From: Actinomycetes bacterium
Lineage (GTDB): Bacteria > Actinomycetota > Acidimicrobiia > Acidimicrobiales > Bog-793
Assembly (NCBI GenBank): GCA_021829645.1
Contig: JAKBPI010000005.1
Location: 338-64,337 of the forward strand
Reading direction: 5' to 3'
DNA length: 64,000 nt
Made by a program: the position numbers and the translations under genes. How positions within the stretch are numbered: the stretch's first letter is position 1; each line of letters begins with the position of its first letter. Positions 1-64,000 of this stretch are shown here, piece by piece. The notes below the pieces were generated by a model. That model searched no databases. It saw only the letters and a list, made by a program, of their open reading frames with translations, and was not told the DNA's origin.

Positions 1-742
1 CCTTCCGAACTCTCGGATGAGAGATATACATATGACAACAGGTTACCTGACTCAGTTGCTATATACGGGCAAAGAACTGCCTCCCGGGTTCGGCAAAGAT
101 GTAAACGACTGAATAGCCGGCTGGCGGGAATCTTTCCCAACGAGATAAGCTTTATATCCACGCGAAGACAAGTTCAATCTTGATCACAACCGAACTCACA
201 TCGCCGAACAAATCTTTACCTATTCTACAGACCAACTCCATTTTCTACTCTTTTGGCAGCAGGCCGTTTGGAATGAGCCGGTTGATCTAGACTTAGCTAC
301 TGGAAAGTATGCACAAAAACTGTTTGCATCGTAAATAATCTCTCTAAGTATTCTGCGAAACAATGATATTACCCAAAAGTGATTCCGGTATCACACCTAA
401 CTTGGCGGTTCCAATTATATCTTATGAGAAAATTTTATATCTTCGGTTATAAAAACTGCTGTCAATACTCTAAGAAAATGCCTGTTAGAGAAGGTCGTTA
501 TGGGTTTTCACAGCCTTTCGATGACCTCTGTATCTAACCGGAAAAGAAAGAAAGAAGGACCGGGAGCTCATTATTAATTTGTTTTCTTTTTTTAGTTCTT
601 ATCCGACTTTTGCACTCTGTGATAAACACTCAATAACCAAATGATGTCAAAGTCGGAATGTAACTTGGTAATGTGACAACCAACCATTATTATAAGTTTG
701 TTGTGTCGAGTCTGATGTCACAGATGAGTAGACTGCCTTTAT

Positions 743-1480
743 ATGCCCCAAACAAAAATTGTTTTTATTCACGGTTTTACTCAAACGGCCAAATCCTACG
801 CAACTTTCAAAAAAAGCTATGGAAAGCTTTGGGAAACGGCAGAGCTGCCCGGACACGGAAAAGCCAAACCACTGAGCAGTGAGGAGACTGGGAAAGCGGC
901 AGTCGCACGCTTAGTAAAAAAATATAAAAGAGCGGTCTACGGTGGCTACTCCATGGGGGCAAGACTCGCTATGCGCACGGCTCTTGAATATCCGGGGGTA
1001 ACAGCCGGACTTATTCTGGTAAGTGCCACCGCCGGAATTAGGGACCCCAAAGAAAGAGAATCCAGGCGCCTAAGTGACGAGATGTTAGCAAAGCGCATAA
1101 GACACAGTGAGCCGGAAGAATTTCTTCGGGAATGGCTCTCTTTGCCGATGTTCGCCAACCTTTCGCCAGAGCAGGCCAACGTAGAGGCAAGACTGGCTTA
1201 CGACAGAAACAACCTGGCAGACACTTTGCTAAAACTCAGTCCGGGAGTAGAAGAACCCATGTGGGAACTGCTTCCACTTCTATCCCTTCACGCCATACCC
1301 GTTCTCATCCTTGCCGGGGCAAAAGACAAAAAATACTGCAAAATAGCGTATGAACTAAAAGGTGTTATCGGCGATCTGGCTGAGCTTCACATCATCGAAA
1401 ACTGCGGACACGCTGTGCTGGCAGAAAAACCCGATGAGGCTTTGGCTCATATAAAATTATTTACAGCAAAATGCCGATGA
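743..1480 (+). CDS. alpha/beta-fold hydrolase, MenH-like (candidate SHCHC synthase)
   Basis: 245-aa ORF with an N-terminal IHGF motif, nucleophile elbow GYSMGA and C-terminal CGH. It lies next to menA/menB/menE. Confidence 0.6.
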   Translation: MPQTKIVFIHGFTQTAKSYATFKKSYGKLWETAELPGHGKAKPLSSEETGKAAVARLVKKYKRAVYGGYSMGARLAMRTALEYPGVTAGLILVSATAGIRDPKERESRRLSDEMLAKRIRHSEPEEFLREWLSLPMFANLSPEQANVEARLAYDRNNLADTLLKLSPGVEEPMWELLPLLSLHAIPVLILAGAKDKKYCKIAYELKGVIGDLAELHIIENCGHAVLAEKPDEALAHIKLFTAKCR

Positions 1481-2327
1481 CCATAAGAAGCCCAAAGACC
1501 AGCTGCAACCTGCCGGTATCCACCAACACCGCTATCAGGTCGCCCTTGCTCGCCCCCGCCAGTACTTTCTTCACCGGCACAACCGCCAAAGGTAAAGCCA
1601 GAAAAATATCCAAAACACCGGGTTTGTAAAACGCCATTACCGCAGCCAATATAAAGGCTGCAGCCAATATAAATATATATAAATACCTGCTATTTTTATC
1701 CCCGAGCAAAACTGCAAGAGTGTTTTTAGAGGATTTTTTATCGCCTTCGATATCGCGAATATTGTTTATCATCAACAGGTCAACGGCCAGCAATCCCACC
1801 GGGATGGACGCCAAAAAAGATAGAGGGATCAATTTGTCAAGTGCAGCATAAGCAGTACCCACAACGGCAACCAAACCAAAAAAGACAAATACGAATACTT
1901 CCCCCAGGGCCATATAGCCGTAAGGTTTTGGACCACCGGTATAGAGCCATCCGGCCAAAATGCATAAAGCCCCCACCAAAATAAGCCACGGGGAAGTCCT
2001 AAGGGCAATAATCAGTCCAGCCAGAGCAGTAATCGCAAATGAGGTATAGGCAGCGTATTTAACGGAACGCGGACTGGCCAAACCGCTTGCTACCAGTCTG
2101 GTAGGACCCACTCTTGCCTCATCAGTGCCACGAATACCGTCCGAGTAATCGTTGGCGTAATTTGTCCCTATCTGCACACTCAGCGCTACTATAAAAGCAA
2201 GGCAGGAATTGAGCGGGTTGATACTGCCCTTGCTCCCAGCCACCGCCAGCCCTACCGCCACCGGCACCAAAGCAGCCGGTAAAGTTTTCGGTCGGGCCGC
2301 CTGGGCAAAATCAGATAATGTTGCCAC
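1461..2327 (-). CDS. menA: 1,4-dihydroxy-2-naphthoate polyprenyltransferase
   Basis: 288-aa polytopic ORF with UbiA-family Asp-rich motif NDYSDGIRGTD. It abuts menB. Confidence 0.88.
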   Translation of the reverse strand: MATLSDFAQAARPKTLPAALVPVAVGLAVAGSKGSINPLNSCLAFIVALSVQIGTNYANDYSDGIRGTDEARVGPTRLVASGLASPRSVKYAAYTSFAITALAGLIIALRTSPWLILVGALCILAGWLYTGGPKPYGYMALGEVFVFVFFGLVAVVGTAYAALDKLIPLSFLASIPVGLLAVDLLMINNIRDIEGDKKSSKNTLAVLLGDKNSRYLYIFILAAAFILAAVMAFYKPGVLDIFLALPLAVVPVKKVLAGASKGDLIAVLVDTGRLQLVFGLLMVIGILL

Positions 2328-3205
2328 TACGGCCTGCTGGGAAATCGTGAAAAATCGGGGTTTCTTTTTTCAACATATGCATTACGGCCTTCTTGAGCTT
2401 CTTCGCTCATATAAAACAGCAAGGTAGCATCTCCGGCAAGCTGCTGCACCCCGGCCAGACCTTCGTCAGCTGCGTTGAAACCGGCTTTGATCAGACGCAG
2501 TGCCAGCGGCGAGAGCCTGAGCATTTCCCGACACCAAGCGACTGTTTCTGTCTCCAAATCCCCCAATGGCACCACCGTGTTGACCAGTCCCATCTCCAGT
2601 GCCTCCCGGGCGTCGTATTGGCGACACAGAAACCAGATTTCTTTTGCTTTTTTTAACCCTATTGTGCGGGCCAGTAGACCGGCTCCGTAACCGGCATCAA
2701 AACTGCCCACCCTGGGACCGGTTTGTCCAAAGCGCGCATTATCGGCAGCTATTGTGAGATCACAGACAAGGTGCAGCACATGACCGCCCCCTATGGCATA
2801 ACCGGCCACCATGGCGACGACAGGTTTTGGCAACCTGCGAATTTGGATCTGCAGATCCAAGACGTTCAACCTTCCCACGCCTTTTTTAGCCAGAGAATCA
2901 TCTCCGATATAACCGTCTTCACCGCGTATCTTTTGATCGCCTCCAGAAGAAAATGCCAGATCTCCTTCGCCCGTCAAAATCACGACACCTATATCGGGGT
3001 CGTCTCTTGCGATGGAAAACGCCTCCGACAGCTCTGCTATGGTTTGTGGCCTAAAAGCATTACGGACTTCCGGCCTACAAATGGTTATCTTTGCGATCCG
3101 TTCGGCTGTTTCAAGTCTGATATCTGTGTAATTCGCAACTTCTTGCCAATTAGGAATTGTGCTGTGATCCGCCATGTCTTTAACTGTATCTTTTTTATCC
3201 TCCAA
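2327..3205 (-). CDS. menB: 1,4-dihydroxy-2-naphthoyl-CoA synthase
   Basis: 292-aa crotonase-fold ORF with a MenB-like sequence throughout ([17 protein letters not shown]-terminal [10 protein letters not shown]). Confidence 0.93.
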
Positions 3206-3280
3206 AAAAGACGTTATGAAAACGTAAAAGCTATTTTTTACCTAGCCCGTCACAAAGCAAAGGGAAGATACAATATAGCC

Positions 3281-4555
3281 ATGCAGAAATTGGTCGCCAT
3301 AGACTTGCCCGGTGGAGAACAATTCAGTCTTATAACTAAAAAGTGCTTTGAACACAACGACGCAGTCTTGCCATTGGATCAGCGGCTGTCACAAACGGCA
3401 AAAGAAAACCTTGTCAAGCTCTTCCGTCCTCATTGCATTGTGAGCTATCCGGGTAAAAAAAACCCCTTCGACTCCACCGGGTCAACTTTTCCCGAACACC
3501 AATCGGGCAACTGCTCCCTTAGAGATGCGGAAACGATTAATCTCGCTGACGGCGTGACGATGCAAGAGGGAGACGCCTTAGTTATGCCTACATCCGGGAC
3601 AACGGGGATACCAAAAGGCGTTGTCTTGACTCTTGAAGCCCTGCAGGCTTCCGCAGCCGCCACCAACGAGTACCTAAACGTCAATACTTCTTCCGACAAG
3701 TGGCTGTGTTGTCTGCCACTCGGTCACATAGGAGGATTTTCCGTTATGACAAGAGGTATCCTTACCTCAACTCCTACTGTGATTATTCCCAAATTTGAAA
3801 CGAAAACTGTTTTAGAATTGATAGAGCGGGAACACGTAACACTGACTTCTTTAGTGACAACCACTCTCAACATGCTGGGTGAAAATGCAAGCCTGCTGAG
3901 AAAAATTTTACTTGGAGGATCCAAAGCCCCAGAAAATACCCCTGACAACGTCGTCAAAACCTATGGGATGACAGAAACAGCCAGTGGGGTCGTATATGAC
4001 GGTAACATCTTAAGCGGGATGGAGATCGCCTTTAGAGATCCCGGCAACCAACTGTCTGCCCCCGACAAAACACTCCCCGAGGGAGAAATCTGCCTGAGAG
4101 GAAAAATGCTCTTCAGGAACTACAGATTGGCAGCAGAAGACCCCAAAATAAACGGCTGGTTCCCCACGGGTGATGCCGGACGTTTGAATAAAGAAGGCAG
4201 ATTGGAGGTGGACGGCCGCATTGCGGAAATGATTATCACCGGAGGAGAAAATGTATGGCCGTCACAGGTGGAAAATATCATCTCCAAAGCCAAGAATGTA
4301 TCAGAGGTAGTGGTAACCGGTCTGGATGATGAGAAATGGGGACAAAAGGTTGTGGCATTCATCGTTCCCATAGACAGAGGGGCGATACTTGAAACGGCAA
4401 AAATCAATGAAACGATCAAAGAGACTATAGGCCCGTGGGCAGTACCAAAAGATTTCTACCTCATGAATGAAATACCCAAAACGGCGATAGGCAAACCTAT
4501 CAAATCTCAACTACTAAAAGAAATGCACCATGCAGAACTACCGGCTAAGTTTTAG
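3281..4555 (+). CDS. menE: O-succinylbenzoate-CoA ligase (adenylate-forming enzyme)
   Basis: AMP-binding motif TSGTTGIPKG, plus YGMTET and a C-terminal GKP-K. I place the start at ATG 3281 (MQKLVAIDLPGG) because the first 186 codons of track ORF 2723..4555 run antisense to menB. Confidence 0.82.
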   Translation: MQKLVAIDLPGGEQFSLITKKCFEHNDAVLPLDQRLSQTAKENLVKLFRPHCIVSYPGKKNPFDSTGSTFPEHQSGNCSLRDAETINLADGVTMQEGDALVMPTSGTTGIPKGVVLTLEALQASAAATNEYLNVNTSSDKWLCCLPLGHIGGFSVMTRGILTSTPTVIIPKFETKTVLELIEREHVTLTSLVTTTLNMLGENASLLRKILLGGSKAPENTPDNVVKTYGMTETASGVVYDGNILSGMEIAFRDPGNQLSAPDKTLPEGEICLRGKMLFRNYRLAAEDPKINGWFPTGDAGRLNKEGRLEVDGRIAEMIITGGENVWPSQVENIISKAKNVSEVVVTGLDDEKWGQKVVAFIVPIDRGAILETAKINETIKETIGPWAVPKDFYLMNEIPKTAIGKPIKSQLLKEMHHAELPAKF

Positions 4556-4796
4556 CTTACCTAACTCATCAACAATTGTGTTATATGACAATTAAGTAAT
4601 TTGACACCTGTAGTATTTGACACAGGATGATCTCTTGGCTGTCCTAACTCTTTTACAGCTAAAAATAATCTCCCGCAAACTTTCTCAAAGCAACACTGGT
4701 ACTCAGGCAAAGGGGTCGCTCATTCGGACACAGACGGCAGTCCAACCTGATAGTGTAGATAGCAAAGCATGATTTATATACTTATAAAAATAAAAA

Positions 4797-5597
4797 ATGA
4801 CATCTAAAGCTACTTACGAAATAGAAGGAGGCGTTGCGAGTTATCGCGCGACAACTTCCGTTGCCGCATACGACAACCGCATAACGTGTGTAACACTTTT
4901 TCACTCTCCTTCCGAATGGATAGGTGTAGACATAGAAGCGGGGGCCTTTTTAAGAAATTCCAGGCATCTGCGATTTTCAGAAGTGCCGACGACAAAGCCG
5001 CTATCGACGAAGAAGAGAAAAGACCGTAAAGCAAGCAAAGCCGGTGAAACACAGCATGTAGCGGCAATCAAACAATTTTCCATTGTCGTATTACACAACA
5101 CGTCCAAGCCTTTTGCCATTGATCCTTCAAGGCCCGAATCAATAGGAGCATTGGATTCCATATCGCTAATAGGGCAGCTGACTTATAAGAAAATAAAACA
5201 GCTTCTCAGGACAATGGAGCTCAAAGCACCTTCTTCGGGAAAAATATTGGGCAATTTTGGACCATCCGTAGCATTCATGGACCTAGAAGCCACAGAGCCT
5301 TCTGTAGCACTTCTCAACATAACCAAATCTCAAATGGAAATAACGGATTCAGAAGATAAAGGGGTGGTGTGTATCTTTGAGTGGGGTAATACCATCCAAG
5401 TGCTTCCGCTCGCCGATGCCAAATGCCGTAAGTTGCTGTCGGCTTCAGAAAAGCAAGTTCTGTCCAAAAAAGAACTGGGTAAGTTGTTGGGACACAAAAT
5501 TACTCATGTTCTCGTTGGCCTCTATCAAGTGCAAAACGGCCACGTGCCGAAAGTAGCGATGGGCCTTGTGGGCCCCATGAAGCAAAAGACACCCTAA
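4797..5597 (+). CDS. hypothetical protein
   Basis: 266-aa ORF with no recognisable motif and a Lys/Arg-rich internal linker (KKRKDRKASK). It is convergent with the next gene. Confidence 0.5.
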   Translation: MTSKATYEIEGGVASYRATTSVAAYDNRITCVTLFHSPSEWIGVDIEAGAFLRNSRHLRFSEVPTTKPLSTKKRKDRKASKAGETQHVAAIKQFSIVVLHNTSKPFAIDPSRPESIGALDSISLIGQLTYKKIKQLLRTMELKAPSSGKILGNFGPSVAFMDLEATEPSVALLNITKSQMEITDSEDKGVVCIFEWGNTIQVLPLADAKCRKLLSASEKQVLSKKELGKLLGHKITHVLVGLYQVQNGHVPKVAMGLVGPMKQKTP

Positions 5598-5647
5598 TAA
5601 AACTTTAGCTTTTCTGCCTCAGGTCGCTATATAGTTTCCAACGTCAC

Positions 5648-6325
5648 TCAACGTCCGGGAAGAGCCCCTTCGGCTAAATCTTCTGCCATAGCCCATCCGA
5701 AACAAATCACACAGTCGAACCTGGAGGTATCAACTTCTTCAAATACAGACCTATAGGCTTGCGTCTCTGCACTTACGGGGCGATCGATCGGAGCATAATC
5801 AAAAACCGTCACAGGAGAAGAATCCCCTTCCACCACAAACGTTTTATCATCAATTCTGGAATCGAGAGAAAACCTTTTGGCAATTCTTCTCCCCCAAGCC
5901 CTTTGCTCTCCGGTCGGCTTATACCCATGTCTGGGAACCACATCCTGCAAACCGCTATAGGCCTGACGGTTCAGGTAAGAGGTCATTTTTGTACATACCA
6001 ATACGTCTTCGTCGGGAAAAGCCAGAAAAACGCGTCTATATAAATCGGACATCAAAAGATTCATCACTTCTTCGGCGTCAGCGCCTCTGATAAAAGATGC
6101 CGCCGGTATCAAAAGGGCAGGAGTTCCTCCTATCCTCTCCAAAGAAGCAAAAGCAAACCCCATAAGTCTGTTTTCCGAAAAAACAGAAGTCACCAAGACC
6201 CATTCATCTTTTAGCTTGGAAAGTACACCGACCTCCCAGCCGGTTTCGTTGATTGCCGATATATCGGCCATTTCTACGAGCTCGGAATCATTTAAAGCTG
6301 TGCAGTCTTTGGTAACAACATTCAT
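5648..6325 (-). CDS. hypothetical protein
   Basis: Track ORF is 5648..6394. An internal ATG at 6325 (MNVVTKD) follows an AAAGG Shine-Dalgarno-like site. No family recognised. Confidence 0.5.
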   Translation of the reverse strand: MNVVTKDCTALNDSELVEMADISAINETGWEVGVLSKLKDEWVLVTSVFSENRLMGFAFASLERIGGTPALLIPAASFIRGADAEEVMNLLMSDLYRRVFLAFPDEDVLVCTKMTSYLNRQAYSGLQDVVPRHGYKPTGEQRAWGRRIAKRFSLDSRIDDKTFVVEGDSSPVTVFDYAPIDRPVSAETQAYRSVFEEVDTSRFDCVICFGWAMAEDLAEGALPGR

Positions 6326-6613
6326 CGTGCTTATGCCTTTACTCCGTTCATATCTTGTCGAGAAAACCTTTGGTTTTATCAGACCTGTAATCAAGTCGAC
6401 ACATTGGCAACCAAACGATCTAGCTCATCGAAACTATCCAAAATAATTCTAATACAACGGCCTTTACTCAACAAACGACACAACTAACATTTCCAGCTTA
6501 GCTGTTCAAAACGCTCTGTGCTAGCTGTTAGGATTTTTGTAACACAGAAGCCATCAAAAACCCATATCTCCTCGTCAAGCCTCACATCGGTATCGGCAAG
6601 TGCTGGCCGACAA

Positions 6614-9600
6614 TCACCATATGGTGTCGGTAATGGCGTTTGCACCCAGCAATTCTTTGATACCGGCCAAGAAACCGCTGCTGGGGTCCACCGTAAAATC
6701 GTTTGTCAAACGTAATACTTTCTCTCCAAGTAAAAGTAGTACAGGAGAATCCCCTGGATAATCAGCGATAAGGGTTTTAAGTTCTGCAATGGTTTTTTCG
6801 GTAGCATTACGTATAGGTAGGTTAATCTTCACAGGGAAAGCGTCTCCGACGTGAAATTCCGGTCTGACAACATCTTGACAAACCAGTTTCAAGGTATCAT
6901 CACGCAGGTCAGCCCGTCCCTTTACAACTACGATTCTGTCTTCTTCCAGCTTTGTACCTACTTCTGCCATGGCTTTTGGAAAGACGAATACATCCAACGC
7001 CGAATCCAAATCTTCCAAAGTGAAGGTGGCCATGAAATCGCCTTTTTTGGTGTAACGTCTGGAAAGTGCCGTTACAACACCGCCCAAGCGGACATAGCTA
7101 TTGGCTGAAGAGTCTTCAGAGGGTACAAAATTCTCATTCTCTTCCGAGAGGGAGTTTTTTTCTACGAACTCTCTTATACCCATGTCCGTCAGTTTGCTTA
7201 GCTGATTTTCAAATCCCTTCAAAGGATGGTCACTCACATAAAGACCCAGCATCTCTTTTTCAAAAGTCAGCTTTTCTGATTTAGAAAATTCCACATCCGC
7301 AATACTTCCCCGCAGGGCGTCATGTGTGGCGGACGATTCAAAACCCGTTTCTGCTGTCGCCATATCTTCAAAAAGTGAAAAAAGAGTGGCCACACCCTGT
7401 TTTTCTTCCCTGCGCTTCTGCAGTGCTTTCTCAATAATGTCTTCGTAGCCCAGTAAAAGGCCTTTCCTGGGATGTCCCATGGCGTCAAATGCCCCGGCTT
7501 TAATCAATGACTCTACTGCCCGCTTGTTCAACACAGAAGGATCAACCCTATTGCAAAAGTCGTAGAAGTCCCGGAAAGTATCTTTCTGTCTCTCGTCTAG
7601 AATCTGCTGCACCACTCCTTGTCCGACGTTTCTGATGGCACTCAGTCCAAAGACAATGGCTTTTCTATCCCTCTGTGATCCCGATTCCTGCTTTTTTGCA
7701 GGCACATAAGGAGAAAAGTCCGACGTAGAAGTATTGACGTCCGGCACCAAAACCTCTATTTGCATAGTGCGACATTCCGCTAAATAAACAGCCATTTTGT
7801 CCTTGTCGTCCTTGACAGAAGATAAAAGTGCCGCTAAATATTCCACTGGATAGTTGGCTTTCAGCCAAGCGGTTTGATACGACACCAAGCCATACCCGTA
7901 AGCGTGTGATTTGTTGAATGCGTAATTGGCAAAAGGCTCTATGATGTCAAATATTTTTGTACCCAAATCTTTGCCATATCCGGTGGCAACACAGCCGTCA
8001 ACAAATTTTTGACGCTCTTTAGCGATAAGGTCCCTGTTTTTCTTGCCGCAAGCTTTTCGCAAATTATCGGCTTCAGCCAAAGAATACCCGGCAAAACGCT
8101 GGGCTACACGCATCATGGATTCCTGATAAATCATCAGACCGTATTCGGGAAGAATTTCTTTCAGGTCATGATGCAGGTACTCTATGGGCTTTCTGCCGTT
8201 TTTTCTGTCCGCATAGTCCTTGTGCATATTAGCCGCCATGGGGCCGGGTCGATAGAGTGCTACCAGGGCGGCAACGTCGTCAAAGCAGGTAGGTGCCAGA
8301 GATCGCATCAACGATCGCATCGCCGTACCCTCCAACTGAAATACCCCTATAGAATCTCCCCGCCTCAACATCTCATAAGTTGCTTCGTCATCCAAAGCAA
8401 TATTGTCGATGTCAGGTTTTGTCCCCCTTGTTTGCTCTATAAGCTTCAATGCCACGTCGATAACGGATAAATTCCTAAGCCCCAAAAAGTCCATTTTTAA
8501 AAGCCCAAGACGCTCCACACCCGTCATTTCGTACTGCGTAACAATAGGAGCGTTTTCCGGATCCCCGTTTGGTTCCGGTTTTCTCTGGATCGGCAGATAC
8601 TCGGTCAATGGCTCATTAGTAATCACGACCGCAGCAGCGTGAATACCGTCCTGTCGCCTCAACCCTTCTAGACCTTTGGCTACGTCTATCACTCTTTTGG
8701 CTTCCGGATCCTGTTCATACATTTCTCTCAGGGAAGCCGCTCCCTTATAGCCGTCTTCATGTTTTTCGTCAAGTTCCAGACAAGCTGACAGCGGGGTATC
8801 TCTGCCCATCACAACAGGGGGCATTGCCTTTGCTATCCTGTCCCCAAGAATATAAGGGTAACCCAACACCCTGGCAGCATCTCTCACTGCGGCACGGGCT
8901 TTGATCGTTGAAAAAGTGACTATCTGCGCTACTCTGTCCCATCCGTAACGTTCTGAAGCATAAGCGATCATATCGGAACGGTAACGTTCATCGAAGTCCA
9001 TATCGATATCGGGCATGGACTTACGCCCCGGATTCAAAAAGCGTTCAAAAATAAGTCCATACCGAATAGGATCTATATTGACGATCTTGAGACAGTAAGC
9101 CACACAGCATCCGGCCGCCGAACCTCTCCCCGGACCAACCCTGATACCCTTGCTTACGGCAAAACGGATCAAGTCCGCCACAACTAGAAAATAGGCACTA
9201 AAACCCATTTTAGCGATGACGTCCAATTCGTAATCAAGGCGTTCTTTTACCTCTTCGACGAGAGGTTGTGAATACCTTTCATACGCCCCTTCATAAGTCA
9301 AGTGTTTCAGATAGGCAGCAGAAGACTCTTCGTAAGTGGACTTTTGAAATTCAGGTGGTACCTCAAACTGCGGCAAAGTCGGTACACCCGGTTCGATCTC
9401 GACACTGGCCCGCTCGGCTATCCAAAGAGTGTTGTCACAGGCATCCGGGTAGTCTGCGAAAAGTTCTCTCATCTCGACAGCCGTCTTCAGATAGTGCTCT
9501 TCTCCGTCGAAGTGAAACCTGTTGGGATCAGTTATGGTTGCACCGGTTTGGACGCACAGCAATGCGTCATGTGCCACAGAATCAGAACGCTTGCAATAGT

Positions 9601-10267
9601 GACTGTCATTGGTGGCGATAATGGGTGCATTTACTTCCCTGGCGATTTTGATCAAATCCGGATTGGTCCGCTTTTGCTCAGCAAGGCCATGATCCTGCAA
9701 TTCTACAAAAAGACTTTCTTTACCAAAAATATCTTGTAGTTTTACGGCCGTATCTCTGGCTTGCGGATAATTGCCGGCCAACAAAGCCTGATTGACCAAC
9801 CCGCCCAGACATCCCGTAAGGGCGATCAAACCTTCATGATACTTTTCCAGTAACTCAAAATCCACACGGGGTTTGTAATAGTAGCCTTCTAAAAAAGCAG
9901 TGGAAGACAATTTGATCAGATTTTTATAGCCCTCAGTATTTTCAGCCAACAGAGTCAGGTGATAGTAAAGCTTTTCACCCCGCTCCCCGTCTCCCCCTGT
10001 ATCGTCTATTTTACCTTTCCGAGTCGGTCTTTCCAATCTAGAATTGGCCGCCATATAAGCTTCTATGCCGACTATGGGAGATACTCCGTGAGCTTTACAG
10101 GTATCATAAAAATCAAGTACGCCATACATATTGCCATGGTCGGTTATGGCTATAGCCGGCTGCTTGTCTTGTTTGGCCAACTTCACCAAATCATTTACTC
10201 GAGCAGCTCCGTCCAACATGGAGTATTCGGTATGGGTATGCAGATGCACAAACGAGGGTGAAGTCAT
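6614..10267 (-). CDS. dnaE: DNA polymerase III alpha subunit
   Basis: About 1217 aa with PHP-domain motif FVHLHTHTEYSMLDGA and DnaE-like sequence throughout. ATG 10267 is preceded by AAAGG. The track start at 10282 is also possible. Confidence 0.96.
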   Translation of the reverse strand: MTSPSFVHLHTHTEYSMLDGAARVNDLVKLAKQDKQPAIAITDHGNMYGVLDFYDTCKAHGVSPIVGIEAYMAANSRLERPTRKGKIDDTGGDGERGEKLYYHLTLLAENTEGYKNLIKLSSTAFLEGYYYKPRVDFELLEKYHEGLIALTGCLGGLVNQALLAGNYPQARDTAVKLQDIFGKESLFVELQDHGLAEQKRTNPDLIKIAREVNAPIIATNDSHYCKRSDSVAHDALLCVQTGATITDPNRFHFDGEEHYLKTAVEMRELFADYPDACDNTLWIAERASVEIEPGVPTLPQFEVPPEFQKSTYEESSAAYLKHLTYEGAYERYSQPLVEEVKERLDYELDVIAKMGFSAYFLVVADLIRFAVSKGIRVGPGRGSAAGCCVAYCLKIVNIDPIRYGLIFERFLNPGRKSMPDIDMDFDERYRSDMIAYASERYGWDRVAQIVTFSTIKARAAVRDAARVLGYPYILGDRIAKAMPPVVMGRDTPLSACLELDEKHEDGYKGAASLREMYEQDPEAKRVIDVAKGLEGLRRQDGIHAAAVVITNEPLTEYLPIQRKPEPNGDPENAPIVTQYEMTGVERLGLLKMDFLGLRNLSVIDVALKLIEQTRGTKPDIDNIALDDEATYEMLRRGDSIGVFQLEGTAMRSLMRSLAPTCFDDVAALVALYRPGPMAANMHKDYADRKNGRKPIEYLHHDLKEILPEYGLMIYQESMMRVAQRFAGYSLAEADNLRKACGKKNRDLIAKERQKFVDGCVATGYGKDLGTKIFDIIEPFANYAFNKSHAYGYGLVSYQTAWLKANYPVEYLAALLSSVKDDKDKMAVYLAECRTMQIEVLVPDVNTSTSDFSPYVPAKKQESGSQRDRKAIVFGLSAIRNVGQGVVQQILDERQKDTFRDFYDFCNRVDPSVLNKRAVESLIKAGAFDAMGHPRKGLLLGYEDIIEKALQKRREEKQGVATLFSLFEDMATAETGFESSATHDALRGSIADVEFSKSEKLTFEKEMLGLYVSDHPLKGFENQLSKLTDMGIREFVEKNSLSEENENFVPSEDSSANSYVRLGGVVTALSRRYTKKGDFMATFTLEDLDSALDVFVFPKAMAEVGTKLEEDRIVVVKGRADLRDDTLKLVCQDVVRPEFHVGDAFPVKINLPIRNATEKTIAELKTLIADYPGDSPVLLLLGEKVLRLTNDFTVDPSSGFLAGIKELLGANAITDTIW

Positions 10268-10391
10268 ATGAACCTTTTCCATTCAGGCTTCAGATCCAAA
10301 AAATCGCCCGATTTTACTTGACAAACAGACAACATCACACTTACAACTCCATAAACGCAAAAACTGACGACGATTTTCTTTAAGAGAGGAT

Positions 10392-10904
10392 CTATAAATA
10401 CATACCTGGCCCAGCGTGATTCACGTCGATCTGAGACGCCTGAGGTAACCCGCGGGATCTGAGTTCTTCCAATTGTGCTCTTGCAGCCATTTGTTGCGCG
10501 AATACCGCCGCTTGTATACCGTGAAATAACCCTTCCAGCCAACCGAGTAGCTGGGCTTGGGCAATACGCAATTCCGCATCGCTCGGCTCTTCTGATTCAA
10601 AAGGCAGTACCAGTCTGTCAAGCTCTTCACGTAGATCCGGAGAAAGAGAAGCAGCCAACTCGGTAATAGATTTTTGATAGATATCCCGAAGACGTTCCCT
10701 GCTTTTTTTATCCAAGGGGGCTTGTCTTACTTCTTCCAGTAGCTGTTTGACCATAGAACCAATTCGCATTACTTTGGCCGGTTGCTCTATGGACTCCAAA
10801 ATGTCCTGTTCGTCCCCGACTGTTACATCCCCGACTTCCGACTCTGCTGTCTCGGCAACCGGATCCCCCATGACAATAATTTTCTGCGGCTGTGATTCAT
10901 CCAT
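10392..10904 (-). CDS. bpa: bacterial proteasome activator (Bpa/PafE family)
   Basis: Conserved core PAKVMRIGSMVKQLLEEVR and AELRIAQAQLLGWLEGLFHGIQ. The C-terminus GPGMYL has the penultimate Tyr seen in the GQYL tail of Bpa. Start is probably MDESQ (10904). The track start is 10985. Confidence 0.82.
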   Translation of the reverse strand: MDESQPQKIIVMGDPVAETAESEVGDVTVGDEQDILESIEQPAKVMRIGSMVKQLLEEVRQAPLDKKSRERLRDIYQKSITELAASLSPDLREELDRLVLPFESEEPSDAELRIAQAQLLGWLEGLFHGIQAAVFAQQMAARAQLEELRSRGLPQASQIDVNHAGPGMYL

Positions 10905-11109
10905 AGATATATTCTTGTACTCTTCTGCTCTGAATAGTTGCCTTAAGACTAAATTTTTTAAAAAAATACTTTCCGAAATACACAAGTCGCCTCACACACT
11001 TAAGAAATTGCCGAGAGACAACCGGAGCTTGTCGGCATCTTTTTTTAATACAAAAAATGCCACCCTTGAGATCTCTTTCAATGGTGACATTTAAAAATGT
11101 ATGCGCTTG

Positions 11110-11433
11110 TCAGAGTTGAATTACTTTTTGCAATTCAGCCAAAGACAGTTCAGTAGTGGCATTTCCACCGCATTGTTCACATTGAGCGGTGTGGCGCCAA
11201 GATCTGAGTAATTTCGTGCCGGAGGAATCCAAAAACACCACAAAAGCGTCAGAATCAGGATGTATGACAAGCTTATCGTAGGAAAGCCATTCTGTAGCGA
11301 CGGATTTGTCGTCCTTCATCAGTCTACAAAACCTTTTTTCGACAGGGTCAAAGAGCCATGTGCTGTGACACGACTCAAGGACAAGAAACCTTTCTTGATC
11401 TTGTTCTGCCAATATTCCCGTCAAAACTTCCAC
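11110..11433 (-). CDS. hypothetical small protein
   Basis: 107-aa ORF in the same orientation as its neighbours. No motif recognised apart from a CEQCG pair. Confidence 0.45.
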   Translation of the reverse strand: MEVLTGILAEQDQERFLVLESCHSTWLFDPVEKRFCRLMKDDKSVATEWLSYDKLVIHPDSDAFVVFLDSSGTKLLRSWRHTAQCEQCGGNATTELSLAELQKVIQL

Positions 11434-11669
11434 ACTCCTATCATGCCAGATATTACTGAGTTCGTGCTGTCAGTAGTATTTCATTTGGGTGAAGATACTG
11501 TGACAACTTTGCCAGAAAATAAGACGTTAGCAATAAATCCTGTCTTAGTAGTATAGCTTCCCTTAAGTGCATCGACTGTGTGATAGCACAGATGTCACTT
11601 ATAGTTTATATTGATGAGTGTATCATTGGTCTGCGTCAACCCTGCTTGCAGCATAGCTGCTGACTGGCT

Positions 11670-12176
11670 TTAGTCTTTTTGATCACGCGACCACGGTGTT
11701 ACCATGACCTCTAAGACATGCGATTCAACACCTTCCAAGGCGAGTGCTTCCAGCACAAAGGACTTGTTGAACAAAATGTCAGCTAGATCCAAAAGGCCCG
11801 TAGTCAAGTCTAAGGCCGCTTCGTGAGTGATGAGTACGCTGTCGTCATCTGTATGAATAGAAGTATCCAACTCTTCAGAAACGTGGATAAGAGCTCGTGC
11901 CGCGTCTGACAGCAAGGGTTCTTCTTTCGTTACGGCTTGATAAGCAAGCGAACCGGCTACCGCACGCAACCCCGCTTGAATCCTGAGCGTAACGGGCAAT
12001 GACAATTTGACAATTTGTCCAAACCCGCATCTCTCAGGGATAATGTGGCCCATTTCACTTCCGGAAAAGTTACTGTCTTTACCGGAGCCGAAGTTGTTGG
12101 GGGTATTCTTTAACGCATTCGCCATATTCTTTATAAACGCGAAATCGTCATTTGATTCGGAGTTACCTTTAGTCAT
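11670..12176 (-). CDS. hypothetical protein
   Basis: 168-aa acidic ORF directly downstream of the SCO1664-family gene. Confidence 0.45.
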   Translation of the reverse strand: MTKGNSESNDDFAFIKNMANALKNTPNNFGSGKDSNFSGSEMGHIIPERCGFGQIVKLSLPVTLRIQAGLRAVAGSLAYQAVTKEEPLLSDAARALIHVSEELDTSIHTDDDSVLITHEAALDLTTGLLDLADILFNKSFVLEALALEGVESHVLEVMVTPWSRDQKD

Positions 12177-12232
12177 CTATAGCGCCCGCCTATTAGCCCT
12201 TGTCAACAATCTTAGCGCAATACACAATACTT

Positions 12233-12931
12233 TTACACAATTGGCCAAGGATAATAGAATCTTTCTTCTGGGGGCCGGGGGAAACATCCTGCTTTTACCA
12301 TGAGAGATGCTCGGTCAACGGTCGCCTCGATCTCTTCCTCACTCAAGTAAATGCTCATAAATTCCGGAGTGGACTCTGACAATAGCAGACAACCTTGCAT
12401 AATTTTTTCCGGTATTTCTTCTCCGATAAAATCCCACATGACGGTCCTTAGCTTTTCTTCTGAGTGAAAGCAGAGTCCGTGGTCTATGCCATATATCGCT
12501 CCGTCGTCCCCCAAAATAACATGACCGGCTTTTCTGTCGGCATTGTTGATCAATAAGTCAAATCCGCACAACATACGCAACAGAGGTATGTGCGTCTGCT
12601 CTTCCAAAAGCGTAAAGTAATTTACCGATACATCATTTGGAATGAACCTTTGTACGGAACCTACTCCGTATGGTCCGCTTACCTCTACGGTTTCCGGAAT
12701 CAAATCAATGCCTAAGTAGGACGAAAGGCGATAGGCAAGTACTTCTCGCTTATAAAGCCCCGGCGGAAAGTCAAAAAGTGGTTTTTCACCACTCAGAGGC
12801 TTATAGATCACCGGCGATGTAAACCCTTCGAAAGAAGCTTCGCAAAAGAGGGTTACATTGGAACTCACAGGAATAAAGCCCAACACCGAAAGTTCAGCTT
12901 GTACTAAAAAATCTACCCACCCCGTCTCCAT
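12233..12931 (-). CDS. SCO1664-family protein (PI3/PI4-kinase-like fold)
   Basis: Kinase-like catalytic stretch LLINNADRKAGHVILG...IDHGLCF. It is part of the actinobacterial trio with the next two genes. The ATG at 12931 avoids the 44-nt overlap created by track start 12988. Confidence 0.72.
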   Translation of the reverse strand: METGWVDFLVQAELSVLGFIPVSSNVTLFCEASFEGFTSPVIYKPLSGEKPLFDFPPGLYKREVLAYRLSSYLGIDLIPETVEVSGPYGVGSVQRFIPNDVSVNYFTLLEEQTHIPLLRMLCGFDLLINNADRKAGHVILGDDGAIYGIDHGLCFHSEEKLRTVMWDFIGEEIPEKIMQGCLLLSESTPEFMSIYLSEEEIEATVDRASLMVKAGCFPRPPEERFYYPWPIV

Positions 12932-12944
12932 GAAAAGCCTTGTT

Positions 12945-13508
12945 TCAGCGTGTAGGTGGTTTGTGTCCGTTGGTTCTGGGACAGGCATGACCCCTTGGAT
13001 CCAGCGGATAGCCGCACAGCGGACACGGTGGTCTTCCGGCTTTGGCCAGCACGGTGCCCATAATGGCCAAAGCTGCTGCCTGCTCTCTACTTAAAAACAG
13101 CTGCGCCGCCCTGTCCATATCTATAGCCTCAGAAAGCACTTCCCAGCCCGATGACTCATCGAGACTCGACATAAAATCCAGGTTTTCACTGGAAAATTCG
13201 ATGTCTCCAAGGATCAGAAGAACGCCGTCCAAAGCAACGTCATAGGCCACAGCTATAGTACCTACGACAAAATTTATGTCGTCAGTCGGTCGAAATGATG
13301 CTGTTTCGTCAGGTAAGTGACCCGGTCTGGGTGCATCGTCCAGAATGTTGCCAATCTGATCACAGAGTAAGACTACTTGCTGCTTCTCCATTTTATAGGT
13401 ATACAGCGTGTCAGAGCCTTCACATTGGAGGTAAAATGTTCTTTCTCCTACCGGACCGACTGTGGCAAAAATAATCCAATTCGGTATGATCGGGGACATA
13501 TTAGTCAT
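12945..13508 (-). CDS. DUF3090-family protein
   Basis: 187 aa with the characteristic C-terminal GRPPCPLCGYPLDPRGHACPRTNGH zinc-ribbon-like motif. Confidence 0.72.
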   Translation of the reverse strand: MTNMSPIIPNWIIFATVGPVGERTFYLQCEGSDTLYTYKMEKQQVVLLCDQIGNILDDAPRPGHLPDETASFRPTDDINFVVGTIAVAYDVALDGVLLILGDIEFSSENLDFMSSLDESSGWEVLSEAIDMDRAAQLFLSREQAAALAIMGTVLAKAGRPPCPLCGYPLDPRGHACPRTNGHKPPTR

Positions 13509-13530
13509 TCTATAAACCTACCTAACAAAA

Positions 13531-14226
13531 TTAATTACCCGTCTCTTCCTCTGTTATATGGCTGACCAGAGCCCCGAGCTCATGTGTATCCAGTATGTGT
13601 GTTTGTGAGTTCATGGAAAGCACAATAGTCTTTTGTGAAGAATACAGTAAGACACTGGCCGAAGCGGTAGATACCGTCATCTTGTGTAAATTCTTCAACC
13701 CTAAAGATAACCCTAACACCAAAGCCACTTTGATGGGATCAGCGTGACTAAAAGCCAAAACTGTTTCTCCTCCGTGTATTGCTCTCATATCCGTAATAAA
13801 AGAAACAAGGCGTTGTTCCAATTCTTCAAAGGACTCACCGCCTGGAAATCTAAAGGTTTCCGGATGTTTCATAAGTGATTTCCACTCGGGAAGCTTATTT
13901 AGATCCGCCAAAGGAGCTTTTGTCCAATCTCCAAAATCACACTCATAGAGCCTGGGGTCTTGCACCACCGGCAAACCCAGAGTCTCGGCTGAGGGTTTAG
14001 CGGTTGCAAGCGCCCTCTCCAAAGGGGAGGAGTAGATGGCGCTAACCGGAAAGGTGTCTTTTAGCCTTTCTGCGAATTGGAAAGCCTGCTGTCTGCCTTC
14101 TTCGCTCAAATGTAACCCCGGTGCCCTTCCGGGCAACACCATTCCCGTAGTATCGGTTTTGGCATGTCGGACAAACACTATCGTTACAAAATCTTCTTTG
14201 CGATTTTCCTTTGATAAGTTTTCCAT
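13531..14226 (-). CDS. histidine-phosphatase superfamily protein (MSMEG_4193-type putative phosphomutase)
   Basis: RHG-type motif variant FVRHAKTD and a downstream AFSHADPIK His motif. It heads the trio. Confidence 0.78.
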   Translation of the reverse strand: MENLSKENRKEDFVTIVFVRHAKTDTTGMVLPGRAPGLHLSEEGRQQAFQFAERLKDTFPVSAIYSSPLERALATAKPSAETLGLPVVQDPRLYECDFGDWTKAPLADLNKLPEWKSLMKHPETFRFPGGESFEELEQRLVSFITDMRAIHGGETVLAFSHADPIKVALVLGLSLGLKNLHKMTVSTASASVLLYSSQKTIVLSMNSQTHILDTHELGALVSHITEEETGN

Positions 14227-14448
14227 ACCGCTTATTGTCCATCCGTGATTTGATTTACCAATATATTCTGACTCCAGTAATACAGATTAGTCATATATTT
14301 CTCAAAAGTAACAGTGATCCCGGAAAATAGCTTTCGGAACAGCAGATACTACTTATGCTTTGAATATCAGAAAACCGGCATATACTATAAGAAACCACGA
14401 TCCGAAGTATCGGTGTCAGAAGAGTCAAAGCAAAAAATCGGTAGTTAT

Positions 14449-15156
14449 ATGAGTCCAATCGAAGTTGAAAACTGCAAAAAATGCGAAAGACTCGTGGAGT
14501 TTCGAAGCAAAATAGCTCTGGAAAAAAAACTCTGCTACCGAGAAGAAGAATACTGGGGAAAACCCGTTCCCTCCTTCGGCGACAAAGACGCCGCGCTTCT
14601 GATATGCGGCTTGGCACCTGCCGCACACGGTGGCAACAGAACGGGAAGAATGTTCACAGGTGACCGCAGCGGCGATTTTCTCTACGAAGCACTGTGGCGT
14701 CACGGTTACGCCAATCAGGCAAATTCTACATCCGGTGACGACGGACTTAGACTCCGAGGGGCCTATATAACAGCTGTTGTGCGCTGCGCGCCACCGGACA
14801 ATAAACCGCTTCCCGAAGAAAGGGAAAACTGTATACCGTTTTTACGTGAAGAGTTGCTCGAGTTAAAAAACCTGACAACGATTCTGGCGCTAGGAGCTTT
14901 TGCCTACGATGTCCTGTGGAGACTGTACGGCACCTCGACAAAGCCCGACAATTCTCACTCACTGCTGCCCGATATCATAAAAAAACCTAAATTTCGTCAT
15001 GGTCTGGAGATTCAGCTGGACACAAAAGTCAGCATGATATGCAGTTATCACCCAAGTCAACGTAATGTTTTCACCAAATTGCTCACAAAAGAAATGTTTG
15101 ATGAAATATTGTTGCGCTGTCGGGCTCTGTCCTCTTACAACAGGGGTGAAGTATAG
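14449..15156 (+). CDS. uracil-DNA glycosylase, family 4/5 (UdgB-like)
   Basis: Motifs CKKCERLV and GLAPAAHGGNRTGRMFTGD. The start is taken at ATG 14449. Track ORF start 14314 adds 45 implausible residues. Confidence 0.8.
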   Translation: MSPIEVENCKKCERLVEFRSKIALEKKLCYREEEYWGKPVPSFGDKDAALLICGLAPAAHGGNRTGRMFTGDRSGDFLYEALWRHGYANQANSTSGDDGLRLRGAYITAVVRCAPPDNKPLPEERENCIPFLREELLELKNLTTILALGAFAYDVLWRLYGTSTKPDNSHSLLPDIIKKPKFRHGLEIQLDTKVSMICSYHPSQRNVFTKLLTKEMFDEILLRCRALSSYNRGEV

Positions 15157-15165
15157 ATCACGGGT

Positions 15166-16302
15166 TCAAGATGGCATCGAGGGACGTACTTCGATCTTTT
15201 TTGTAAAACTTTGTGCCCCCTGCGGACCTCTCTTCCTGCTCACAGCGGATAATTTATTCATAAGTTTCAACGCACCAGGATCCTCTTCTATGGATTTACG
15301 TACAATCAGATTTTTATTTTCCATATCTTCCAGTATCGTTTTACCCAAATCGCTTCTAATGACGGTCAACGTCCAGTCTGCATAAGCACCTATACCTCCG
15401 GCCGAAATATCGGCATGCTCGGCGGCAAAGTCCGGACACATCAAACAGCCTTCACGCGTCCAGGCGTGTGCTTGCTTGAGAGGCACTTCATGATAACCGC
15501 CGTCTTTGGTATATATCTGAAATACCCCCTTGATGTTCATTTTCCTGATCGTTTCCCGTTTGATGCCGTACTCGGCATCAAAAAGTTCGTCAAAGATAGC
15601 ATCGTCGAAAGTTTTAGAACAGAGTAGTCCTACGGTTAAACTAAATCTCCTCGCTATTTTACCAGCTCGACGGGCAGCCATTGCTGCTGGCGCTGAAACT
15701 TGGCATCCCATGCCGACAAGAGCGATGCGTTCTGCTCCGGCGGCTACGGCGTCTGCATATCCGTATGGATTGGCACAATAGGTGTAACGCGAACCGGCTG
15801 CCGCCAGCACTTCGGCTTTCGATTTAGCCACAAGAGGTACCGCTTTCCAAGTGGTACCGTCGCCCTCTAGGCCGGAAAGCAGGGCTGCGTCTATGATGCC
15901 TTCTTCCAGTGCATATATCATTAGAGCACTGACCAGACCTCCGTCTTGTCCGTTGTTACGCAACTCTTCGTCGGTGGCTTGAGTCAGGCAGACTTCCTGA
16001 TAAATCCCAGACAACTCCTCTTCCTCGCGCACCCTGCCATGGAGATAGGTATCAATTTCTGGCTCCCATGCCCCGAATCTCGGACACGCTCTCGTACACA
16101 GAGTGCACCCTTTATCACCATGGGTGCAGTCCGTTGCCCCACCGTCTTGTTCAAAGTGATAAGGCTTATAAGCACCGCTTTGTGCGTCATAACCCAAGAC
16201 GTCGTGTGGACACGCAATAACACACGCCGAACAACCCGTGCATAAGCCAGTCGTGACAACTTCTTCATAGAGGTGCTTCCAGTGTTTAATGTCCCTAACC
16301 AT
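15166..16302 (-). CDS. FrhB/FdhB-family (coenzyme F420 hydrogenase/dehydrogenase beta-like) Fe-S flavoprotein
   Basis: N-terminal ferredoxin motifs CTGCSACVIACP and CTLCTRACP, followed by an FrhB_FdhB-like body (VGMGCQV, CLMCPDF). Its start overlaps the bcp stop as TAATG. Confidence 0.78.
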   Translation of the reverse strand: MVRDIKHWKHLYEEVVTTGLCTGCSACVIACPHDVLGYDAQSGAYKPYHFEQDGGATDCTHGDKGCTLCTRACPRFGAWEPEIDTYLHGRVREEEELSGIYQEVCLTQATDEELRNNGQDGGLVSALMIYALEEGIIDAALLSGLEGDGTTWKAVPLVAKSKAEVLAAAGSRYTYCANPYGYADAVAAGAERIALVGMGCQVSAPAAMAARRAGKIARRFSLTVGLLCSKTFDDAIFDELFDAEYGIKRETIRKMNIKGVFQIYTKDGGYHEVPLKQAHAWTREGCLMCPDFAAEHADISAGGIGAYADWTLTVIRSDLGKTILEDMENKNLIVRKSIEEDPGALKLMNKLSAVSRKRGPQGAQSFTKKIEVRPSMPS

Positions 16303-16790
16303 TATCTCCCACCTTCTTTGTTCGAGATTTCTACGATGGCTTTCAAGACTTTTTCGGCGTGACCGTTGGCTCTCACGTTATAAAAAGCTTTAGCGATATT
16401 TTGAGATCCGTCGATAACGAACGTAGATCTGATAGTGCCTATTGTCTTTTTCCCATAAAGATTTTTTTCACCGTAGGCTCCGTATGCCGTGGCCGTTACA
16501 GCATCCTCATCCGTAGCCAGACGAATCTTAAGATCATGTTTTTCCCTAAAGCGACGATGTGAATCCTGATTGTCCGGGGAAACCCCTAGCACGTCAATAC
16601 TAAGTTTAGCAAAATCAGTAATCAATTCGCTAAATTGACAAGCCTCTGTGGTGCAACCGGGTGTGTCATCTGCCGGATAAAAATATAAGACAAAAGTCTT
16701 GCCTTTATAATCAGACAACTTGACAGTATTTCCGTCGTCATCCGGCAATTCGAAGTATGGAGCTTTGTTACCTTCACTCAACTTAGACAT
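16302..16790 (-). CDS. bcp: thiol peroxidase / peroxiredoxin Bcp
   Basis: 162 aa with the peroxidatic motif YPADDTPGCTTEAC. Confidence 0.9.
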   Translation of the reverse strand: MSKLSEGNKAPYFELPDDDGNTVKLSDYKGKTFVLYFYPADDTPGCTTEACQFSELITDFAKLSIDVLGVSPDNQDSHRRFREKHDLKIRLATDEDAVTATAYGAYGEKNLYGKKTIGTIRSTFVIDGSQNIAKAFYNVRANGHAEKVLKAIVEISNKEGGR

Positions 16791-17017
16791 ATCGGCACCT
16801 ATCCTTTATCTTTACTTTACTACATATCATTATTTATACATTATTGAATAAAGTGCCTGAGCGATGCTTTTTGCCATCACATTTTAAACAAAGTCAAACC
16901 AAAAATACATTCCCCGTATGGGCAGGTCTATACTCAAGATCTGGACTAAACTCATCCACAACTTTGACGAAAAATCGTTAGTCGTCTTTTTCTGGATACT
17001 TATCAAACGGAGTCAAG

Positions 17018-17734
17018 ATGAGTGTGTTTTTTAAACAACTGAGAGCTGGCATAGATTTCGCAACGGATGATCGGTTGGCTAAAAGTATGGCAAATTATGC
17101 TTACATAATAGGTGACACCGCAGCGAGAGAGGCTTTACTCATAGACCCCGCATACTCTCCTGAGGAACTTGTTAGAAAAGTTGAACAGGCAGGGTTTCAA
17201 CTTAAAGGAGTAGTTGTCACACACTTTCATGCCGATCACGCCGGTGGTACGCTTTATTCTGACTCCAGCCTACCCATCCCCGGTATTAGAGAATTACTGG
17301 AACTGAGTGCCGTTCCTATACATGTACAAAAGGCCGAATCCGAATGGCTTGAAAAGACCACCGGAGTGGGTAAAGACGATTTATGCCTTCATGAGAGCGG
17401 AGACCAAATCCTGCTGGGCGATACACGATTGAGCCTAATCCATACTCCGGGTCACACACCTGGAAGCCAGTGCGTACTTATTGATAACACCGTTCTGACA
17501 GGCGATACGCTATTCCTGCGAGGATGCGGACGCACCGACTTGCCGGGTGGCGATGCCGCTCAGCTTTACAATAGCTTGCGTGAGCTTGTCAGCACTTTAC
17601 CGGTTGACACAATTGTCTGCACCGGACACGACTACGAAAAAGACCCGTATCAGCCTTTGTCTTCCCTATTGAAGACCAATCCGGTTTTGTGGGATATCCC
17701 ACAGGAAAGTTGGATCCGTAAATTTGGTAGCTAA
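17018..17734 (+). CDS. MBL-fold metallo-hydrolase (glyoxalase II-like)
   Basis: Motifs THFHADHAGG and HTPGHTPGS. Confidence 0.85.
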   Translation: MSVFFKQLRAGIDFATDDRLAKSMANYAYIIGDTAAREALLIDPAYSPEELVRKVEQAGFQLKGVVVTHFHADHAGGTLYSDSSLPIPGIRELLELSAVPIHVQKAESEWLEKTTGVGKDDLCLHESGDQILLGDTRLSLIHTPGHTPGSQCVLIDNTVLTGDTLFLRGCGRTDLPGGDAAQLYNSLRELVSTLPVDTIVCTGHDYEKDPYQPLSSLLKTNPVLWDIPQESWIRKFGS

Positions 17735-17767
17735 AGTAAAACTTATTACTGACATATGATTGTTGAG

Positions 17768-18955
17768 TTATGTCCCGTGTGTCTCGATGAAGACCCGCAG
17801 CCGCTCCAATATACCTCTAAGGATCTCTTCTGAGGTGGCAAAGTTTACCCTGACATGGCCGGAGCCGGCCGGACCAAACGCCAAACCGTCGGAAAGCACC
17901 AGTTGCGCCTCATCTTTTATCATGTCGGTAAGTCCTGGCCCAAGATTCAGGAACCCTAAATCCATCCAAGCCAGATATGTACCCTCTGGCTTTACAAAAC
18001 CCATCTCCGGAAAAGCACTTGCCCATTCTTCCACCAAGGATCTGTTGCGGTGCAATACATCCATTACGGCATCTAACCAGGATGAGGCCTGAGAATAAGC
18101 GGTAATGGCTGCTTCAATCCCCAAAGAACTGACTCCGCCAAGCAGGATAGACGGAAAATTGCGAAAAGTAGCCAAGAGTTCCTTGGAGCCGAACGCCACC
18201 TGTGCACAGTGCAGACCGGCAATATTGAAAGTCTTACTGGCGGACGACAGAGTCACCGTATTTTTTGCCAAATCTTCGTTGAGCGTGGCAATGGGGATAT
18301 GCTTATATCCCTCAAATACCAAATCGCAATGAATCTCGTCTGCGACTACCGTCATCGAGTATCGCAAAGCAATGTCTGCCAGCAATGTCAGTTCCTCACG
18401 ACTAAAGACTTTACCAGTGGGGTTATGAGGATTACAAAGCAGCAGCACTTTCGGACGATTTTCGTCCACTACTTTTTCAAACCCATCAAAATCTAGTGAA
18501 TACCCCTGATTTCTCTTTACAAGGTCGAATGTGACGATCTTTCGCGACAGATCTTTCACGACATTAAAAAAAGGTGGATACGTAGGGGTAAAAAACACGA
18601 CTTTGTCATCCGCTTCGGTAAAAGCATGAACACAGGCAGCCATCGCCTGGACTACATCGCTCGTCAAAATCACCATTTCCGGGTCCAGCTTAAGGCCGTG
18701 GCGAACGCCATACCTGACGGCAAACAACTCTGCCAAGAGTTGTGAAGTTTTTTGATCTGAGTACCCGAAATCATCGCACTCCAACATACTCAGTAAGACT
18801 TCTTTTATTTCTGGCGCCACCGGAAAGTCCATATCGGCAACCCAAGATGCCAAAACATCGGGACCGGCTACACCCCACTTCGCACTTCTCTTGCGACGCA
18901 AGTCTTCCGCGGTAAGATTAGAAAAGCTGACTCTTGGTTCTCGATTGGTAATCAT
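17768..18955 (-). CDS. PLP-dependent aminotransferase class I/II, MalY/PatB-type C-S lyase
   Basis: 395 aa with PLP-lysine motif SSASKTFNIAGL and NPHNPTG. Confidence 0.85.
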   Translation of the reverse strand: MITNREPRVSFSNLTAEDLRRKRSAKWGVAGPDVLASWVADMDFPVAPEIKEVLLSMLECDDFGYSDQKTSQLLAELFAVRYGVRHGLKLDPEMVILTSDVVQAMAACVHAFTEADDKVVFFTPTYPPFFNVVKDLSRKIVTFDLVKRNQGYSLDFDGFEKVVDENRPKVLLLCNPHNPTGKVFSREELTLLADIALRYSMTVVADEIHCDLVFEGYKHIPIATLNEDLAKNTVTLSSASKTFNIAGLHCAQVAFGSKELLATFRNFPSILLGGVSSLGIEAAITAYSQASSWLDAVMDVLHRNRSLVEEWASAFPEMGFVKPEGTYLAWMDLGFLNLGPGLTDMIKDEAQLVLSDGLAFGPAGSGHVRVNFATSEEILRGILERLRVFIETHGT

Positions 18956-19241
18956 TTTACTCCCGGTAATACATTATTACTGTATACAGACTACCCTTTC
19001 CGAAAAATACCAAGGTGACAGCTTTAGGCTAAGATTTAGCGCAGAGTAGTCTTCTGCCTACTTTTTTTGAAAAAAATCAAAAAAAAATGATTTTTGAGTG
19101 GCATAGTAACTACTCAATGTGATATATTGTTATTAAGGTCGTCATGTACATGCCGATACTTAACAAAAGTGGTCTTGTATAAAGGCAACTTGGTGGACGT
19201 TACAGACGGACATCTAAAATTCAATAACCCCCCTATTGGTA

Positions 19242-19282
19242 TACACCAACAGGTCTAATCCCCCCTTAGACCTGTTGGTGTA
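19242..19282. repeat. perfect 17-bp inverted repeat with 7-nt loop (hairpin or operator candidate)
   Basis: TACACCAACAGGTCTAA-tcccccc-TTAGACCTGTTGGTGTA, verified base by base. It lies in a 423-bp divergent intergenic region and has no flanking U-tract on either strand. Confidence 0.9.
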
Positions 19283-19378
19283 CCTAATTTAGTTATAACA
19301 TTGTCGTCAAGCCCTGCTTATAAAAAATGTGACTTATGACCCATTGCGACAACTGTCACAGGTGTTATCATCTGCTTA

Positions 19379-20026
19379 ATGAATGTTTTTTTAGTAGACG
19401 ATCACGAACTCGTCAGGCGAGGTCTGAGAGAGCTGCTACAGTCGGCAGAAGACATCACCGTCACCGGTGAAGCTTCCAACGTTGCTGAAGCTTTACAGAG
19501 GATCCCCTTAGCCGAAGTCAACGTTGCCGTTATCGATGTGAGACTTCCCGACGGCAACGGGATTGAGTTGTGTCGAGAGATCCTTTCCGAAGATCCTTCG
19601 ATCAGGTGTCTTATCCTCACCTCTTATGACGACGATCAGGCCTTGGAATCGGCAATTTTAGCCGGAGCCAGCGGCTACTTACTAAAGCAGATACGCGGCA
19701 ACGAACTAATCGGATCCATACGCAAAGTCGGCGAAGGAGGATCTCTCATAGATCCCAAAGTAGCCCGTATGGCCATAGAGCATCTACACCATAAAACCAG
19801 ACCGGATTCCAGGATCGACCATCTGACCGCTCAAGAACGTAAAATTCTGTCTTTACTGGCAGAGGGGAAAACAAACCGCCAAATTGGCGCCGAAATGTTT
19901 TTGGCAGAAAAAACGGTCAAGAATTATGTCTCCAACGTATTGAATAAAATGGGGTTTTCCAGGAGGACAGAGGCTGCCGTCTATGCCGCCAGATTGGAAG
20001 AAAAGGGCGAGTTGGATACCAACTAA
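19379..20026 (+). CDS. NarL/LuxR-family two-component response regulator
   Basis: Receiver domain (VFLVDDH, IDVRLPDGNG) plus a LuxR helix-turn-helix (LTAQERKILSLLAEGKTNRQIG). Confidence 0.92.
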   Translation: MNVFLVDDHELVRRGLRELLQSAEDITVTGEASNVAEALQRIPLAEVNVAVIDVRLPDGNGIELCREILSEDPSIRCLILTSYDDDQALESAILAGASGYLLKQIRGNELIGSIRKVGEGGSLIDPKVARMAIEHLHHKTRPDSRIDHLTAQERKILSLLAEGKTNRQIGAEMFLAEKTVKNYVSNVLNKMGFSRRTEAAVYAARLEEKGELDTN

Positions 20027-20033
20027 TGCTGTC

Positions 20034-20537
20034 TTAGGATTCCAACACCGATGCTATCTGTGTTAAAAATCTTCTTATGGTGTCTTCGGCAATTCTATGC
20101 ATAAATGCATTGTTGACCACTTCCCCTATGACGCCGAGGGGGACCCTATAGCGTCCCGTAATTCCCAGTCGGCAGACACCGCTGTCCAAAGCAGACAATT
20201 CCAAATCGGCTTCCAAGGTTGGAAAAAGTTTGGACGTACCGGTAGGGGTCCAGACCATGGGCACCACAACGGCATTTGGACGGATTCTCGGTTCTCCGAG
20301 CACAACATCAACGGTTTTTGCCATCAAAACACCTGAGCCGACTTTGACTTTTGCACCACTGCTCTCTAAGGATGCCGTCTCGTTAGCTATAGGTGCCAAC
20401 CAGGAAGCATGGTCGTAAGCGAGTTTGGCCATCAATGAATCCAACTCTCCGTTGATGTGGACAAAGTCCGATACAAAAATCACGGAACCGCTCTTTTGCT
20501 TTCCCTTACCGTCTGATGCAACCAACTTTTCGACCAT
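20034..20537 (-). CDS. hypothetical protein
   Basis: 167-aa ORF on the opposite strand, between the response regulator and the YbjQ genes. No motif recognised. Confidence 0.5.
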   Translation of the reverse strand: MVEKLVASDGKGKQKSGSVIFVSDFVHINGELDSLMAKLAYDHASWLAPIANETASLESSGAKVKVGSGVLMAKTVDVVLGEPRIRPNAVVVPMVWTPTGTSKLFPTLEADLELSALDSGVCRLGITGRYRVPLGVIGEVVNNAFMHRIAEDTIRRFLTQIASVLES

Positions 20538-20762
20538 AATGAAGCAATTTTACATCTTCTGTCACCAAGACCATTAGGGCACTAAGTCATCTAATCTTGG
20601 GAGCTTTGAGAGTTTGCTTAAGATATTTTAAGCTTTCTTCTCCACGGCAAGCAACCCAATTCTGGTAAGCGTTGCTTTAGACCTTAAAAAGTTCTCTCAT
20701 AGCTTTGACATAGACGGGATATGTGCTAGCGTTACGGTAGAAAGCAAAAATCGGAGAAGCAA

Positions 20763-21665
20763 ATGTCGTATACTCCATCCAACGCGAACAAAGACCTTTT
20801 ACCTCCGCAAGCGTTGAAAAGACTTGAGGCGCTCAAAAACTCCCATACTTCTTCTTCACTTCTCAGCTCATCGGCACATCTATCTACAAAACTTTGCGGT
20901 TTCACTCCGGTGGGAGAAGTTATGGGCTGCATTGTACAAAATATCGGCTTCAGCGGATACGCCGGATGCGGCTGGTATGGCGGTAGCTATGGTTACGGAA
21001 CACCGAATTTGTACACAACCCTCTATGACGGCAATAACACCGGTAATTGGGGAGGGCTAAATCCCTACCTGAGCGCCCTACATAATGGCTACAACACCGC
21101 TCTCGCCCGGATGGAAGCAGAAGCAGCAGCACTCGGTGCAGACGGGGTCATAGGAGTTACTCTCAAAGAAAGTCGATTTGAAGGCGGACAAAGAGAGTAC
21201 GTAGCCATGGGTACAGCCATCAGATCTCTAGGGGGACTGCATACCACAAACCCTTTCACCACTTTGCTCTCCGGAAACGATTTGGCCAAACTCGTCAGCT
21301 CCGGATGGATACCCAAGTCAATACTGTTTGCCATTTCTCTTGGAGTGAAACATGATGACTATTACACGAGAATGATATCTTCATCACTGACTTACAACAG
21401 TGAAATGCCGGCTCATACCGATCTTGTGAACGCCGTACGCAACGACGCTCGACTGCAACTCGCCCGTATGGCAACAAGAGCCGGTGCCCATGGTGTCATA
21501 TTGTCAGACAAAATTACCACAGAAATACATGAGATTGAAATTGCCGAGCAGCACAGAGACCTGGTAGGTATGGCCAATGCCACCGGTAACGCAATAGTGC
21601 GTTACGATGCGGCTTTGGAAGCAAAAAACTTTGGCAGCATACGAAAGACAATAAGTTTAAGATAG
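20763..21665 (+). CDS. tandem YbjQ/UPF0145-domain protein (so-called heavy-metal-binding domain)
   Basis: 300 aa with two YbjQ-like halves, each ending in A..RM..EA..LGADGV(I/L)GV ... GTAI-type motifs. The first half carries a Gly/Tyr-rich insertion. Confidence 0.68.
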   Translation: MSYTPSNANKDLLPPQALKRLEALKNSHTSSSLLSSSAHLSTKLCGFTPVGEVMGCIVQNIGFSGYAGCGWYGGSYGYGTPNLYTTLYDGNNTGNWGGLNPYLSALHNGYNTALARMEAEAAALGADGVIGVTLKESRFEGGQREYVAMGTAIRSLGGLHTTNPFTTLLSGNDLAKLVSSGWIPKSILFAISLGVKHDDYYTRMISSSLTYNSEMPAHTDLVNAVRNDARLQLARMATRAGAHGVILSDKITTEIHEIEIAEQHRDLVGMANATGNAIVRYDAALEAKNFGSIRKTISLR

Positions 21666-21701
21666 CGACGCCCCAGTCGGCAACCAGTATAGGAGAAACA
21701 A

Positions 21702-22511
21702 ATGTCAGAAGACCAGTTGCAAATCCCAGAAGATGCAATACGTCGCCTTAATGAAATGAAGCCGGGGTCTTCCACGGCTCTATTTACTTCCGACTTATCG
21801 GTCAATGAGTTTCTGTTGGTACGCGAAGCAGGTTTTAAACCCCTGGGGCTTGTACTCGGCTCGAGTGTGTACCATGTAGGCCTTCAAGTGGGAAAGTGGA
21901 GCCAAAATATGGAACTGGATAAGCTGTCACAGGCTATGTACCACGCCAGAGAGCTTGCCATGACGCGCATGGAGCAAGAAGCCCAAGCTCTGGGGGCGGA
22001 CGGCATAGTGGGCGTTAGGCTGGACATAGAATTCAAAGAATTTGGATCCGATATAGCAGAATTTATAGCTGTAGGCACCGCTGTCAAAGCAGACGTGCCC
22101 GGAACTTGGCTCAATAATAAAAATATGCCTTTCACATCTGACCTTTCCGGTCAGGATTTTTGGACTCTTATTCAGACCGGCTACGCACCGCTTGGAATGG
22201 TCATGGGTAGCTGTGTTTACCATATAGCACACCAAAAAGGGTTTTCTGCCTTCAATAACATGGGTCGAAACGTTGAAATTACCCAGTTCACGGAAGCCCT
22301 TTATGACGCTAGGGAACTTGCTATGAGCCGTATGCAGGCAGAAGCCGAGACTTTGCACGCGGAGGGCATCGTCGGAGTTCAGCTTTTGTCTCTACCCCAC
22401 AAGTGGGGCGGACATACCACAGAATTCTTCGCCATAGGAACAGCAGTAAAACCATTGCGTACCGACCATGTCATCGCTAAACCGCAAATGTTCTTACCCC
22501 TAACTGACTAG
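21702..22511 (+). CDS. tandem YbjQ/UPF0145-domain protein
   Basis: 269 aa with two clear YbjQ repeats (ARELAMTRMEQEAQALGADGIVGVRL...AVGTAVK and ARELAMSRMQAEAETLHAEGIVGVQL...AIGTAVK). Confidence 0.8.
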   Translation: MSEDQLQIPEDAIRRLNEMKPGSSTALFTSDLSVNEFLLVREAGFKPLGLVLGSSVYHVGLQVGKWSQNMELDKLSQAMYHARELAMTRMEQEAQALGADGIVGVRLDIEFKEFGSDIAEFIAVGTAVKADVPGTWLNNKNMPFTSDLSGQDFWTLIQTGYAPLGMVMGSCVYHIAHQKGFSAFNNMGRNVEITQFTEALYDARELAMSRMQAEAETLHAEGIVGVQLLSLPHKWGGHTTEFFAIGTAVKPLRTDHVIAKPQMFLPLTD

Positions 22512-22580
22512 TTTTGGAGTAAGAAAAATATCTTAACCCATCGGAGAGCATGGCTTTAAAAATCTAGATAGTCTTATCTC

Positions 22581-23774
22581 GTGAGTGACTTTATCGAGAC
22601 AAAAAATACCTCTCTTTCACTTGGCAAAGTGCATAATGATCGAGATATTTCACAGAGAATGGATTCTTTGGTAGAAGCAGTCACCGTGATAACTTCCGGT
22701 CTCAATCTAAGCGAGACCTTACAGCACATAGCCGATTCCGCCAGATCCCTAATGCACTGTCGCTACAGCGCTTTGGGAATACTGGGGGCGGATAACAAAA
22801 TTGAAAAATTTATCATCTCAGGCATAAACGAGGAAGAAGCAGACAGAATTGGTCCTTACCCTGAAGGGAAAGGACTGTTAGGGCTCTTGATACAGTCCCC
22901 AACCCCTGTTCGCATAGATGACATTTCGAAGCATCCCCTTTCCTACGGCTTTCCGCCGAAGCATCCGATGATGAAGACATTCCTTGGCGTGCCGATCAAA
23001 ATAGAAAACCGTGTCTTTGGTAATCTCTATCTAACGGATAAACTCAATAGCTACAGTCAAAACGCCGACGATATGGTTATCGGGTTTACGGCGGCAGATG
23101 AACGTTTAGCCATGGCACTGTCGGCTATTGCCGGCATTGCCATAGAAAATACAAGGTTACATCAGCGGGCAGCTCAGCTTATACTCGCTTCAGATAGAGA
23201 GCGTATCGCTAGAGATCTGCACGATCTGATTATTCAGCGCCTCTTTGCAATTGGTATGAGCCTCCAGGGAATGATAAATGTAATGGACGATGACGTCAGC
23301 AAAGAGCGCCTTGCCGAAGTTATAGACGGTCTAGACGGAACCATAGCCGATATACGTAAAACGATTTTTTCTTTGGGAAACAAGGATAATACCTTTAAAT
23401 CTGCTTTTATTACCACAGTCGAAGAAGCTTCTGAATTGCTTGGCTATAAGCCAAAACTAAACCTCATAGGGCACATAGATACTTTAATTGACAGACACTT
23501 AGGAGACCATATTTTAGCAGTGTTAAAAGAAGGCTTATCCAATATTTTACGACACGCAAAAGCCACAGAGGTAACCATAACTCTGGAAGCTGACGACGAG
23601 ATCTCTTTGACAATTAAGGACAACGGTCGCGGTATCAAAGAAAAAGGTGCGAATGGCTTTGGCCTTGCCAATATGGAAGAGCGTGCCAAACTTCTGGGAG
23701 GCTCTTTCAGCATATCCTCTCTGGAAACAGGCGGTTCATGTCTCAAATGGGCCGTTCCCGCAAACAGAAATTAG
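22581..23774 (+). CDS. GAF-domain sensor histidine kinase (HisKA_3/NarX-DevS type)
   Basis: A GAF region, then H-box RIARDLHDLIIQRLF, N-box LSNILRHAKA, and G-boxes DNGRGI and GFGLANMEERA. GTG start. Confidence 0.9.
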   Translation: MSDFIETKNTSLSLGKVHNDRDISQRMDSLVEAVTVITSGLNLSETLQHIADSARSLMHCRYSALGILGADNKIEKFIISGINEEEADRIGPYPEGKGLLGLLIQSPTPVRIDDISKHPLSYGFPPKHPMMKTFLGVPIKIENRVFGNLYLTDKLNSYSQNADDMVIGFTAADERLAMALSAIAGIAIENTRLHQRAAQLILASDRERIARDLHDLIIQRLFAIGMSLQGMINVMDDDVSKERLAEVIDGLDGTIADIRKTIFSLGNKDNTFKSAFITTVEEASELLGYKPKLNLIGHIDTLIDRHLGDHILAVLKEGLSNILRHAKATEVTITLEADDEISLTIKDNGRGIKEKGANGFGLANMEERAKLLGGSFSISSLETGGSCLKWAVPANRN

Positions 23775-23914
23775 GGCCAAGCTTCTTCATCGGTATTTGA
23801 CCTTTGAGTCTTTTGTCACTGTCAGGCATGACAATTTACTCTAATGAACCCTGACACTCCGGTGTAATAATACTGATATAAGCAATTAGCTTGTAAAAAC
23901 GAAAGGGGTGCAAC

Positions 23915-24508
23915 ATGAAACTCAACTCATTGATAACAGAACCGGAAGAAATCCATACCCCGAGGTCGTTACACTACCTCACCCATTCTAAAGCAATGGG
24001 AGTGGTTTGGTCAGCCCTCAGAATATGGCTGGGTGTGATGTGGATACAAGCAGGTGTATCCAAACTATGGGGCGCAGAAAACTCTGCCTTTCTGCACAAC
24101 AACGGAGCGGCCGTGGCTGGTTTTGCTTCCCACGGCATACCCGCTTACAGCTGGTGGGGCAGTTTCCTACACGGATTTGTGGTACCAAACGCCGACTGGG
24201 TAGCCGTGCTTGTTTCGATTTCGGAATTTCTGGTTGGCTTGGGCTTAGTACTGGGTTTTTTGACACCTGCTGCTGCCACAGTGGGAGCTCTTTTGAACTT
24301 CACATACGTCATGTCCGGGACAGCCAGCGTAAATGCATTTTATGCTCTAGTGGCCATCGTCATCTTGGCTACGTGGAGAACTTCTTCTGAAATAGGTATA
24401 GACGGATTTATCAGGGCTTACCGCCAGACACACAACGGACGACTCTTCAAAAAGAACGTGTTTAGCGGACTGGCTAAAGTAAAGGGAGGCACCCCCAAAG
24501 TAGCATAA
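23915..24508 (+). CDS. DoxX-family membrane protein
   Basis: 197 aa with about 4 TM helices and a DoxX-like RIWLGVMWIQAGVSKLWG segment. Confidence 0.75.
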   Translation: MKLNSLITEPEEIHTPRSLHYLTHSKAMGVVWSALRIWLGVMWIQAGVSKLWGAENSAFLHNNGAAVAGFASHGIPAYSWWGSFLHGFVVPNADWVAVLVSISEFLVGLGLVLGFLTPAAATVGALLNFTYVMSGTASVNAFYALVAIVILATWRTSSEIGIDGFIRAYRQTHNGRLFKKNVFSGLAKVKGGTPKVA

Positions 24509-24523
24509 AAGACCTTTACTCAA

Positions 24524-24580
24524 AGCCTTAAGTGATGGGGTAACCAAATGGTTACCCCATCACTTAAGGCTTAATTCTTT
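24524..24580 (+). terminator. rho-independent terminator after the DoxX gene
   Basis: Perfect 22-bp stem AGCCTTAAGTGATGGGGTAACC / GGTTACCCCATCACTTAAGGCT with loop AAAT, followed by TAATTCTTTTT. Confidence 0.75.
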
Positions 24581-24627
24581 TTACGACCGTATAAAACCCG
24601 TACCTCAATCGAGTAATTTAATAAGTT

Positions 24628-26157
24628 GTGAACCATGACTCATCGGGTAGTTCAAACCGAGTAATCCTGACGGTTTTATGCCTTGTCCTCTTCATTACCT
24701 TCCTTGATACCACGATTGTAAGCGTGACGCTTGGCGACATTCAATTGGATTTGCACGCCGGAGTCGCTCAGTTACAATGGGTCATCAACGGCTACGCGTT
24801 ACCGTTTGCCAGCCTCATGTTGCTAGCGGGAAATCTTGCCGACAGATTTGGAAGAAAAAAATTACTCATCCTCGGTCTAGCTATTTTTACTCTCGGCTCC
24901 CTTCTCGCAGCGTTGGCACCCAATCCGGACATTTTGATTTTTGCAAGAGCAATTATGGGCGTAGGTGCCGCTGCATCCGAACCGGGCACTCTTTCCATTA
25001 TCAGGCACGTATACGAAGATCAAAATGAGAGGGCGAAATCTACAGGAATTTGGGCGGCCGTGGCGGGGTTGGCTTTAGCCTGTGGTCCCGTATTGGGTGG
25101 CATTCTGACAGATGCCGGCTCTTGGAGATACGTATTTTGGTTTAACTTTATTTTAGGCATTTTCTTGGTTATGTTGGCGCTCAGAACTATCCCTGAAAGT
25201 TTTGATAAATCTGACAGCAAACTGGATATAAAAGGGTTTTTCACAGCTACAGCAGCCTTGTCTGCCGTTACATTTGCTATCATTCTGGGGGAATCATCGG
25301 GTTATATCAATTCACTCACAATTGGCCTTTTTGCTGCCTCAGCGGTTTTTGCGCTTTCTTTTATCGTGACGGAAAAGAAATCTCAAAACCCGATGTTGCC
25401 TACAGCTTATTTTCGCAATTCATCTTTTAGCGGATCCCTTTTTGTAAGTTTAACTCTGTTTTTTGGTATTTTTGCCATCTTCTTTTTTACGGCTCTCTAT
25501 TTGGAAGAGGTGTTAAATTATTCAGGTTATAGGATAGCGATAGATTTTTTACCCATGACGTGCTTAATGATTCTGTCATCCCTAACAACCGGCCGTAAAA
25601 TTGGTAAATATGGCTATAAATTATTTATAGTCGGCGGATGCCTGATAGCGGGAGTAGGCACCTTGTTATCAATGGGAGCGCTCAAATCTGCAATACCTTC
25701 TTCCATGTTACCTTGGTACTTGGGCTTAGCCGGCATGGGGTTCGGATCCGCCGTCGTACCTGCCGTCTTGGTAGTGCTGGATATGGTCCCGCCGGAACAT
25801 TCTTCAATGGCTGCCTCTTCTGCCAATACCAGCCGTGAACTTGGGTCGGTACTCGGAGTAGCTATTTTAGGATCCTTGGTGAATGGCAATTTAGGCACTT
25901 ACTTACTTCATAGGCTCAATGCCCTCAAAATACCTTCAGTCTTTCAACTCTTGGTCTTAAATGCTTTGGAAACGGGCAACATACCGAAAAATACTTACGC
26001 TGACCAAAGTCTGTATGGCAAAATCGTCACCAAAGTTATTATTGCTGCCTACGGTGCATTTCGAGAAGGACTTCACTACGCTCTCCTCTCTGCCGGCATT
26101 ATCCTTTTGGTATCGGCCGTAGTCAGCTATCTCGCCATCAAAAACGACGCCGGGTAG
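24628..26157 (+). CDS. MFS transporter, DHA2 (EmrB/QacA-like, 14-TM) family
   Basis: 509 aa with DTTIVSVTL and LADRFGRKK motifs and many TM helices. GTG start. Confidence 0.9.
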   Translation: MNHDSSGSSNRVILTVLCLVLFITFLDTTIVSVTLGDIQLDLHAGVAQLQWVINGYALPFASLMLLAGNLADRFGRKKLLILGLAIFTLGSLLAALAPNPDILIFARAIMGVGAAASEPGTLSIIRHVYEDQNERAKSTGIWAAVAGLALACGPVLGGILTDAGSWRYVFWFNFILGIFLVMLALRTIPESFDKSDSKLDIKGFFTATAALSAVTFAIILGESSGYINSLTIGLFAASAVFALSFIVTEKKSQNPMLPTAYFRNSSFSGSLFVSLTLFFGIFAIFFFTALYLEEVLNYSGYRIAIDFLPMTCLMILSSLTTGRKIGKYGYKLFIVGGCLIAGVGTLLSMGALKSAIPSSMLPWYLGLAGMGFGSAVVPAVLVVLDMVPPEHSSMAASSANTSRELGSVLGVAILGSLVNGNLGTYLLHRLNALKIPSVFQLLVLNALETGNIPKNTYADQSLYGKIVTKVIIAAYGAFREGLHYALLSAGIILLVSAVVSYLAIKNDAG

Positions 26158-26159
26158 CT

Positions 26160-26618
26160 TCAGGATTCTGCTTTTGTACATACTCCGCACATCCCCTGCA
26201 AAGCAAAATGCTTAGGGTTGATAGAAAAATTAAAGTTTTTCTTTATCTCACGCATAAACGGGTTGAGCAATTCAAGGGAAACTTCTAAGATTTGTCCGCA
26301 TGATTCGCAAACTAAATGCACATGAATTTCATTTTCTAAGTGATAAGTTGCAGGACCATGTAGAAAGTGGGTATGCACTACCACGCCCAGCTTTTCCAAT
26401 TCTTCTAGATTGCGATAGACCGTAGATAGATGTATTTCCGGATATTGTTCCCTGACAAGCCCGGCGACTTCTTCGGCTGTAATGTGCTCCTTGGCATTTA
26501 TCAGGGACTTCAAAATGGCGTGCCGGGATTTCGTAACCCGACCGCCACTTAGTCGAACCAAGGCTAATACGTCATTTTCATCCATATCGCACCAAAATGT
26601 CAAAATACCATCTGTCAT
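26160..26618 (-). CDS. Fur-family metalloregulator
   Basis: Winged-helix N-terminus (TKSRHAILKSL), HVHLVCESCG and a C-terminal CGVC. An alternative start lies at 26585. Confidence 0.85.
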   Translation of the reverse strand: MTDGILTFWCDMDENDVLALVRLSGGRVTKSRHAILKSLINAKEHITAEEVAGLVREQYPEIHLSTVYRNLEELEKLGVVVHTHFLHGPATYHLENEIHVHLVCESCGQILEVSLELLNPFMREIKKNFNFSINPKHFALQGMCGVCTKAES

Positions 26619-26694
26619 ACATCCAAGAGGTCTTGACTACGCGCCCCATGATCTTTGGAATCCAGATACCCACTAAAATATTCATGCTGCAACA

Positions 26695-26730
26695 ACAATA
26701 CTCCCACCTCATATGAGATGGGAGTATTGT
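26695..26730 (-). terminator. hairpin between htrA-like stop and Fur-family gene start (weak terminator candidate)
   Basis: 17-bp arms ACAATACTCCCACCTCA / TGAGATGGGAGTATTGT with one mismatch. There is no clear U-tract. Confidence 0.3.
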
Positions 26731-26763
26731 ACGATTGATTTATCAGTGATTTTCTGTCAGGGT

Positions 26764-28410
26764 CTAATCCGGTAACCCGCCAAGGGTAACGGCCGCAGTC
26801 TTGCTTGCACCCGTGGGCGAGGTATAGGTGACGTTTACCGTATCACCTGGTTTGAATTTAGCTATTTGAGTATGCAGAGCGCTTCCCGTAGGAGTAGCGG
26901 CTCCGTTCAAAGCCGTTATGGTATCTCCTGCAGCCAGACCAGCCTTTTGAGCTGCTCCGTTTTGAGCAACTGCACTTATCGTTACCCCATTTGTCTGCTG
27001 ACCGGAGTTGGTAGTGCCTGAAGAACCTCCTATTGTGCCCTGATTATTAAAGAAACCGCCAAAAGGATTGGTAATACCCGAATTGGCAGTCGGAGGCTGA
27101 TAAAAGATGCCCAGGAAGGCAGGTACACCTATTTGGACACCGTTTACCGTATTGCCGGCCTTGATATCTCCTATCAGTCTGAGAGCCCTATTAGCCGGAA
27201 TGGCATATCCTTGAGTAGCGCCTGCGGTAGCCGTCAAAGCAGCGGTGTCCATGCCGATAACCTGTCCGGAGGTATTCACCAAAGGACCACCCGAATCTCC
27301 CGGCTCTATAGGAGCAGTCGTCTGTATCATGTTGTACAGAGTCTCGGATGCGCTGCTCAATTGATCGCTTGCTGTTATCGTGCGCCCCAGAGCCGATACT
27401 TCACCCGTGACAACCGTGGGAGTACCGCCCTGACCCAAAGCGTTTCCCAGAGCAATCACGCCTTCACCTAAAGTAACTTTGGAAGAGTTAGCAAAAGTTA
27501 CGGTAGGTAAGTGTGAAAACCCGTTTACCTTAATAAGCGCTACGTCATCCGTAGGGTCTTCTCCGACGACATGAGCCGGATAGCTGCCCGAATAACCGCG
27601 AATTGTTACACGTATCGTTGCTGCCTGATTGATCACGTGGTTGTTAGTCATGATCAGTCCGCTCGAAGAAACAATCATTCCGGTTCCCGCTGCCTGCTCG
27701 GCACCCAGACTCTGCGACTCTACTACCGTATTGATGTCCACTATGGCCGGTTCCACCTGGTTAGCTACCTTTTGCACCAGATTTGTACTGCTACTGGCTT
27801 GTGGTGCAAGCGAAGAAGAGGGGGTGTTCCCGGAATTGAGGTTACCGGAAGAAGACGGCGTATTATTTGTCGGTCCCAAAGCACTTGTGGAGACCTGTCT
27901 GCCTCCAAAAGCTATACCCAAACCGGCCCCAAGACCTCCGGCTAAAAGGGCTACGCCCATGACTGAGGCTAAAAGTCTTTTATACATTTTGGGGCTATGA
28001 GATGGAGAGGTCATGCCCGGCTGTCCCATTGACCAAGGAGGCGGAGGCACCCAGGCACCTGTGATATTAGCTGCCTGCATTGATTCAGGCGGGGTCATAT
28101 ATGGTGGCTGCCCCGCTCCCGGATACCCGTTGACAGGAGTCTCTGGTTGTTGGGAAAGTTGATCGCCGCTATTTTCGTCAACATAGCGTTCTTCTCCGTA
28201 ACGAAAGGCCGCGCTTTGTTGCTGACTTTGTGATCCCAAGTAAGTCTCGCTTGAAAAAGCCGTTTCACCAGTGGGGGTATCTTGGCTATAAGGCGGTTGC
28301 GGATCTTTGGAAACCGCCGCATCGTTCTGTTGATTAAATAGATTACTGCCGCTTTCTTGGATTGTTGAATCACCGTTGTTTGTCTCATCAAATTCAGCCA
28401 TGCTGATCAT
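26764..28410 (-). CDS. HtrA-like trypsin-fold serine protease with PDZ domain
   Basis: 548 aa. Pro/Gln-rich N-terminal region, one TM helix, catalytic motifs TNNHV and GDSGGPL, and a C-terminal PDZ-like region (AGLAAGDTITALNG). Confidence 0.9.
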   Translation of the reverse strand: MISMAEFDETNNGDSTIQESGSNLFNQQNDAAVSKDPQPPYSQDTPTGETAFSSETYLGSQSQQQSAAFRYGEERYVDENSGDQLSQQPETPVNGYPGAGQPPYMTPPESMQAANITGAWVPPPPWSMGQPGMTSPSHSPKMYKRLLASVMGVALLAGGLGAGLGIAFGGRQVSTSALGPTNNTPSSSGNLNSGNTPSSSLAPQASSSTNLVQKVANQVEPAIVDINTVVESQSLGAEQAAGTGMIVSSSGLIMTNNHVINQAATIRVTIRGYSGSYPAHVVGEDPTDDVALIKVNGFSHLPTVTFANSSKVTLGEGVIALGNALGQGGTPTVVTGEVSALGRTITASDQLSSASETLYNMIQTTAPIEPGDSGGPLVNTSGQVIGMDTAALTATAGATQGYAIPANRALRLIGDIKAGNTVNGVQIGVPAFLGIFYQPPTANSGITNPFGGFFNNQGTIGGSSGTTNSGQQTNGVTISAVAQNGAAQKAGLAAGDTITALNGAATPTGSALHTQIAKFKPGDTVNVTYTSPTGASKTAAVTLGGLPD

Positions 28411-28655
28411 CCCTTTCCTCTTCTATATACCATAGTCAGACATTTGTAAATCTCTCCCACCAAAAATATTTTTTATTGCCGAACCCGTCTCAATGAACTT
28501 TGCCTGGATCCCAGGGGGGAAGGATCCAGGCAATCTGTTCGACCTATGTCAATATTTCAGTTTGAGATTTTTCATATTAATATAATGCACCTTCATTCTC
28601 TGATTGCACTGAATATAATCTGTGAGTTTTCTGAGAATATTAACACAGGTACTTA

Positions 28656-31058
28656 TCAGTAGTTGAGGCTGGAGGACACGATGGGAACAGGTATTTTTTG
28701 ATGGGCAGGTGATCCGTAAAAATGAACGCTGCCAAAGTTATAAGTGTTACCAAGTGAAGAAATCAGTACGTAACCCTTACCGTCAATGTCCGCCTGCGCC
28801 GTCACGATGGGAGCCGGAAGTCTGAATTTAGCTTTTGACCCATGGAAGACAGCGTTGCCATAATTGTAGACATTTCCGAGCCTAGAAACCAGCCAGTAAC
28901 CCTGCCCACTACTGTCAGACAAAATAGCCACTATTGTTCTCACCTTTGGGTTGACCGAAAGGTGAGAATAGCCGACTGCGTTGCCAAAGGGATACACACT
29001 ACCAGATGCACTCACCAACCAATAGCCCTGACCGTTGGGAGTAACGGCCATAGAAGTAATGGGGGAAGACAGATTGATATGCGCTGTTGAACCATAAAAC
29101 TGCGCTGTACCGTAGTTGTAAATATTTCCGGCGGAAGTAACCAGATAGTACCCGGCTCCGTTGTTAACACTTTGAAAGGCAACTATAGGATGAGGAAGAC
29201 GTCCTTTGGCGTGTGAGCCGTGGAACTTGGCATCACCATAATTGAAGACATTTCCGAGCTGTGTTACGACATAATAGCCTTTCCCGTCAGCCGTCGACTG
29301 AACTGCCACAACACGCCTGAATCTGGTATTAAACGAAAGATTGGAAAGAGACTTGGCTGTGCCGTAACTATAAATCTTGCCCTGCTTCCCCACTTCAAGA
29401 TACCCGGTCACAGCAGGGTATCTTATAATGAGTTGGTAACTCTGTGAAGGCGTGGTCAAACCGTTGGAAGCGGTAACCAAAACGTTATAAGTACCTTCAG
29501 AACCGCTTGTCGGTATCCCGGAAATCTCCGCCTTACCACCCCCCAAGTTGGAAAACGTCAGCCCTTGGGGTAAGGGGCCGGACTCGCTAAAGGTAGGCGC
29601 CGGAGACCCTGTTGCAGTAATCAGAACGCTGTGAGAACGCCCTGCCACAAACACTCCTCTTGCCACACTTGTAAAACTTGGCTGAATTCCGCCGAAGTAG
29701 AGTTCTACCGCAGAAAGAGCGGAGCCACTTGATGAGGACCCTCCGACTATTAAAACGTACCCGCCTGCTACCAGTACACAACCGGCCCCTGTTTCAGAAG
29801 TCGTCAAAGAACCGGTTGCACTCCACGAAGAAGTCGCTGTGCTATAAATTTCAGCGGCATTGGTCGTAGTAGAAGCTGAAATATCACCCGTAAGGCCGCC
29901 GGCGATAAGGATATTTCCATCCGCCAGCTGTGTCATAGAGGCATTGTCATGACCTATGGACAGTTGTGCTGTGGCGACAAAGCTCGAAGAGGAAGGATTG
30001 TACAAATACGCGTTTGCACTCGCCACCCATACGTTATTCACCACGGTTTCCCCTCCCGCCACAAGCACATTACCGTTAGCCAATCTTGCAGCAGATGCCG
30101 AAGCAACATCGATCGGGAGACTCCCAACCTGTGTCATTGTACCTGGCCCGCTTTGTCCGGATGCCGGAGGCACAAAAACATAGGCGGCGTTGCTAGGAAC
30201 TTCAGAACTCCCCGTACCGGTCTCACCTCCTGCTACAAGCACATCACCGTTACCGAGTAAAGTTGCCGTGGTGTCAGCCAGACCAACACTAAGAGAGGAT
30301 CCGTTAACGAAAGAGTTTGTGCTTGGATCAAAAAGCTCAACAGATGCAGTAGCGGAATAGCTGGTGACTGGCGGAGTCGTAGTGGTGGTAGTTGTAGAAG
30401 AAGTGGTAGTTGTAGGAGAAGTGGTAGTTGTAGAAGAAGTGGTAGTTGTAGAAGAAGTGGTAGTTGTAGAAGAAGTAGTAGTTGTAGAAGAAGTGGTAGT
30501 TGTAGACGTGGATGGAAGCGAACCGGTTTGCCCACCCGCTATCAGAACTTCGCCGTTACCCAGCACGGTAGCGGCAGCATCAAACCTTGGTATGGCCATG
30601 GGAGAGACTGACGTCCAAGACGCCGAAGTAGGATTATAAAGTTCGGCCGAGGCAAGTGCGGACCCAGAAGAAGAAAGGCCTCCGGCTACCAGCACGTCTC
30701 CGTTGTCAAGCAAAGTGGCCGTTGCGTCATATAGGGCAGTCGGCATAGGAGCGGTAGAGACAAAGGTGCCGGTTGTGGGACTATACAGCTCTGCTGTATC
30801 CGTTGCAGACGGCGACGCAACACTTCCCGTATTACCTCCGGCTACCAGCACGTCTCCGTTGTCAAGCAAAGTGGCCGTTGCCCCAATGAGTCCCGTCGAA
30901 AGGGATGACGCGGCAATAAAAGTATTGAGTGACTGGGGGGTTGTCGCGGCAACTGCCGGTGCCAGAAATGGTACCCCGAGCACAATACCTACATAAGACG
31001 CCAGAAGTAAAAGCGGCGCCATGACGTAAAGAAGGCTTTTGGTTTTAACTTTTGACAT
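28656..31058 (-). CDS. secreted Kelch-repeat protein with Thr/Ser linker, Ig-like domain and six-unit aromatic-Gly beta-propeller-like repeat
   Basis: The signal peptide starts at MSKVKTKSLLYVMAPLLLLA (ATG 31058; track start 31199). Repeated LLDNGDVLVAGG / ELY.P Kelch units, a (TTTTSS)n linker, and six GxGYY/W-LV-x-GNVYNYG-A-FHGS units. Confidence 0.8.
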   Translation of the reverse strand: MSKVKTKSLLYVMAPLLLLASYVGIVLGVPFLAPAVAATTPQSLNTFIAASSLSTGLIGATATLLDNGDVLVAGGNTGSVASPSATDTAELYSPTTGTFVSTAPMPTALYDATATLLDNGDVLVAGGLSSSGSALASAELYNPTSASWTSVSPMAIPRFDAAATVLGNGEVLIAGGQTGSLPSTSTTTTSSTTTTSSTTTTSSTTTTSSTTTTSPTTTTSSTTTTTTTPPVTSYSATASVELFDPSTNSFVNGSSLSVGLADTTATLLGNGDVLVAGGETGTGSSEVPSNAAYVFVPPASGQSGPGTMTQVGSLPIDVASASAARLANGNVLVAGGETVVNNVWVASANAYLYNPSSSSFVATAQLSIGHDNASMTQLADGNILIAGGLTGDISASTTTNAAEIYSTATSSWSATGSLTTSETGAGCVLVAGGYVLIVGGSSSSGSALSAVELYFGGIQPSFTSVARGVFVAGRSHSVLITATGSPAPTFSESGPLPQGLTFSNLGGGKAEISGIPTSGSEGTYNVLVTASNGLTTPSQSYQLIIRYPAVTGYLEVGKQGKIYSYGTAKSLSNLSFNTRFRRVVAVQSTADGKGYYVVTQLGNVFNYGDAKFHGSHAKGRLPHPIVAFQSVNNGAGYYLVTSAGNIYNYGTAQFYGSTAHINLSSPITSMAVTPNGQGYWLVSASGSVYPFGNAVGYSHLSVNPKVRTIVAILSDSSGQGYWLVSRLGNVYNYGNAVFHGSKAKFRLPAPIVTAQADIDGKGYVLISSLGNTYNFGSVHFYGSPAHQKIPVPIVSSSLNY
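30391..30506. repeat. 18-bp in-frame tandem repeat (about 6.4 copies) encoding the TTTTSS linker
   Basis: Unit GTTGTAGAAGAAGTGGTA is repeated head to tail with 2 variant copies. Confidence 0.9.
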
Positions 31059-31495
31059 GACCGCTTTACACACAGATCGAAACCTACAAAAAGGACTTCT
31101 GATAGCCGCTTTCGCATCTGCCAAATTATTGTGATATACGCCGTACTGCTTTTGTCCACTATATTTATCTCGTGGTAATAATCCCCAAAATTTCATCATA
31201 ACCTCCGTCTTGATTCTCTCATTGACAATATGCTTATTTATGTACTATTATATTGATCATAGATTAGTAATAAATAATCAACAAAATAATCATAATTTTG
31301 CATGTCAAAGATAAATACTGCTATAAAAGATAGTCTTACTATTGCTAACTTGCAAATCACCTTTGTACTATTTAATACAAATACATAACTCTATTTATAT
31401 TTTGGTATTATTCCGGTAAGCATAGCTTGTACCAAGTGCGCATGCAAACCTGTCAAATGTGACAAATTCTGCCTTAAGTACAATAGAATGGGGGC

Positions 31496-33031
31496 ATGAG
31501 ATCCAAGAAAATCTTTTCAAACAGTCCGGGTGGAATGGTCAAACATACCGGACACACCTCTTCTAATGTGGGAGCTAAGCATTTAGGGCTCGCTTTAGCT
31601 GTAGTTATGACAGGAGTGCTTATTACCGCTGTCGATACAACCATTGTGATTTTGGCGCTTCCGGAAATAGAGAAAAATCTCCATGTAGCCATAGCATCTG
31701 TTATTTGGGTTGTCATCGGATATCTACTTATCATCACTTTGCTGGCTACTCAGGTAGGAAAATTCGGAGACATGTACGGTCGGGTCAAAATGTACGAAAT
31801 GGGCTTTATTATCTTCGTAATAGGATCAGCTCTATGCGCCATATCTTGGAATGAAAGTTCGATTATCGTCTTCAGAATTCTTCAGGGTCTCGGAGCTGCC
31901 CTTGTCACGGCCAACAGCGGAGCCGTCATAGCGGATTTATTTCCTCCAGAAAAAAGAGGTCGCGCTTACGGCTTTAATGCAGTAGGTTGGTCACTCGGAG
32001 CAGTACTCGGGATCGTGCTTGGCGGCGTCATAGTTACTTACTTCAACTGGCGCTGGGTATTCGGTATCAATATACCCATAGGTATTTTTGCCGTAGTTCT
32101 GGCGTTTCGAGTCCTCCACGACAACGCTCAGCGCGTAGCACACAAAATTGACTTCTTCGGTATGATCACTCTCGGTCTTGGCCTCTTTGGCATTTTGTGG
32201 GCAGCAACCCAGCTGACAAGCAGAGCTTTGGATGCTTCCGTTTTGGGTTATTTTATCGGTGGTATCGTCATGATAGCGATTTTTGCCTTGATAGAAAAAA
32301 ATCAAAAAGAGCCCATGCTTCAACTATCGCTTTTTAAAATCCCTACGATGACCCCCTCACTCTTAGCGTCGCTTTTCCAGGGACTAGGCAATTACGCCGT
32401 ATTGTTCTTGGTGATCATGTACTTGCAGGGGGCCAGAGGCCTCTCGCCAATACACGCTTCGCTGCTGTTGGTGCCTGGCTATATATTCGGAGGTTTCGTA
32501 GCCCCCGTAATAGGTAGAATTGTGGATAAAATAGGCCCGGTTTTACCGGCTACCGTAGGGCTGGGTATCCAGGTCATCGCACTACTTATATATGCTCATC
32601 TGACCGATACCACGACATTATGGCTGGTAGTTCTGGCAAGCGTGATCAATGGCATAGGAGGAAGTAGTTTTTTCCCAGCCAACACGACAGCAGTAATGAA
32701 AGCTTCACCTAAAGAACTGTTCGGTATAACTTCAGGAGCACTTAGGACGTTTGCCAACGTGGGAATGGTGTTTTCATTTTCCTTGGCTATTTTAGTGGCC
32801 TCCAAATCTATATCCAGAGGGCTTGCATTTGCCATATTTGTGGGTTCCACAAATCTGCATGCCAAAACGGCAGAGGCCTTTACAAACGGCTTACATTCGG
32901 CTTTTTATGTCTCCATGGGTCTTTTAGTAGTGGCGGCTATTCTGTCAGCAACCAGAGTACTCGATGGGCGCCGCCACAAACCACTGCCATTATCCACAGA
33001 AACCGTAAGCGAACCTGCAGTTCACAGCTAG
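31496..33031 (+). CDS. MFS transporter, DHA2 (14-TM) family
   Basis: 511 aa with DTTIVILALP and GKFGDMYGR motifs. It is a paralog-like of 24628..26157. Confidence 0.9.
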   Translation: MRSKKIFSNSPGGMVKHTGHTSSNVGAKHLGLALAVVMTGVLITAVDTTIVILALPEIEKNLHVAIASVIWVVIGYLLIITLLATQVGKFGDMYGRVKMYEMGFIIFVIGSALCAISWNESSIIVFRILQGLGAALVTANSGAVIADLFPPEKRGRAYGFNAVGWSLGAVLGIVLGGVIVTYFNWRWVFGINIPIGIFAVVLAFRVLHDNAQRVAHKIDFFGMITLGLGLFGILWAATQLTSRALDASVLGYFIGGIVMIAIFALIEKNQKEPMLQLSLFKIPTMTPSLLASLFQGLGNYAVLFLVIMYLQGARGLSPIHASLLLVPGYIFGGFVAPVIGRIVDKIGPVLPATVGLGIQVIALLIYAHLTDTTTLWLVVLASVINGIGGSSFFPANTTAVMKASPKELFGITSGALRTFANVGMVFSFSLAILVASKSISRGLAFAIFVGSTNLHAKTAEAFTNGLHSAFYVSMGLLVVAAILSATRVLDGRRHKPLPLSTETVSEPAVHS

Positions 33032-33159
33032 CTCTATTCCCGGCGTAATCCGGTGCGACCAATTGTTATCTGTCTGTAAAAACACGACCCTTGCGGTCTG
33101 TTCGCAAATCAGTCGGGTTATATTGGAGTAAAGCAACAAGTTGATCTCGGGGGAGTCAA

Positions 33160-33891
33160 GTGAAGAAAACTTTTATAAAACTTGCACCGGTAGCTGTTAT
33201 ATTGCCGTCGATTCTTGCCATAAGTATCCCTGCTTTCGCCGCAGCTTCTACCAAACGCCCCTCTGCCGCGAAGATGCTGGGGATAGCCATCCAATCCGGG
33301 AGCAAAATGAACTCAGTTCATTATGAAAGTTACGATCACCTTGGACAGGTAACCATCTCGGAAAACGGCTACGTGGGACGCAGTAAAGGATACATCTTAT
33401 CCGACTACAAAGACGGCAAGTCAACGGGGTCATCTGAAGAAATTTTTCTCAGCGGAAAGCTTTTCTTGAAAGCCAACTCTTACACCTTAGTCAATTTTTT
33501 TGGCTTCAAGAAAAAGGGGGCCGGTAAATATGGCAATAAATGGATATCAATACCAAAATCAGACGTTACTTATGTAAATCTAACGGCATCTCTGACAATC
33601 GCCGGACAAATGCAGCAAATTAAGATTCCCGGTAAAATCACATATCTGAAAAACTCCAGGTTAAATGGCAGAGCAGTGACTGGGATAGTAGGCCATCCGA
33701 CATCCGTGGGCGGACTTAAAGAAACGGAAACTCTGTACATAAACCCTTCAGGAAATCATCTGCCCATCAAAGCCACTTTATCGCAAGGAAAAAATGCCGA
33801 GGCTTATGTGTCTTTTATCAAATGGAACCCCTTTGTCGATGTCAACCTACCAAAAAACTCGACTCCGATTTCCAAAACAGGACTGGAATAA
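33160..33891 (+). CDS. secreted hypothetical protein
   Basis: 243 aa with a GTG start and signal peptide MKKTFIKLAPVAVILPSILAISIPAFAAAS. No family recognised. Confidence 0.6.
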   Translation: MKKTFIKLAPVAVILPSILAISIPAFAAASTKRPSAAKMLGIAIQSGSKMNSVHYESYDHLGQVTISENGYVGRSKGYILSDYKDGKSTGSSEEIFLSGKLFLKANSYTLVNFFGFKKKGAGKYGNKWISIPKSDVTYVNLTASLTIAGQMQQIKIPGKITYLKNSRLNGRAVTGIVGHPTSVGGLKETETLYINPSGNHLPIKATLSQGKNAEAYVSFIKWNPFVDVNLPKNSTPISKTGLE

Positions 33892-33930
33892 CAATTCCTC
33901 AAGCCGCTACCCAAAATAAGTAGCGACAAT

Positions 33931-34848
33931 TTATGACAAAGAAAATACTTTTGTCGCGTTAATCATTACTTGCTCGGAAAAGTCATGGCTGTCTACGCCC
34001 TTGAGAGTAGCGACGTATTCTCCGACTAGGCTTACGAATGCCGGCTGATTCTTCTTTCCTCTGTGTGGAACCGGTGCCAAATAAGGAGAATCCGTTTCAA
34101 TGAGAATCCTGTCTAAGGGGCAAAATTTTGCCGCCTCTTGAATAGCAAGTGCATTCTTAAAAGTGACTATTCCGCTAAAAGAAATATAAGCACCCATATC
34201 GAGTGCCTTTCGTGCCTGTTCGACTCCCCCCGTAAAACAATGGATAATCGTGTTGACTGGCATTTTGTGTTCTTTGAGAATTGCGAAAGTATCTTCCCAA
34301 GCGTCACGGGTATGGATGACCAGAGCGAGGGCCAGATCGTTAGCAATATCGATTTGACGAGCAAAAACTTCTTTTTGATCTTCGACAGAAGAATTGTTAT
34401 AGTAATAGTCAAGCCCACACTCTCCTATTGCGACCACGCTTCCCGGCAACCCATTTTTCTCTTTTGCAGCTCCGCTGAGCAGATCATAAAGTGGATCTAT
34501 GCCGTTCTTCGCGTCATGCGGGTGCACCCCGAGTGCCGCCCAGACATCCGGTAAATCGAGTTCCTTAGCAACGGCTCCATCCCCACTTGAATAATAGGCT
34601 TCATCAGTGGTATTGAAATGCCTGTTTAAGAACTCCTTTATAGACAGACCGTCTTTTTTAGCGGCACTGATTTCACGCGTAAGATTTAAAACTTGCAGCG
34701 AAGTACCTATATCAGTTCCGACGTTAATCAGTCGTGAGACGCCAGCTAATGCGGTACCGATCAAAACGTCGCCCAGTTCTATGGAATTTTCCAAATGACA
34801 ATGGGTGTCTACCCAAGATATGTTGCTTTCCCTCACTGTACCTTCCAT
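33931..34848 (-). CDS. TatD-family metal-dependent hydrolase/DNase
   Basis: Motifs DTHCHL, GECGLDYY, VIHTRDA and ETDSPYL. Confidence 0.9.
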   Translation of the reverse strand: MEGTVRESNISWVDTHCHLENSIELGDVLIGTALAGVSRLINVGTDIGTSLQVLNLTREISAAKKDGLSIKEFLNRHFNTTDEAYYSSGDGAVAKELDLPDVWAALGVHPHDAKNGIDPLYDLLSGAAKEKNGLPGSVVAIGECGLDYYYNNSSVEDQKEVFARQIDIANDLALALVIHTRDAWEDTFAILKEHKMPVNTIIHCFTGGVEQARKALDMGAYISFSGIVTFKNALAIQEAAKFCPLDRILIETDSPYLAPVPHRGKKNQPAFVSLVGEYVATLKGVDSHDFSEQVMINATKVFSLS

Positions 34849-34972
34849 AAAATATAATTAAAAACAAATTTTATCTATTTTCTCATACAGTTCTAATTAT
34901 TTGCTGGCAGGAAGATCATTATTATCAAATAGGAAATATCGGAGTCTTATGGAATTTCCGACACAGTCTGAA

Positions 34973-36532
34973 TTATTTACGACGAGGGAAAAGTGGTTCA
35001 CCGGCAATTATTGTATTTCCCGCAAGGCCGTATGCCTCCGGTTGGTAGATAGCTTCTCCGCCGTTCCCAAAAACAGCATTTATGGCTTTTACATCGGAAA
35101 GCGAGGTTTCTACACCGGTATCCATGCCGATCCTACGCCATATCTCCTGAGCTGTATCCGGGATAGCAGGATAGGCAAGCACGGCAACTATTTGCAAGAC
35201 TTCCAATGCATCGGATAAGATATGAGACAACTTATCACCTGGTTGCATTTTCCATGGCTCATTGGTCTCCAAAAAAGCGTTTGCCTCCCGAATAAGATTC
35301 CAGGTTATCAAAAGAGCCTGGTCAGGGGAAAAATTATTCCATGCTACAACGGCTTCCTTGGCCATCGTGACAACCGATTGTTTCATGGCACAACCTTGGT
35401 CACAAATACTCTCAGCGGGAATTGTGCCGCTATATTTGCTGGCAACCAGAGTGGATACTCGCGATAAAAGATTCCCCAAGTTATTCGCTAGATCCGAGTT
35501 ATACCTCGCCGTCAGACCCTCTTCTGAAAAATCGGCATCTGCGCCCAATGTGATCTCACGCAAAAAGTGATAGCGCAGAGCTTCAACACCCACACGCTCG
35601 GCATAGGAAGCCGCCTCAATTTGATTTAGACGTGATTTTGACATTTTTTCCCCCGAGACTAACAACCAACCGTGCGCCAGTATATGACCTGGGGGCTCCA
35701 AACCGGCGGCCATACAAAGGGCCGGCCACCATATGCAGTGGAATTTGATGATGTCTTTCCCTACGACGTGATGCACATTTGGCCACCAGACACTCACCTT
35801 GTCTTCTTCGGTCGCATACCCGATAGCTGTCAAATAATTGACCAAAGCATCGCACCAAACATAAAAAACATGCTTTTCATCCCAAGGGACTTTTACCCCC
35901 CAATCGATGGAGGTCCTAGTAATAGAAATATCCATAAGACCCTGGCGCAATTGAGAGACAATTTCGTTATATCTGGACAGCGGAGCAATGCTGTCAGGGT
36001 TATCGGCATAGAGTTTTAATAACTTTTCTTCAAATTTGGACAAAGCAAAAAAATAGTTTTCCTCAACCATCCATTCGGCTGGTTTTTTGTGTTGAGGGCA
36101 CACCCGACCTTCGCCTAACTCGTCTTCAAGATAGTAGGCCTCACAAGCTACGCAATACCAGCCCTCGTAATTGGCCTTGTAAATATAGCCGCTATCGTAT
36201 ACGGCTTGCATAAAGCGGCGTACCGATTCATGGTGTCTTGCTTCGGTGGTGCGAATAAAGGCATCATTTGATATATTCAATACGCTCCAAGCGTCGGCAA
36301 ACCAGCGACTTGCTTCATCCACCCAAGCTTGAGGAGACAATGACTTTTCTGCCGCAGCGGTAGCAATTTTTTGCCCGTGTTCATCCGTACCTGTCAAAAA
36401 AAAGACTTCGTCGCCAATAATTCTGTGCCAACGTGCGAAAGCGTCTGCTATGACCATAGTGTAAGCGGTACCGAGATGGGGCTTATCATTGACGTAATAG
36501 ATAGGCGTAGTTATATAAAAATGATTACTCAC
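34973..36532 (-). CDS. metG: methionine--tRNA ligase
   Basis: Class I motif YITTPIYYVNDKPHLGTAY and KMSKS. I prefer GTG 36532 (V36 of the track ORF), which gives M-SNHFYITTPIYY and removes the 92-nt overlap with rsmI. The track start is 36637. Confidence 0.94.
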   Translation of the reverse strand: MSNHFYITTPIYYVNDKPHLGTAYTMVIADAFARWHRIIGDEVFFLTGTDEHGQKIATAAAEKSLSPQAWVDEASRWFADAWSVLNISNDAFIRTTEARHHESVRRFMQAVYDSGYIYKANYEGWYCVACEAYYLEDELGEGRVCPQHKKPAEWMVEENYFFALSKFEEKLLKLYADNPDSIAPLSRYNEIVSQLRQGLMDISITRTSIDWGVKVPWDEKHVFYVWCDALVNYLTAIGYATEEDKVSVWWPNVHHVVGKDIIKFHCIWWPALCMAAGLEPPGHILAHGWLLVSGEKMSKSRLNQIEAASYAERVGVEALRYHFLREITLGADADFSEEGLTARYNSDLANNLGNLLSRVSTLVASKYSGTIPAESICDQGCAMKQSVVTMAKEAVVAWNNFSPDQALLITWNLIREANAFLETNEPWKMQPGDKLSHILSDALEVLQIVAVLAYPAIPDTAQEIWRRIGMDTGVETSLSDVKAINAVFGNGGEAIYQPEAYGLAGNTIIAGEPLFPRRK

Positions 36533-36545
36533 TATGGCGAGTGTA

Positions 36546-37430
36546 TTACCTGAAAGAGGACTTTTCGTCGGAATTTCCAAATTCAATTCCTTTCCAAATC
36601 TCAAGGCATAGTTCATACAGATCCCGATGTTTGACATCAGTCAGGATGCTTACCGCATGCATGGCATCTTGCCGACTATAACCACTGGTAAAAAGTTTAT
36701 GCAGCATATAGAAAGCTTGCTGCTTATCGTCGCCTCGAGCATTTTCCGACTGACATTTGTCTACAATTAGAACGAACTCGCCTTTGATGCCAGCTTTACC
36801 TGCAAGATAGGCCTTGGCTTCGCCAAGGCATCCTCTCCAAGTCTCTTCATAGACTTTCGTCAGTTCCCTGGCTATCACCACTTTTCGCTCTGGCTCCAAA
36901 TACGACGAGAGGTCGATAAGGGTCTGCTCTACTCTCTTGGGAGACTCAAAAAACAGCGATACGCCTGTCGCAAATTTAAGTTTTCTCATTTGAGCAATTC
37001 GATCCGGTCCTTTTCTGTAAAAAAAACCCTCGAAACTCCATCTTTCCAAATTGAAACCGCTCACCACTAAAGCTGCCAAAATTGCTGAAGCACCAGGTAT
37101 TGCCTGTATATCAATGCCGGCATCTATGGCAGAGATCACTAGCTTTTCGCCTGGATCGGAAATAAGCGGTGTGCCAGCGTCTGAAATAAGTGCTACGTTC
37201 GTGCCTGACAGCATAGCCTTGATAATTTTTTCGCTTTGCGATGCTTCATTCATTTTGTGAAGCGGCAGAAGTGCCTTGGGAGTAATACCCAAATTTTTCA
37301 GCAGCATACCTGAACGTCTAGTGTCTTCGCAACATATGAGTCCACAGACCCCGAGTATCTCTATGGCTCTTTGTGAGATGTCTTTTAAATTTCCTATAGG
37401 TGTTGCCACTATATACAAAGTGCCGTTCAC
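36546..37430 (-). CDS. rsmI: 16S rRNA (cytidine1402-2'-O)-methyltransferase
   Basis: Motifs LYIVATPIGNLKDIS, CEDTRRSG and ISDAGTPLISDPG. Confidence 0.92.
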   Translation of the reverse strand: MNGTLYIVATPIGNLKDISQRAIEILGVCGLICCEDTRRSGMLLKNLGITPKALLPLHKMNEASQSEKIIKAMLSGTNVALISDAGTPLISDPGEKLVISAIDAGIDIQAIPGASAILAALVVSGFNLERWSFEGFFYRKGPDRIAQMRKLKFATGVSLFFESPKRVEQTLIDLSSYLEPERKVVIARELTKVYEETWRGCLGEAKAYLAGKAGIKGEFVLIVDKCQSENARGDDKQQAFYMLHKLFTSGYSRQDAMHAVSILTDVKHRDLYELCLEIWKGIEFGNSDEKSSFR

Positions 37431-37534
37431 TTCACCATGTTACAGCATCCGGATATCCGGCCCGGCATACATGGAATCCTCCGAAATAAAACTGTCGAAA
37501 ATGAGTTTTACATCAGTCTCTGCCTGATGTATTA

Positions 37535-37879
37535 TCAGTCGCCTGCAATTTTCAGCAAGTCTCCCCTGTCAATACGATAATTAGCCAAAGTTTTTGTAGA
37601 TGCCAACAAAATATATTTGGTATTTTTTGGGATAAACAAAATCCTATTTTTCCCTAACATCACATTCTTTAGCACCAAAAAATCTTTATCCAGCAGGACA
37701 ACATCCACCGCATCGGAAGCCATAAAATTATGGACAAAGAAGCTATCTTTGATCAGTAATACGCCTTTTACGTCTCTTAGTTTCTTATGACAACTTCGCA
37801 ACAATTTTGGCTTGACACTACGGTAGGATTCCACACTGGCAACAACTTGTCCTTCATACAAAAGCCAAGCCACAGTCAA
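37535..37879 (-). CDS. DUF192-like protein
   Basis: 114 aa with the pattern VHNFMASDAVDVVLLDKDFLVL ... ILLAS...IDRGDLLKI, which resembles actinobacterial DUF192. Confidence 0.5.
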   Translation of the reverse strand: MTVAWLLYEGQVVASVESYRSVKPKLLRSCHKKLRDVKGVLLIKDSFFVHNFMASDAVDVVLLDKDFLVLKNVMLGKNRILFIPKNTKYILLASTKTLANYRIDRGDLLKIAGD

Positions 37880-38030
37880 CCTCCAACGTAACTGCTTACT
37901 TTGTTTGCATAGTTATTTAAACTCTATCACTCTAAAATACAGTTAGTCGTCCTCAAAAGACATCTGACAGAGGGTCAAATATCCCAAAGTGAGGATCTGA
38001 CGAGAAATTTTCTAGTACTATCTTATAACT

Positions 38031-38114
38031 ATGTCTAAAAGAACCAACAAAAGAAAACTAAGAAAAAAGAAGAACGCCAACCACGGCAAAAAACCCAACT
38101 GCGGAAGGGGCTAA
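38031..38114 (+). CDS. 27-aa Lys/Arg-rich small protein resembling ribosomal protein bL37
   Basis: My own translation gives MSKRTNKRKLRKKKNANHGKKPNCGRG*. The (K/R)-rich head plus ANHGK(K/R)PN core matches my recollection of actinobacterial bL37. It is below the ORF-track size cut-off. Confidence 0.65.
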   Translation: MSKRTNKRKLRKKKNANHGKKPNCGRG

Positions 38115-38142
38115 ATCACGGTAAGCAGTAGCTGTATCTCTG

Positions 38143-39015
38143 TCAGTACGTTTTATGCAGTAACGATCCGACTCCGGAATGACTCACTAGGAATTTAGGT
38201 CTATCTGTCATAATAGCATCAACACCGGCATTTATGGCTTCATCTGCCTCTTCCGTATCGTTTATAGTCCACACGTGAACAGCTAAGCCAAGTTCGTGGG
38301 CGGCATGTACAAACTCGGCACTGGCGACTTTCAAATCGCCCACCTTAAATGGAATTTGCAAAGCAACATGGCGTCTTATGCTTTCCGGCAAGATCCGTTT
38401 TGTAAAAAAAGCCTGCCCATAAGCGGTGAGTTCCCCTGCTCCTGGAGCAGTAGCAAACTCGGGGGCAAACTCGGAGAACGTTTCGATCGCCCTATCGTGG
38501 AATGAAGCCACTATGGTATTTTCAGTTCTTTGGTACTGCCTCAAGACTTTTGCCAAGAGGGCTTCGTATGGCTTTACGACAGGTGCTGTTTGTTTGATAT
38601 CAAAGTTGTACACTGTATCCGGGAAACTCGCAAGAACCTCTTCCAACCGTGCCAATCCGAATCTAGAATCGTCAGCTACCCGACCTCTGTATGGATAATC
38701 CTCTTGAGTATGCCCGTCATCACTTTCTTTTACGGCACCTTTTTCAGGAATAAAATAGTAGGCATTATCCAATTGAGCAATATAGGCAGAATCCAAATCC
38801 GCTATCGCCCCTTTCCCGTCAGTGGTCGTATCCACAACGGGGTCGTGACTTACGAATAAAATATCGTCTTTACTGCAATGCACATCCAGCTCAATGGCGT
38901 TTGCGCCATGTGCTATGGCTTGCTCGATGGCGAACAGGGTACTGGCTGGTCCTTCCAGTGCACCGCCTTGATGAGCGTATAACAAAAAATCTCTTCCCAA
39001 CCAATCAACCTTCAT
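38143..39015 (-). CDS. glycerophosphodiester phosphodiesterase family protein
   Basis: Motifs YAHQGG, ELDVHCSKDDILFVSHD and VHVWTIND. Confidence 0.87.
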   Translation of the reverse strand: MKVDWLGRDFLLYAHQGGALEGPASTLFAIEQAIAHGANAIELDVHCSKDDILFVSHDPVVDTTTDGKGAIADLDSAYIAQLDNAYYFIPEKGAVKESDDGHTQEDYPYRGRVADDSRFGLARLEEVLASFPDTVYNFDIKQTAPVVKPYEALLAKVLRQYQRTENTIVASFHDRAIETFSEFAPEFATAPGAGELTAYGQAFFTKRILPESIRRHVALQIPFKVGDLKVASAEFVHAAHELGLAVHVWTINDTEEADEAINAGVDAIMTDRPKFLVSHSGVGSLLHKTY

Positions 39016-39163
39016 ATCTACTCCAAAAAGTTTGCCTAATAACTACCAAAATACTACCGATACTTCTTTTACTGCCAATTATTGGCAATATAGACCTTTG
39101 TGGGTCTGATAAATTCATAGAACTAACTACAATGATCTCAAAAATTGGTTAACGTAGACATAA

Positions 39164-39772
39164 ATGTTTGATCATATTTTTCTAGACGTAATTTCCAAAT
39201 TTAAGTATGCCCTAGAGCAGAGTCTGCTTGAGCCTCAGCAGGTAGAAGAACGGCTGTTAGCCGATATTCTGTCCGGCGATCTATCCTTCGAAACTTCCTA
39301 CAGCCTACCGGGAGAACAATCGCCTCCAAGGGTACGTGCCGACATCACAATGGAATGGCCGACCTGGAGCCAAAGCGCTTACAGGTCTTGGTCGATCGGA
39401 GAACCTTTCACTGAAGTCATTGAAATTGCAGTTGAAGTAACTCTGCGACTGCAAAGACTGAAAAAAATACCTGATCCCAATTTGATACCCAGAATCATGG
39501 AAACATTGTCCATGGGCACCGAAAGAGAAACTTTTGAAATCAGCGGTCCGCGATATGAAGAAGTCTATGTTTCCGACAACGAGATCCCACAAGTTGCCGC
39601 AGAGATTTCACTGCAATCCGTATTGAGACTAGAAGAGTCTGCCCTTGAAACCAGGACCGAACCGGCAGAACAAGTCAGTATTTTGGCTGGCATTATCGCT
39701 TCCGGACTGGTAAGATTGGTTGACTTAGATTTACCTTTTTACAGAGCCGAAGACACCGACTCTCTGGATTAG
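39164..39772 (+). CDS. hypothetical acidic protein
   Basis: 202-aa ORF lying 37 nt upstream of the PAS-GGDEF-EAL gene on the same strand. Confidence 0.5.
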   Translation: MFDHIFLDVISKFKYALEQSLLEPQQVEERLLADILSGDLSFETSYSLPGEQSPPRVRADITMEWPTWSQSAYRSWSIGEPFTEVIEIAVEVTLRLQRLKKIPDPNLIPRIMETLSMGTERETFEISGPRYEEVYVSDNEIPQVAAEISLQSVLRLEESALETRTEPAEQVSILAGIIASGLVRLVDLDLPFYRAEDTDSLD

Positions 39773-39809
39773 ATAATGAGCTTAGGATAAGACTGGATAA
39801 CCCGGATCG

Positions 39810-41921
39810 ATGGAATCAGTTATAAGCAAATCTAAAGACAGAAGCGATGACTTAATAGATTATCGTTCTCTTTTGGATAACTTAGACAGTGGCATAGTTA
39901 TTCACGACCAAAACGGCTTCATTATCGCCATAAATCAAGCCGCTTGTAATATGCTCAGTGCTAAAGCCGAAGATATTATCGGCGTCAACGCTCTAGAGCA
40001 TGCCGGTACCACTTATCGTTTAGACGGGAGTAAATGGGCAGCAGAAGATAACCCGATTGCTGCTGCTCTAAAAGACGGGGAAGAGAGCCGCGGTGTCACT
40101 ATGGGAATAGACGTTCCTACGGAAGACGGAGCTCTAACAAGACTGTGGACAATCACCAATACCAAGCTGATCAAGTTACATTCCGGCGAAACCGGAGTAG
40201 CTGCAACCTTTACCGACGTCACCAGCATGCAGAATCAAAGCCATCAATTACAAACAGCCTATGAAAAGTTTTCTGCTTTACTGGCCAGATCGGATTCCGT
40301 TGTTACCGTGAGTGATGCCGAAGGAAAAATTACCTACGCCAGTCCCTCTTTTCTACATCTGACAGGGATAGATGAACGCGAGGTTCTCAACACTTACATC
40401 AGAGACTATATTCATCCAGAAGATTTGGAAGCAGAAGCCGAAAAGATTGAATACCTCAGAGAAAACTTTAACAGCACTGTAGAACTCAACTTACGGGTGA
40501 GGGCGGCCAACAAGTCTTGGCGACACCTGGAAATCATGTCCACCAATCATTTGAACGACCCCGCTATCGGCGGAGTTGTAGGTAGTGGCCGAGATGTAAC
40601 CAATAAAGTCAAGGAAACGGCAGGTCTGGCATACCAAGCCACACACGATGCTTTGACAGGTTTGGCCAATCGCGCTTTGTTGCTGGACCACTTGGATATA
40701 GCAATAGCCAGAGCAAAAAGGTCAGGAATACCCATCGCTCTCTACTACATGGACATAGACGGTTTTAAGAAAGTCAATGACACTTATGGACACGGTACCG
40801 GTGACAAACTTATCGTCACCGTGGCCGAACGCCTCAAAGAAGCTACCAGACCAGGGGATACAATAGCTCGGATCGGTGGCGACGAATTTGTGATGCTAGC
40901 CGAAGGAATCCTGGATGTCACCACCGCTTTGTCAATCGCTGAACGGGTACGAAAAGCCATTCATAAGCCGATGCTTTTGGCAAATGAGACCATCAATATT
41001 TCCACCAGCATAGGAATTTCCCTGTCAAGAAACAGTAGTTCCCAAGCCATGCTGGATGAAGCCGATTCGGCACTCTATAAAGCCAAGCACCATGGCGGGA
41101 ACAGATTTGAAATCTACGACGAAGTGATGAAACAAGACGTCTTCGGCAAGTCAATAAAAATTGCGTTACTGGAAAACATCATCCAAAACCAAGATCTGCG
41201 TCTTACTTTTCTCCCCGTCATAGCGTTGGAAACCCACAAAGTGATGGCGGCTTCAGCAAGTTTCGTTACGCACCTGCCGGACAGCACCACTATGGCTATG
41301 TCCGATATATTACCTTTTGCCTGTGAAAACAACCTGGGGTATGAGCTTTACGAGACCATTTTAAACAATATCTGTCTCTCTCTGACAAAAAGAGGTGCTG
41401 ATCCTGGCGGTGAAGAAATTCTCAAATCAAAATGCGTTATTAGATTACCTCTTGCCGACAAACTGCTGTTGGACAATACGACACCCATGCGTATTTCTTC
41501 ATTAGTACACAAACATGGACTCCAAAAAGAACTGTTTTGTTTTGAGATAGACGAACAGGCTCTCTTGGACACGGGGCACAACGCCTTCTCTACCATATCT
41601 GAATTCAGTAAAATAGGTTTTAATGTTTTGCTCGGAAATGTGGGAATGGGTTGGTCCAATTTCGGACTTTTAGCCGATCTTCCGATCTCAAGGATCAAAA
41701 CAGATCCCATACTGGCAGAACAAGTGGCTGGGGAAGAAGACAGTGGTTCGATAGTCAAAGTTATAGCAGCCATCGGTAAAGCCCTTAATCTTATGACCGT
41801 TTCCTGCGGCGTAAGATTGCGCTCACAAACAAAAACCCTCTTCGAGCTCGGCTATACAGAAGCAGAGGGCCCACTTTTTGGTCACGCTATCACCATAGAT
41901 GAATTGCACATCGCACAGTAA
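39810..41921 (+). CDS. PAS-PAS-GGDEF-(degenerate EAL) signalling protein
   Basis: Two PAS-like regions, then an intact diguanylate cyclase site RIGGDEF with I-site RPGD five residues upstream. The EAL-like domain has degenerate motifs (SAS for EAL, GNVGMGW for DDFGTGY, SCGVR for EGVE). Confidence 0.88.
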   Translation: MESVISKSKDRSDDLIDYRSLLDNLDSGIVIHDQNGFIIAINQAACNMLSAKAEDIIGVNALEHAGTTYRLDGSKWAAEDNPIAAALKDGEESRGVTMGIDVPTEDGALTRLWTITNTKLIKLHSGETGVAATFTDVTSMQNQSHQLQTAYEKFSALLARSDSVVTVSDAEGKITYASPSFLHLTGIDEREVLNTYIRDYIHPEDLEAEAEKIEYLRENFNSTVELNLRVRAANKSWRHLEIMSTNHLNDPAIGGVVGSGRDVTNKVKETAGLAYQATHDALTGLANRALLLDHLDIAIARAKRSGIPIALYYMDIDGFKKVNDTYGHGTGDKLIVTVAERLKEATRPGDTIARIGGDEFVMLAEGILDVTTALSIAERVRKAIHKPMLLANETINISTSIGISLSRNSSSQAMLDEADSALYKAKHHGGNRFEIYDEVMKQDVFGKSIKIALLENIIQNQDLRLTFLPVIALETHKVMAASASFVTHLPDSTTMAMSDILPFACENNLGYELYETILNNICLSLTKRGADPGGEEILKSKCVIRLPLADKLLLDNTTPMRISSLVHKHGLQKELFCFEIDEQALLDTGHNAFSTISEFSKIGFNVLLGNVGMGWSNFGLLADLPISRIKTDPILAEQVAGEEDSGSIVKVIAAIGKALNLMTVSCGVRLRSQTKTLFELGYTEAEGPLFGHAITIDELHIAQ

Positions 41922-41933
41922 AGATACCTTCAA

Positions 41934-43226
41934 TTGCCACAAATAAAAGACCTCGTACGCTTACAGTTGGAAAAAATTGTCAAGGGCGGAGACTGCATAG
42001 CGCATCTAAACGACAATGTTTACTTTGTACATTATGGTTTACCGGGTGAAGAAGTTATTGCAGAGGTACAACATATACAAAAAAATATTATCGCAGCCGA
42101 TGTCGTAGAAGTCATCAGACCGAGTGCTCACAGGATTGCACCGCCATGTGAGTACTTTGGGAGCATCGGATGCGGTGGCTGTGATTTTCAGCACATAGAA
42201 CTCCAATATCAACGTGAACTCAAAAAAGACATCATCCGTCAATGTTTAAACTTTATAGGAAAGTTAGACATTGAATTTGAGGTCATACCAGCCTATCCGC
42301 AAGAAGACGGTATCAGATGGAGAAACCGCATCCGCTTGGCAGCCAACGAGAGCGGAAAGCCGGGAATGCGCCAACGCCGTAGCCATAGCATTATTCCAAT
42401 AGACGACTGCCTCATTTCAGAAGTTGATTTATCTGATTTAAAATATTTAAAAAAGCAATGGCATTCAGGATGTGAAATTGAAATACTTTTTTCACATGAT
42501 AAAAGTACTAAATTACCTAAAGTATCTTCTCTGGTATACACACGAGAAATAAATTCTAAAGGACGTAGGCAAAAATACCCACCAAAGTCAAGCAAAATTC
42601 TACATCCCATTAATAATTATGATATCCCTCTCCAAAGAATAGACACTATAGAAAAAACCTTTTCATTTGCTCAAGTAAGAGACTTCGAATACCGATTCAG
42701 CCCATTCTCATTTTTCCAAATCCATAAGCATGCAGCTGAACTACTGCTGGATATCGTATTGGATTATGTGAACCCACAACCCGGTGAGAACGGAGTCGAC
42801 CTCTATAGCGGAGTAGGGCTTTTTAGCCTCCCACTGGCAAAAGCCGTAGGCGAAAGCGGCTCCATTGTGGCTGTAGAAAGTAATACTTACGCCGCTCAAG
42901 ATGCTGAATACAACTTACGACACATACCACAGGCAAAAGTCATACAAGGAAACGTTGCAGCTCACCTGCTAGAACAATTCAATCCTGATTTTGTTGTGAT
43001 TGATCCGCCGCGCTCTGGCATAGAAAAAGGGGCTTTACAAAATCTACTGCTTAAAAGAAACTTAACAAAAATTATCTATGTCTCATGCGATCCCGCTACA
43101 TTTGCCAGAGATGCAAAAATTATAATTTTATCTGGATGGGATATAAAAAGATTTATGGCAGCTGATATTTTTCCTATGACTTCCCACACCGAAACAGTGG
43201 CTATGTTTGAAAGAAATAATAACTAA
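41934..43226 (+). CDS. 23S rRNA (uracil-C5)-methyltransferase, RlmD/RumA family
   Basis: TTG start. TRAM-like N-terminus, Fe-S motif CEYFGSIGCGGCDFQH, SAM motifs DLYSGVGLF and DPPRSG, and catalytic YVSCDPATFARD. Confidence 0.85.
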   Translation: MPQIKDLVRLQLEKIVKGGDCIAHLNDNVYFVHYGLPGEEVIAEVQHIQKNIIAADVVEVIRPSAHRIAPPCEYFGSIGCGGCDFQHIELQYQRELKKDIIRQCLNFIGKLDIEFEVIPAYPQEDGIRWRNRIRLAANESGKPGMRQRRSHSIIPIDDCLISEVDLSDLKYLKKQWHSGCEIEILFSHDKSTKLPKVSSLVYTREINSKGRRQKYPPKSSKILHPINNYDIPLQRIDTIEKTFSFAQVRDFEYRFSPFSFFQIHKHAAELLLDIVLDYVNPQPGENGVDLYSGVGLFSLPLAKAVGESGSIVAVESNTYAAQDAEYNLRHIPQAKVIQGNVAAHLLEQFNPDFVVIDPPRSGIEKGALQNLLLKRNLTKIIYVSCDPATFARDAKIIILSGWDIKRFMAADIFPMTSHTETVAMFERNNN

Positions 43227-43254
43227 TTTTTTAAACTGGACAATCAACTAGACG

Positions 43255-43285
43255 GGCATAGAAAAATATCTCGTTTTTCTATGCC
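43255..43285. terminator. bidirectional terminator-like hairpin between convergent rlmD-like and pfkB-like genes
   Basis: Perfect 12-bp stem GGCATAGAAAAA / TTTTTCTATGCC with loop TATCTCG. Confidence 0.5.
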
Positions 43286-44286
43286 TAGCTCTGATTATAG
43301 TTGATGGATCTAAACGACTCTGCCCAGCCGGCAGTTGGTCTGGCTCCCATATGTGCAATAACCTCGCTTGCCGCTTTCATCCCCAGTAACGCAGAATCTT
43401 TCAGAGAAATACCTCTGGCTACGCCAAAACAAATTCCGGCGGCAAATTGATCACCGGCACCTGTAGTATCAATAACTGCGCTTACCTCTGGGGTATTTAA
43501 GTTGAGTAATAACCCATCGTCATAGACGAGAGCGCCTTGCGCCCCAAGGGTAACGGCAATCTGAGATAAGTGCTTCGAGGCTATCTCAACGGCTTCATGG
43601 GGATTGTCCGCTCCGGTTAGGGAGTTAATTTCAGCTTCGTTGGCCAGCAAAATATCTACTTGGGTCACCAGATCCAGAATTGCTTCATGGTGTCTTGCAA
43701 CGACATTCACGTCAGCCAAGCCAAACACGATTTTTGCTTGGCTTGCTCTCGCGTAAGACAGGAGCTTTTGCGTAATTTTATTTCCGGCTGCAAGGTCCAA
43801 AATATAGCCATCAAAATAAACGGCTTTAGCAGTATCAGCGGTGACTTTATCGATACTTTTATCCTCTAAAAGAGTACTGGCGCCCAAATATGTCAGCATA
43901 GTACGCTCTCCGTTGGGCGACACAAACACCAGGCTAATACCGGTACCCACACCGTACTCAGCAGAAGGATACACGTCAAAGTCGACTTTTAAATTGGAGT
44001 ATTTATCCAAGTTCGCCTGATAGTGCTTCCCTATGTCGTCATCGGCTAAAGCACCCAGCAATTTCACTGTACCGCCAAATTCGGCTATACCGACGGCTGT
44101 ATTTGTCTCGCTCCCCCCGGAGGCCATTACAGCCCCATTCGTCAATTTGGCTAAGCGGGCAATATCTGGCATATCTATAAGTGACATGGAGCCGGGCTCT
44201 ACGCCGGTTTGTTTTAGCACCTCATCCTCGACAAATACCAATTGATCCATCAAGGGATTCCCTACCACCAAGACATCGTAATCCAT
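43285..44286 (-). CDS. PfkB-family carbohydrate/nucleoside kinase
   Basis: Motifs DTTGAGDQFAAG and an N-terminal VVGNPLMD. ATG 44286 is preceded by GGAGG. The track start is 44301. Confidence 0.85.
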   Translation of the reverse strand: MDYDVLVVGNPLMDQLVFVEDEVLKQTGVEPGSMSLIDMPDIARLAKLTNGAVMASGGSETNTAVGIAEFGGTVKLLGALADDDIGKHYQANLDKYSNLKVDFDVYPSAEYGVGTGISLVFVSPNGERTMLTYLGASTLLEDKSIDKVTADTAKAVYFDGYILDLAAGNKITQKLLSYARASQAKIVFGLADVNVVARHHEAILDLVTQVDILLANEAEINSLTGADNPHEAVEIASKHLSQIAVTLGAQGALVYDDGLLLNLNTPEVSAVIDTTGAGDQFAAGICFGVARGISLKDSALLGMKAASEVIAHMGARPTAGWAESFRSINYNQS

Positions 44287-44323
44287 AGCATCATCCTCCA
44301 TTCGGGATACATAGAATCCGATG

Positions 44324-47236
44324 TTAGTCTACGGAACACGTACAAAACAGATTTCTGTCCCCATAAGCCGCATCTATCCGACCACAGGCCGGCCAATACT
44401 TATTACTTCCATCACCACTCAGCGGAAAAGCGGCTTTGGCTCTTGAATAGGGCCTGTCCCATGCTTCTTCCAATAACATTTCTGCGGTGTGAGGAGCGTT
44501 GGTCAAAGGACTTTGCTCCAGGGCAACCAACCCCGAAGCAATATCATCTATTTCGTTTTTTATTACGGCCATAGCATCACAGAATTTATCCAATTCCGCT
44601 TTTGATTCCGATTCTGTGGGCTCGATCATTAAAGTGTTCGCCACCGGGAAAGCCACGGTAGGAGCGTGTATACCGAAATCCATCAGTCTTTTTGCGATAT
44701 CCTCGACGCTCACAGAGGTATCTTTGGTAATTTGTCGCAGATCCAAGATAACTTCATGGGCAACATAATTGCCGGGTCCAGTGTAAAGTATGTCGTAATA
44801 TTCCGAAAGCCTTTCTTTTACGTAATTGGCATTCAATATGGCTACCTGTGAAGCTTTCGCTAAACCCGATGCCCCCATGAGTCTGATATAGGCCCATGAG
44901 ATGGGCAAAATACCGGCCGAGCCGTAAGGGGCGGCAGAGATACTGATCTTACGAAAAGTGTCACTTGCAAGCAGATGAGTCTCCGTGGTAGGTAGATACT
45001 TCACCAAGTGCTCCGCTACGCCTATCGGTCCGACGCCCGGACCCCCGCCTCCGTGGGGAATGGCAAATGTCTTGTGCAAATTGAAATGCGAAACGTCACC
45101 ACCCAAATCAGAAAAACGTATTAGTCCGGCTAATGCATTCATATTTGCGCCATCTATATAAACTTGGCTTCCGTATTGATGCGCCATGGCAGTAATCTCC
45201 AAGATATTTTCTTCGAAAACACCGTGTGTAGAAGGGTATGTCAACATCAGTACGGCTACAGAGTCTTTATGCGTCAGGAATTGCGCATGCAGGTCATCCA
45301 AATCGACGTTTCCCCTGTCATCACAGGCCACACTCACTACTTTATATCCGGCCATGGCTGCACTTGCTGCATTTGTGCCGTGTGCTGATTTTGGAATAAG
45401 GCATACGTTCCGATTTGCTTGTCCCAAATCTTCATAATACGACTTTACGGCCAGTAAGCCGGCGAATTCCCCCTGAGAACCAGCGTTAGGTTGCAAAGAG
45501 ACCGCTTTATATCCGGAAAGCTCTGCCAGATAACGCTCAAGATCCTCAATCAGCATCGACCAGCCTTGGTACTGTTCTTTTGGGGCAAAAGGGTGAATAT
45601 TGGCAAAAGCCGACCAGCCAATCGGGGCTAGCTCGACAGCAGCATTCAACTTCATGGTGCAAGAACCAAGAGGTATCATGGTTCTGTCCAAAGCCAAATC
45701 CTTGTCAGATAGCTTCCTAATATAGCGCATCATTTCCGTTTCGCTATGATATGCATGAAAGGTTCTGTGCGGCAAAAGCAGAGATTTTCGCAAGAGATTT
45801 TCAGGAACACCGAAATTAGCCTGTGCATTGATAAAGGTAAATTGTTTATTTTCTTCTTCAATACTCATACCGGTAAAGATTTCAATTAGTTTTTCGATTA
45901 CCTCTTCGCCTGTAGTTTCATCGAGTGCGACCGTGATAGTGTCGCTGCTTAGTTTACGCAGATTAATTTTTGCATCGTAAGCTCTTTGTAAAATCTGATC
46001 TGAATTGGATACCTCTATGGCAATTGTGTCAAAGAAATCTTTATTTTTTATACAAAATCCCTTATCTGTTAAGGCTTGGGCTAAAAACGCTGCTTTCAAA
46101 TGAACGGTTTCCGCCATACGTTTTAGTCCTGTTGGGCCGTGATAGATCGCGTACATAGATGCCATGATGGCTAAAAGACTTTGGGAAGTGCAAATATTAC
46201 TGGTGGCTTTTTCTCTTTTGATGTGCTGTTCTCTGGTCTGCAGTGAAAGTCTGTAAGCTGTATTCCCCTGCCTGTCTTTGGATACCCCAACTAAGCGGCC
46301 CGGCATATCTCTGGAAAACTCTTCTTTGGTGGCAATAAAACCGGGGTGAGGACCTCCAAAAAAGAAAGGTAGCCCAAACCTCATCGCACTGCCAACCGCT
46401 GCATCTGCCCCAAATTCTCCGGGTGTTTTATATATCGCACATGCCAATATATCAGCTGCCACCACAACTGGAATTTGACTGCGATGAGCCAATTCCACGA
46501 TTGGTCCAAGATCGGATACAAGACCATCGGTCCCCGGATAAGAGAGGAGTAGGGCGGCAACTTTTCCACCTAATTGCTCTATCTCAACGGCAGGATTACC
46601 GACTATAACTTCTGTATTTCCGGCTCGAGCCCTTGTTCTAATCACGTTGATGGTTTGCGGATGTGTATTTTCATCCACGAACCAGGCTCCTTCAGCGCTA
46701 CCTCGATTGTGGCGCGATAACATAGCCAGGGCCTCTGCCGCCGCTGTGGCTTCGTCAAGAAGTGAGGCATTGGCAATATCAAAACCCATCAAATCGGCAG
46801 TCATCGTTTGATAATTTAGCAATGCTTCCAGACGCCCCTGACTTATCTCAGGCTGATACGGAGTGTAAGCGCTATACCAGGCAGGGTTCTCCATAACGTT
46901 TCTTTTGATCACTTCAGGCAAAAAACTGGCATGGTAGCCCATACCGATGAGAGATACATACTCTTCGTTGCGTGCTGCTATTTCTCTCAGTAACTTCTCT
47001 ACCTGAGCTTCGTCAAGCGCACTGGGTAGGTGAAAGTCGCGTTCTCCAAGCAGCGACTTGGGAATCACTGCCGCCATCAGATCGTTCAGAGAGCCTTGCC
47101 CCAAGTACTTAAGCATCTCATTTTGTTGAGTTTCATCGGGACCTATATGTCTTGCCGCAAAATCGCATTGAGAGATTTTAGCGGAATCGAGTCTTTTTTG
47201 GATTAGGTATTCAAGACAGTCATATGCTTCAGACAC
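44324..47236 (-). CDS. gcvP: glycine dehydrogenase (decarboxylating), single-chain P protein
   Basis: 970 aa and GcvP-like throughout (YTPYQPEISQGRLEALLN, NLHKTFAIPHGGGGPG). GTG start after AAAGAGG. Confidence 0.96.
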   Translation of the reverse strand: MSEAYDCLEYLIQKRLDSAKISQCDFAARHIGPDETQQNEMLKYLGQGSLNDLMAAVIPKSLLGERDFHLPSALDEAQVEKLLREIAARNEEYVSLIGMGYHASFLPEVIKRNVMENPAWYSAYTPYQPEISQGRLEALLNYQTMTADLMGFDIANASLLDEATAAAEALAMLSRHNRGSAEGAWFVDENTHPQTINVIRTRARAGNTEVIVGNPAVEIEQLGGKVAALLLSYPGTDGLVSDLGPIVELAHRSQIPVVVAADILACAIYKTPGEFGADAAVGSAMRFGLPFFFGGPHPGFIATKEEFSRDMPGRLVGVSKDRQGNTAYRLSLQTREQHIKREKATSNICTSQSLLAIMASMYAIYHGPTGLKRMAETVHLKAAFLAQALTDKGFCIKNKDFFDTIAIEVSNSDQILQRAYDAKINLRKLSSDTITVALDETTGEEVIEKLIEIFTGMSIEEENKQFTFINAQANFGVPENLLRKSLLLPHRTFHAYHSETEMMRYIRKLSDKDLALDRTMIPLGSCTMKLNAAVELAPIGWSAFANIHPFAPKEQYQGWSMLIEDLERYLAELSGYKAVSLQPNAGSQGEFAGLLAVKSYYEDLGQANRNVCLIPKSAHGTNAASAAMAGYKVVSVACDDRGNVDLDDLHAQFLTHKDSVAVLMLTYPSTHGVFEENILEITAMAHQYGSQVYIDGANMNALAGLIRFSDLGGDVSHFNLHKTFAIPHGGGGPGVGPIGVAEHLVKYLPTTETHLLASDTFRKISISAAPYGSAGILPISWAYIRLMGASGLAKASQVAILNANYVKERLSEYYDILYTGPGNYVAHEVILDLRQITKDTSVSVEDIAKRLMDFGIHAPTVAFPVANTLMIEPTESESKAELDKFCDAMAVIKNEIDDIASGLVALEQSPLTNAPHTAEMLLEEAWDRPYSRAKAAFPLSGDGSNKYWPACGRIDAAYGDRNLFCTCSVD

Positions 47237-47318
47237 GGTATAACCTCTTTAGACAGGCTTTACCCTCCGCATCCAAAAGGCTCAGGACGATAAAGCAACG
47301 TATAAAAACCTCGCCCCG

Positions 47319-47478
47319 CTCTGTCCGTTTACCTGAGAGATTCACCGGCTAAGCCGGCTTTGTCCTTCGGTGAACTGCCTAAAGCAGTTGCTCTCCAGAG
47401 GTCACCTCTAATATCAGTCCTTTTGCCTGAGAGTTTCCGGGAAGTTGCTCCTTCGGCGTCTGACGACTCTCCTGATAT
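47319..47478 (-). promoter_or_regulatory. tandem glycine riboswitch (two aptamers)
   Basis: On the reverse complement, aptamer 1 reads AUAUCAGGAGAGUCGUCAGACGCCGAAGGAGCAACUUCCCGGAAACUCUCAGGCAAAAGGACUGAUAU with P1 AUAUCAG/CUGAUAU. Aptamer 2 reads CUCUGGAGAGCAACUGCUUUAGGCAGUUCACCGAAGGACAAAGCCGGCUUAGCCGGUGAAUCUCUCAGGUAAACGGACAGAG. Both carry the GGAGAG...CCGAAGG(A/G)(G/C)AA...CUCAGG.AAA.GGAC core. Confidence 0.9.
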
Positions 47479-47501
47479 CTTCTGCGCTGACAACTTAAAC
47501 T

Positions 47502-48638
47502 TTACACTCTTTTGCGCGTGTAGAAAGGCAGCTTGACTATTTTTGCTGACTCTTGCTTATCGCGTACCTTGATAAATATTCTTTGGCCTTCGGAACAAAA
47601 ATCTTTTTGTATATAGGCCATCCCTATGGATTTATGCAGCGTAGGGGAAACCGCACCAGAAGTAACAACTCCTACAGTCCTTGGATCTTCGTCGTCTTTT
47701 GGAATGCTATCGCCAGCAGGTAAGGAGTCTGGCGACAGTACGACGTATCCGTGCCTGGCTGGTCTTCCGGAATCAACTTCAAAACCGACTAAAGACTTTT
47801 CCGGCTCAGAATCTTTGAGAGCATAAAGAGCGTCTTTCCCCACAAAAGTCTCCGGCTTGGAAAAAGCAACCAATCTCCCTAGGCCGGCTTCAAAAGGATT
47901 TACTTCCCTACTCAGTTCGTTACCGTAAAGGGCCATTCCGGCCTCCAAACGCAATGAGTCCCTGGCAGCCAATCCGGCAAGCATTACGCTTTCTTCATTT
48001 CCATAAGGAGAATACAGCAATTCTGCAATAGTTTCAGCTGATTCGACGGTACAAAGAATTTCGAATCCGTCCTCCCCGGTATAACCGGTTCTGGCTATAT
48101 AACACTGTATTCCACGTATGTTTATTTGTACGATTGAGTAATATTTCATGTCCGGTAAGGCTTCGTCGGTCAGAGTACCCAGGATCTTAAGGGCCAAAGG
48201 ACCCTGCAGTGCGATGAGTGCATACTTTTGAGATACGTTTTCTGCAACAACGTCGAATCCGTGCTGCCCGGAAAATCTTTCCGCCATCACATGAGTATTC
48301 GACGCGTTCACTATCAGCAAATAGGCGTTGTCCTCGATTCTGTAGACGATAAGGTCTTCCAGGACACTGCCGTCTGGCTCACAGCACAGGGTATACTTTG
48401 CTCGACCGACTTCTATGGACCCTATATCACTCACCAAGTGATAGTTCAGATAAGAGGAGGCTTCTTTGCCTTCCACCACGATTTCACCCATATGGGACAA
48501 ATCAAAAAGAGCCGCTTTTGACCTGACAGCCGTGTGCTCCGTTCTCTCGCTTTCGTAGCTCAAAGGCATCAACCAACCGGCAAAAGGCACCATCTTGGCG
48601 TGATGGGCAATATGGAAACTCTCCAGAGGACTGTGCAT
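47502..48638 (-). CDS. gcvT: aminomethyltransferase (glycine cleavage T protein)
   Basis: Motifs MVPFAGWLMPLSY, FDLSHMGEI and ARTGYTGEDGFEI. The start is taken at MHSPLESF (48638). The track start is 48710. Confidence 0.94.
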   Translation of the reverse strand: MHSPLESFHIAHHAKMVPFAGWLMPLSYESERTEHTAVRSKAALFDLSHMGEIVVEGKEASSYLNYHLVSDIGSIEVGRAKYTLCCEPDGSVLEDLIVYRIEDNAYLLIVNASNTHVMAERFSGQHGFDVVAENVSQKYALIALQGPLALKILGTLTDEALPDMKYYSIVQINIRGIQCYIARTGYTGEDGFEILCTVESAETIAELLYSPYGNEESVMLAGLAARDSLRLEAGMALYGNELSREVNPFEAGLGRLVAFSKPETFVGKDALYALKDSEPEKSLVGFEVDSGRPARHGYVVLSPDSLPAGDSIPKDDEDPRTVGVVTSGAVSPTLHKSIGMAYIQKDFCSEGQRIFIKVRDKQESAKIVKLPFYTRKRV

Positions 48639-48835
48639 GTAACCGTTCTCAATCACTTTTATATGTTCTCCCAAGCTAGTATGCTGATTCAGTATAATAA
48701 ATAGACCCATCCGGCTACATTGCCAAAAGAAAATTTCCTATCTATCCGCGGTGATTGGCTCCAAAATCAATACAATACGTAAAAAATATGTCAGTTTGCA
48801 CTCCAAAAAGCTTGATAACGCGCTAAGTTCGCGTC

Positions 48836-51505
48836 ATGGCTCACGATATCGATTACAGATTGTCAAAATCGGTTATTCCGAACCGATACGAAATAATCAT
48901 TAAACCAGATTTTTCTTCACTGACTTTCACAGGCCGCGTGGCCGTGACCGCCAATGTTACAGAAACGGCAGATGAAATTGTCATCAACGCTTTGGACTTG
49001 ACTCTTCACGAATCATATATCCTTGCCGGAGAAGTATCTCTTAGTGAAGTAGACAACAATCTTGACGAATACTCACCCATTCATTGCTCTTTACGCTATG
49101 AAACCGCCGAAGAAAGAGTGGCTCTCATATCCCCCGTAGACTTAGAGCCCAACTTGTACACTGTCTTTTATAACTTTTCGGGAATTCTGAACGATAAGCT
49201 CAGAGGATTTTATAAATCTCTCTATACGGACGAAAACGGTAAGCAACACGTCATTGCCACTACACAGTTTGAGCAAACCGACGCCAGAAGGGCATTCCCC
49301 TGTTTTGACGAGCCGGATTTCAAAGCAGTATTCTCGATCACTTTAGAAGTTCCGGAAGAAATGACCGCCGTATCTAACTCACGCGAGATCTCTTCTGTAG
49401 CAATTGACAACGGTTACAAGCGGGTATCGTTTGCAGACACAATCAAAATGTCTACTTACCTCGTAGCTTTTATAGTCGGCGAGCTAGAGGCCACCCCCTA
49501 TCAAAAAGTACGCAACACCGAAATAAGAGTCGTCTGTATCCCCGGCAAGTTACATCTGACAAAAACAGCTTTAGAAGTAGCGGAGCACGCTATAGGTTAC
49601 TTTGAAGACTATTTTGCTATCCCCTATCCCGGAGACAAACTTGATCTTTTGGCTATCCCTGACTTTGCAGCCGGAGCCATGGAAAACTTAGGGTGTGTAA
49701 CCTTTAGAGAGGCTATCCTCTTGGCCGATCCCAACAGAGCTTCCCGACCCGAATTGGAAAGACTCAGTGAAGTGGTGGAGCACGAATTGGCTCATATGTG
49801 GTTCGGCGACTTGGTAACAATGAAATGGTGGAACGGCATTTGGCTGAACGAAGCTTTTGCGACTTTCATGTCTTTGAAATGTCAAGCCGATTTCAAACCG
49901 GACTGGCGTCCTTTTGATGCTTTTGCCAGAGAAAGAGCTGCCGCGTTGAGTGTCGACGGTCTACACGGCACCAGACCTATTGAAATTGAAGTACGCCACC
50001 CGGATGACGCTGCAGCCATGTTCGACGTTCTCACCTATGAAAAAGGAGCCAGCGTACTTTGGATGATCGAACAGTATCTGGGAGAAGATAACTTCCGCTC
50101 CGGTATAAGAAACTATTTACAATTACACAAATTTAGCAATACGGAAACACACGACCTGTGGGATGCCCTAGAGGCAGAAGCCGACGACATACCTGTACGT
50201 GACATCATGAATTCTTTCATTTTCCAAGGTGGTTTACCGTTGCTTTCAGTCAAGAGGTCGGATGCCGACTCTTCGTCGGATCATCTCATTGAAATTACCC
50301 AAGAACCCTTTGCCTATTTAGAAAAAGCGGACGCAGCCCCTATAGGTCGCCTGCCGGCAAACGAAGGCGGCAAAGAATACTCTGCCATTGGCAGCACTTG
50401 GTTGATACCGGCCATCATTAGCACCGGCAATAATCTGTCTGCACCGCCTTCAAAAGCGGTCATCGGTACCGAAGCCTATGCCATGAGTACAGAAGGCGGC
50501 TTTATCGTAGCCAACAATCGGGGAACGGGCTATTATCGAGTCCGCTACGATCACTTAACAGAGAAATCTCTTTTTTCACATTGGGACTTCCTTTCCCCAT
50601 TAGAAAAATTTTGCCTTGTATCGGACATATGGAGCCTTGTCATCGCCCGAAAAGCTGACTTATCCGGTTTCATTAATTTACTGGAGTCATTAGAAAAAGA
50701 AAACGATCCTCATGTCTGGTCTGTTGCCATAGGTGCTCTTTCTCTGCTTTCCCATATCTGTTCTGAACAAGATAGACCATCCCTCCGGGACTTCATCTGT
50801 TCCGTGCTCTCACCCCAACTTGAAAAAATTGGACGCGAGCGAAGAGACGGGGAAGGAGAGGATACTCCCCTTCTTAGGTCCTCTTTGCTCGTTGCTTTGG
50901 GTAATCTGGGGGAAGAAAGCGCGACACTTGAATATAGTCGCAGTGTCTTTGCTGCAGAAAGAGCCGGGGAAGCCGAGCCCGATCACGACACCTTCTCGGG
51001 AATTTTGGATATCGTTGCGGCACATGCAACCAAGGCAGAGTTTGACTCGATTCTGGAAAGAGCCTTAAACCCTATAGATCCTCTCGACCAAAAACGCCAT
51101 CTAAACGCTCTGGCACGCGTAAGAAACTTAGAATACGCAGAAAAACTCTACGGACTCTCCCTGGATACCATCAGAAGCCAAGATGCGCCTTTCCTCTTGG
51201 GAGCTCTTCTTTCTTCCAGGGAAGTAAGCGTGTCAACATGGAGATTTATTTCAGAAAACTACGCATCCGTCTCCAAGAGATTTCCTGACAATGCTCTTGA
51301 CCGCATGCTGAGCGGTATAGGTGGTCTTGCCTGTAATCCGGAAAAAATTCATGAAGTTTCTATTGATGATATTATCGCTTTTATCAGCGAAAATGTCAAA
51401 GGCGGACGCCAACGTCTAGCTGCACAGAATCTAGAACGTCTGATAGTAAACCGCACTATGGCCTCAAGCCTCAACGATAAAATAAAGACTTATTTGCCCT
51501 CATAG
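48836..51505 (+). CDS. pepN: aminopeptidase N (M1 family)
   Basis: 889 aa with GAMEN and HELAHMWFGD(X18)E zinc motifs. Confidence 0.94.
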   Translation: MAHDIDYRLSKSVIPNRYEIIIKPDFSSLTFTGRVAVTANVTETADEIVINALDLTLHESYILAGEVSLSEVDNNLDEYSPIHCSLRYETAEERVALISPVDLEPNLYTVFYNFSGILNDKLRGFYKSLYTDENGKQHVIATTQFEQTDARRAFPCFDEPDFKAVFSITLEVPEEMTAVSNSREISSVAIDNGYKRVSFADTIKMSTYLVAFIVGELEATPYQKVRNTEIRVVCIPGKLHLTKTALEVAEHAIGYFEDYFAIPYPGDKLDLLAIPDFAAGAMENLGCVTFREAILLADPNRASRPELERLSEVVEHELAHMWFGDLVTMKWWNGIWLNEAFATFMSLKCQADFKPDWRPFDAFARERAAALSVDGLHGTRPIEIEVRHPDDAAAMFDVLTYEKGASVLWMIEQYLGEDNFRSGIRNYLQLHKFSNTETHDLWDALEAEADDIPVRDIMNSFIFQGGLPLLSVKRSDADSSSDHLIEITQEPFAYLEKADAAPIGRLPANEGGKEYSAIGSTWLIPAIISTGNNLSAPPSKAVIGTEAYAMSTEGGFIVANNRGTGYYRVRYDHLTEKSLFSHWDFLSPLEKFCLVSDIWSLVIARKADLSGFINLLESLEKENDPHVWSVAIGALSLLSHICSEQDRPSLRDFICSVLSPQLEKIGRERRDGEGEDTPLLRSSLLVALGNLGEESATLEYSRSVFAAERAGEAEPDHDTFSGILDIVAAHATKAEFDSILERALNPIDPLDQKRHLNALARVRNLEYAEKLYGLSLDTIRSQDAPFLLGALLSSREVSVSTWRFISENYASVSKRFPDNALDRMLSGIGGLACNPEKIHEVSIDDIIAFISENVKGGRQRLAAQNLERLIVNRTMASSLNDKIKTYLPS

Positions 51506-52617
51506 TCAGAAAACAACAATCTGGTCATACCTCCGCTTATGACGTCGTTGGCCAAGATGACGGCTGCAGCGGAATAAGAAGATGTTTCCCCGGGTGGAAA
51601 ACTGTTACCACCGGGGAAAACATCACCGGTCAGGTATGATCCGTCATGGAGTCTATGCCGAAAGGTTGTTGCAAAAAGCTCATTTGCTAATCGGCTATTG
51701 CCAAGACATGCTTCCGCTATGGCCCACTCTGCCGTCTCTGCGGAGGTAAACCAATCTTTATCACTGAGACATCTCACACCCCAGTCGTCAGCAATAAAAT
51801 TACTGCGTGCCGACTGTAGTCTTGCCAAACTTTCTTCCGTAATAATGGATGCAAGAATACTGTAGTAATGATCCATAGCATAAAGGTTTTTGTCGATATA
51901 ACAAGCAGAATGCCTTGCGCTTACCATATACCCTATCAGCGATTCACGCAACGCAGTGGCTGAGATGACATACGTCAACTTTTGTTTACTGATATAAAGC
52001 CGATCATAATACTTTCCGGTTACACTTAGCACAGGTACGGGTATATTGTCAGGCATAGCCAGCAGTACATCAGCTATCCTGATTGCCGACTTCAAGCTGT
52101 GGTACACAGAACACGATGCCGCAAATAAAGACTTTGGCGAGGATGCAGGAGGTGTTGATGCTCCAAACTCCAGTGTCCACGGAATGCATCCCCCCGTATC
52201 TTGCAAGCCGGTCACAAAATTGAGAGCTTTAACGACAACCGGCCACATCAGGAACAGCAAATTTTGATTCTTTGTCAGCATAAAATTGTGCAGTACGGCG
52301 CTTGCCACATAAGAGCACTGATTGGTATCCGCACTTTTATCCGACGCCACACCGTCGCTATCATACGCACAATACCACCACCCGTCAGCATTTTGTGCGG
52401 AGCGGACCCAAAGTAAAGCCTTCTCGGACTCGTTTGTGTAGCCGGCAACCGTTAGCGCCATGGCGGCTTCCAAATGGTTCCATACGTCGATAGAGCCATG
52501 CAGTGTTTTTGCTATCGCCCCTTCTTTTGTCTGCATAGACACAATTGAATTAGCGGTCTTTTGTATTTCATACTCGCTCAACAATGGAGCTGTATCTTGA
52601 TTTTCTAAATATGACAT
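51490..52617 (-). CDS. prenyltransferase/squalene-oxidase-repeat (alpha/alpha-toroid) protein
   Basis: 375 aa with a QW-type motif QNADGWW and further Q..GG / DGSY repeats. It is the last gene of the GT4-methyltransferase operon. Confidence 0.55.
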   Translation of the reverse strand: MSYLENQDTAPLLSEYEIQKTANSIVSMQTKEGAIAKTLHGSIDVWNHLEAAMALTVAGYTNESEKALLWVRSAQNADGWWYCAYDSDGVASDKSADTNQCSYVASAVLHNFMLTKNQNLLFLMWPVVVKALNFVTGLQDTGGCIPWTLEFGASTPPASSPKSLFAASCSVYHSLKSAIRIADVLLAMPDNIPVPVLSVTGKYYDRLYISKQKLTYVISATALRESLIGYMVSARHSACYIDKNLYAMDHYYSILASIITEESLARLQSARSNFIADDWGVRCLSDKDWFTSAETAEWAIAEACLGNSRLANELFATTFRHRLHDGSYLTGDVFPGGNSFPPGETSSYSAAAVILANDVISGGMTRLLFSDYEGK

Positions 52618-52621
52618 ATGC

Positions 52622-53344
52622 TTACATATCTTTTGGCATATACTTTGAATATATAACTATACTTTTACCAAGGACCGGATCTAAAATTTTTCCTATGTAT
52701 TTAAAAATAGGCGGGTGCTTTATAATCTCATACTCTAAAACTTTTTTATACGCTTTGACCGCCAAATTCTTTTCATTATCCACCCCCACTAAGCATTTCA
52801 ACCACCAGTAGGGGCTGTGCAAACCATGAACATACTCTACACTCGTGACATCAAAATTATGCCGGGACAATAAAGCAAGCAACTGTTTCTTTTTGTAAAT
52901 CCTAATATGGCCTCCTTTCACGCTATGGTACTTTTTGGACAGTGCCCAACATATCAGCTCCGGATAGAACCTTGGTACACTTATAGCCAAGACTGCACCG
53001 ACCTTCATAACTCTTGCTATCTCCGCCAACACCAAAGAGTCCTCGAAAATATGTTCCAATATCTCAGAAGCGATAACGCACTGCATGGATGCCTCCTCAA
53101 ACGGAAGGCTACTTGCGTTCCCTTGTATCAGGACAGGTAAATCTTGACCGGCGATCTCAGAACTTGCATGCATTGCCTTGTATATGCCGTCTACATACCT
53201 TAAGTCTTTAATGTCCAGATCAAAAGCAATAACTTTTTCCCCTGACTTTGACAGATAGAAGCTGTGTCTACCCTGCCCACACCCAAGATCCAAAACAGGA
53301 TCGTGGCCGTTTAAGCCAAGTTGATCTGACCTGACTGTAAGCAT
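52622..53344 (-). CDS. class I SAM-dependent methyltransferase
   Basis: SAM motif VLDLGCGQGRH and motif II VIASEILEHI. Confidence 0.85.
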   Translation of the reverse strand: MLTVRSDQLGLNGHDPVLDLGCGQGRHSFYLSKSGEKVIAFDLDIKDLRYVDGIYKAMHASSEIAGQDLPVLIQGNASSLPFEEASMQCVIASEILEHIFEDSLVLAEIARVMKVGAVLAISVPRFYPELICWALSKKYHSVKGGHIRIYKKKQLLALLSRHNFDVTSVEYVHGLHSPYWWLKCLVGVDNEKNLAVKAYKKVLEYEIIKHPPIFKYIGKILDPVLGKSIVIYSKYMPKDM

Positions 53345-53345
53345 C

Positions 53346-54611
53346 TTATCTGTTCTGTCGGTAAAAGTTAAATTGATCCATCGCGTAAAGATACTGCTCG
53401 GTTACCTTCTCAGCAGTTTTTAGCCAAGTAAAATTTTCCCTAACCCGTTGCAAACCGGCAGCAGACAATTTTTCTCTTAAGTCCTCTCTTTGCATTAGAC
53501 AAAGCATAGCATTAGCCAACGTCCCGGGATTTCCCGGCTCAACCAGCAATGCACATTGCCCGCTCTCTCCCAATACCTCCGGCAAAGCTCCGCCTGTGGT
53601 CGCTGCCACAGGCAAGCCGCTTGCCAGAGCCTGAATAGCCGGTAAAGAAAATCCTTCGTAAAGAGAAGGAATGACAGCCACTTGCGATTCTCTATATAAA
53701 TTAGCCAATTCCTCATCGGAAATACCGTGAGTAAATTGGATATGTCTTTTTAGGTTTGAATCTTTTTCCAGCATCTTGTAGCTTTGCCCTTCGGGATTTG
53801 GCTTGCCTACCACAACCAGTCGCGCTTCCGGATTTTCTTTTACGACATAGCCCATGGCTTCTATGAGAACCGCCAGTCCTTTCAAGTGGACATCTGCGCT
53901 TACCACAGCTATAAATTGGCCTTGATTCTTAAAAGTTTTTTCTCTTGGATAAAAAACTTCTGTATCTACACCGGGGTGGATAACAGTTATCTTTTTTTCT
54001 TTAACCGCCATATATTTCATAATGTCGTATTTTGAGTGTTCTGATACCGTAATGATTCTTTCCAGTTCATTAGCCACAGTTCTCTGCATAGCAGCAAATC
54101 CGTACCACCTGTATTTTCCGAGTCTGTCCTTTATAGAAGTAGTGAGTGCAAGGTCAATTTCTCTATCCACTTCTATGGGGTGATGTACAGAGGCCACTAC
54201 CGGCAAATGGTCTTTGGTTACATAAGCTATGGCGTTACCCAGGGACTGATTGTCATGCAGTACGTCAAAGGTACGCAGTTGTGCTTTTAGTTCTCTCGCC
54301 AGACGCGTCGAAAAAGTTCTCGGTTCCGGAAAACCCCCAAACAGTCTGATACCTATTTCCGCAAAATCAGTCATGCTTTCTATCTCACGTAGCCTGGGCC
54401 ATCGAAAAGGATCCTCGGATCTGTACATATCCAAGCTTGGTAACTTAACCAATTCTATACTCTCTGCCAATATTGGATACGGCTGCCCTGAGAACACAGT
54501 TACGGCATGACCAAGATCACGTAACGCTTTTGTCAGGTAGCGGGTATAGACGCCCTGTCCGCCGGAACGCGGATTACCTCTATATATACTAAAAGCTACT
54601 TTGAGTTCCAC
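53346..54611 (-). CDS. glycosyltransferase family 4 (GT-B)
   Basis: 421 aa with GTG start, an N-terminal GGQGVY motif and a C-terminal EGFSLPAIQALASGLPV E-x7-E region. Confidence 0.88.
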   Translation of the reverse strand: MELKVAFSIYRGNPRSGGQGVYTRYLTKALRDLGHAVTVFSGQPYPILAESIELVKLPSLDMYRSEDPFRWPRLREIESMTDFAEIGIRLFGGFPEPRTFSTRLARELKAQLRTFDVLHDNQSLGNAIAYVTKDHLPVVASVHHPIEVDREIDLALTTSIKDRLGKYRWYGFAAMQRTVANELERIITVSEHSKYDIMKYMAVKEKKITVIHPGVDTEVFYPREKTFKNQGQFIAVVSADVHLKGLAVLIEAMGYVVKENPEARLVVVGKPNPEGQSYKMLEKDSNLKRHIQFTHGISDEELANLYRESQVAVIPSLYEGFSLPAIQALASGLPVAATTGGALPEVLGESGQCALLVEPGNPGTLANAMLCLMQREDLREKLSAAGLQRVRENFTWLKTAEKVTEQYLYAMDQFNFYRQNR

Positions 54612-54616
54612 GGATA

Positions 54617-56263
54617 CTAGTGATGCCCTATCCCCAATTGAACGGCTTTTACCACCAGAAGAATTACTGCAGCAAGCAAATAACCTCGCATACCGAACAT
54701 GGCTACTTTTTTACTCCTTGACCAATGCGGACGCTCCAGTAGGGAAAGGGGCGGCATACGCCAAGTGAGTTTATTTTCGTTGTGAGTATCTCCTTCCACA
54801 ATGACCATTGCTGATTTAATTCTGGCACGCAAACCTACAACAAGGGCAGTGAGAACACTACCCACGATTGTGACTGCCATTGAATACATAAGTATCGATA
54901 CGTTTATATTAGGAAATATGGTAGTCGCCATGAGGACCAATGACATAGCTATTAAAATAGCTACTATAACAGCTGCCACAAGGTTCAGCCACAACTTATT
55001 CACCCATGGCCCAAGTACCGCAGTATCATTACATAGTAAAAGCAAGAATACTGTAGCACTTGGCAAAAGAACACCCGCTAATGCCTGCGCTGAAGTTGTA
55101 ATAAGTCCAAGAGGAGCGTGGGGAATGAGCACAATACCAGCGGCAGCTATGACCAAGAGCGTGAATATAGCATAAAACTGTTTGGCATCTTTGAATCCCC
55201 TATGCAAGCTATGCTTAATACCGAAAACATCGCCAAAGGCATAAGATGTAGACAGTGTGACGGCAGCGGCTCCTATGATGGATGCATTCAGGAGCACTAT
55301 AGAAAATAAGGGACCGGCACTATTACCCAAATAGTGTTCGAGGCCAGTTGCCGTTGCACCGGCATTGACAAACTGTCCAGCGAGTTTTGTGTGCAAAAAT
55401 GCAAAAGCCGTGACGACGATGATAAGCGTAGCTGCAAAAACTGTTACCAAAGAACCTAATACTGTGTCAACTCTCTCGTAGTTTATCCAACGAGGGATAA
55501 TTCTTTTATCAACGATGTTAGACTGCTGGAAAAACAGCTGCCAAGGTGCTACTGTCGTTCCTACGATTGCGATAATGAACAGAATCGAAGTCGAGTTAAT
55601 CCCGCCTTTTACACCGGGAACCACAAATCCGCGGATAATGGGTCCGACGTGTGGGTGCGCAAAAATAGCCAGTGGAATCACTAAAAAATTGGCTACTACA
55701 AAAATGAGCATAAAGCGTTCCCACCGCCTGAAACTCCCGGATGCGGTCATCGCTATCAGTGCCAAGGCAGCTATAGGCACAGAGATGTAAATACTTACTC
55801 CAAAGTAGCCGAGCGAGAGACTGATGCCAATAAACTCAGTAACAATTGTTAAAAAATTCAGCAGGAAAAGATCCCCCACAGAAAACGCTCCCCAGAATTT
55901 GCCAAATCTTTCGTTTATCAGGCGTGCATGCCCAACTCCGGTTACTGCTCCAAGCCTTACGACCATTTCTTGATTTACCACCAAGACCGGTATGAGAAGA
56001 GGCAGGACCCACAGCAGGCTAAGCCCGAAATTTTGTCCAGCCTGTGCATATGTCGCCACTCCTCCGGCGTCATTATCGCCAACCATAACTATGAGACCGG
56101 GCCCCACGATCGCTAGAAGAGTCAGCAACTTTTTTAGCCAAGTACGTCTTTCACTAGAATCGCCTATTCTTATTGTCCCGAGAGCACCTTGAATGTCACC
56201 TATATGAGCGGTATCCAAAACAGCGGTTTCGTTTTGAGATTCACCAGAGTTGATTGTTGACAT
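54617..56263 (-). CDS. NRAMP/SLC11-family transporter with NRMT-type binding-site residues
   Basis: 548 aa, polytopic. TM1 reads GPGLIVMVGDNDAGGVATY and TM6 reads IVGTTVAPWQLFFQQS, versus canonical DPGN and GATVMPH. A strong GGAGG sits before the ATG. Confidence 0.88.
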   Translation of the reverse strand: MSTINSGESQNETAVLDTAHIGDIQGALGTIRIGDSSERRTWLKKLLTLLAIVGPGLIVMVGDNDAGGVATYAQAGQNFGLSLLWVLPLLIPVLVVNQEMVVRLGAVTGVGHARLINERFGKFWGAFSVGDLFLLNFLTIVTEFIGISLSLGYFGVSIYISVPIAALALIAMTASGSFRRWERFMLIFVVANFLVIPLAIFAHPHVGPIIRGFVVPGVKGGINSTSILFIIAIVGTTVAPWQLFFQQSNIVDKRIIPRWINYERVDTVLGSLVTVFAATLIIVVTAFAFLHTKLAGQFVNAGATATGLEHYLGNSAGPLFSIVLLNASIIGAAAVTLSTSYAFGDVFGIKHSLHRGFKDAKQFYAIFTLLVIAAAGIVLIPHAPLGLITTSAQALAGVLLPSATVFLLLLCNDTAVLGPWVNKLWLNLVAAVIVAILIAMSLVLMATTIFPNINVSILMYSMAVTIVGSVLTALVVGLRARIKSAMVIVEGDTHNENKLTWRMPPLSLLERPHWSRSKKVAMFGMRGYLLAAVILLVVKAVQLGIGHH

Positions 56264-56468
56264 ATTGCCCTCCTTCCGGATAACAGAAATATTCCTGAAA
56301 GAAATCCTTTATTATGACTCAGCAACAAGGCGTTGCCGAATAAGTTTAGACTAAAAAATACCAATAACAGCAGCAATTACCTATATGGCTGAGAAGTGTT
56401 AACTTATTATTATACTAAGTTTGAAATAATTTTACCTGAAAAGAGGTGGTGACCTTTACTCAAAACTA

Positions 56469-57785
56469 TCAGTGGTCATCTGCAGCCGGTAGACCAAGAT
56501 TGCGACGAAGAGACGCTGAGTTCAAAAGGAGTTCCAGAACATCATCAAACGTGACGACACCTATGAGCTTTTGTGACTCATCCACGACAGGCAGGGCCTG
56601 TAAATTAAAATCAGACATAGTATGAAGTATCATCCCCACGTCTCCATCCGGTAGAATCGTGACGGGTTCCTGCTCGCTTGAGTCACCTAGCAGGCTTTCT
56701 TGCTCTGCCTGTAGCACGGAAACCAACGGAAGCATTCCGGTCAGTATTCCGTCTTCATCTGCTATATAAACATAGCTGAGCACTTCCGGTGACAGATCAC
56801 TGTTTCTAATCATATCCAGTACGGTACCGACCGTATCATGAGCTTTTGCCTGCAAGAAATCGGGATTCATTAAGCCCCCTGCTGTTTCAGGGTGGTAATG
56901 GAGTAGATTTCGTACTTTATCACGCTGATCCGCAGGCAAAGCTTCCAACAGAGGAAGTCTCTGATCCTGATCAAGGTCAGCAATCAAATCGGCGGCATCG
57001 TCCGGAGCCATTCGGGAAAGAACTCGCGCTGCCTCTATTTCGGATTTTGATTCCATGAACTCACGTTGATGTTCCGGGTCAAGCTCTTCAAAGACATCTG
57101 CTTCTAAGTCCCTGTCATGGCCCACGGCTTCTATAATTTCTTCCCCTTCTTCGTGTGATGCAGCTTCCACCAAGTCGGCTATCTGAGCTGGGCGCAGTCT
57201 TGCCAAAGCCCTGTAAGGTAGCCTGAGTCTTGCCGTTGGTACATGACCTACAAACGGTTCGACATCCGACCAATCGATCAGGGTATTGCCGGTACGTTTT
57301 CGCTTTGTCAATTTTCTGTAGAGATAACCAATTGGAGACGAAGCCACCGGTTCGGCACCAAGCAGTACATAACCTTGACCGTAATGACCCATTTCTATAT
57401 CTCTTGCTTTAAGGAGCCGTGCTTTGCTCAGATGGATCAGGTGTCTGCCCGCTACGTCGCGGGCCAACAAAAGTTCGCCTGGCCTGCGTTCAAATTGCTT
57501 TAAATTCACGGAGTCCCGGGCAAGCTCAACTCTGCTTTCCTTTATTTCACGTACTCTTTCAATGGGAATAAAGAGCTCACGATGGCCTATTTGACCCACA
57601 ATTCCGGCAATTGGAGGGTGCGTTTCGCCGCCTGGTCTTACTACTATATCTTTGACTTTACCAAGCTTGTCACCTTGTGAATCTACCAGATGACTTCCCA
57701 CCAAGCGAGAAAGCTTGATACGAGGTCCGGAAATTTCAACAATGTTTTGCTTAGATGCCTTGGGCTGTAAAGTCGTCACACTCAT
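56469..57785 (-). CDS. PRC-barrel + MgtE N-domain + CBS-pair protein lacking a membrane pore
   Basis: PRC-like LVGSHLVDSQGDKLGKVKDIVV and MgtE_N-like MAPDDAADLIADL...LLHYHPETAGGLMNPDF, followed by two CBS motifs. The ORF ends at 438 aa with no TM helices. Confidence 0.8.
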   Translation of the reverse strand: MSVTTLQPKASKQNIVEISGPRIKLSRLVGSHLVDSQGDKLGKVKDIVVRPGGETHPPIAGIVGQIGHRELFIPIERVREIKESRVELARDSVNLKQFERRPGELLLARDVAGRHLIHLSKARLLKARDIEMGHYGQGYVLLGAEPVASSPIGYLYRKLTKRKRTGNTLIDWSDVEPFVGHVPTARLRLPYRALARLRPAQIADLVEAASHEEGEEIIEAVGHDRDLEADVFEELDPEHQREFMESKSEIEAARVLSRMAPDDAADLIADLDQDQRLPLLEALPADQRDKVRNLLHYHPETAGGLMNPDFLQAKAHDTVGTVLDMIRNSDLSPEVLSYVYIADEDGILTGMLPLVSVLQAEQESLLGDSSEQEPVTILPDGDVGMILHTMSDFNLQALPVVDESQKLIGVVTFDDVLELLLNSASLRRNLGLPAADDH

Positions 57786-57852
57786 ATATTAGACGATTGC
57801 ATAAAAATTTTCATGTCTAGACAGAGTTTCGTTTCAAGGCTAGACTTATCAT

Positions 57853-58911
57853 ATGCGCTACAAAACTTTAGGAAGCACCGGCATGAAGGTATCCGAGTAC
57901 TGTCTCGGAGCAATGATGTTCGGCAAATGGGGAAATCAGGATACGGCAGACTGTATAAGAATTATAGACTACGCCTTAGATCACGGCATAAATTTCATTG
58001 ACACGGCAGACGTATACTCCGGAGGAGAATCTGAAGAGATAGTCGGTAAGGCAATTGCAGGAAAAAGAGATGCTATTATCCTGGCCACTAAAGTCCATGG
58101 CTCCATGGGGGATGATATCAACGAAGGTGGAAATTCCAGAAGATGGATTACCCGCGAAGTCGAAGCGAGTTTGAAAAGACTCGGTACCGACTACATAGAC
58201 CTTTACCAAATACATAGGCCGGATCCGACAACAGATATCGCTGAAACTCTTTCCGCTTTGACAGATTTAGTTCACCAAGGTAAAATACGTTCTTTTGGAT
58301 CCTCCACATTTGATCCAGAACTCATTGTAGAAGCACAGTGGATAGCTCAGCAACGTCATTTAGAACGCTTTATATGTGAACAGCCGCCTTATTCGTTACT
58401 CACAAGAGGCATAGAACGTTCGATACTTCCTACATGCCAAAAATACAACATGGGTGCAATAGTCTGGTCGCCGCTGGCAGGAGGATGGCTGAGCGGTAAA
58501 TATACCAAATTCGAAGACATAGATCTCTCACAAGGAAGAGCTGCCAGGCTGCCAGCCAGATTTGATCCCTCTATTCCGGGAAACAAACTCAAGTTAGAAA
58601 AAGTCTCTGCCCTTGCTTCCCTGGCCGTTCAGGCAGCCATGCCTCTTACACACATGGCCGTGAGCTTCACTCTTTCGCATCCCGGGGTTACGGCAGCCAT
58701 AATCGGCCCGCGTACCATGGATCAACTTGAAGACATCCTACGAGGTGTCGATCTAGAATTGGACGATTCACTCTTGGACGAAATTGATAAAGTGGTAGCC
58801 CCCGGAGAAAACCTCAACGAAGCAGACTCCGGCTGGAAGCCTCCGTCGCTGACAAATCCTGGGTTGAGAAGAAAAAATCCAAACTTCTCAGCGTCAAAAA
58901 GTTACTTTTAA
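57853..58911 (+). CDS. aldo/keto reductase
   Basis: Motifs INFIDTADVYSGGESEEIVG and IDLYQIHRPD, with an AKR-like fold throughout. Confidence 0.92.
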   Translation: MRYKTLGSTGMKVSEYCLGAMMFGKWGNQDTADCIRIIDYALDHGINFIDTADVYSGGESEEIVGKAIAGKRDAIILATKVHGSMGDDINEGGNSRRWITREVEASLKRLGTDYIDLYQIHRPDPTTDIAETLSALTDLVHQGKIRSFGSSTFDPELIVEAQWIAQQRHLERFICEQPPYSLLTRGIERSILPTCQKYNMGAIVWSPLAGGWLSGKYTKFEDIDLSQGRAARLPARFDPSIPGNKLKLEKVSALASLAVQAAMPLTHMAVSFTLSHPGVTAAIIGPRTMDQLEDILRGVDLELDDSLLDEIDKVVAPGENLNEADSGWKPPSLTNPGLRRKNPNFSASKSYF

Positions 58912-58944
58912 ATACTGTGCCGACCCATCAAGGAGTTCTCTGAT

Positions 58945-59331
58945 ATGGGAGTATTAGTTTGCGCCGGAGCGGTTATGAGTTGTTCTTTCGGGATGGCACC
59001 ATCCGTTTTGGATGTGCTTCCAGATACGGGTGTCGTTTGTCCCACACCGGCGGCCACCATTATGGACTTTGTACCCATGCTCAATATCATGCCATTTGGA
59101 ATGTGCATCAGTGAAGCCAACCCTGAGGTGATAGCAGCCACAGCAGCAGCCCTGGGAGTATTGACCCCTATGCCCTGTATCCCAGTTACCGTTGCCCCGT
59201 GGGTACCCGGAGCACCCACTGTTTTGTTGGCCGGGCAACCGGCACTGGACGACCTGTCAACCTGTATGTGCGCATGGGGAGGCGTGATAACCATTGAAGA
59301 TCCGGGGCAATTCCAAACTACTGTTGAGTAG
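58945..59331 (+). CDS. DUF4280 (PAAR-like) domain protein
   Basis: 128 aa with the pattern CSFG..PS.L.V...........A...D..P..NI.PFG.C.S..NP.V............P.PC.P....PW.PG...V...G.PAL...S.C.C.WGG.I.I.DPGQ. AAGGAG lies 9 nt upstream of the ATG. Confidence 0.85.
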   Translation: MGVLVCAGAVMSCSFGMAPSVLDVLPDTGVVCPTPAATIMDFVPMLNIMPFGMCISEANPEVIAATAAALGVLTPMPCIPVTVAPWVPGAPTVLLAGQPALDDLSTCMCAWGGVITIEDPGQFQTTVE

Positions 59332-59377
59332 CATTTGCTGCTTTATATCACACGCCAAACGAGATAAAAGGTAAAGT

Positions 59378-60871
59378 TTAGCCTCCGGACAACAACTGCG
59401 CCGTACCACCAAAGTATACGTTTGTGCCACAGGCACTTGTACCTCCGCCCGAACAGCTTACGGTTATGACAAATGTCGACCCCTGAGGTAAAACCAGTGG
59501 GGTACTAAGGGGGAAATCCTGAGAAGTTAGCTGACTAAGGGACATCTCGAAAAAATACTTGGGTGATGGTGCACCTGGGGGCTGAATACCGACCTGCACG
59601 GTACTGCCATTGACCTGTGTTAGATTCTCAATGATGATATCTGTCAAGTCCAATTCATTACCGGTCGGTATAACAAACAAACCTTGCGATACCTGTCCGG
59701 GGGCTGCGGCCACCGAAATTGCATTTGAGTAGGGACCGGGTGTCAATTGACTACCGGCAGCCGTAGGGGGAGCGGTTGTGGTTGTAGTGGAAGAAGTTAC
59801 AGATGTAGTCGTTGTGGTGGTGGAAGTAGTAGTTGTCGGTGCCGCGGTAGTAGTTGTCGGTGCCGCGGTAGTAGTTGTCGGTGCCGCGGTAGTAGTTGTC
59901 GGTGCCGCGGTTGTGGTTGTAGTGGTGGAAGTAGTAGTTGTGGTGGTGGAAGTAGTAGTTGTGGTAGAAGTTGCCTTACTGGTTGCTATTGATGCGGCGA
60001 TAGATGCTTTTCTGGTGGCTTCACTGGCTTGTTTGCTCGCTTTAGTAGCCGTTTTGGAAAGCTGATTGAGCTTCATTTGATTATTTATGTTCTGATGTTG
60101 CTGATTTGCCAGTTGGGGTTGGATGGCGGCAACTGCGGCATTTTTGATCTCATTTCGAACCAGTAGCCACACTCCCAGAACCACCAAAGCCGCCAACGCC
60201 AAAAATGACCCCTTGGGTAAAACCGGTTTTTGAAGCATAGTAGCGTCCAAGACAATTGGTTCAACGTTGTCTGCCGATACCGTTACCTTAAACCTGGAAT
60301 TTCTCTGCGGTCCGCGCAAATAGCGTCTTCTTGGCAAAATACGTAAATTGGTAAATACAGTAGTGCCTGGCAACAATTCCAACTGACGCGGTTTAGGCAA
60401 TATCTGTAAAGTATCCGATTGATCGCGCCCTGAAACCGTAGCCATAACAGGTACGTTGCTAAAAGAGTCTACGGCCAAACCGAGTTTACCGCGCCTTCTG
60501 CCGATCGTGACTTCCGGAATCAATTCTGCTTTCAGATCCCGGAATTCACCTACCTCGAGCAGACCTTCTTCTGTAACACTTCCGTTCGGATTATTAACAG
60601 CCACTACACGAATACCAAAGGGAATTTTACCAGGCGGAACGTACCATACCTTAGGCGGAGCCCAAGTCACGACCGTCTCTCTACTCGTATTAGGGAAAAG
60701 TGAAATAACTTCTGATTCCACATTTGCCCATTGTGCGGTATCGCCTACTACCTCTACGTGAAACTGTTCGACTATAGAACTGACATTATGTACTTGAACC
60801 TGACAGGAAACGACACCGCCAGGTTCTACGAATAAATTTTGTTCACTTAACAATAAAACTGCGGAAGCCAT
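59378..60871 (-). CDS. bitopic membrane protein: N-terminal tandem CARDB/NEW3-like Ig-fold region, one TM helix, coiled/Thr-rich stalk, C-terminal beta-rich domain
   Basis: 497 aa with no signal peptide. The TM helix is FLALAALVVLGVWLLV near residue 240, with a (TTTTAAP)n linker. The start lies 2 nt after the stop of the giant upstream gene. Confidence 0.7.
   Translation of the reverse strand: MASAVLLLSEQNLFVEPGGVVSCQVQVHNVSSIVEQFHVEVVGDTAQWANVESEVISLFPNTSRETVVTWAPPKVWYVPPGKIPFGIRVVAVNNPNGSVTEEGLLEVGEFRDLKAELIPEVTIGRRRGKLGLAVDSFSNVPVMATVSGRDQSDTLQILPKPRQLELLPGTTVFTNLRILPRRRYLRGPQRNSRFKVTVSADNVEPIVLDATMLQKPVLPKGSFLALAALVVLGVWLLVRNEIKNAAVAAIQPQLANQQHQNINNQMKLNQLSKTATKASKQASEATRKASIAASIATSKATSTTTTTSTTTTTTSTTTTTTAAPTTTTAAPTTTTAAPTTTTAAPTTTTSTTTTTTSVTSSTTTTTAPPTAAGSQLTPGPYSNAISVAAAPGQVSQGLFVIPTGNELDLTDIIIENLTQVNGSTVQVGIQPPGAPSPKYFFEMSLSQLTSQDFPLSTPLVLPQGSTFVITVSCSGGGTSACGTNVYFGGTAQLLSGG
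59826..59912. repeat. 21-bp in-frame tandem repeat (about 4 copies) encoding AAPTTTT
   Basis: Unit GGTGCCGCGGTAGTAGTTGTC is repeated head to tail. Confidence 0.9.
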
Positions 60872-60873
60872 AC

Positions 60874-63800
60874 TTATCCCGATTCAGGTTCAAGTGGATA
60901 TTTTATAATTTGTTGACCATTTTGAGCGAAACCAGTTAATACTTCTTCAATTGAATTAAGCCCCGTAAGAGGTTGATTATTTGGCCCGCTTACCTGCGTA
61001 CTCGAATCGACATACAATGTCGAGGCCCCTCCTCCGGTAATTACTACATCGTTGTTAGGTGTAACAGCAGTAGGATCGCCGGGAGTATTGACGATCCAAG
61101 TAAAGTAGTATGCCGTACCGGTGCCTCCGATCATGGTATCATAACCCACACCAGTGTAGTATTGCGTACCTGCCACGGGAACACCTGCCTCAAATGTCGT
61201 TTGCCCGTTACCTCCTATCAACATATCATGACCGGCTGAAGATGCTTGCAAAAGGTCTTTACCATTTAAAGCTATCAGAGTTTGATCTGCACTGCTAGCA
61301 ATCAAAATGTCGTTACCGCTTTCAGTACTGACTATCGTTGAGACTCCAGACAACGTATCGATAGCGGGGTTATTAGCTCCCCCGACCCCCCATTTATCAA
61401 CCGTACCATTAGCATTGAGCGTAATTCCGTCGCCGCTTTTAGCATCACTGCTGGTATCGATGGGCATGTTTTGATAGTCAACGGTACATGATGACCCGCT
61501 TGCACACACGATATTGTTATCACCTGTTCCGGGTATGATAAGAGCACTACCGGCAGCAAAAATGTTGTCGTTGTTGTTGTTTGCCACTATAATGTCAGAG
61601 AATTTTGTACCAATGACATTGTTGATAGATATCGAAATAGTCTCAGTAACGCCGCTTTGGAGCCAACCTCCTGTTATTCCAGCCTTCACTTGAACTGGGG
61701 CCCCTCCGGAAGGTGGCGTAACAGCCGTCGAAGACGAACTGAGATTCACATCCACCGAAGTAGGTGAATCGGCAAAATCAAGCCAGTTTGTCCCGTTTTC
61801 GCTAGACTTAAGAGTTAGTTGGCCAGACCCAGGGGCAAAAAAGTTATTCCCTGCACCACCAATCAAAACGTTATTTCCATTGCCTGCTACCAACGTCTCG
61901 TTACCGATCGCTCCTGAAGCGTCGACGGTATAATTTCCTGTCCCCGCTGATGCGTAATCGGAGGAAGTAGAAGTAGCCGTATTGAGTGAAATGGTTCCAC
62001 TTCCACTTCCACCTACCTCAATACCTCCGTATACCGATCCAACTATATTTTCCACGGGACTAGCAACTATCATTACTTCCCCAAGATTTCCTCCCACTTC
62101 TTGAAAATCAGAATTAGAGAGATTGAGCGAAGTGGGTGATTTGGCTAGCGACAAATTAATGGTCATGTCACCGCCGCCGCCATTGATAACTGCCGTACCG
62201 TTGTACGGAGTTAGGTAAAATATGGTAGCTCCTCCACCTCCCATTAAATACTCAGAACCAGTACCTTCATATATTGTCGTCGGAGCATTGGCCCCTATAA
62301 CGTTAGATACATTACTTATTGAGGTTACCTCTGTGCCAGAAGCAAGTCCGCTGACCTGAGTTGTCGCACCAGGCTCCAGGTTGACAATCAAACCGCCCGT
62401 AGATACTGATGCATTCTGAAAACTCACCGTATTGACTCCCAAACCACCGTTAATACTCCAAGTGCCTGGACCGACAATAAAATTGTCGTCATAATTAGTA
62501 CCTACAAGAGAGGTAATCCCGGTAAAAGAATCTTTACTGGTAGTCGAAGAACAGCCGTAGCCAGACAAGTTCACGATACCGCTACTACCCATACAAAAAG
62601 TGACCCCGGCACTGGCGTTGGAGAAGTTTAGCGTAGAACCGGAATCGCCCGTGAATGAATAGCCGGGAGTGGAGTCGGCCATAAAAATACTGTTCGGAGC
62701 GCCGGCAGACAAACTAAAAATACCGATTACTGTTCCCAGTGAAGTACCGCTGACATTTAGCGTTACGCCCACACTGTCTGTGCCTGTAAGCGTAAAGGTC
62801 GAAGCGCTGTTAGGACTTGTTAGGATGTCACTCGAATTGCCTGTATAGACACCCAGGACATCAGAGTACGACAACACCTGATTTGAGCCTAACTCAACAG
62901 AACCAGTACCAGGAGCAGTGGATAATATCAAATTTAGAGTGGAGGATCCTGTCAAGGCGAGAGATGAGGAAGCTCCGTTTCCGACAAAGACCACGGGAGA
63001 AGAGCCATCTGTAGAGAATGCAACCGTTCCGCTTGTAGGGGCAGAAAATGAAGTAAAGCCTGTCAAAGTCAGTGCAAATGTTGTATTGAGCGACATGGCA
63101 GAAGTAGCGTAATCCGCGTTCAATGTAGCGGCACCTAAATCAGGAAGATCTACCGCTATAGAAGAATTCCCTTCAATCGTACCGTACTGACTGATGCTAA
63201 TCGTAATCGCAGGAGTAGCAGAAGTAATACTGAGTGAAGCCGTTCCGGTTGCTCCAACAGACAATGTGCCTGCGTAGCCGGAAGGAAGAGATAACGCATC
63301 CGTACTACCGGAACCGTTGAGGACGATTTGCAAGAACCCGCTAAATGAAACTGTCGAGGTGGGACCGAGTGTTACCGTGCCTGATCCGGGTGTAGCGGAT
63401 AATTGGACGGTCAGATTATCAACAATGATCTTGTTGTTTGTTCCGCCGCCTCCGGAAAGTGTAGTGAATCCGGTGAAGTTTTCTGCCGGGCTGTAACCGA
63501 CACTTACTCCGGAAAGAGAAACACCGAGAGCAAGCCCTGCACTATAGGAAGCCGTCAGACTTCCTCCGGATGTATCCGTTACCGTTTCAAAATTACTGAA
63601 TGTGTAAGGAGTTGTAGAAACAGTAACCGTAGCGGTACTCGTTCCGAGTGTAACTGCCGAAGAAGTCGGCAGTGACAATGTATTGGTACTTGCATTAGCA
63701 GAAGTTCCGCCTCCGGAAAGTGTAGTGAATCCGGTGAAGTTTTCTGCCGGGCTGTAACCGACACTTACTCCGGAAAGAGAAACACCGAGAGCAAGCCCTG

Positions 63801-64000
63801 CACTATAGGAAGCCGTCAGACTTCCTCCGGATGTATCCGTTACCGTTTCAAAATTACTGAATGTGTAAGGAGTTGTAGAAACAGTAACCGTAGCGGTACT
63901 CGTTCCGAGTGTAACTGCCGAAGAAGTCGGCAGTGACAATGTATTGGTACTTGCATTAGCAGAAGTTCCGCCTCCGGAAAGTGTAGTGAATCCGGTGAAG
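60874..64000 (-). CDS. giant secreted repeat protein with RTX-like (hemolysin-type Ca-binding-like) modules; 5' end outside the window
   Basis: The frame stays open to position 64000. The track start at 63939 is a TTG (Leu) inside a repeat (..NTLSLPTSS..). Modules resemble NVIGTKFSDIIVANNNNDNIFAAGSALIIPGTGDNNI, LVAGNGNNVLIGGAGNNFF and LIGGNGQTTF. The sequence is Ser/Thr/Gly-rich. Confidence 0.8.
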   Translation of the reverse strand, partial: FTGFTTLSGGGTSANASTNTLSLPTSSAVTLGTSTATVTVSTTPYTFSNFETVTDTSGGSLTASYSAGLALGVSLSGVSVGYSPAENFTGFTTLSGGGTSANASTNTLSLPTSSAVTLGTSTATVTVSTTPYTFSNFETVTDTSGGSLTASYSAGLALGVSLSGVSVGYSPAENFTGFTTLSGGGGTNNKIIVDNLTVQLSATPGSGTVTLGPTSTVSFSGFLQIVLNGSGSTDALSLPSGYAGTLSVGATGTASLSITSATPAITISISQYGTIEGNSSIAVDLPDLGAATLNADYATSAMSLNTTFALTLTGFTSFSAPTSGTVAFSTDGSSPVVFVGNGASSSLALTGSSTLNLILSTAPGTGSVELGSNQVLSYSDVLGVYTGNSSDILTSPNSASTFTLTGTDSVGVTLNVSGTSLGTVIGIFSLSAGAPNSIFMADSTPGYSFTGDSGSTLNFSNASAGVTFCMGSSGIVNLSGYGCSSTTSKDSFTGITSLVGTNYDDNFIVGPGTWSINGGLGVNTVSFQNASVSTGGLIVNLEPGATTQVSGLASGTEVTSISNVSNVIGANAPTTIYEGTGSEYLMGGGGATIFYLTPYNGTAVINGGGGDMTINLSLAKSPTSLNLSNSDFQEVGGNLGEVMIVASPVENIVGSVYGGIEVGGSGSGTISLNTATSTSSDYASAGTGNYTVDASGAIGNETLVAGNGNNVLIGGAGNNFFAPGSGQLTLKSSENGTNWLDFADSPTSVDVNLSSSSTAVTPPSGGAPVQVKAGITGGWLQSGVTETISISINNVIGTKFSDIIVANNNNDNIFAAGSALIIPGTGDNNIVCASGSSCTVDYQNMPIDTSSDAKSGDGITLNANGTVDKWGVGGANNPAIDTLSGVSTIVSTESGNDILIASSADQTLIALNGKDLLQASSAGHDMLIGGNGQTTFEAGVPVAGTQYYTGVGYDTMIGGTGTAYYFTWIVNTPGDPTAVTPNNDVVITGGGASTLYVDSSTQVSGPNNQPLTGLNSIEEVLTGFAQNGQQIIKYPLEPESG
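63442..64000. repeat. 261-bp (87-codon) tandem repeat, copies identical by eye, at least 2.1 copies, running off the window
   Basis: TCCGGAAAGTGTAGTGAATCCGGTGAAG recurs at 63451, 63712 and 63973. The intervening sequence is identical on visual comparison. Confidence 0.9.

Follow-up and report, generated by a model that had tools for sequence, protein, structure and literature searches.

Background

Most genes of the NrmT group adjoin a gene that is a homologue of MgtE's N-terminal cytoplasmic domain (Shin et al. 2014, PLoS Genet 10:e1004429, PMC4072509). The same authors speculated that this MgtE-like fragment exerts cytoplasmic feedback regulation and offered a role as a metal chaperone as an alternative (PMC4072509). 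One such pair, Acp2976/Acp2977 of Acidobacterium capsulatum, was tested by them in B. subtilis; co-expression of the partner left growth rescue unchanged, and the transporter rescued a Mn2+ defect fully, whereas rescue of a Mg2+ defect required millimolar Mg2+ (PMC4072509). The structurally characterized transporter EleNRMT moves Mn2+ as well as Mg2+, and mutating its Thr224 eliminated transport of Mg2+ while sparing that of Mn2+ (Ramanadane et al. 2022, eLife 11:e74589).

Here we compare with these systems a locus in a 64,000-nucleotide stretch of DNA (the window) from an Acidimicrobiales-like bacterium. Two ORFs on the minus strand encode a soluble MgtE-like partner of 438 aa (56469..57785) and, downstream of it, a 548-aa NRMT-clade SLC11/NRAMP transporter (54617..56263) with an 11-TM core like that of EleNRMT and a C-terminal extension. 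The spacer between them (56264..56468, minus strand) is 205 bp long and carries the ribosome-binding site GGAAGGAGG at its 3' end. The ORF coordinates agree with the gene positions and same-strand spacing of 205 bp given in the initial annotation, but the novelty it suggested for the pairing does not hold, given Shin et al. 2014 (PMC4072509). The pairing is real, strongly conserved and already published, and the locus is for that reason an ordinary example of a known operon type.

The transporter is a member of the NRMT clade

The Pfam Nramp model matched the transporter over residues 69-423 (E 5e-77, 260 bits). In a PDB sequence search EleNRMT (7qia) was the top match (222 bits, E 1.3e-64), and every canonical NRAMP structure scored 81 bits or less. 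We aligned the TM1 metal-site motif N64-D65-A66-G67-G68 (56060..56074, minus strand) and the TM6 motif G235-T236-T237-V238-A239-P240-W241 (55541..55561, minus strand) to EleNRMT and to the canonical proteins ScaDMT, Bacteroides fragilis MntH and SiNRAT. TM1 reads VGDNDAGGVAT, in which canonical DPGN has become DAGG and Asn is replaced by Gly68; TM6 reads GTTVAPW where canonical proteins have GA.VMPH, so that Thr236, Ala239 and Trp241 stand in for Ala, Met and His, respectively. In these alignments both motifs lie at homologous positions and are no chance resemblance, and the substitutions that the initial annotation had assigned to the canonical site fall where it placed them. Residues D65, G68, T236, A239, W241, E143 and Q393 correspond to D55, G58, T224, A227, Trp, E133 and Q379 of EleNRMT, and within helix 6b the two His positions are both occupied by other residues (W241 and Q248).

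In a maximum-likelihood tree, a branch with 100/100 support divided ScaDMT, SiNRAT and B. fragilis MntH from the NRAMP-related groups, and a group containing both EleNRMT and the window transporter was recovered with 93/93 support. In the alignments Asn and Met are absent from the canonical positions, and in the tree the protein does not cluster with Mn2+/Fe2+ MntH, in agreement with the earlier assignment of an NRMT-type rather than an MntH-type protein. The AF2 model (pLDDT 88.1, pTM 0.89) has the SLC11/NRAMP (LeuT-type) fold, with TM scores of 0.83-0.90 against EleNRMT and DraNramp and EleNRMT as its top fold match (TM 0.89). Motifs, phylogeny and fold together give full support to membership in the NRMT clade, and Mg2+ transport is the function predicted for the subclade by analogy with EleNRMT.

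The clade-specific extension (residues 450-548; 54620..54916, minus strand) was delimited by hydropathy, the AF2 helices and the end of EleNRMT, which stops in the alignment at transporter residue ~445. It contains two additional predicted TM helices (455-487 and 516-546, from hydropathy and the AF2 model), and the conserved basic loop between them, W-R-M-P-P-L-S-L-L-E-R-P, is probably cytosolic. The W-x-M-P motif is kept in long-form homologues, partner-less ones included. We rejected the extension as a docking site for the partner, a reading weakened by the persistence of both extension and motif in partner-less, M-box-controlled homologues. Homology of the extension to DUF1003 or to the membrane domain of 600-aa fused partner variants was also rejected (hhalign probability <1%).

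Magnesium transport and its control in the genome

No CorA, MgtE pore or MgtA is recognisable in the genome, which is about 94% complete; a further Mg2+ transporter may sit in the missing part. A second NRAMP-related paralogue retains the soft-metal Met (GAVIMPW) and, judged by this motif, is a better candidate for Mn2+ uptake than the window transporter.

An Rfam scan of positions 54000-58500 at E<=1 returned nothing credible, its sole match being a chance-level miRNA (E 0.53) within the coding sequence of the NRMT, and no M-box emerged from a genome-wide Rfam scan or from nhmmer run with an M-box profile on both window and genome. On these results we rejected a riboswitch, M-box or otherwise, for the window. 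No leader ORF was detected in the spacer; an acidic mini-ORF of the M-D-D-D-P type is absent from it and was rejected, the stretch upstream of the partner gene being just 67 bp. A structured RNA within it was rejected on a fold z-score of -0.56; compared with close relatives, just the ribosome-binding site and one 12-nt block, TTTAGTCTAAAC, are conserved. Because CorA, the MgtE pore, an MgtA-type ATPase and an M-box are all lacking, the window NRMT is probably the principal route of Mg2+ uptake into the cell.

The sister orthologue L046 (76% identity, tree support 1.00) does have an M-box (118 bits), located in the spacer before its NRMT gene, and this riboswitch ties an orthologous NRMT to Mg2+. 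Across a sample of 301 Actinomycetota genomes, ~16 of 23 M-boxes, as read from their listed positions, are directly upstream of NRMT genes or MgtE-like-NRMT operons. Long-form NRMTs have an M-box in 9/10 cases when they lack the partner versus 2/67 when they have it (p 3e-9). The partner-less genes form one clade and two basal branches in the tree, and because so few independent events are represented this trade-off lends weak support only; we rejected it as strong proof of equivalent function. M-box and partner occur together in the short-form clades.

It is conceivable that the pair serves chiefly the uptake of Mn2+, as a transition metal, and that the MgtE-like protein answers Mn2+ or some other cue. 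The A. capsulatum pair, which is without an M-box as the window is, gave full rescue of a Mn2+ defect but needed millimolar Mg2+ to rescue a Mg2+ defect (PMC4072509), and EleNRMT also carries Mn2+. Nevertheless, the window protein has the complete EleNRMT signature, including Thr236 at the Mg2+-critical position, an M-box controls its sister orthologue, the GAVIMPW paralogue is the better candidate for Mn2+ uptake, and no other Mg2+ importer is recognisable in the genome. Set against these points, a role mainly in Mn2+ uptake appears quite improbable.

The partner resembles the cytosolic sensor of MgtE

Pfam matched PRC at residues 23-85 of the partner, MgtE_N at 197-300 and two CBS domains up to residue 421. 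As delimited here, the protein consists of a PRC barrel (23-88), a second beta domain (107-177), the helical MgtE_N domain (191-295) and a CBS pair (302-422). It ends 14 residues past the CBS pair, without plug helix or pore, and covers only positions 28-255 of the NCBIfam mgtE model. Hydropathy revealed no hydrophobic or membrane segment in its 438 residues, and PF01769, the five-helix pore domain of MgtE with the Mg1 Asp, had no match in the partner or anywhere in the genome. The description of the upstream protein as a pore-less combination of PRC, MgtE_N and a CBS pair, made from the initial reading, is borne out by Pfam, hydropathy and the genome-wide absence of PF01769.

The PDB sequence matches of the partner are MgtE cytosolic domains, and Foldseek matched its AF2 model (pLDDT 87.9) to MgtE cytosolic-domain crystal structures with TM scores of 0.86-0.91. 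Such structures were reportedly determined by Hattori in 2007 and 2009, Tomita in 2017 and Maruyama in 2018. As modelled, the partner is structurally the cytosolic sensor of MgtE (N domain and CBS pair) placed behind two beta domains. In the alignment, the acidic residues of Mg4 (D262/D415), Mg6 (D266) and Mg7 (D230) are retained and the Mg5 site is just half kept, so that the sequence appears to preserve the inter-domain Mg2+ sites Mg4, Mg6 and Mg7, and Mg5 in part. The ATP pocket is lost (R187V, D188S, N203E, F227L), and with its residues unconserved MgtE-style ATP sensing by the partner was rejected.

Free Mg2+ in cells is millimolar, which makes a Mg2+ chaperone hard to justify, and the sites retained are the low-affinity inter-domain ones that in MgtE act as a conformational switch. 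Although the partner is rich in acidic residues and keeps several metal sites in the alignment, it is highly improbable that it serves as a metal chaperone or buffer taking Mg2+ or Mn2+ from the cytosolic exit of the transporter, the alternative that Shin et al. 2014 had proposed (PMC4072509).

Conservation of the gene pair

In the 301-genome Actinomycetota sample, a partner gene adjoins 57/75 NRMT-like genes versus 0/38 among Nramp homologues that are more distant (Fisher p 1e-16). Among GTDB species genomes, Dormibacterota and Verrucomicrobiia included, it adjoins the transporter gene at 67 of the 74 assessable long-form NRMT loci and lies upstream on the same strand at 63 of them. The pair that the initial annotation had noticed in a single genome is hence conserved well past its source. 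Around the pair, only 67 bp separate the 5' side of the partner gene from an aldo-keto reductase gene in divergent orientation, and after the transporter come three biosynthetic-looking genes with just 1-5 nt between them. GT4, methyltransferase and toroid-protein genes were rejected as members of a Mg2+ module because they are linked in just ~5/80 long-form loci, which indicates that synteny there is lineage-specific.

The PRC-MgtE_N-CBS family also adjoins DUF1003 membrane-protein genes with no NRMT nearby (loci L006, L007 and L014), so the target of the partner need not be an NRMT; the genome of the window has no DUF1003. Some partner variants are fused to a membrane anchor of their own, directly in front of nrmT. 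Every family context observed has either an adjacent membrane-protein gene or a membrane domain fused to the family member.

The MgtE-like protein might not act on the transporter but respond to Mg2+ in the cytosol as a general module with a different target, found beside nrmT only through shared Mg2+ homeostasis and co-expression. Several observations would fit such a role: the family members that stand beside DUF1003 and an Mrp/ParA-type ATPase without any NRMT, the possibility that the 205-bp spacer holds a separate nrmT promoter (a weak consensus match), the control of nrmT rather than the partner gene by the L046 M-box, and the absence of an effect in the 2014 co-expression (PMC4072509). 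However, across phyla the two genes are linked very tightly and in a preferred orientation (partner upstream, same strand, at 63/74 assessable loci), some variants with a fused anchor stand right before nrmT, and the presence of an adjacent or fused membrane protein in every context suits a regulator acting at the membrane. We consider a target other than the transporter unlikely.

A probable Mg2+ uptake module with proposed feedback

Regulation of the transporter by an MgtE-type module is plausible, and we think it reasonably likely that the mgtE-like fragment and nrmT constitute a Mg2+ uptake module in which the partner provides Mg2+-dependent feedback on NRMT. The metal site of the transporter is like that of EleNRMT, being enlarged, Met-less and Thr-containing, and the protein is without the histidines of helix 6b that serve proton coupling. 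Judging from EleNRMT biochemistry, the window NRMT would take up Mg2+ in hydrated form, as well as Mn2+, driven by the membrane potential with no H+ co-transport. At high cytosolic Mg2+, the Mg4, Mg6 and Mg7 sites might clamp the N and CBS domains of the partner together; the clamped partner would then bind the transporter, perhaps via its PRC-type beta domains, and once bound would slow Mg2+ uptake. The outcome would be feedback at the protein level in a lineage without the riboswitch that a close relative still has.

As counterpoints to Mg2+ feedback, the partner has lost the ATP pocket, Mg2 and Mg3 and has kept Mg5 by half. In addition, the sole published co-expression test was negative, and the transporter used there favoured Mn2+ rescue (PMC4072509). 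Co2+/Ni2+ hypersensitivity, through which feedback loss in sensor mutants of MgtE came to light, was no part of the 2014 readout.

More tentatively, PRC-MgtE_N-CBS proteins might represent a portable Mg2+ sensor acting in trans, a stand-in for the M-box among long-form NRMTs and the only dedicated Mg2+ homeostat here, although we would sooner doubt than assert this broader role. The contexts of the architecture range from positions beside NRMT carriers and beside DUF1003 to fusion, in some lineages, with a non-MgtE membrane anchor.

If the partner does gate an NRAMP-fold carrier, this would be a clear case in which the ligand-sensing domain of a channel has been split off and put to work in trans on a transporter unrelated to it. 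Such gating would explain a gene pair that is conserved across many phyla and has been unexplained since 2014. The locus itself adds nothing fundamental; it is a clean riboswitch-less example in a small genome with NRMT apparently as the sole Mg2+ importer, and these properties make it a reasonable candidate for biochemistry on the partner.

Comparison with described systems

EleNRMT (PDB 7qia, 7qic, 7qji, 7qjj) shares with the window transporter the D, G, T, A metal-site signature, equivalents of E133 and Q379, and a Trp where canonical proteins have the first helix-6b His, and the two belong to the same supergroup in the tree. They fall into separate subclades, however, with identity of about 31-41% for the EleNRMT branch (BLAST and alignment). 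EleNRMT has 11 TMs in 438 aa, whereas the window protein has 13 predicted TMs in 548 aa and a conserved N-terminal beta-hairpin, and the second helix-6b His is Asn in EleNRMT but Gln in the window protein.

The partner shares the N and CBS fold of the MgtE cytosolic domain from T. thermophilus (2yvy, 2zy9, 5x9g; RMSD ~2 Å over ~235 residues) and has equivalents of the acidic residues of Mg4 (D91/D247), Mg6 (D95) and Mg7 (E59). In contrast to MgtE, it is without plug helix and TM pore, and Mg1, Mg2 and Mg3 consequently have no counterpart; the ATP-binding residues are replaced, F227 among them, Mg5 is half kept, and N-terminal beta domains are added. Unlike the MgtE sensor, it would have to work in trans, with an unrelated carrier as its target.

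The PRC-MgtE_N-CBS proteins that other Actinomycetota encode beside DUF1003 and Mrp-type ATPase genes (L006, L007, L014), on which we found no literature, have the same three-part soluble architecture, 27-31% full-length identity and the same retained Mg-site residues, but their membrane-protein neighbour is DUF1003 instead of NRMT.

The closest match is with the operons of Shin et al. 2014, including C. acetobutylicum Ca_c0685 and Acp2976/Acp2977, in which a Mg-associated outgroup NRAMP likewise stands beside a gene for an MgtE N domain and CBS pair, with the partner mostly upstream and co-directional. An M-box before the operon is frequent but not obligatory in that set; the window and its genome are without one, as is the A. 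capsulatum pair. The window differs in the ~190 extra N-terminal residues of its partner (PRC barrel and second beta domain), on which the 2014 paper is silent, in the two-TM C-terminal extension of its transporter, and in its 205-bp spacer and the three biosynthetic-looking genes that follow the transporter at gaps of 1-5 nt.

Placement of the transporter among NRAMP-related proteins

The transporter gene (548 aa; Pfam Nramp, 260 bits) lies at 54617..56263 and the gene for its 438-aa partner (Pfam PRC barrel, MgtE_N and two CBS domains) lies 205 bp upstream on the same minus strand, at 56469..57785; the initial annotation had placed the pair correctly. Among all PDB sequences, the transporter best matches EleNRMT, the Mg2+ transporter of Eggerthella lenta (7qia; 222 bits, E = 1.3e-64). 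The runner-up, a Bacteroides fragilis MntH, scores 81 bits, and no other canonical NRAMP exceeds ~55 bits. We aligned the transporter by MAFFT with EleNRMT, ScaDMT, SiNRAT, the B. fragilis MntH and 29 members of the Nramp family from related genomes. TM1 residues D65 and G68 align with D55 and G58 of EleNRMT, TM6 residues T236 and A239 with T224 and A227, E143 and Q393 with E133 and Q379, and W241 with the Trp found in EleNRMT instead of the first helix-6b His (for the roles of these EleNRMT residues, see Ramanadane et al. 2022, eLife 11:e74589).

In the maximum-likelihood tree, the NRAMP-related groups split from the canonical branch with 100/100 support. The window protein falls inside the group containing EleNRMT (support 93/93) and, within it, in a 100/100 subclade in which every member has a C-terminal extension of ~100 residues (long-form NRMTs). 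The closest structural match of its AF2 model (pLDDT 88.1, pTM 0.89) is likewise EleNRMT (TM-score 0.89-0.90). The NRMT-type site and clade proposed from the sequence are therefore supported by alignment, tree and fold: Asn and Met do not occupy the canonical positions relative to ScaDMT, SiNRAT and B. fragilis MntH, and the protein groups with EleNRMT rather than with MntH.

EleNRMT has 11 TMs (eLife 11:e74589), whereas the window protein has two additional predicted helices (455-487 and 516-546), which flank a conserved basic loop, W-R-M-P-P-L-S-L-L-E-R-P. This extension is probably not a simple docking site for the partner, since it persists in partner-less homologues; comparison with DUF1003 and with the membrane domain of the fused, 600-614-aa partner variants gave no similarity. 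Long-form NRMTs also share an N-terminal cytosolic motif, A-V-L-D-x-A-H-x-G-D-I-x-G-A-F-G-T-I-R (residues 17-33; window 56165-56215, minus strand), modelled as a beta-hairpin and without counterpart in the aligned part of EleNRMT.

The partner resembles the cytosolic part of MgtE

The reading of the partner as a pore-less MgtE-type module of PRC, MgtE_N and CBS domains held up. The NCBIfam mgtE model covers it only at model positions 28-255 of 450, which correspond to the cytosolic part, no hydrophobic segment was found in the whole 438-aa protein, and the MgtE pore domain PF01769 is absent from the entire genome by Pfam search. Its AF2 model (pLDDT 87.9) comprises two beta domains (residues 23-88 and 107-177) followed by a helical MgtE_N domain and a CBS pair, and the final ~235 residues can be overlaid on MgtE cytosolic-domain crystal structures with TM-scores of 0.86-0.91 and RMSDs of 1.7-2.0 Å.

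In Thermus thermophilus MgtE, Mg2+ is bound at Mg4 (D91/D247), Mg5 (D226/D250), Mg6 (D95) and Mg7 (E59) (PMC5882242). By site mapping, the Mg4, Mg6 and Mg7 positions remain acidic in the partner (D262/D415, D266 and D230), as in nearly all family members examined, and Mg5 is half retained (N394, E418). The ATP-pocket residues of MgtE (Y170, R187, D188, N203, V207 and F227; PMC5529423) are not conserved on mapping to the partner.

Conservation of the gene pair

We searched a phylum sample of 301 genomes with both proteins, taking matches of 170 bits or more as NRMT-like and genes within 750 bp as adjacent. An MgtE-like gene, almost always upstream on the same strand, neighbours 57 of 75 NRMT-like matches but none of 38 more distant Nramp-family matches (Fisher p = 1.2e-16). 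A second scan, with one genome per GTDB species, gave 80 long-form NRMT loci, 74 with sufficient upstream sequence; the partner is present at 67 of these, upstream on the same strand in 63. The loci occur in Acidimicrobiales, Solirubrobacterales, Mycobacterium, Streptosporangiaceae, Rhodococcus and Streptomyces and, outside the phylum, in Alicyclobacillus, Ktedonobacterales, Dormibacterota, Verrucomicrobiia and one MAG labelled Roseiarcus. These statistics support a conserved pairing that extends far beyond the window's genome.

Partner variants of 600-614 aa (L004:1476-3320 and L005:2590-4392, in other lineages) add to PRC, MgtE_N and CBS a C-terminal membrane domain, ~190 residues long and containing four or five hydrophobic helices, for which no Pfam model matched, the MgtE pore model included. 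They lie directly upstream of short NRMT genes (420-440 aa), and membrane-domain variants are common in the phylum sample, with open frames up to 600-680 aa. Three PRC-MgtE_N-CBS genes have no NRMT nearby (L006:3338-6423, L007:4734-7741 and L014:4247-5955); directly behind each, overlapping or abutting it, lies a DUF1003 membrane-protein gene, and in L006 and L007 a gene for a Mrp/ParA-type (NUBPL-like) ATPase comes next. Our literature search found no paper linking DUF1003 with MgtE.

On the 3' side of the NRMT gene (window 51490-54611, minus strand), the next three genes, at gaps of 5, 1 and 4 nt, encode a GT4 glycosyltransferase, a SAM methyltransferase and a 375-aa protein without Pfam match. 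This five-gene block is kept in relatives at 91%, 84% and 76% identity (L042, L044 and L046), even where the outer flanks differ, and in only ~5 of the 80 long-form loci.

Regulatory elements

The window contains no M-box (Mg2+ riboswitch), no credible Rfam match around the locus, no acidic leader mini-ORF at the locus and no significant RNA folding in the 205-bp spacer (z = -0.56). A spacer block, TTTAGTCTAAAC (window 56325-56345, minus strand), has the same sequence in the 91% and 84% relatives and survives in part in the GC-rich 76% relative, the remaining spacer having diverged; the block could be a regulator-binding site.

The 76%-identical orthologue, sister of the window protein in the tree (support 1.00), has a 493-bp spacer with an M-box of 118 bits immediately 5' of its NRMT gene, and ~16 of the 23 M-boxes of the phylum sample, read from their listed positions, directly precede NRMT or partner-NRMT operons. 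These M-boxes tie the clade to Mg2+. An M-box is directly upstream in 9/10 partner-less long-form NRMTs compared with 2/67 partner-bearing loci (p = 3e-9). Such counts would weakly fit partner and riboswitch as alternative Mg2+-responsive brakes; weakly, because in the tree the genes without a partner fall into a single clade and two basal branches, and M-box and partner occur together in short-form clades.

Six additional M-boxes lie just downstream of, or point away from, partner-bearing NRMT operons (L090:5234-5407, L093:5206-5416, L104:7080-7246, L083:7054-7220, L076:7116-7273 and L082:1400-1567). They presumably control a neighbouring gene, an arrangement that points to larger clusters for Mg2+ homeostasis in the Streptosporangiaceae and Mycobacterium relatives.

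Mg2+ transport and NRAMP paralogues in the genome

The genome (2.1 Mb, ~94% complete) contains no CorA, no MgtA-type ATPase above threshold, no DUF1003 and no M-box, and one protein of the CNNM/CorC family, which is usually linked to efflux. With CorA, the MgtE pore and an MgtA-type ATPase all missing, the window NRMT is, as judged by gene content, its only recognisable Mg2+ importer.

A second NRAMP-related paralogue (433 aa; L002:1336-2637, contig C36:128243-129262) reads A-D-T-D-I-G-S in TM1 and G-A-V-I-M-P-W in TM6, keeping Met and replacing His by Trp, and has Glu at the position equivalent to Q379. It has no MgtE-like neighbour and joins similar proteins of two other genomes in a 100/100 clade. 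From these motifs, it may be a Mn2+ importer, apparently without proton-coupling His residues. Separately, two Nramp-family homologues from one actinobacterial family (L028:303-1529 and L032:262-1557) lack the universally conserved TM1 Asp, with F-I-G-P-G-T in place of canonical D-P-G-N, and branch with the canonical NRAMPs in the tree.

Proposed mechanism and comparison with known systems

The explanation that we moderately favour is that a detached Mg2+ sensor of the MgtE type would hold back an uncoupled Mg2+/Mn2+ carrier. Compared with T. thermophilus MgtE, the partner lacks a counterpart of the plug-helix sites Mg2 and Mg3. The 2022 study of EleNRMT does not discuss the partner (eLife 11:e74589). 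Shin et al. (2014; PMC4072509) found a homologue of the MgtE N-terminal cytoplasmic domain encoded beside most NrmT-group genes and speculated that it gives cytoplasmic feedback regulation or metal-chaperone activity; in their work, rescue was no better when the Acidobacterium capsulatum partner was co-expressed, and the transporter of that species acted chiefly on Mn2+. The initial annotation did not know of the pairing as described; it has been known since that 2014 publication, and the window locus adds one more example.

Follow-up and report, generated by a model that had tools for sequence, protein, structure and literature searches.

The genes at the 3' end of the window, by which we mean the whole 64,000-nucleotide stretch that was analysed, appear to form the far end of a contractile injection system (CIS) locus, and the 497-aa membrane protein encoded there probably serves this system as a resident partner in the cell envelope, a blended reading to which we give a probability of roughly 0.65. 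Its parts differ in strength. That the 497-aa protein belongs to the Sco4256-4258 family and to the CIS locus is very probable, and that it acts as the resident membrane partner of the CIS is somewhat favoured. The locus is a Streptomyces-type, class-IId-like CIS in an uncultured Acidimicrobiia bacterium from acid mine drainage. The first-pass annotation had recognised a monoderm actinobacterium, in agreement with the origin of the DNA in an Acidimicrobiia MAG from mine drainage, and had regarded a giant protein and the membrane protein as a pair that could be assigned to no described system. The pair proved assignable, as the distal module of a class-IId-like CIS cluster, with its membrane protein in a family already described from Streptomyces.

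On the minus strand, an ORF of 1041 aa (60874..63999) runs off the 3' edge of the window, as expected from the earlier statement that the giant ORF exceeds 1040 codons and is still open there, and the 497-aa gene follows as the ORF 59378..60871 with an ATG start, both as given in the ORF list. The junction reads ...GGGA TAA gt ATG GCT..., with the giant-gene stop at 60874-60876, two further bases, and the ATG at 60869-60871, and it bears out the tight coupling claimed for a second ORF lying 2 nt after the giant stop. The GGGA upstream of this ATG is a possible ribosome-binding site. Instead of the two-gene operon first described, the last three genes (encoding a 1033-aa protein, the giant protein and the 497-aa protein) are translationally coupled, closing a 17-gene co-directional array. 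The features at this end of the window are as follows.

60874..64000, minus strand: giant secreted S/T/G-rich repeat protein, 3' 1041 codons (ORF list)
63446..64000, minus strand: perfect 261-bp (87-codon) tandem repeats within the giant gene (Tandem Repeats Finder)
59378..60871, minus strand: CIS-associated bitopic membrane protein of 497 aa, assigned to the Sco4256 family (BLASTP, sheath co-occurrence)
60227..60871, minus strand: tandem Ig (PapD/ASH/MSP-like) N-terminal head, residues 1-215 (AlphaFold2, Foldseek, Pfam)
60155..60211, minus strand: single transmembrane helix, residues ~221-239 (hydropathy scan, AlphaFold2 model)
59792..60154, minus strand: Gln/Lys/Ala helical stalk (240-293) and disordered Thr-rich linker (297-360) (structure model)
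59393..59785, minus strand: beta-sandwich C-terminal domain of ~130 aa with a Cys pair (AlphaFold2, alignment)
58945..59331, plus strand: DUF4280 PAAR-like spike-tip gene, convergent with the 497-aa gene (Pfam, weak NCBIfam IglG match)

The contig runs 21 kb past the window edge and there encodes a complete Streptomyces-type CIS, comprising cap, AAA ATPase, sheath, tubes, spike, baseplate and a CisA homologue. From upstream to downstream, the array consists of the following genes.

Genes 1-5, minus strand: cis16 cap, AAA ATPase, eCIS-core protein, sheath, tube
Genes 6-9, minus strand: 171-aa protein, 875-aa protein of unknown family, second tube, LysM tube-initiator
Genes 10-13, minus strand: VgrG-like spike, gp25, baseplate J, P2-I
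Genes 14-17, minus strand: CisA homologue by sequence (560 aa), 1033-aa secreted protein, giant secreted protein, 497-aa protein

Pfam matches in the array were Pvc16_N, AAA+WHD, eCIS_core, Phage_sheath_1/1C and gp19 (twice), together with CIS_tube+LysM, Phage_base_V/GPD, gp25, Baseplate_J and Tail_P2_I. Sheaths of Streptomyces-type clusters share 60-66% identity with the one encoded here, and the particles are probably cytoplasmic. The first-pass remark that no export genes were in view holds for the window, but the locus continues past it with CIS genes; no ABC, MFP or TolC exporter genes were found within the 26-kb array.

By sequence, the 560-aa protein encoded directly after cis12 is the CisA homologue of the locus. 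It is 26% identical over 293 aa (E 6e-10) to the product of the Streptomyces gene after cis12, has a zinc ribbon at the N-terminus in common with it, and shows the Cys-rich, transmembrane and sugar-binding layout described for Sco4242. CisA (Sco4242) is a membrane protein required for CIS firing in S. coelicolor (Casu et al. 2025, PMC12237407). Since the 560-aa protein fits the description of CisA, in features as well as homology, we rejected that identity for the 497-aa protein. The latter resembles CisA in being bitopic and CIS-cluster-encoded, with a predicted cytoplasmic N-terminus and extracytoplasmic C-terminal domain, and in being a candidate link between particle and membrane. In CisA, however, the N-terminus is largely unstructured, a Cys-rich segment that binds zinc precedes the transmembrane helix, and the C-terminal domain is sugar-binding; the 497-aa protein instead begins with a folded Ig head and lacks any Cys-rich segment.

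The 128-aa gene next to the 497-aa gene is full-length DUF4280 (Pfam E 1.8e-33), like the Francisella IglG type, and is the PAAR-like spike tip of the CIS. Unlike other DUF4280/PAAR-like spike tips, it is set apart from the VgrG-like spike gene, at a distance of ~13 kb, and faces the array from the opposite strand. Because it is located beyond the giant/497-aa pair, the pair is inside the CIS locus and not beside it. A DUF4280 gene also adjoins a Sco4256-family member in the related loci L003, L012-L014, L020 and L023.

We modelled the 497-aa protein with AlphaFold2 from a 40-sequence alignment (mean pLDDT 83.8), and used this model in place of one computed from the single sequence (pLDDT 46.6). 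It agrees with the architecture proposed in the first-pass annotation, namely two beta-sandwiches, a transmembrane helix, a stalk, a Thr-rich linker and a C-terminal domain, with no signal peptide. The head is composed of two Ig-like beta-sandwiches (residues 1-108 and 112-215, pLDDT ~97), and the first beta-strand is already formed at residues 4-8. A hydropathy scan places a hydrophobic helix at residues ~221-239, which in the model extends as a long helix (222-293), followed by the disordered Thr-rich linker (297-360) and a C-terminal beta-sandwich (363-493, pLDDT ~93). Foldseek matched the head to hydin, the CEP192 SPD-2 domain and FimC, and its homologues match the Pfam families Cep192_D3, HYDIN_VesB Ig, ASH and MSP. 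A word-indexed homologue search with the head gave 4 proteins, but exhaustive hmmsearch exposed a family of 4116 cluster representatives. The C-terminal domain is conserved in an alignment of homologues; it gave nothing meaningful in a Pfam scan at E<=5 or in a profile search against PDB sequences, and Foldseek with the full model returned no fold class for it, the matches being dominated by the N-terminal Ig pair. Lys and Arg within the 15 residues flanking the transmembrane helix number 1.5 on the N side versus 2.2 on the C side, and the positive-inside rule is ambiguous there, a point against the envelope-partner reading. Cys residues after the helix number 2 or 4, an even count, in 39 of 40 family members. 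The head is predicted to be cytoplasmic and the C-terminal domain extracytoplasmic.

The three proteins Sco4256-4258 have a common N-terminus and one transmembrane helix but vary at the C-terminus (Casu et al. 2023, PMC10066040), and the first domain of the family has a PapD-like chaperone fold in the published HHpred result. The 497-aa protein shares the PapD/ASH-like double-Ig N-terminus, with a single transmembrane helix after the head and then a variable C-terminus, and its gene is encoded in a class-IId-type CIS cluster and co-inherited with it, occurring together with the sheath gene. The reference in our BLASTP comparison was the positional equivalent of Sco4256 in Streptomyces sp. NBC_00704, not SCO4256 itself; the 497-aa protein is 32% identical to this 'hydrolase' over 247 aa (E 3e-39), the gene for which adjoins that of a ricin-lectin paralogue, in the interval from the sheath gene to cis15/cis16. 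C-terminal domains vary across the family and include Cys-paired sandwiches, ricin lectins, Kelch and CarboxypepD_reg. Unlike Sco4256-4258, the 497-aa protein carries at its C-terminus neither a ricin lectin nor a toxin-like module, but a Cys-paired beta-sandwich that has no annotation and is borne on a long stalk rich in Thr. There is one copy of the Sco4256-like gene here versus three in S. coelicolor, and it is placed at the baseplate end, downstream of the genes for two large proteins exported by Sec and pointing towards the PAAR-like gene, whereas the Streptomyces counterpart lies between the sheath gene and cis15. The first-pass annotation had accepted that its proposal would fall if the membrane protein matched a well-characterised family, such as an anti-sigma factor or a sortase-substrate anchor. 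A family that is described, though not well characterised in its mechanism, was indeed found, so that the proposal falls in part. Neither the 497-aa nor the giant protein has an anti-sigma match (Pfam, NCBIfam), and their termini (...AQLLSGG and ...KYPLEPESG, respectively) carry no LPXTG sorting signal.

The distribution of the family follows that of the CIS. A strong homologue of the 497-aa protein is present in 6 of 41 relatives, which are exactly the 6 with a close sheath gene. In a sample of 401 Actinomycetota genomes, a close-lineage sheath occurs in 24, of which 23 have the head domain, and the head-domain gene and sheath gene are 0.3-24 kb apart when on one contig; five genomes have the family and no sheath gene, which counts against the linkage. 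Across the phylum, the Sco4256-like family and the sheath gene are inherited together.

Extension of the contig, a check suggested in the first-pass annotation, recovered the N-terminus of the giant protein past the window. The gene extends to window-equivalent position 64724 (contig 65061), where a start codon and a Sec signal peptide are encoded; the N-terminus, located past a gap of ten Ns, reads MKNTFKILAKCIAFIGLVGILWLYISKGHEAFA, then S. Sec-type signal peptides with an AxA site are found in the giant protein and three orthologues, and are conserved in three lineages. The run of ten Ns, at window-equivalent 64009-64018, is entered by the 261-bp repeat array (2.1 copies, 100% matches; Tandem Repeats Finder). 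An interrupted giant ORF was considered and rejected: the Ns are a scaffold gap within identical repeats, and a sister genome (L001) holds an uninterrupted orthologue of 1232 aa. The description of the giant protein as RTX-like stands in part, and by sequence we would call it weakly so. One stretch matches Pfam HemolysinCabind (26.8 bits, cut-off 23), and the CyaA RTX block in PDB matches at E 6e-8, so that, like RTX substrates such as CyaA, the giant protein has ~90-150 residues that fit the beta-roll repeat profile. However, it contains no strict GGxGxDxUx nonapeptide (four relaxed ones) and little Asp (3.8% of residues), and its orthologues in other genera have no RTX match. It also differs from RTX substrates in its monoderm host, in the lack of ABC/MFP/TolC genes with its gene, and in carrying an N-terminal Sec signal peptide, with neither a C-terminal type I signal nor a cognate exporter found. 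With this signal peptide on the giant protein and its orthologues, a type I exporter is not needed; we rejected a type I substrate for the same reason, and the earlier suggestion that the membrane protein might be the exporter becomes unnecessary. For a protein that is exported by Sec and resembles RTX proteins only marginally, the apparent contradiction with a monoderm host disappears.

Homologues of the giant protein are confined to the 6 CIS-positive relatives and are absent in all 35 CIS-negative ones among the 41, and the family is very narrow within the phylum. Together with the gene for the 1033-aa secreted protein, the giant gene is an addition specific to this lineage, and the two occur in no relatives other than the CIS-positive Acidimicrobiia. 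Synteny, which the first-pass annotation had also proposed to check, was conserved: the giant/497-aa pair is kept in other genera (L003, L012-L014, L023, L018/L019), with membrane proteins 50-57%, and even 35%, identical. A related-locus search with a 3-sequence alignment gave 5 loci, and the genome with L019 also carries a sheath gene (70% identity).

On the preferred reading, the 497-aa protein would span the cytoplasmic membrane, its double-Ig head reaching into the cytoplasm, where the CIS particles would be, and its Cys-paired C-terminal domain standing outside on a stalk of helical and Thr-rich segments that is probably O-glycosylated. It would couple the particle to the membrane as an envelope partner and not as soluble cargo, and the giant and 1033-aa proteins, exported by Sec, would serve as lineage-specific surface partners of the module. 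The gene arrangement fits an envelope-spanning role better than luminal cargo.

The published names point the other way. Sco4256, Sco4257 and Sco4258 of S. coelicolor were named 'CIS-associated effectors' (Casu et al. 2023, PMC10066040), and a Sco4256 family protein was called a 'putative toxin' (Vladimirov et al. 2023, PMC10020575). If the same held here, the 497-aa protein would be loaded inside the tube lumen or, together with the DUF4280 tip, on the spike, firing would drive its transmembrane helix into the producer's own membrane, leading to damage and death, and the giant protein would be an unrelated surface protein in the same island. This account is supported by the Sco4256-4258 triple mutant, which phenocopies a CIS deletion and in which the tube lumen is mostly empty, by the toxicity of Sco4256-4258 in E. 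coli (Casu et al. 2023, PMC10066040), and by Sco4256 peptides in purified particles (Vladimirov et al. 2023, PMC10020575). The presence of a DUF4280 PAAR-like gene beside a family member in several lineages is also in its favour. In T6SS loci, PAAR genes commonly adjoin their effectors. However, a mutant in a docking or trigger partner would be equally expected to phenocopy the CIS deletion, and family members end in modules of a typically exofacial kind, namely ricin lectins, Kelch propellers, CarboxypepD_reg arrays and Cys-paired sandwiches. Three folded beta domains in 497 aa would fit a tube lumen poorly, and SCO4256 is among the membrane glycoproteins listed in an O-glycoproteome study of S. 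coelicolor (PMC6593405). We therefore regard the cargo account as possible but unlikely for the protein described here.

An envelope partner could also do more than dock the particle, and we raise tentatively, as a rather improbable extension, that the last three genes form one trans-envelope trigger for the cytoplasmic injection machine in these Acidimicrobiia. The cytoplasmic head would grip the particle at the baseplate or the DUF4280 spike tip, and the outer C-terminal domain would hold the giant beta-solenoid and the 1033-aa repeat protein, which would form a surface fibre or sensor; a surface event, such as contact, wall damage, or acid or metal stress, would then be relayed to firing. 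The giant and 1033-aa proteins are candidate outer partners that may bind the C-terminal domain of the 497-aa protein. Counting against this idea, as against the surface-partner reading above, two loci (L020 and L030) have the same C-terminal domain and no giant neighbour. If the trigger were real, the name 'effector' under which the Sco4256 family was published would be mistaken where this clade is concerned, and Sco4256-like proteins would supply the outside-in signalling arm that is missing from the picture of cytoplasmic CIS.

That the giant protein is instead a tail fibre, the receptor-binding protein of an extracellular CIS with the 497-aa protein as its assembly or anchoring factor, we consider highly improbable. 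Its gene is downstream of the baseplate wedge genes, the usual place for fibre genes, and the protein is long, repetitive and beta-rich. However, a cleavable Sec signal peptide is present in every lineage examined, and a protein exported separately cannot mount on a cytoplasmically assembled baseplate. The proper fibre position directly after cis12 is occupied by the CisA homologue, Streptomyces-type clusters with 60-66% identical sheaths are reported to be without fibres, and the giant protein, unlike the Afp13/Pvc13-type fibres of eCIS, resembles no known fibre domain. Equally remote is an independent adhesin/anchor pair beside the CIS locus by chance, which a possible promoter before the 1033-aa gene and the narrowness of the giant family would favour, but which is opposed by the phylum-wide tie of the 497-aa family to CIS, by the 35 of 35 CIS-negative relatives without a giant homologue, and by the DUF4280 spike-tip gene beyond the pair.

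These observations touch on the question of how the cytoplasmic CIS of Gram-positive bacteria contact the membrane and commit to firing. The CIS type and the Sco4256-4258 family are already known; the accessory variant with giant and 1033-aa proteins is new. In it a PAAR-like tip occurs with CisA-like and Sco4256-like proteins in a deep-branching, unicellular-type, acidophilic Acidimicrobiia lineage, and the Sco4256-like gene is translationally coupled to the genes of two large proteins, both exported by Sec, which are inherited with the CIS and not without it and are concrete candidates for outer partners.

Two smaller features of the DNA may be added. An AT-rich gap of ~130 nt with promoter-like hexamers precedes the 1033-aa gene, and a promoter of their own is therefore possible for the last three genes; the runs holding the region are DNA metagenomes only, with no RNA run among them. 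The Thr-rich linker of the 497-aa protein is encoded by DNA repeats of 21/42/63 bp, with tandem repeats at 59805-59962.

The giant gene and the gene for the 497-aa membrane protein sit at the far end of a complete contractile injection system (CIS) locus, as indicated by the CIS genes upstream on the same strand and by a PAAR-like DUF4280 gene. In this 2.1-Mb assembly of 55 contigs, the window covers C23:338-64337 (C23 being contig JAKBPI010000005.1); the contig extends 21.4 kb beyond it, and 15 CIS-locus genes in the Pfam annotation lie upstream of the giant gene on its strand, with intergenic gaps of -4 to 236 nt.

Features of the CIS locus, with window-equivalent positions (C23 position minus 337) for genes beyond the window
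Minus strand, first five genes in order (Pfam): Pvc16_N cap; AAA+WHD ATPase; eCIS_core protein; sheath; gp19 tube
Minus strand, next five (Pfam): 171-aa protein; 875-aa protein (no Pfam match); second tube; CIS_tube+LysM; VgrG-like spike
Minus strand, last five (Pfam): gp25; Baseplate_J; Tail_P2_I; 560-aa protein; 1033-aa secreted protein
C23 76064-78691 (window-equivalent 75727-78354), minus: 875-aa Pro/Ser/Gln-rich protein, flanked by the 171-aa and second-tube genes, no Pfam match
C23 68251-69933 (window-equivalent 67914-69596), minus: 560-aa homologue of Streptomyces CisA
C23 65058-68159 (window-equivalent 64721-67822), minus: 1033-aa Sec-secreted protein, no Pfam match
60874-63999, minus: giant ORF, 1041 aa in the ORF listing, open at the window edge
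59378-60871, minus: 497-aa ORF, downstream of the giant gene
58945-59331, plus: DUF4280 gene, PAAR-like

The first-pass annotation had described a two-gene operon, an RTX-like giant followed by an Ig-fold membrane protein, as a pairing that could not be assigned to any described system. The junction sequence, GGGA-TAA-gt-ATG, bears out the 2-nt spacing between the giant stop and the 497-aa start, and the 1033-aa gene overlaps the start of the giant gene by 4 nt. Because the gap of about 130 nt 5' of the 1033-aa gene is AT-rich and contains promoter-like hexamers, the last three genes (1033-aa, giant and 497-aa) may have their own promoter; 3' of the 497-aa gene, a minus-strand search found no terminator-like site. 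The pair is real and conserved: the order from giant to Sco4256-like gene is retained in a further four genera of the family, which also have a gene of about 370 aa that this genus has lost, and in a lineage with just 35% identity in the membrane protein. In that lineage the 2202-aa neighbour has a C-terminal region in common with the giant protein (26% identity, E 2e-8), a fragment of a 1033-aa-protein homologue lies 5' of the giant gene, and the genome also has a sheath gene (70% identity). Among homologous loci in relatives, L023 keeps the 1033-aa gene 5' of the giant gene, and L018 has it as a fragment. The pairing is nevertheless assignable, since it is part of a described kind of system, the CIS, so that the first-pass interpretation is supported only in part.

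The apparently open giant gene is broken by the assembly alone, because a 10-N scaffold gap, nine bases beyond the window edge (window-equivalent 64009-64018), sits within a perfect 261-bp tandem repeat, the gene resumes beyond it, and the sister orthologue is intact. Past the gap the gene reaches an ATG, and its product starts with MKNTFKILAKCIAFIGLVGILWLYISKGHEAFA|STG, a Sec-type signal peptide; the uninterrupted sister orthologue (about 1232 aa, GTG start at L001 6296) has the same signal peptide. Identical 261-bp repeats run from window 63446-64000 and beyond into the gap, so the copy number here is not fixed by this assembly, in which the reading frame across the gap is arbitrary. Two full copies are present in the sister genome.

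The giant protein is rich in Ser, Gly, Thr and Asn, with 1% Lys+Arg and 3.8% Asp. Its RTX signal consists of one Pfam stretch (26.8 bits) plus a match to a CyaA block (E 6e-8); a motif scan found no strict RTX nonapeptides and four relaxed ones, and a Pfam scan of giant orthologues in other lineages (2202 and 2530 aa) gave no match at all. These orthologues all carry Sec signal peptides, after which comes a first module that contains Cys and is similar among them. Homologues are limited to six CIS-positive genomes among 41 relatives, with one weak match in the 400 other genomes of the phylum sample. The 1033-aa protein has a Thr/Pro linker and, C-terminally, about seven copies of the repeat GYW(L/I)xSSxGxVYxFGNAxNYG. 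To our knowledge, these Sec-exported giant and 1033-aa partners constitute a lineage-specific variant that has not been described so far. The sequence is present only in DNA metagenomes, from mine drainage, tailings, sediment and wastewater.

Judged by its sequence, the 497-aa protein is very probably a new Sco4256-family member, and its C-terminal domain carries no annotation. Sco4256-4258 belong to the S. coelicolor CIS cluster and were named CIS-associated effectors (Casu et al. 2023, PMC10066040); their first domain resembles periplasmic pilus chaperones, and class IId clusters of further Actinobacteria, as well as of Cyanobacteria and Chloroflexi, contain homologues, which are rare elsewhere (Vladimirov et al. 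2023, PMC10020575). Streptomyces sp. NBC_00704 has two family members between the sheath gene and cis15/cis16, annotated as 'hydrolase' and 'ricin-type beta-trefoil lectin', the first of which is 32% identical to the 497-aa protein over 247 residues (E 3e-39). The N-terminal 245 residues, used in an exhaustive profile search, retrieved 4116 cluster representatives (510 at E<=1e-30), mostly 400-460 aa long with the domain N-terminal, and every named one is called 'hypothetical protein'. Members have in common a head, TM helix, stalk and C-terminal domain, and homologues match the Pfam models ASH, MSP, Cep192_D3 and HYDIN/VesB Ig. In the confident alignment-based AlphaFold2 model (mean pLDDT 83.8), residues 1-108 and 112-215 each fold as an Ig domain and residues 222-293 as a helix; a disordered Thr-rich linker spans 297-360 and a beta-sandwich 363-493. 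Foldseek matched the model to hydin, to the SPD-2 domain of CEP192 and to FimC, a pilus chaperone. Tandem DNA repeats of 21/42/63 bp (window 59805-59962) encode the linker and the sister species' protein has 500 aa, so linker length probably varies through repeat slippage. Two distant word-search matches, P0003 and P0004, have CarboxypepD_reg-type domains after the head.

The family is largely inherited together with the CIS. The six of 41 relatives with a strong 497-aa homologue are exactly the six with a close sheath gene, and in the 401-genome phylum sample, where the domain occurs in 28 genomes and a sheath gene in 33, the domain is carried by 23/24 genomes whose sheath is of the close lineage (E<1e-140). 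Domain and sheath genes on the same contig are separated by 0.3-24 kb; in Micrococcales MAGs the Sco4256-like gene lies 4.5 kb from cis16, and in another MAG it directly follows DUF4280, beside baseplate genes. The head family is not strictly tied to CIS, because five genomes of one family, f7 (G186, G290, G303, G329 and G429), carry members at E 1e-44 to 1e-52 and no sheath gene. A more distant branch forms tandem arrays of two to three very large proteins, whose open frames span 766-3919 aa, at G120:C21, G363:C51, G399:C2, G410:C3 and G421:C1 2.41 Mb; a second-type sheath gene (~50% identity) lies 9-17 kb from the array in four of these five genomes, and on a different contig in G410.

The 497-aa protein is not itself CisA, which is present separately as the 560-aa protein. 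The latter carries a zinc ribbon at its N-terminus and a second, Cys-rich ribbon, along with a long acidic disordered region, a TM helix and an F5/8-type-C / NADase_transloc domain. It has the same layout as published for Sco4242 (CisA), namely Cys-rich, TM and sugar-binding; it matches the Streptomyces gene right after cis12, the CisA position, at 26% identity over 293 aa (E 6e-10) and in the N-terminal zinc ribbon, and is by these comparisons the homologue of Streptomyces CisA. A serious rival is the published model in which Sco4256-4258 proteins are cargo, based on an empty tube lumen in a mutant, on their toxicity to E. coli and on the presence of peptides in particle preparations that had been purified. 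We infer instead that the 497-aa protein would reside in the membrane as a partner of the CIS, oriented N-in/C-out, because its folded head lacks a signal peptide, Cys residues follow the TM helix (2 or 4 in 39/40 family members, against 0-2 before it), its linker is Thr-rich, and an S. coelicolor O-glycoproteome study (PMC6593405) lists SCO4256 as a membrane glycoprotein. Charges immediately flanking the helix do not settle the topology. Elsewhere in the locus, the 875-aa and eCIS_core (DUF4157) proteins may be counterparts of Sle1/Sle2, a tape-measure-like effector pair of S. lividans (PMC13277306).

The CIS island occupies a conserved chromosomal site, because the neighbours beside DUF4280 (window 54617-58911; aldo-keto reductase, MgtE-N/CBS protein, NRAMP, GT4 and methyltransferase, also found at L012/L015/L016) are syntenic across genera that range from about 46% to high GC. 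In high-GC relatives an additional gene, about 370 aa long and with no recorded Pfam match, separates the Sco4256-like gene from DUF4280 (L003 2725-3846; L012 10245-11351, minus; L013 9108-10259, minus; L014 ~3385-4443; L023 ~12175-13084); it has been lost in the window's genus, where just 46 bp separate the two genes.
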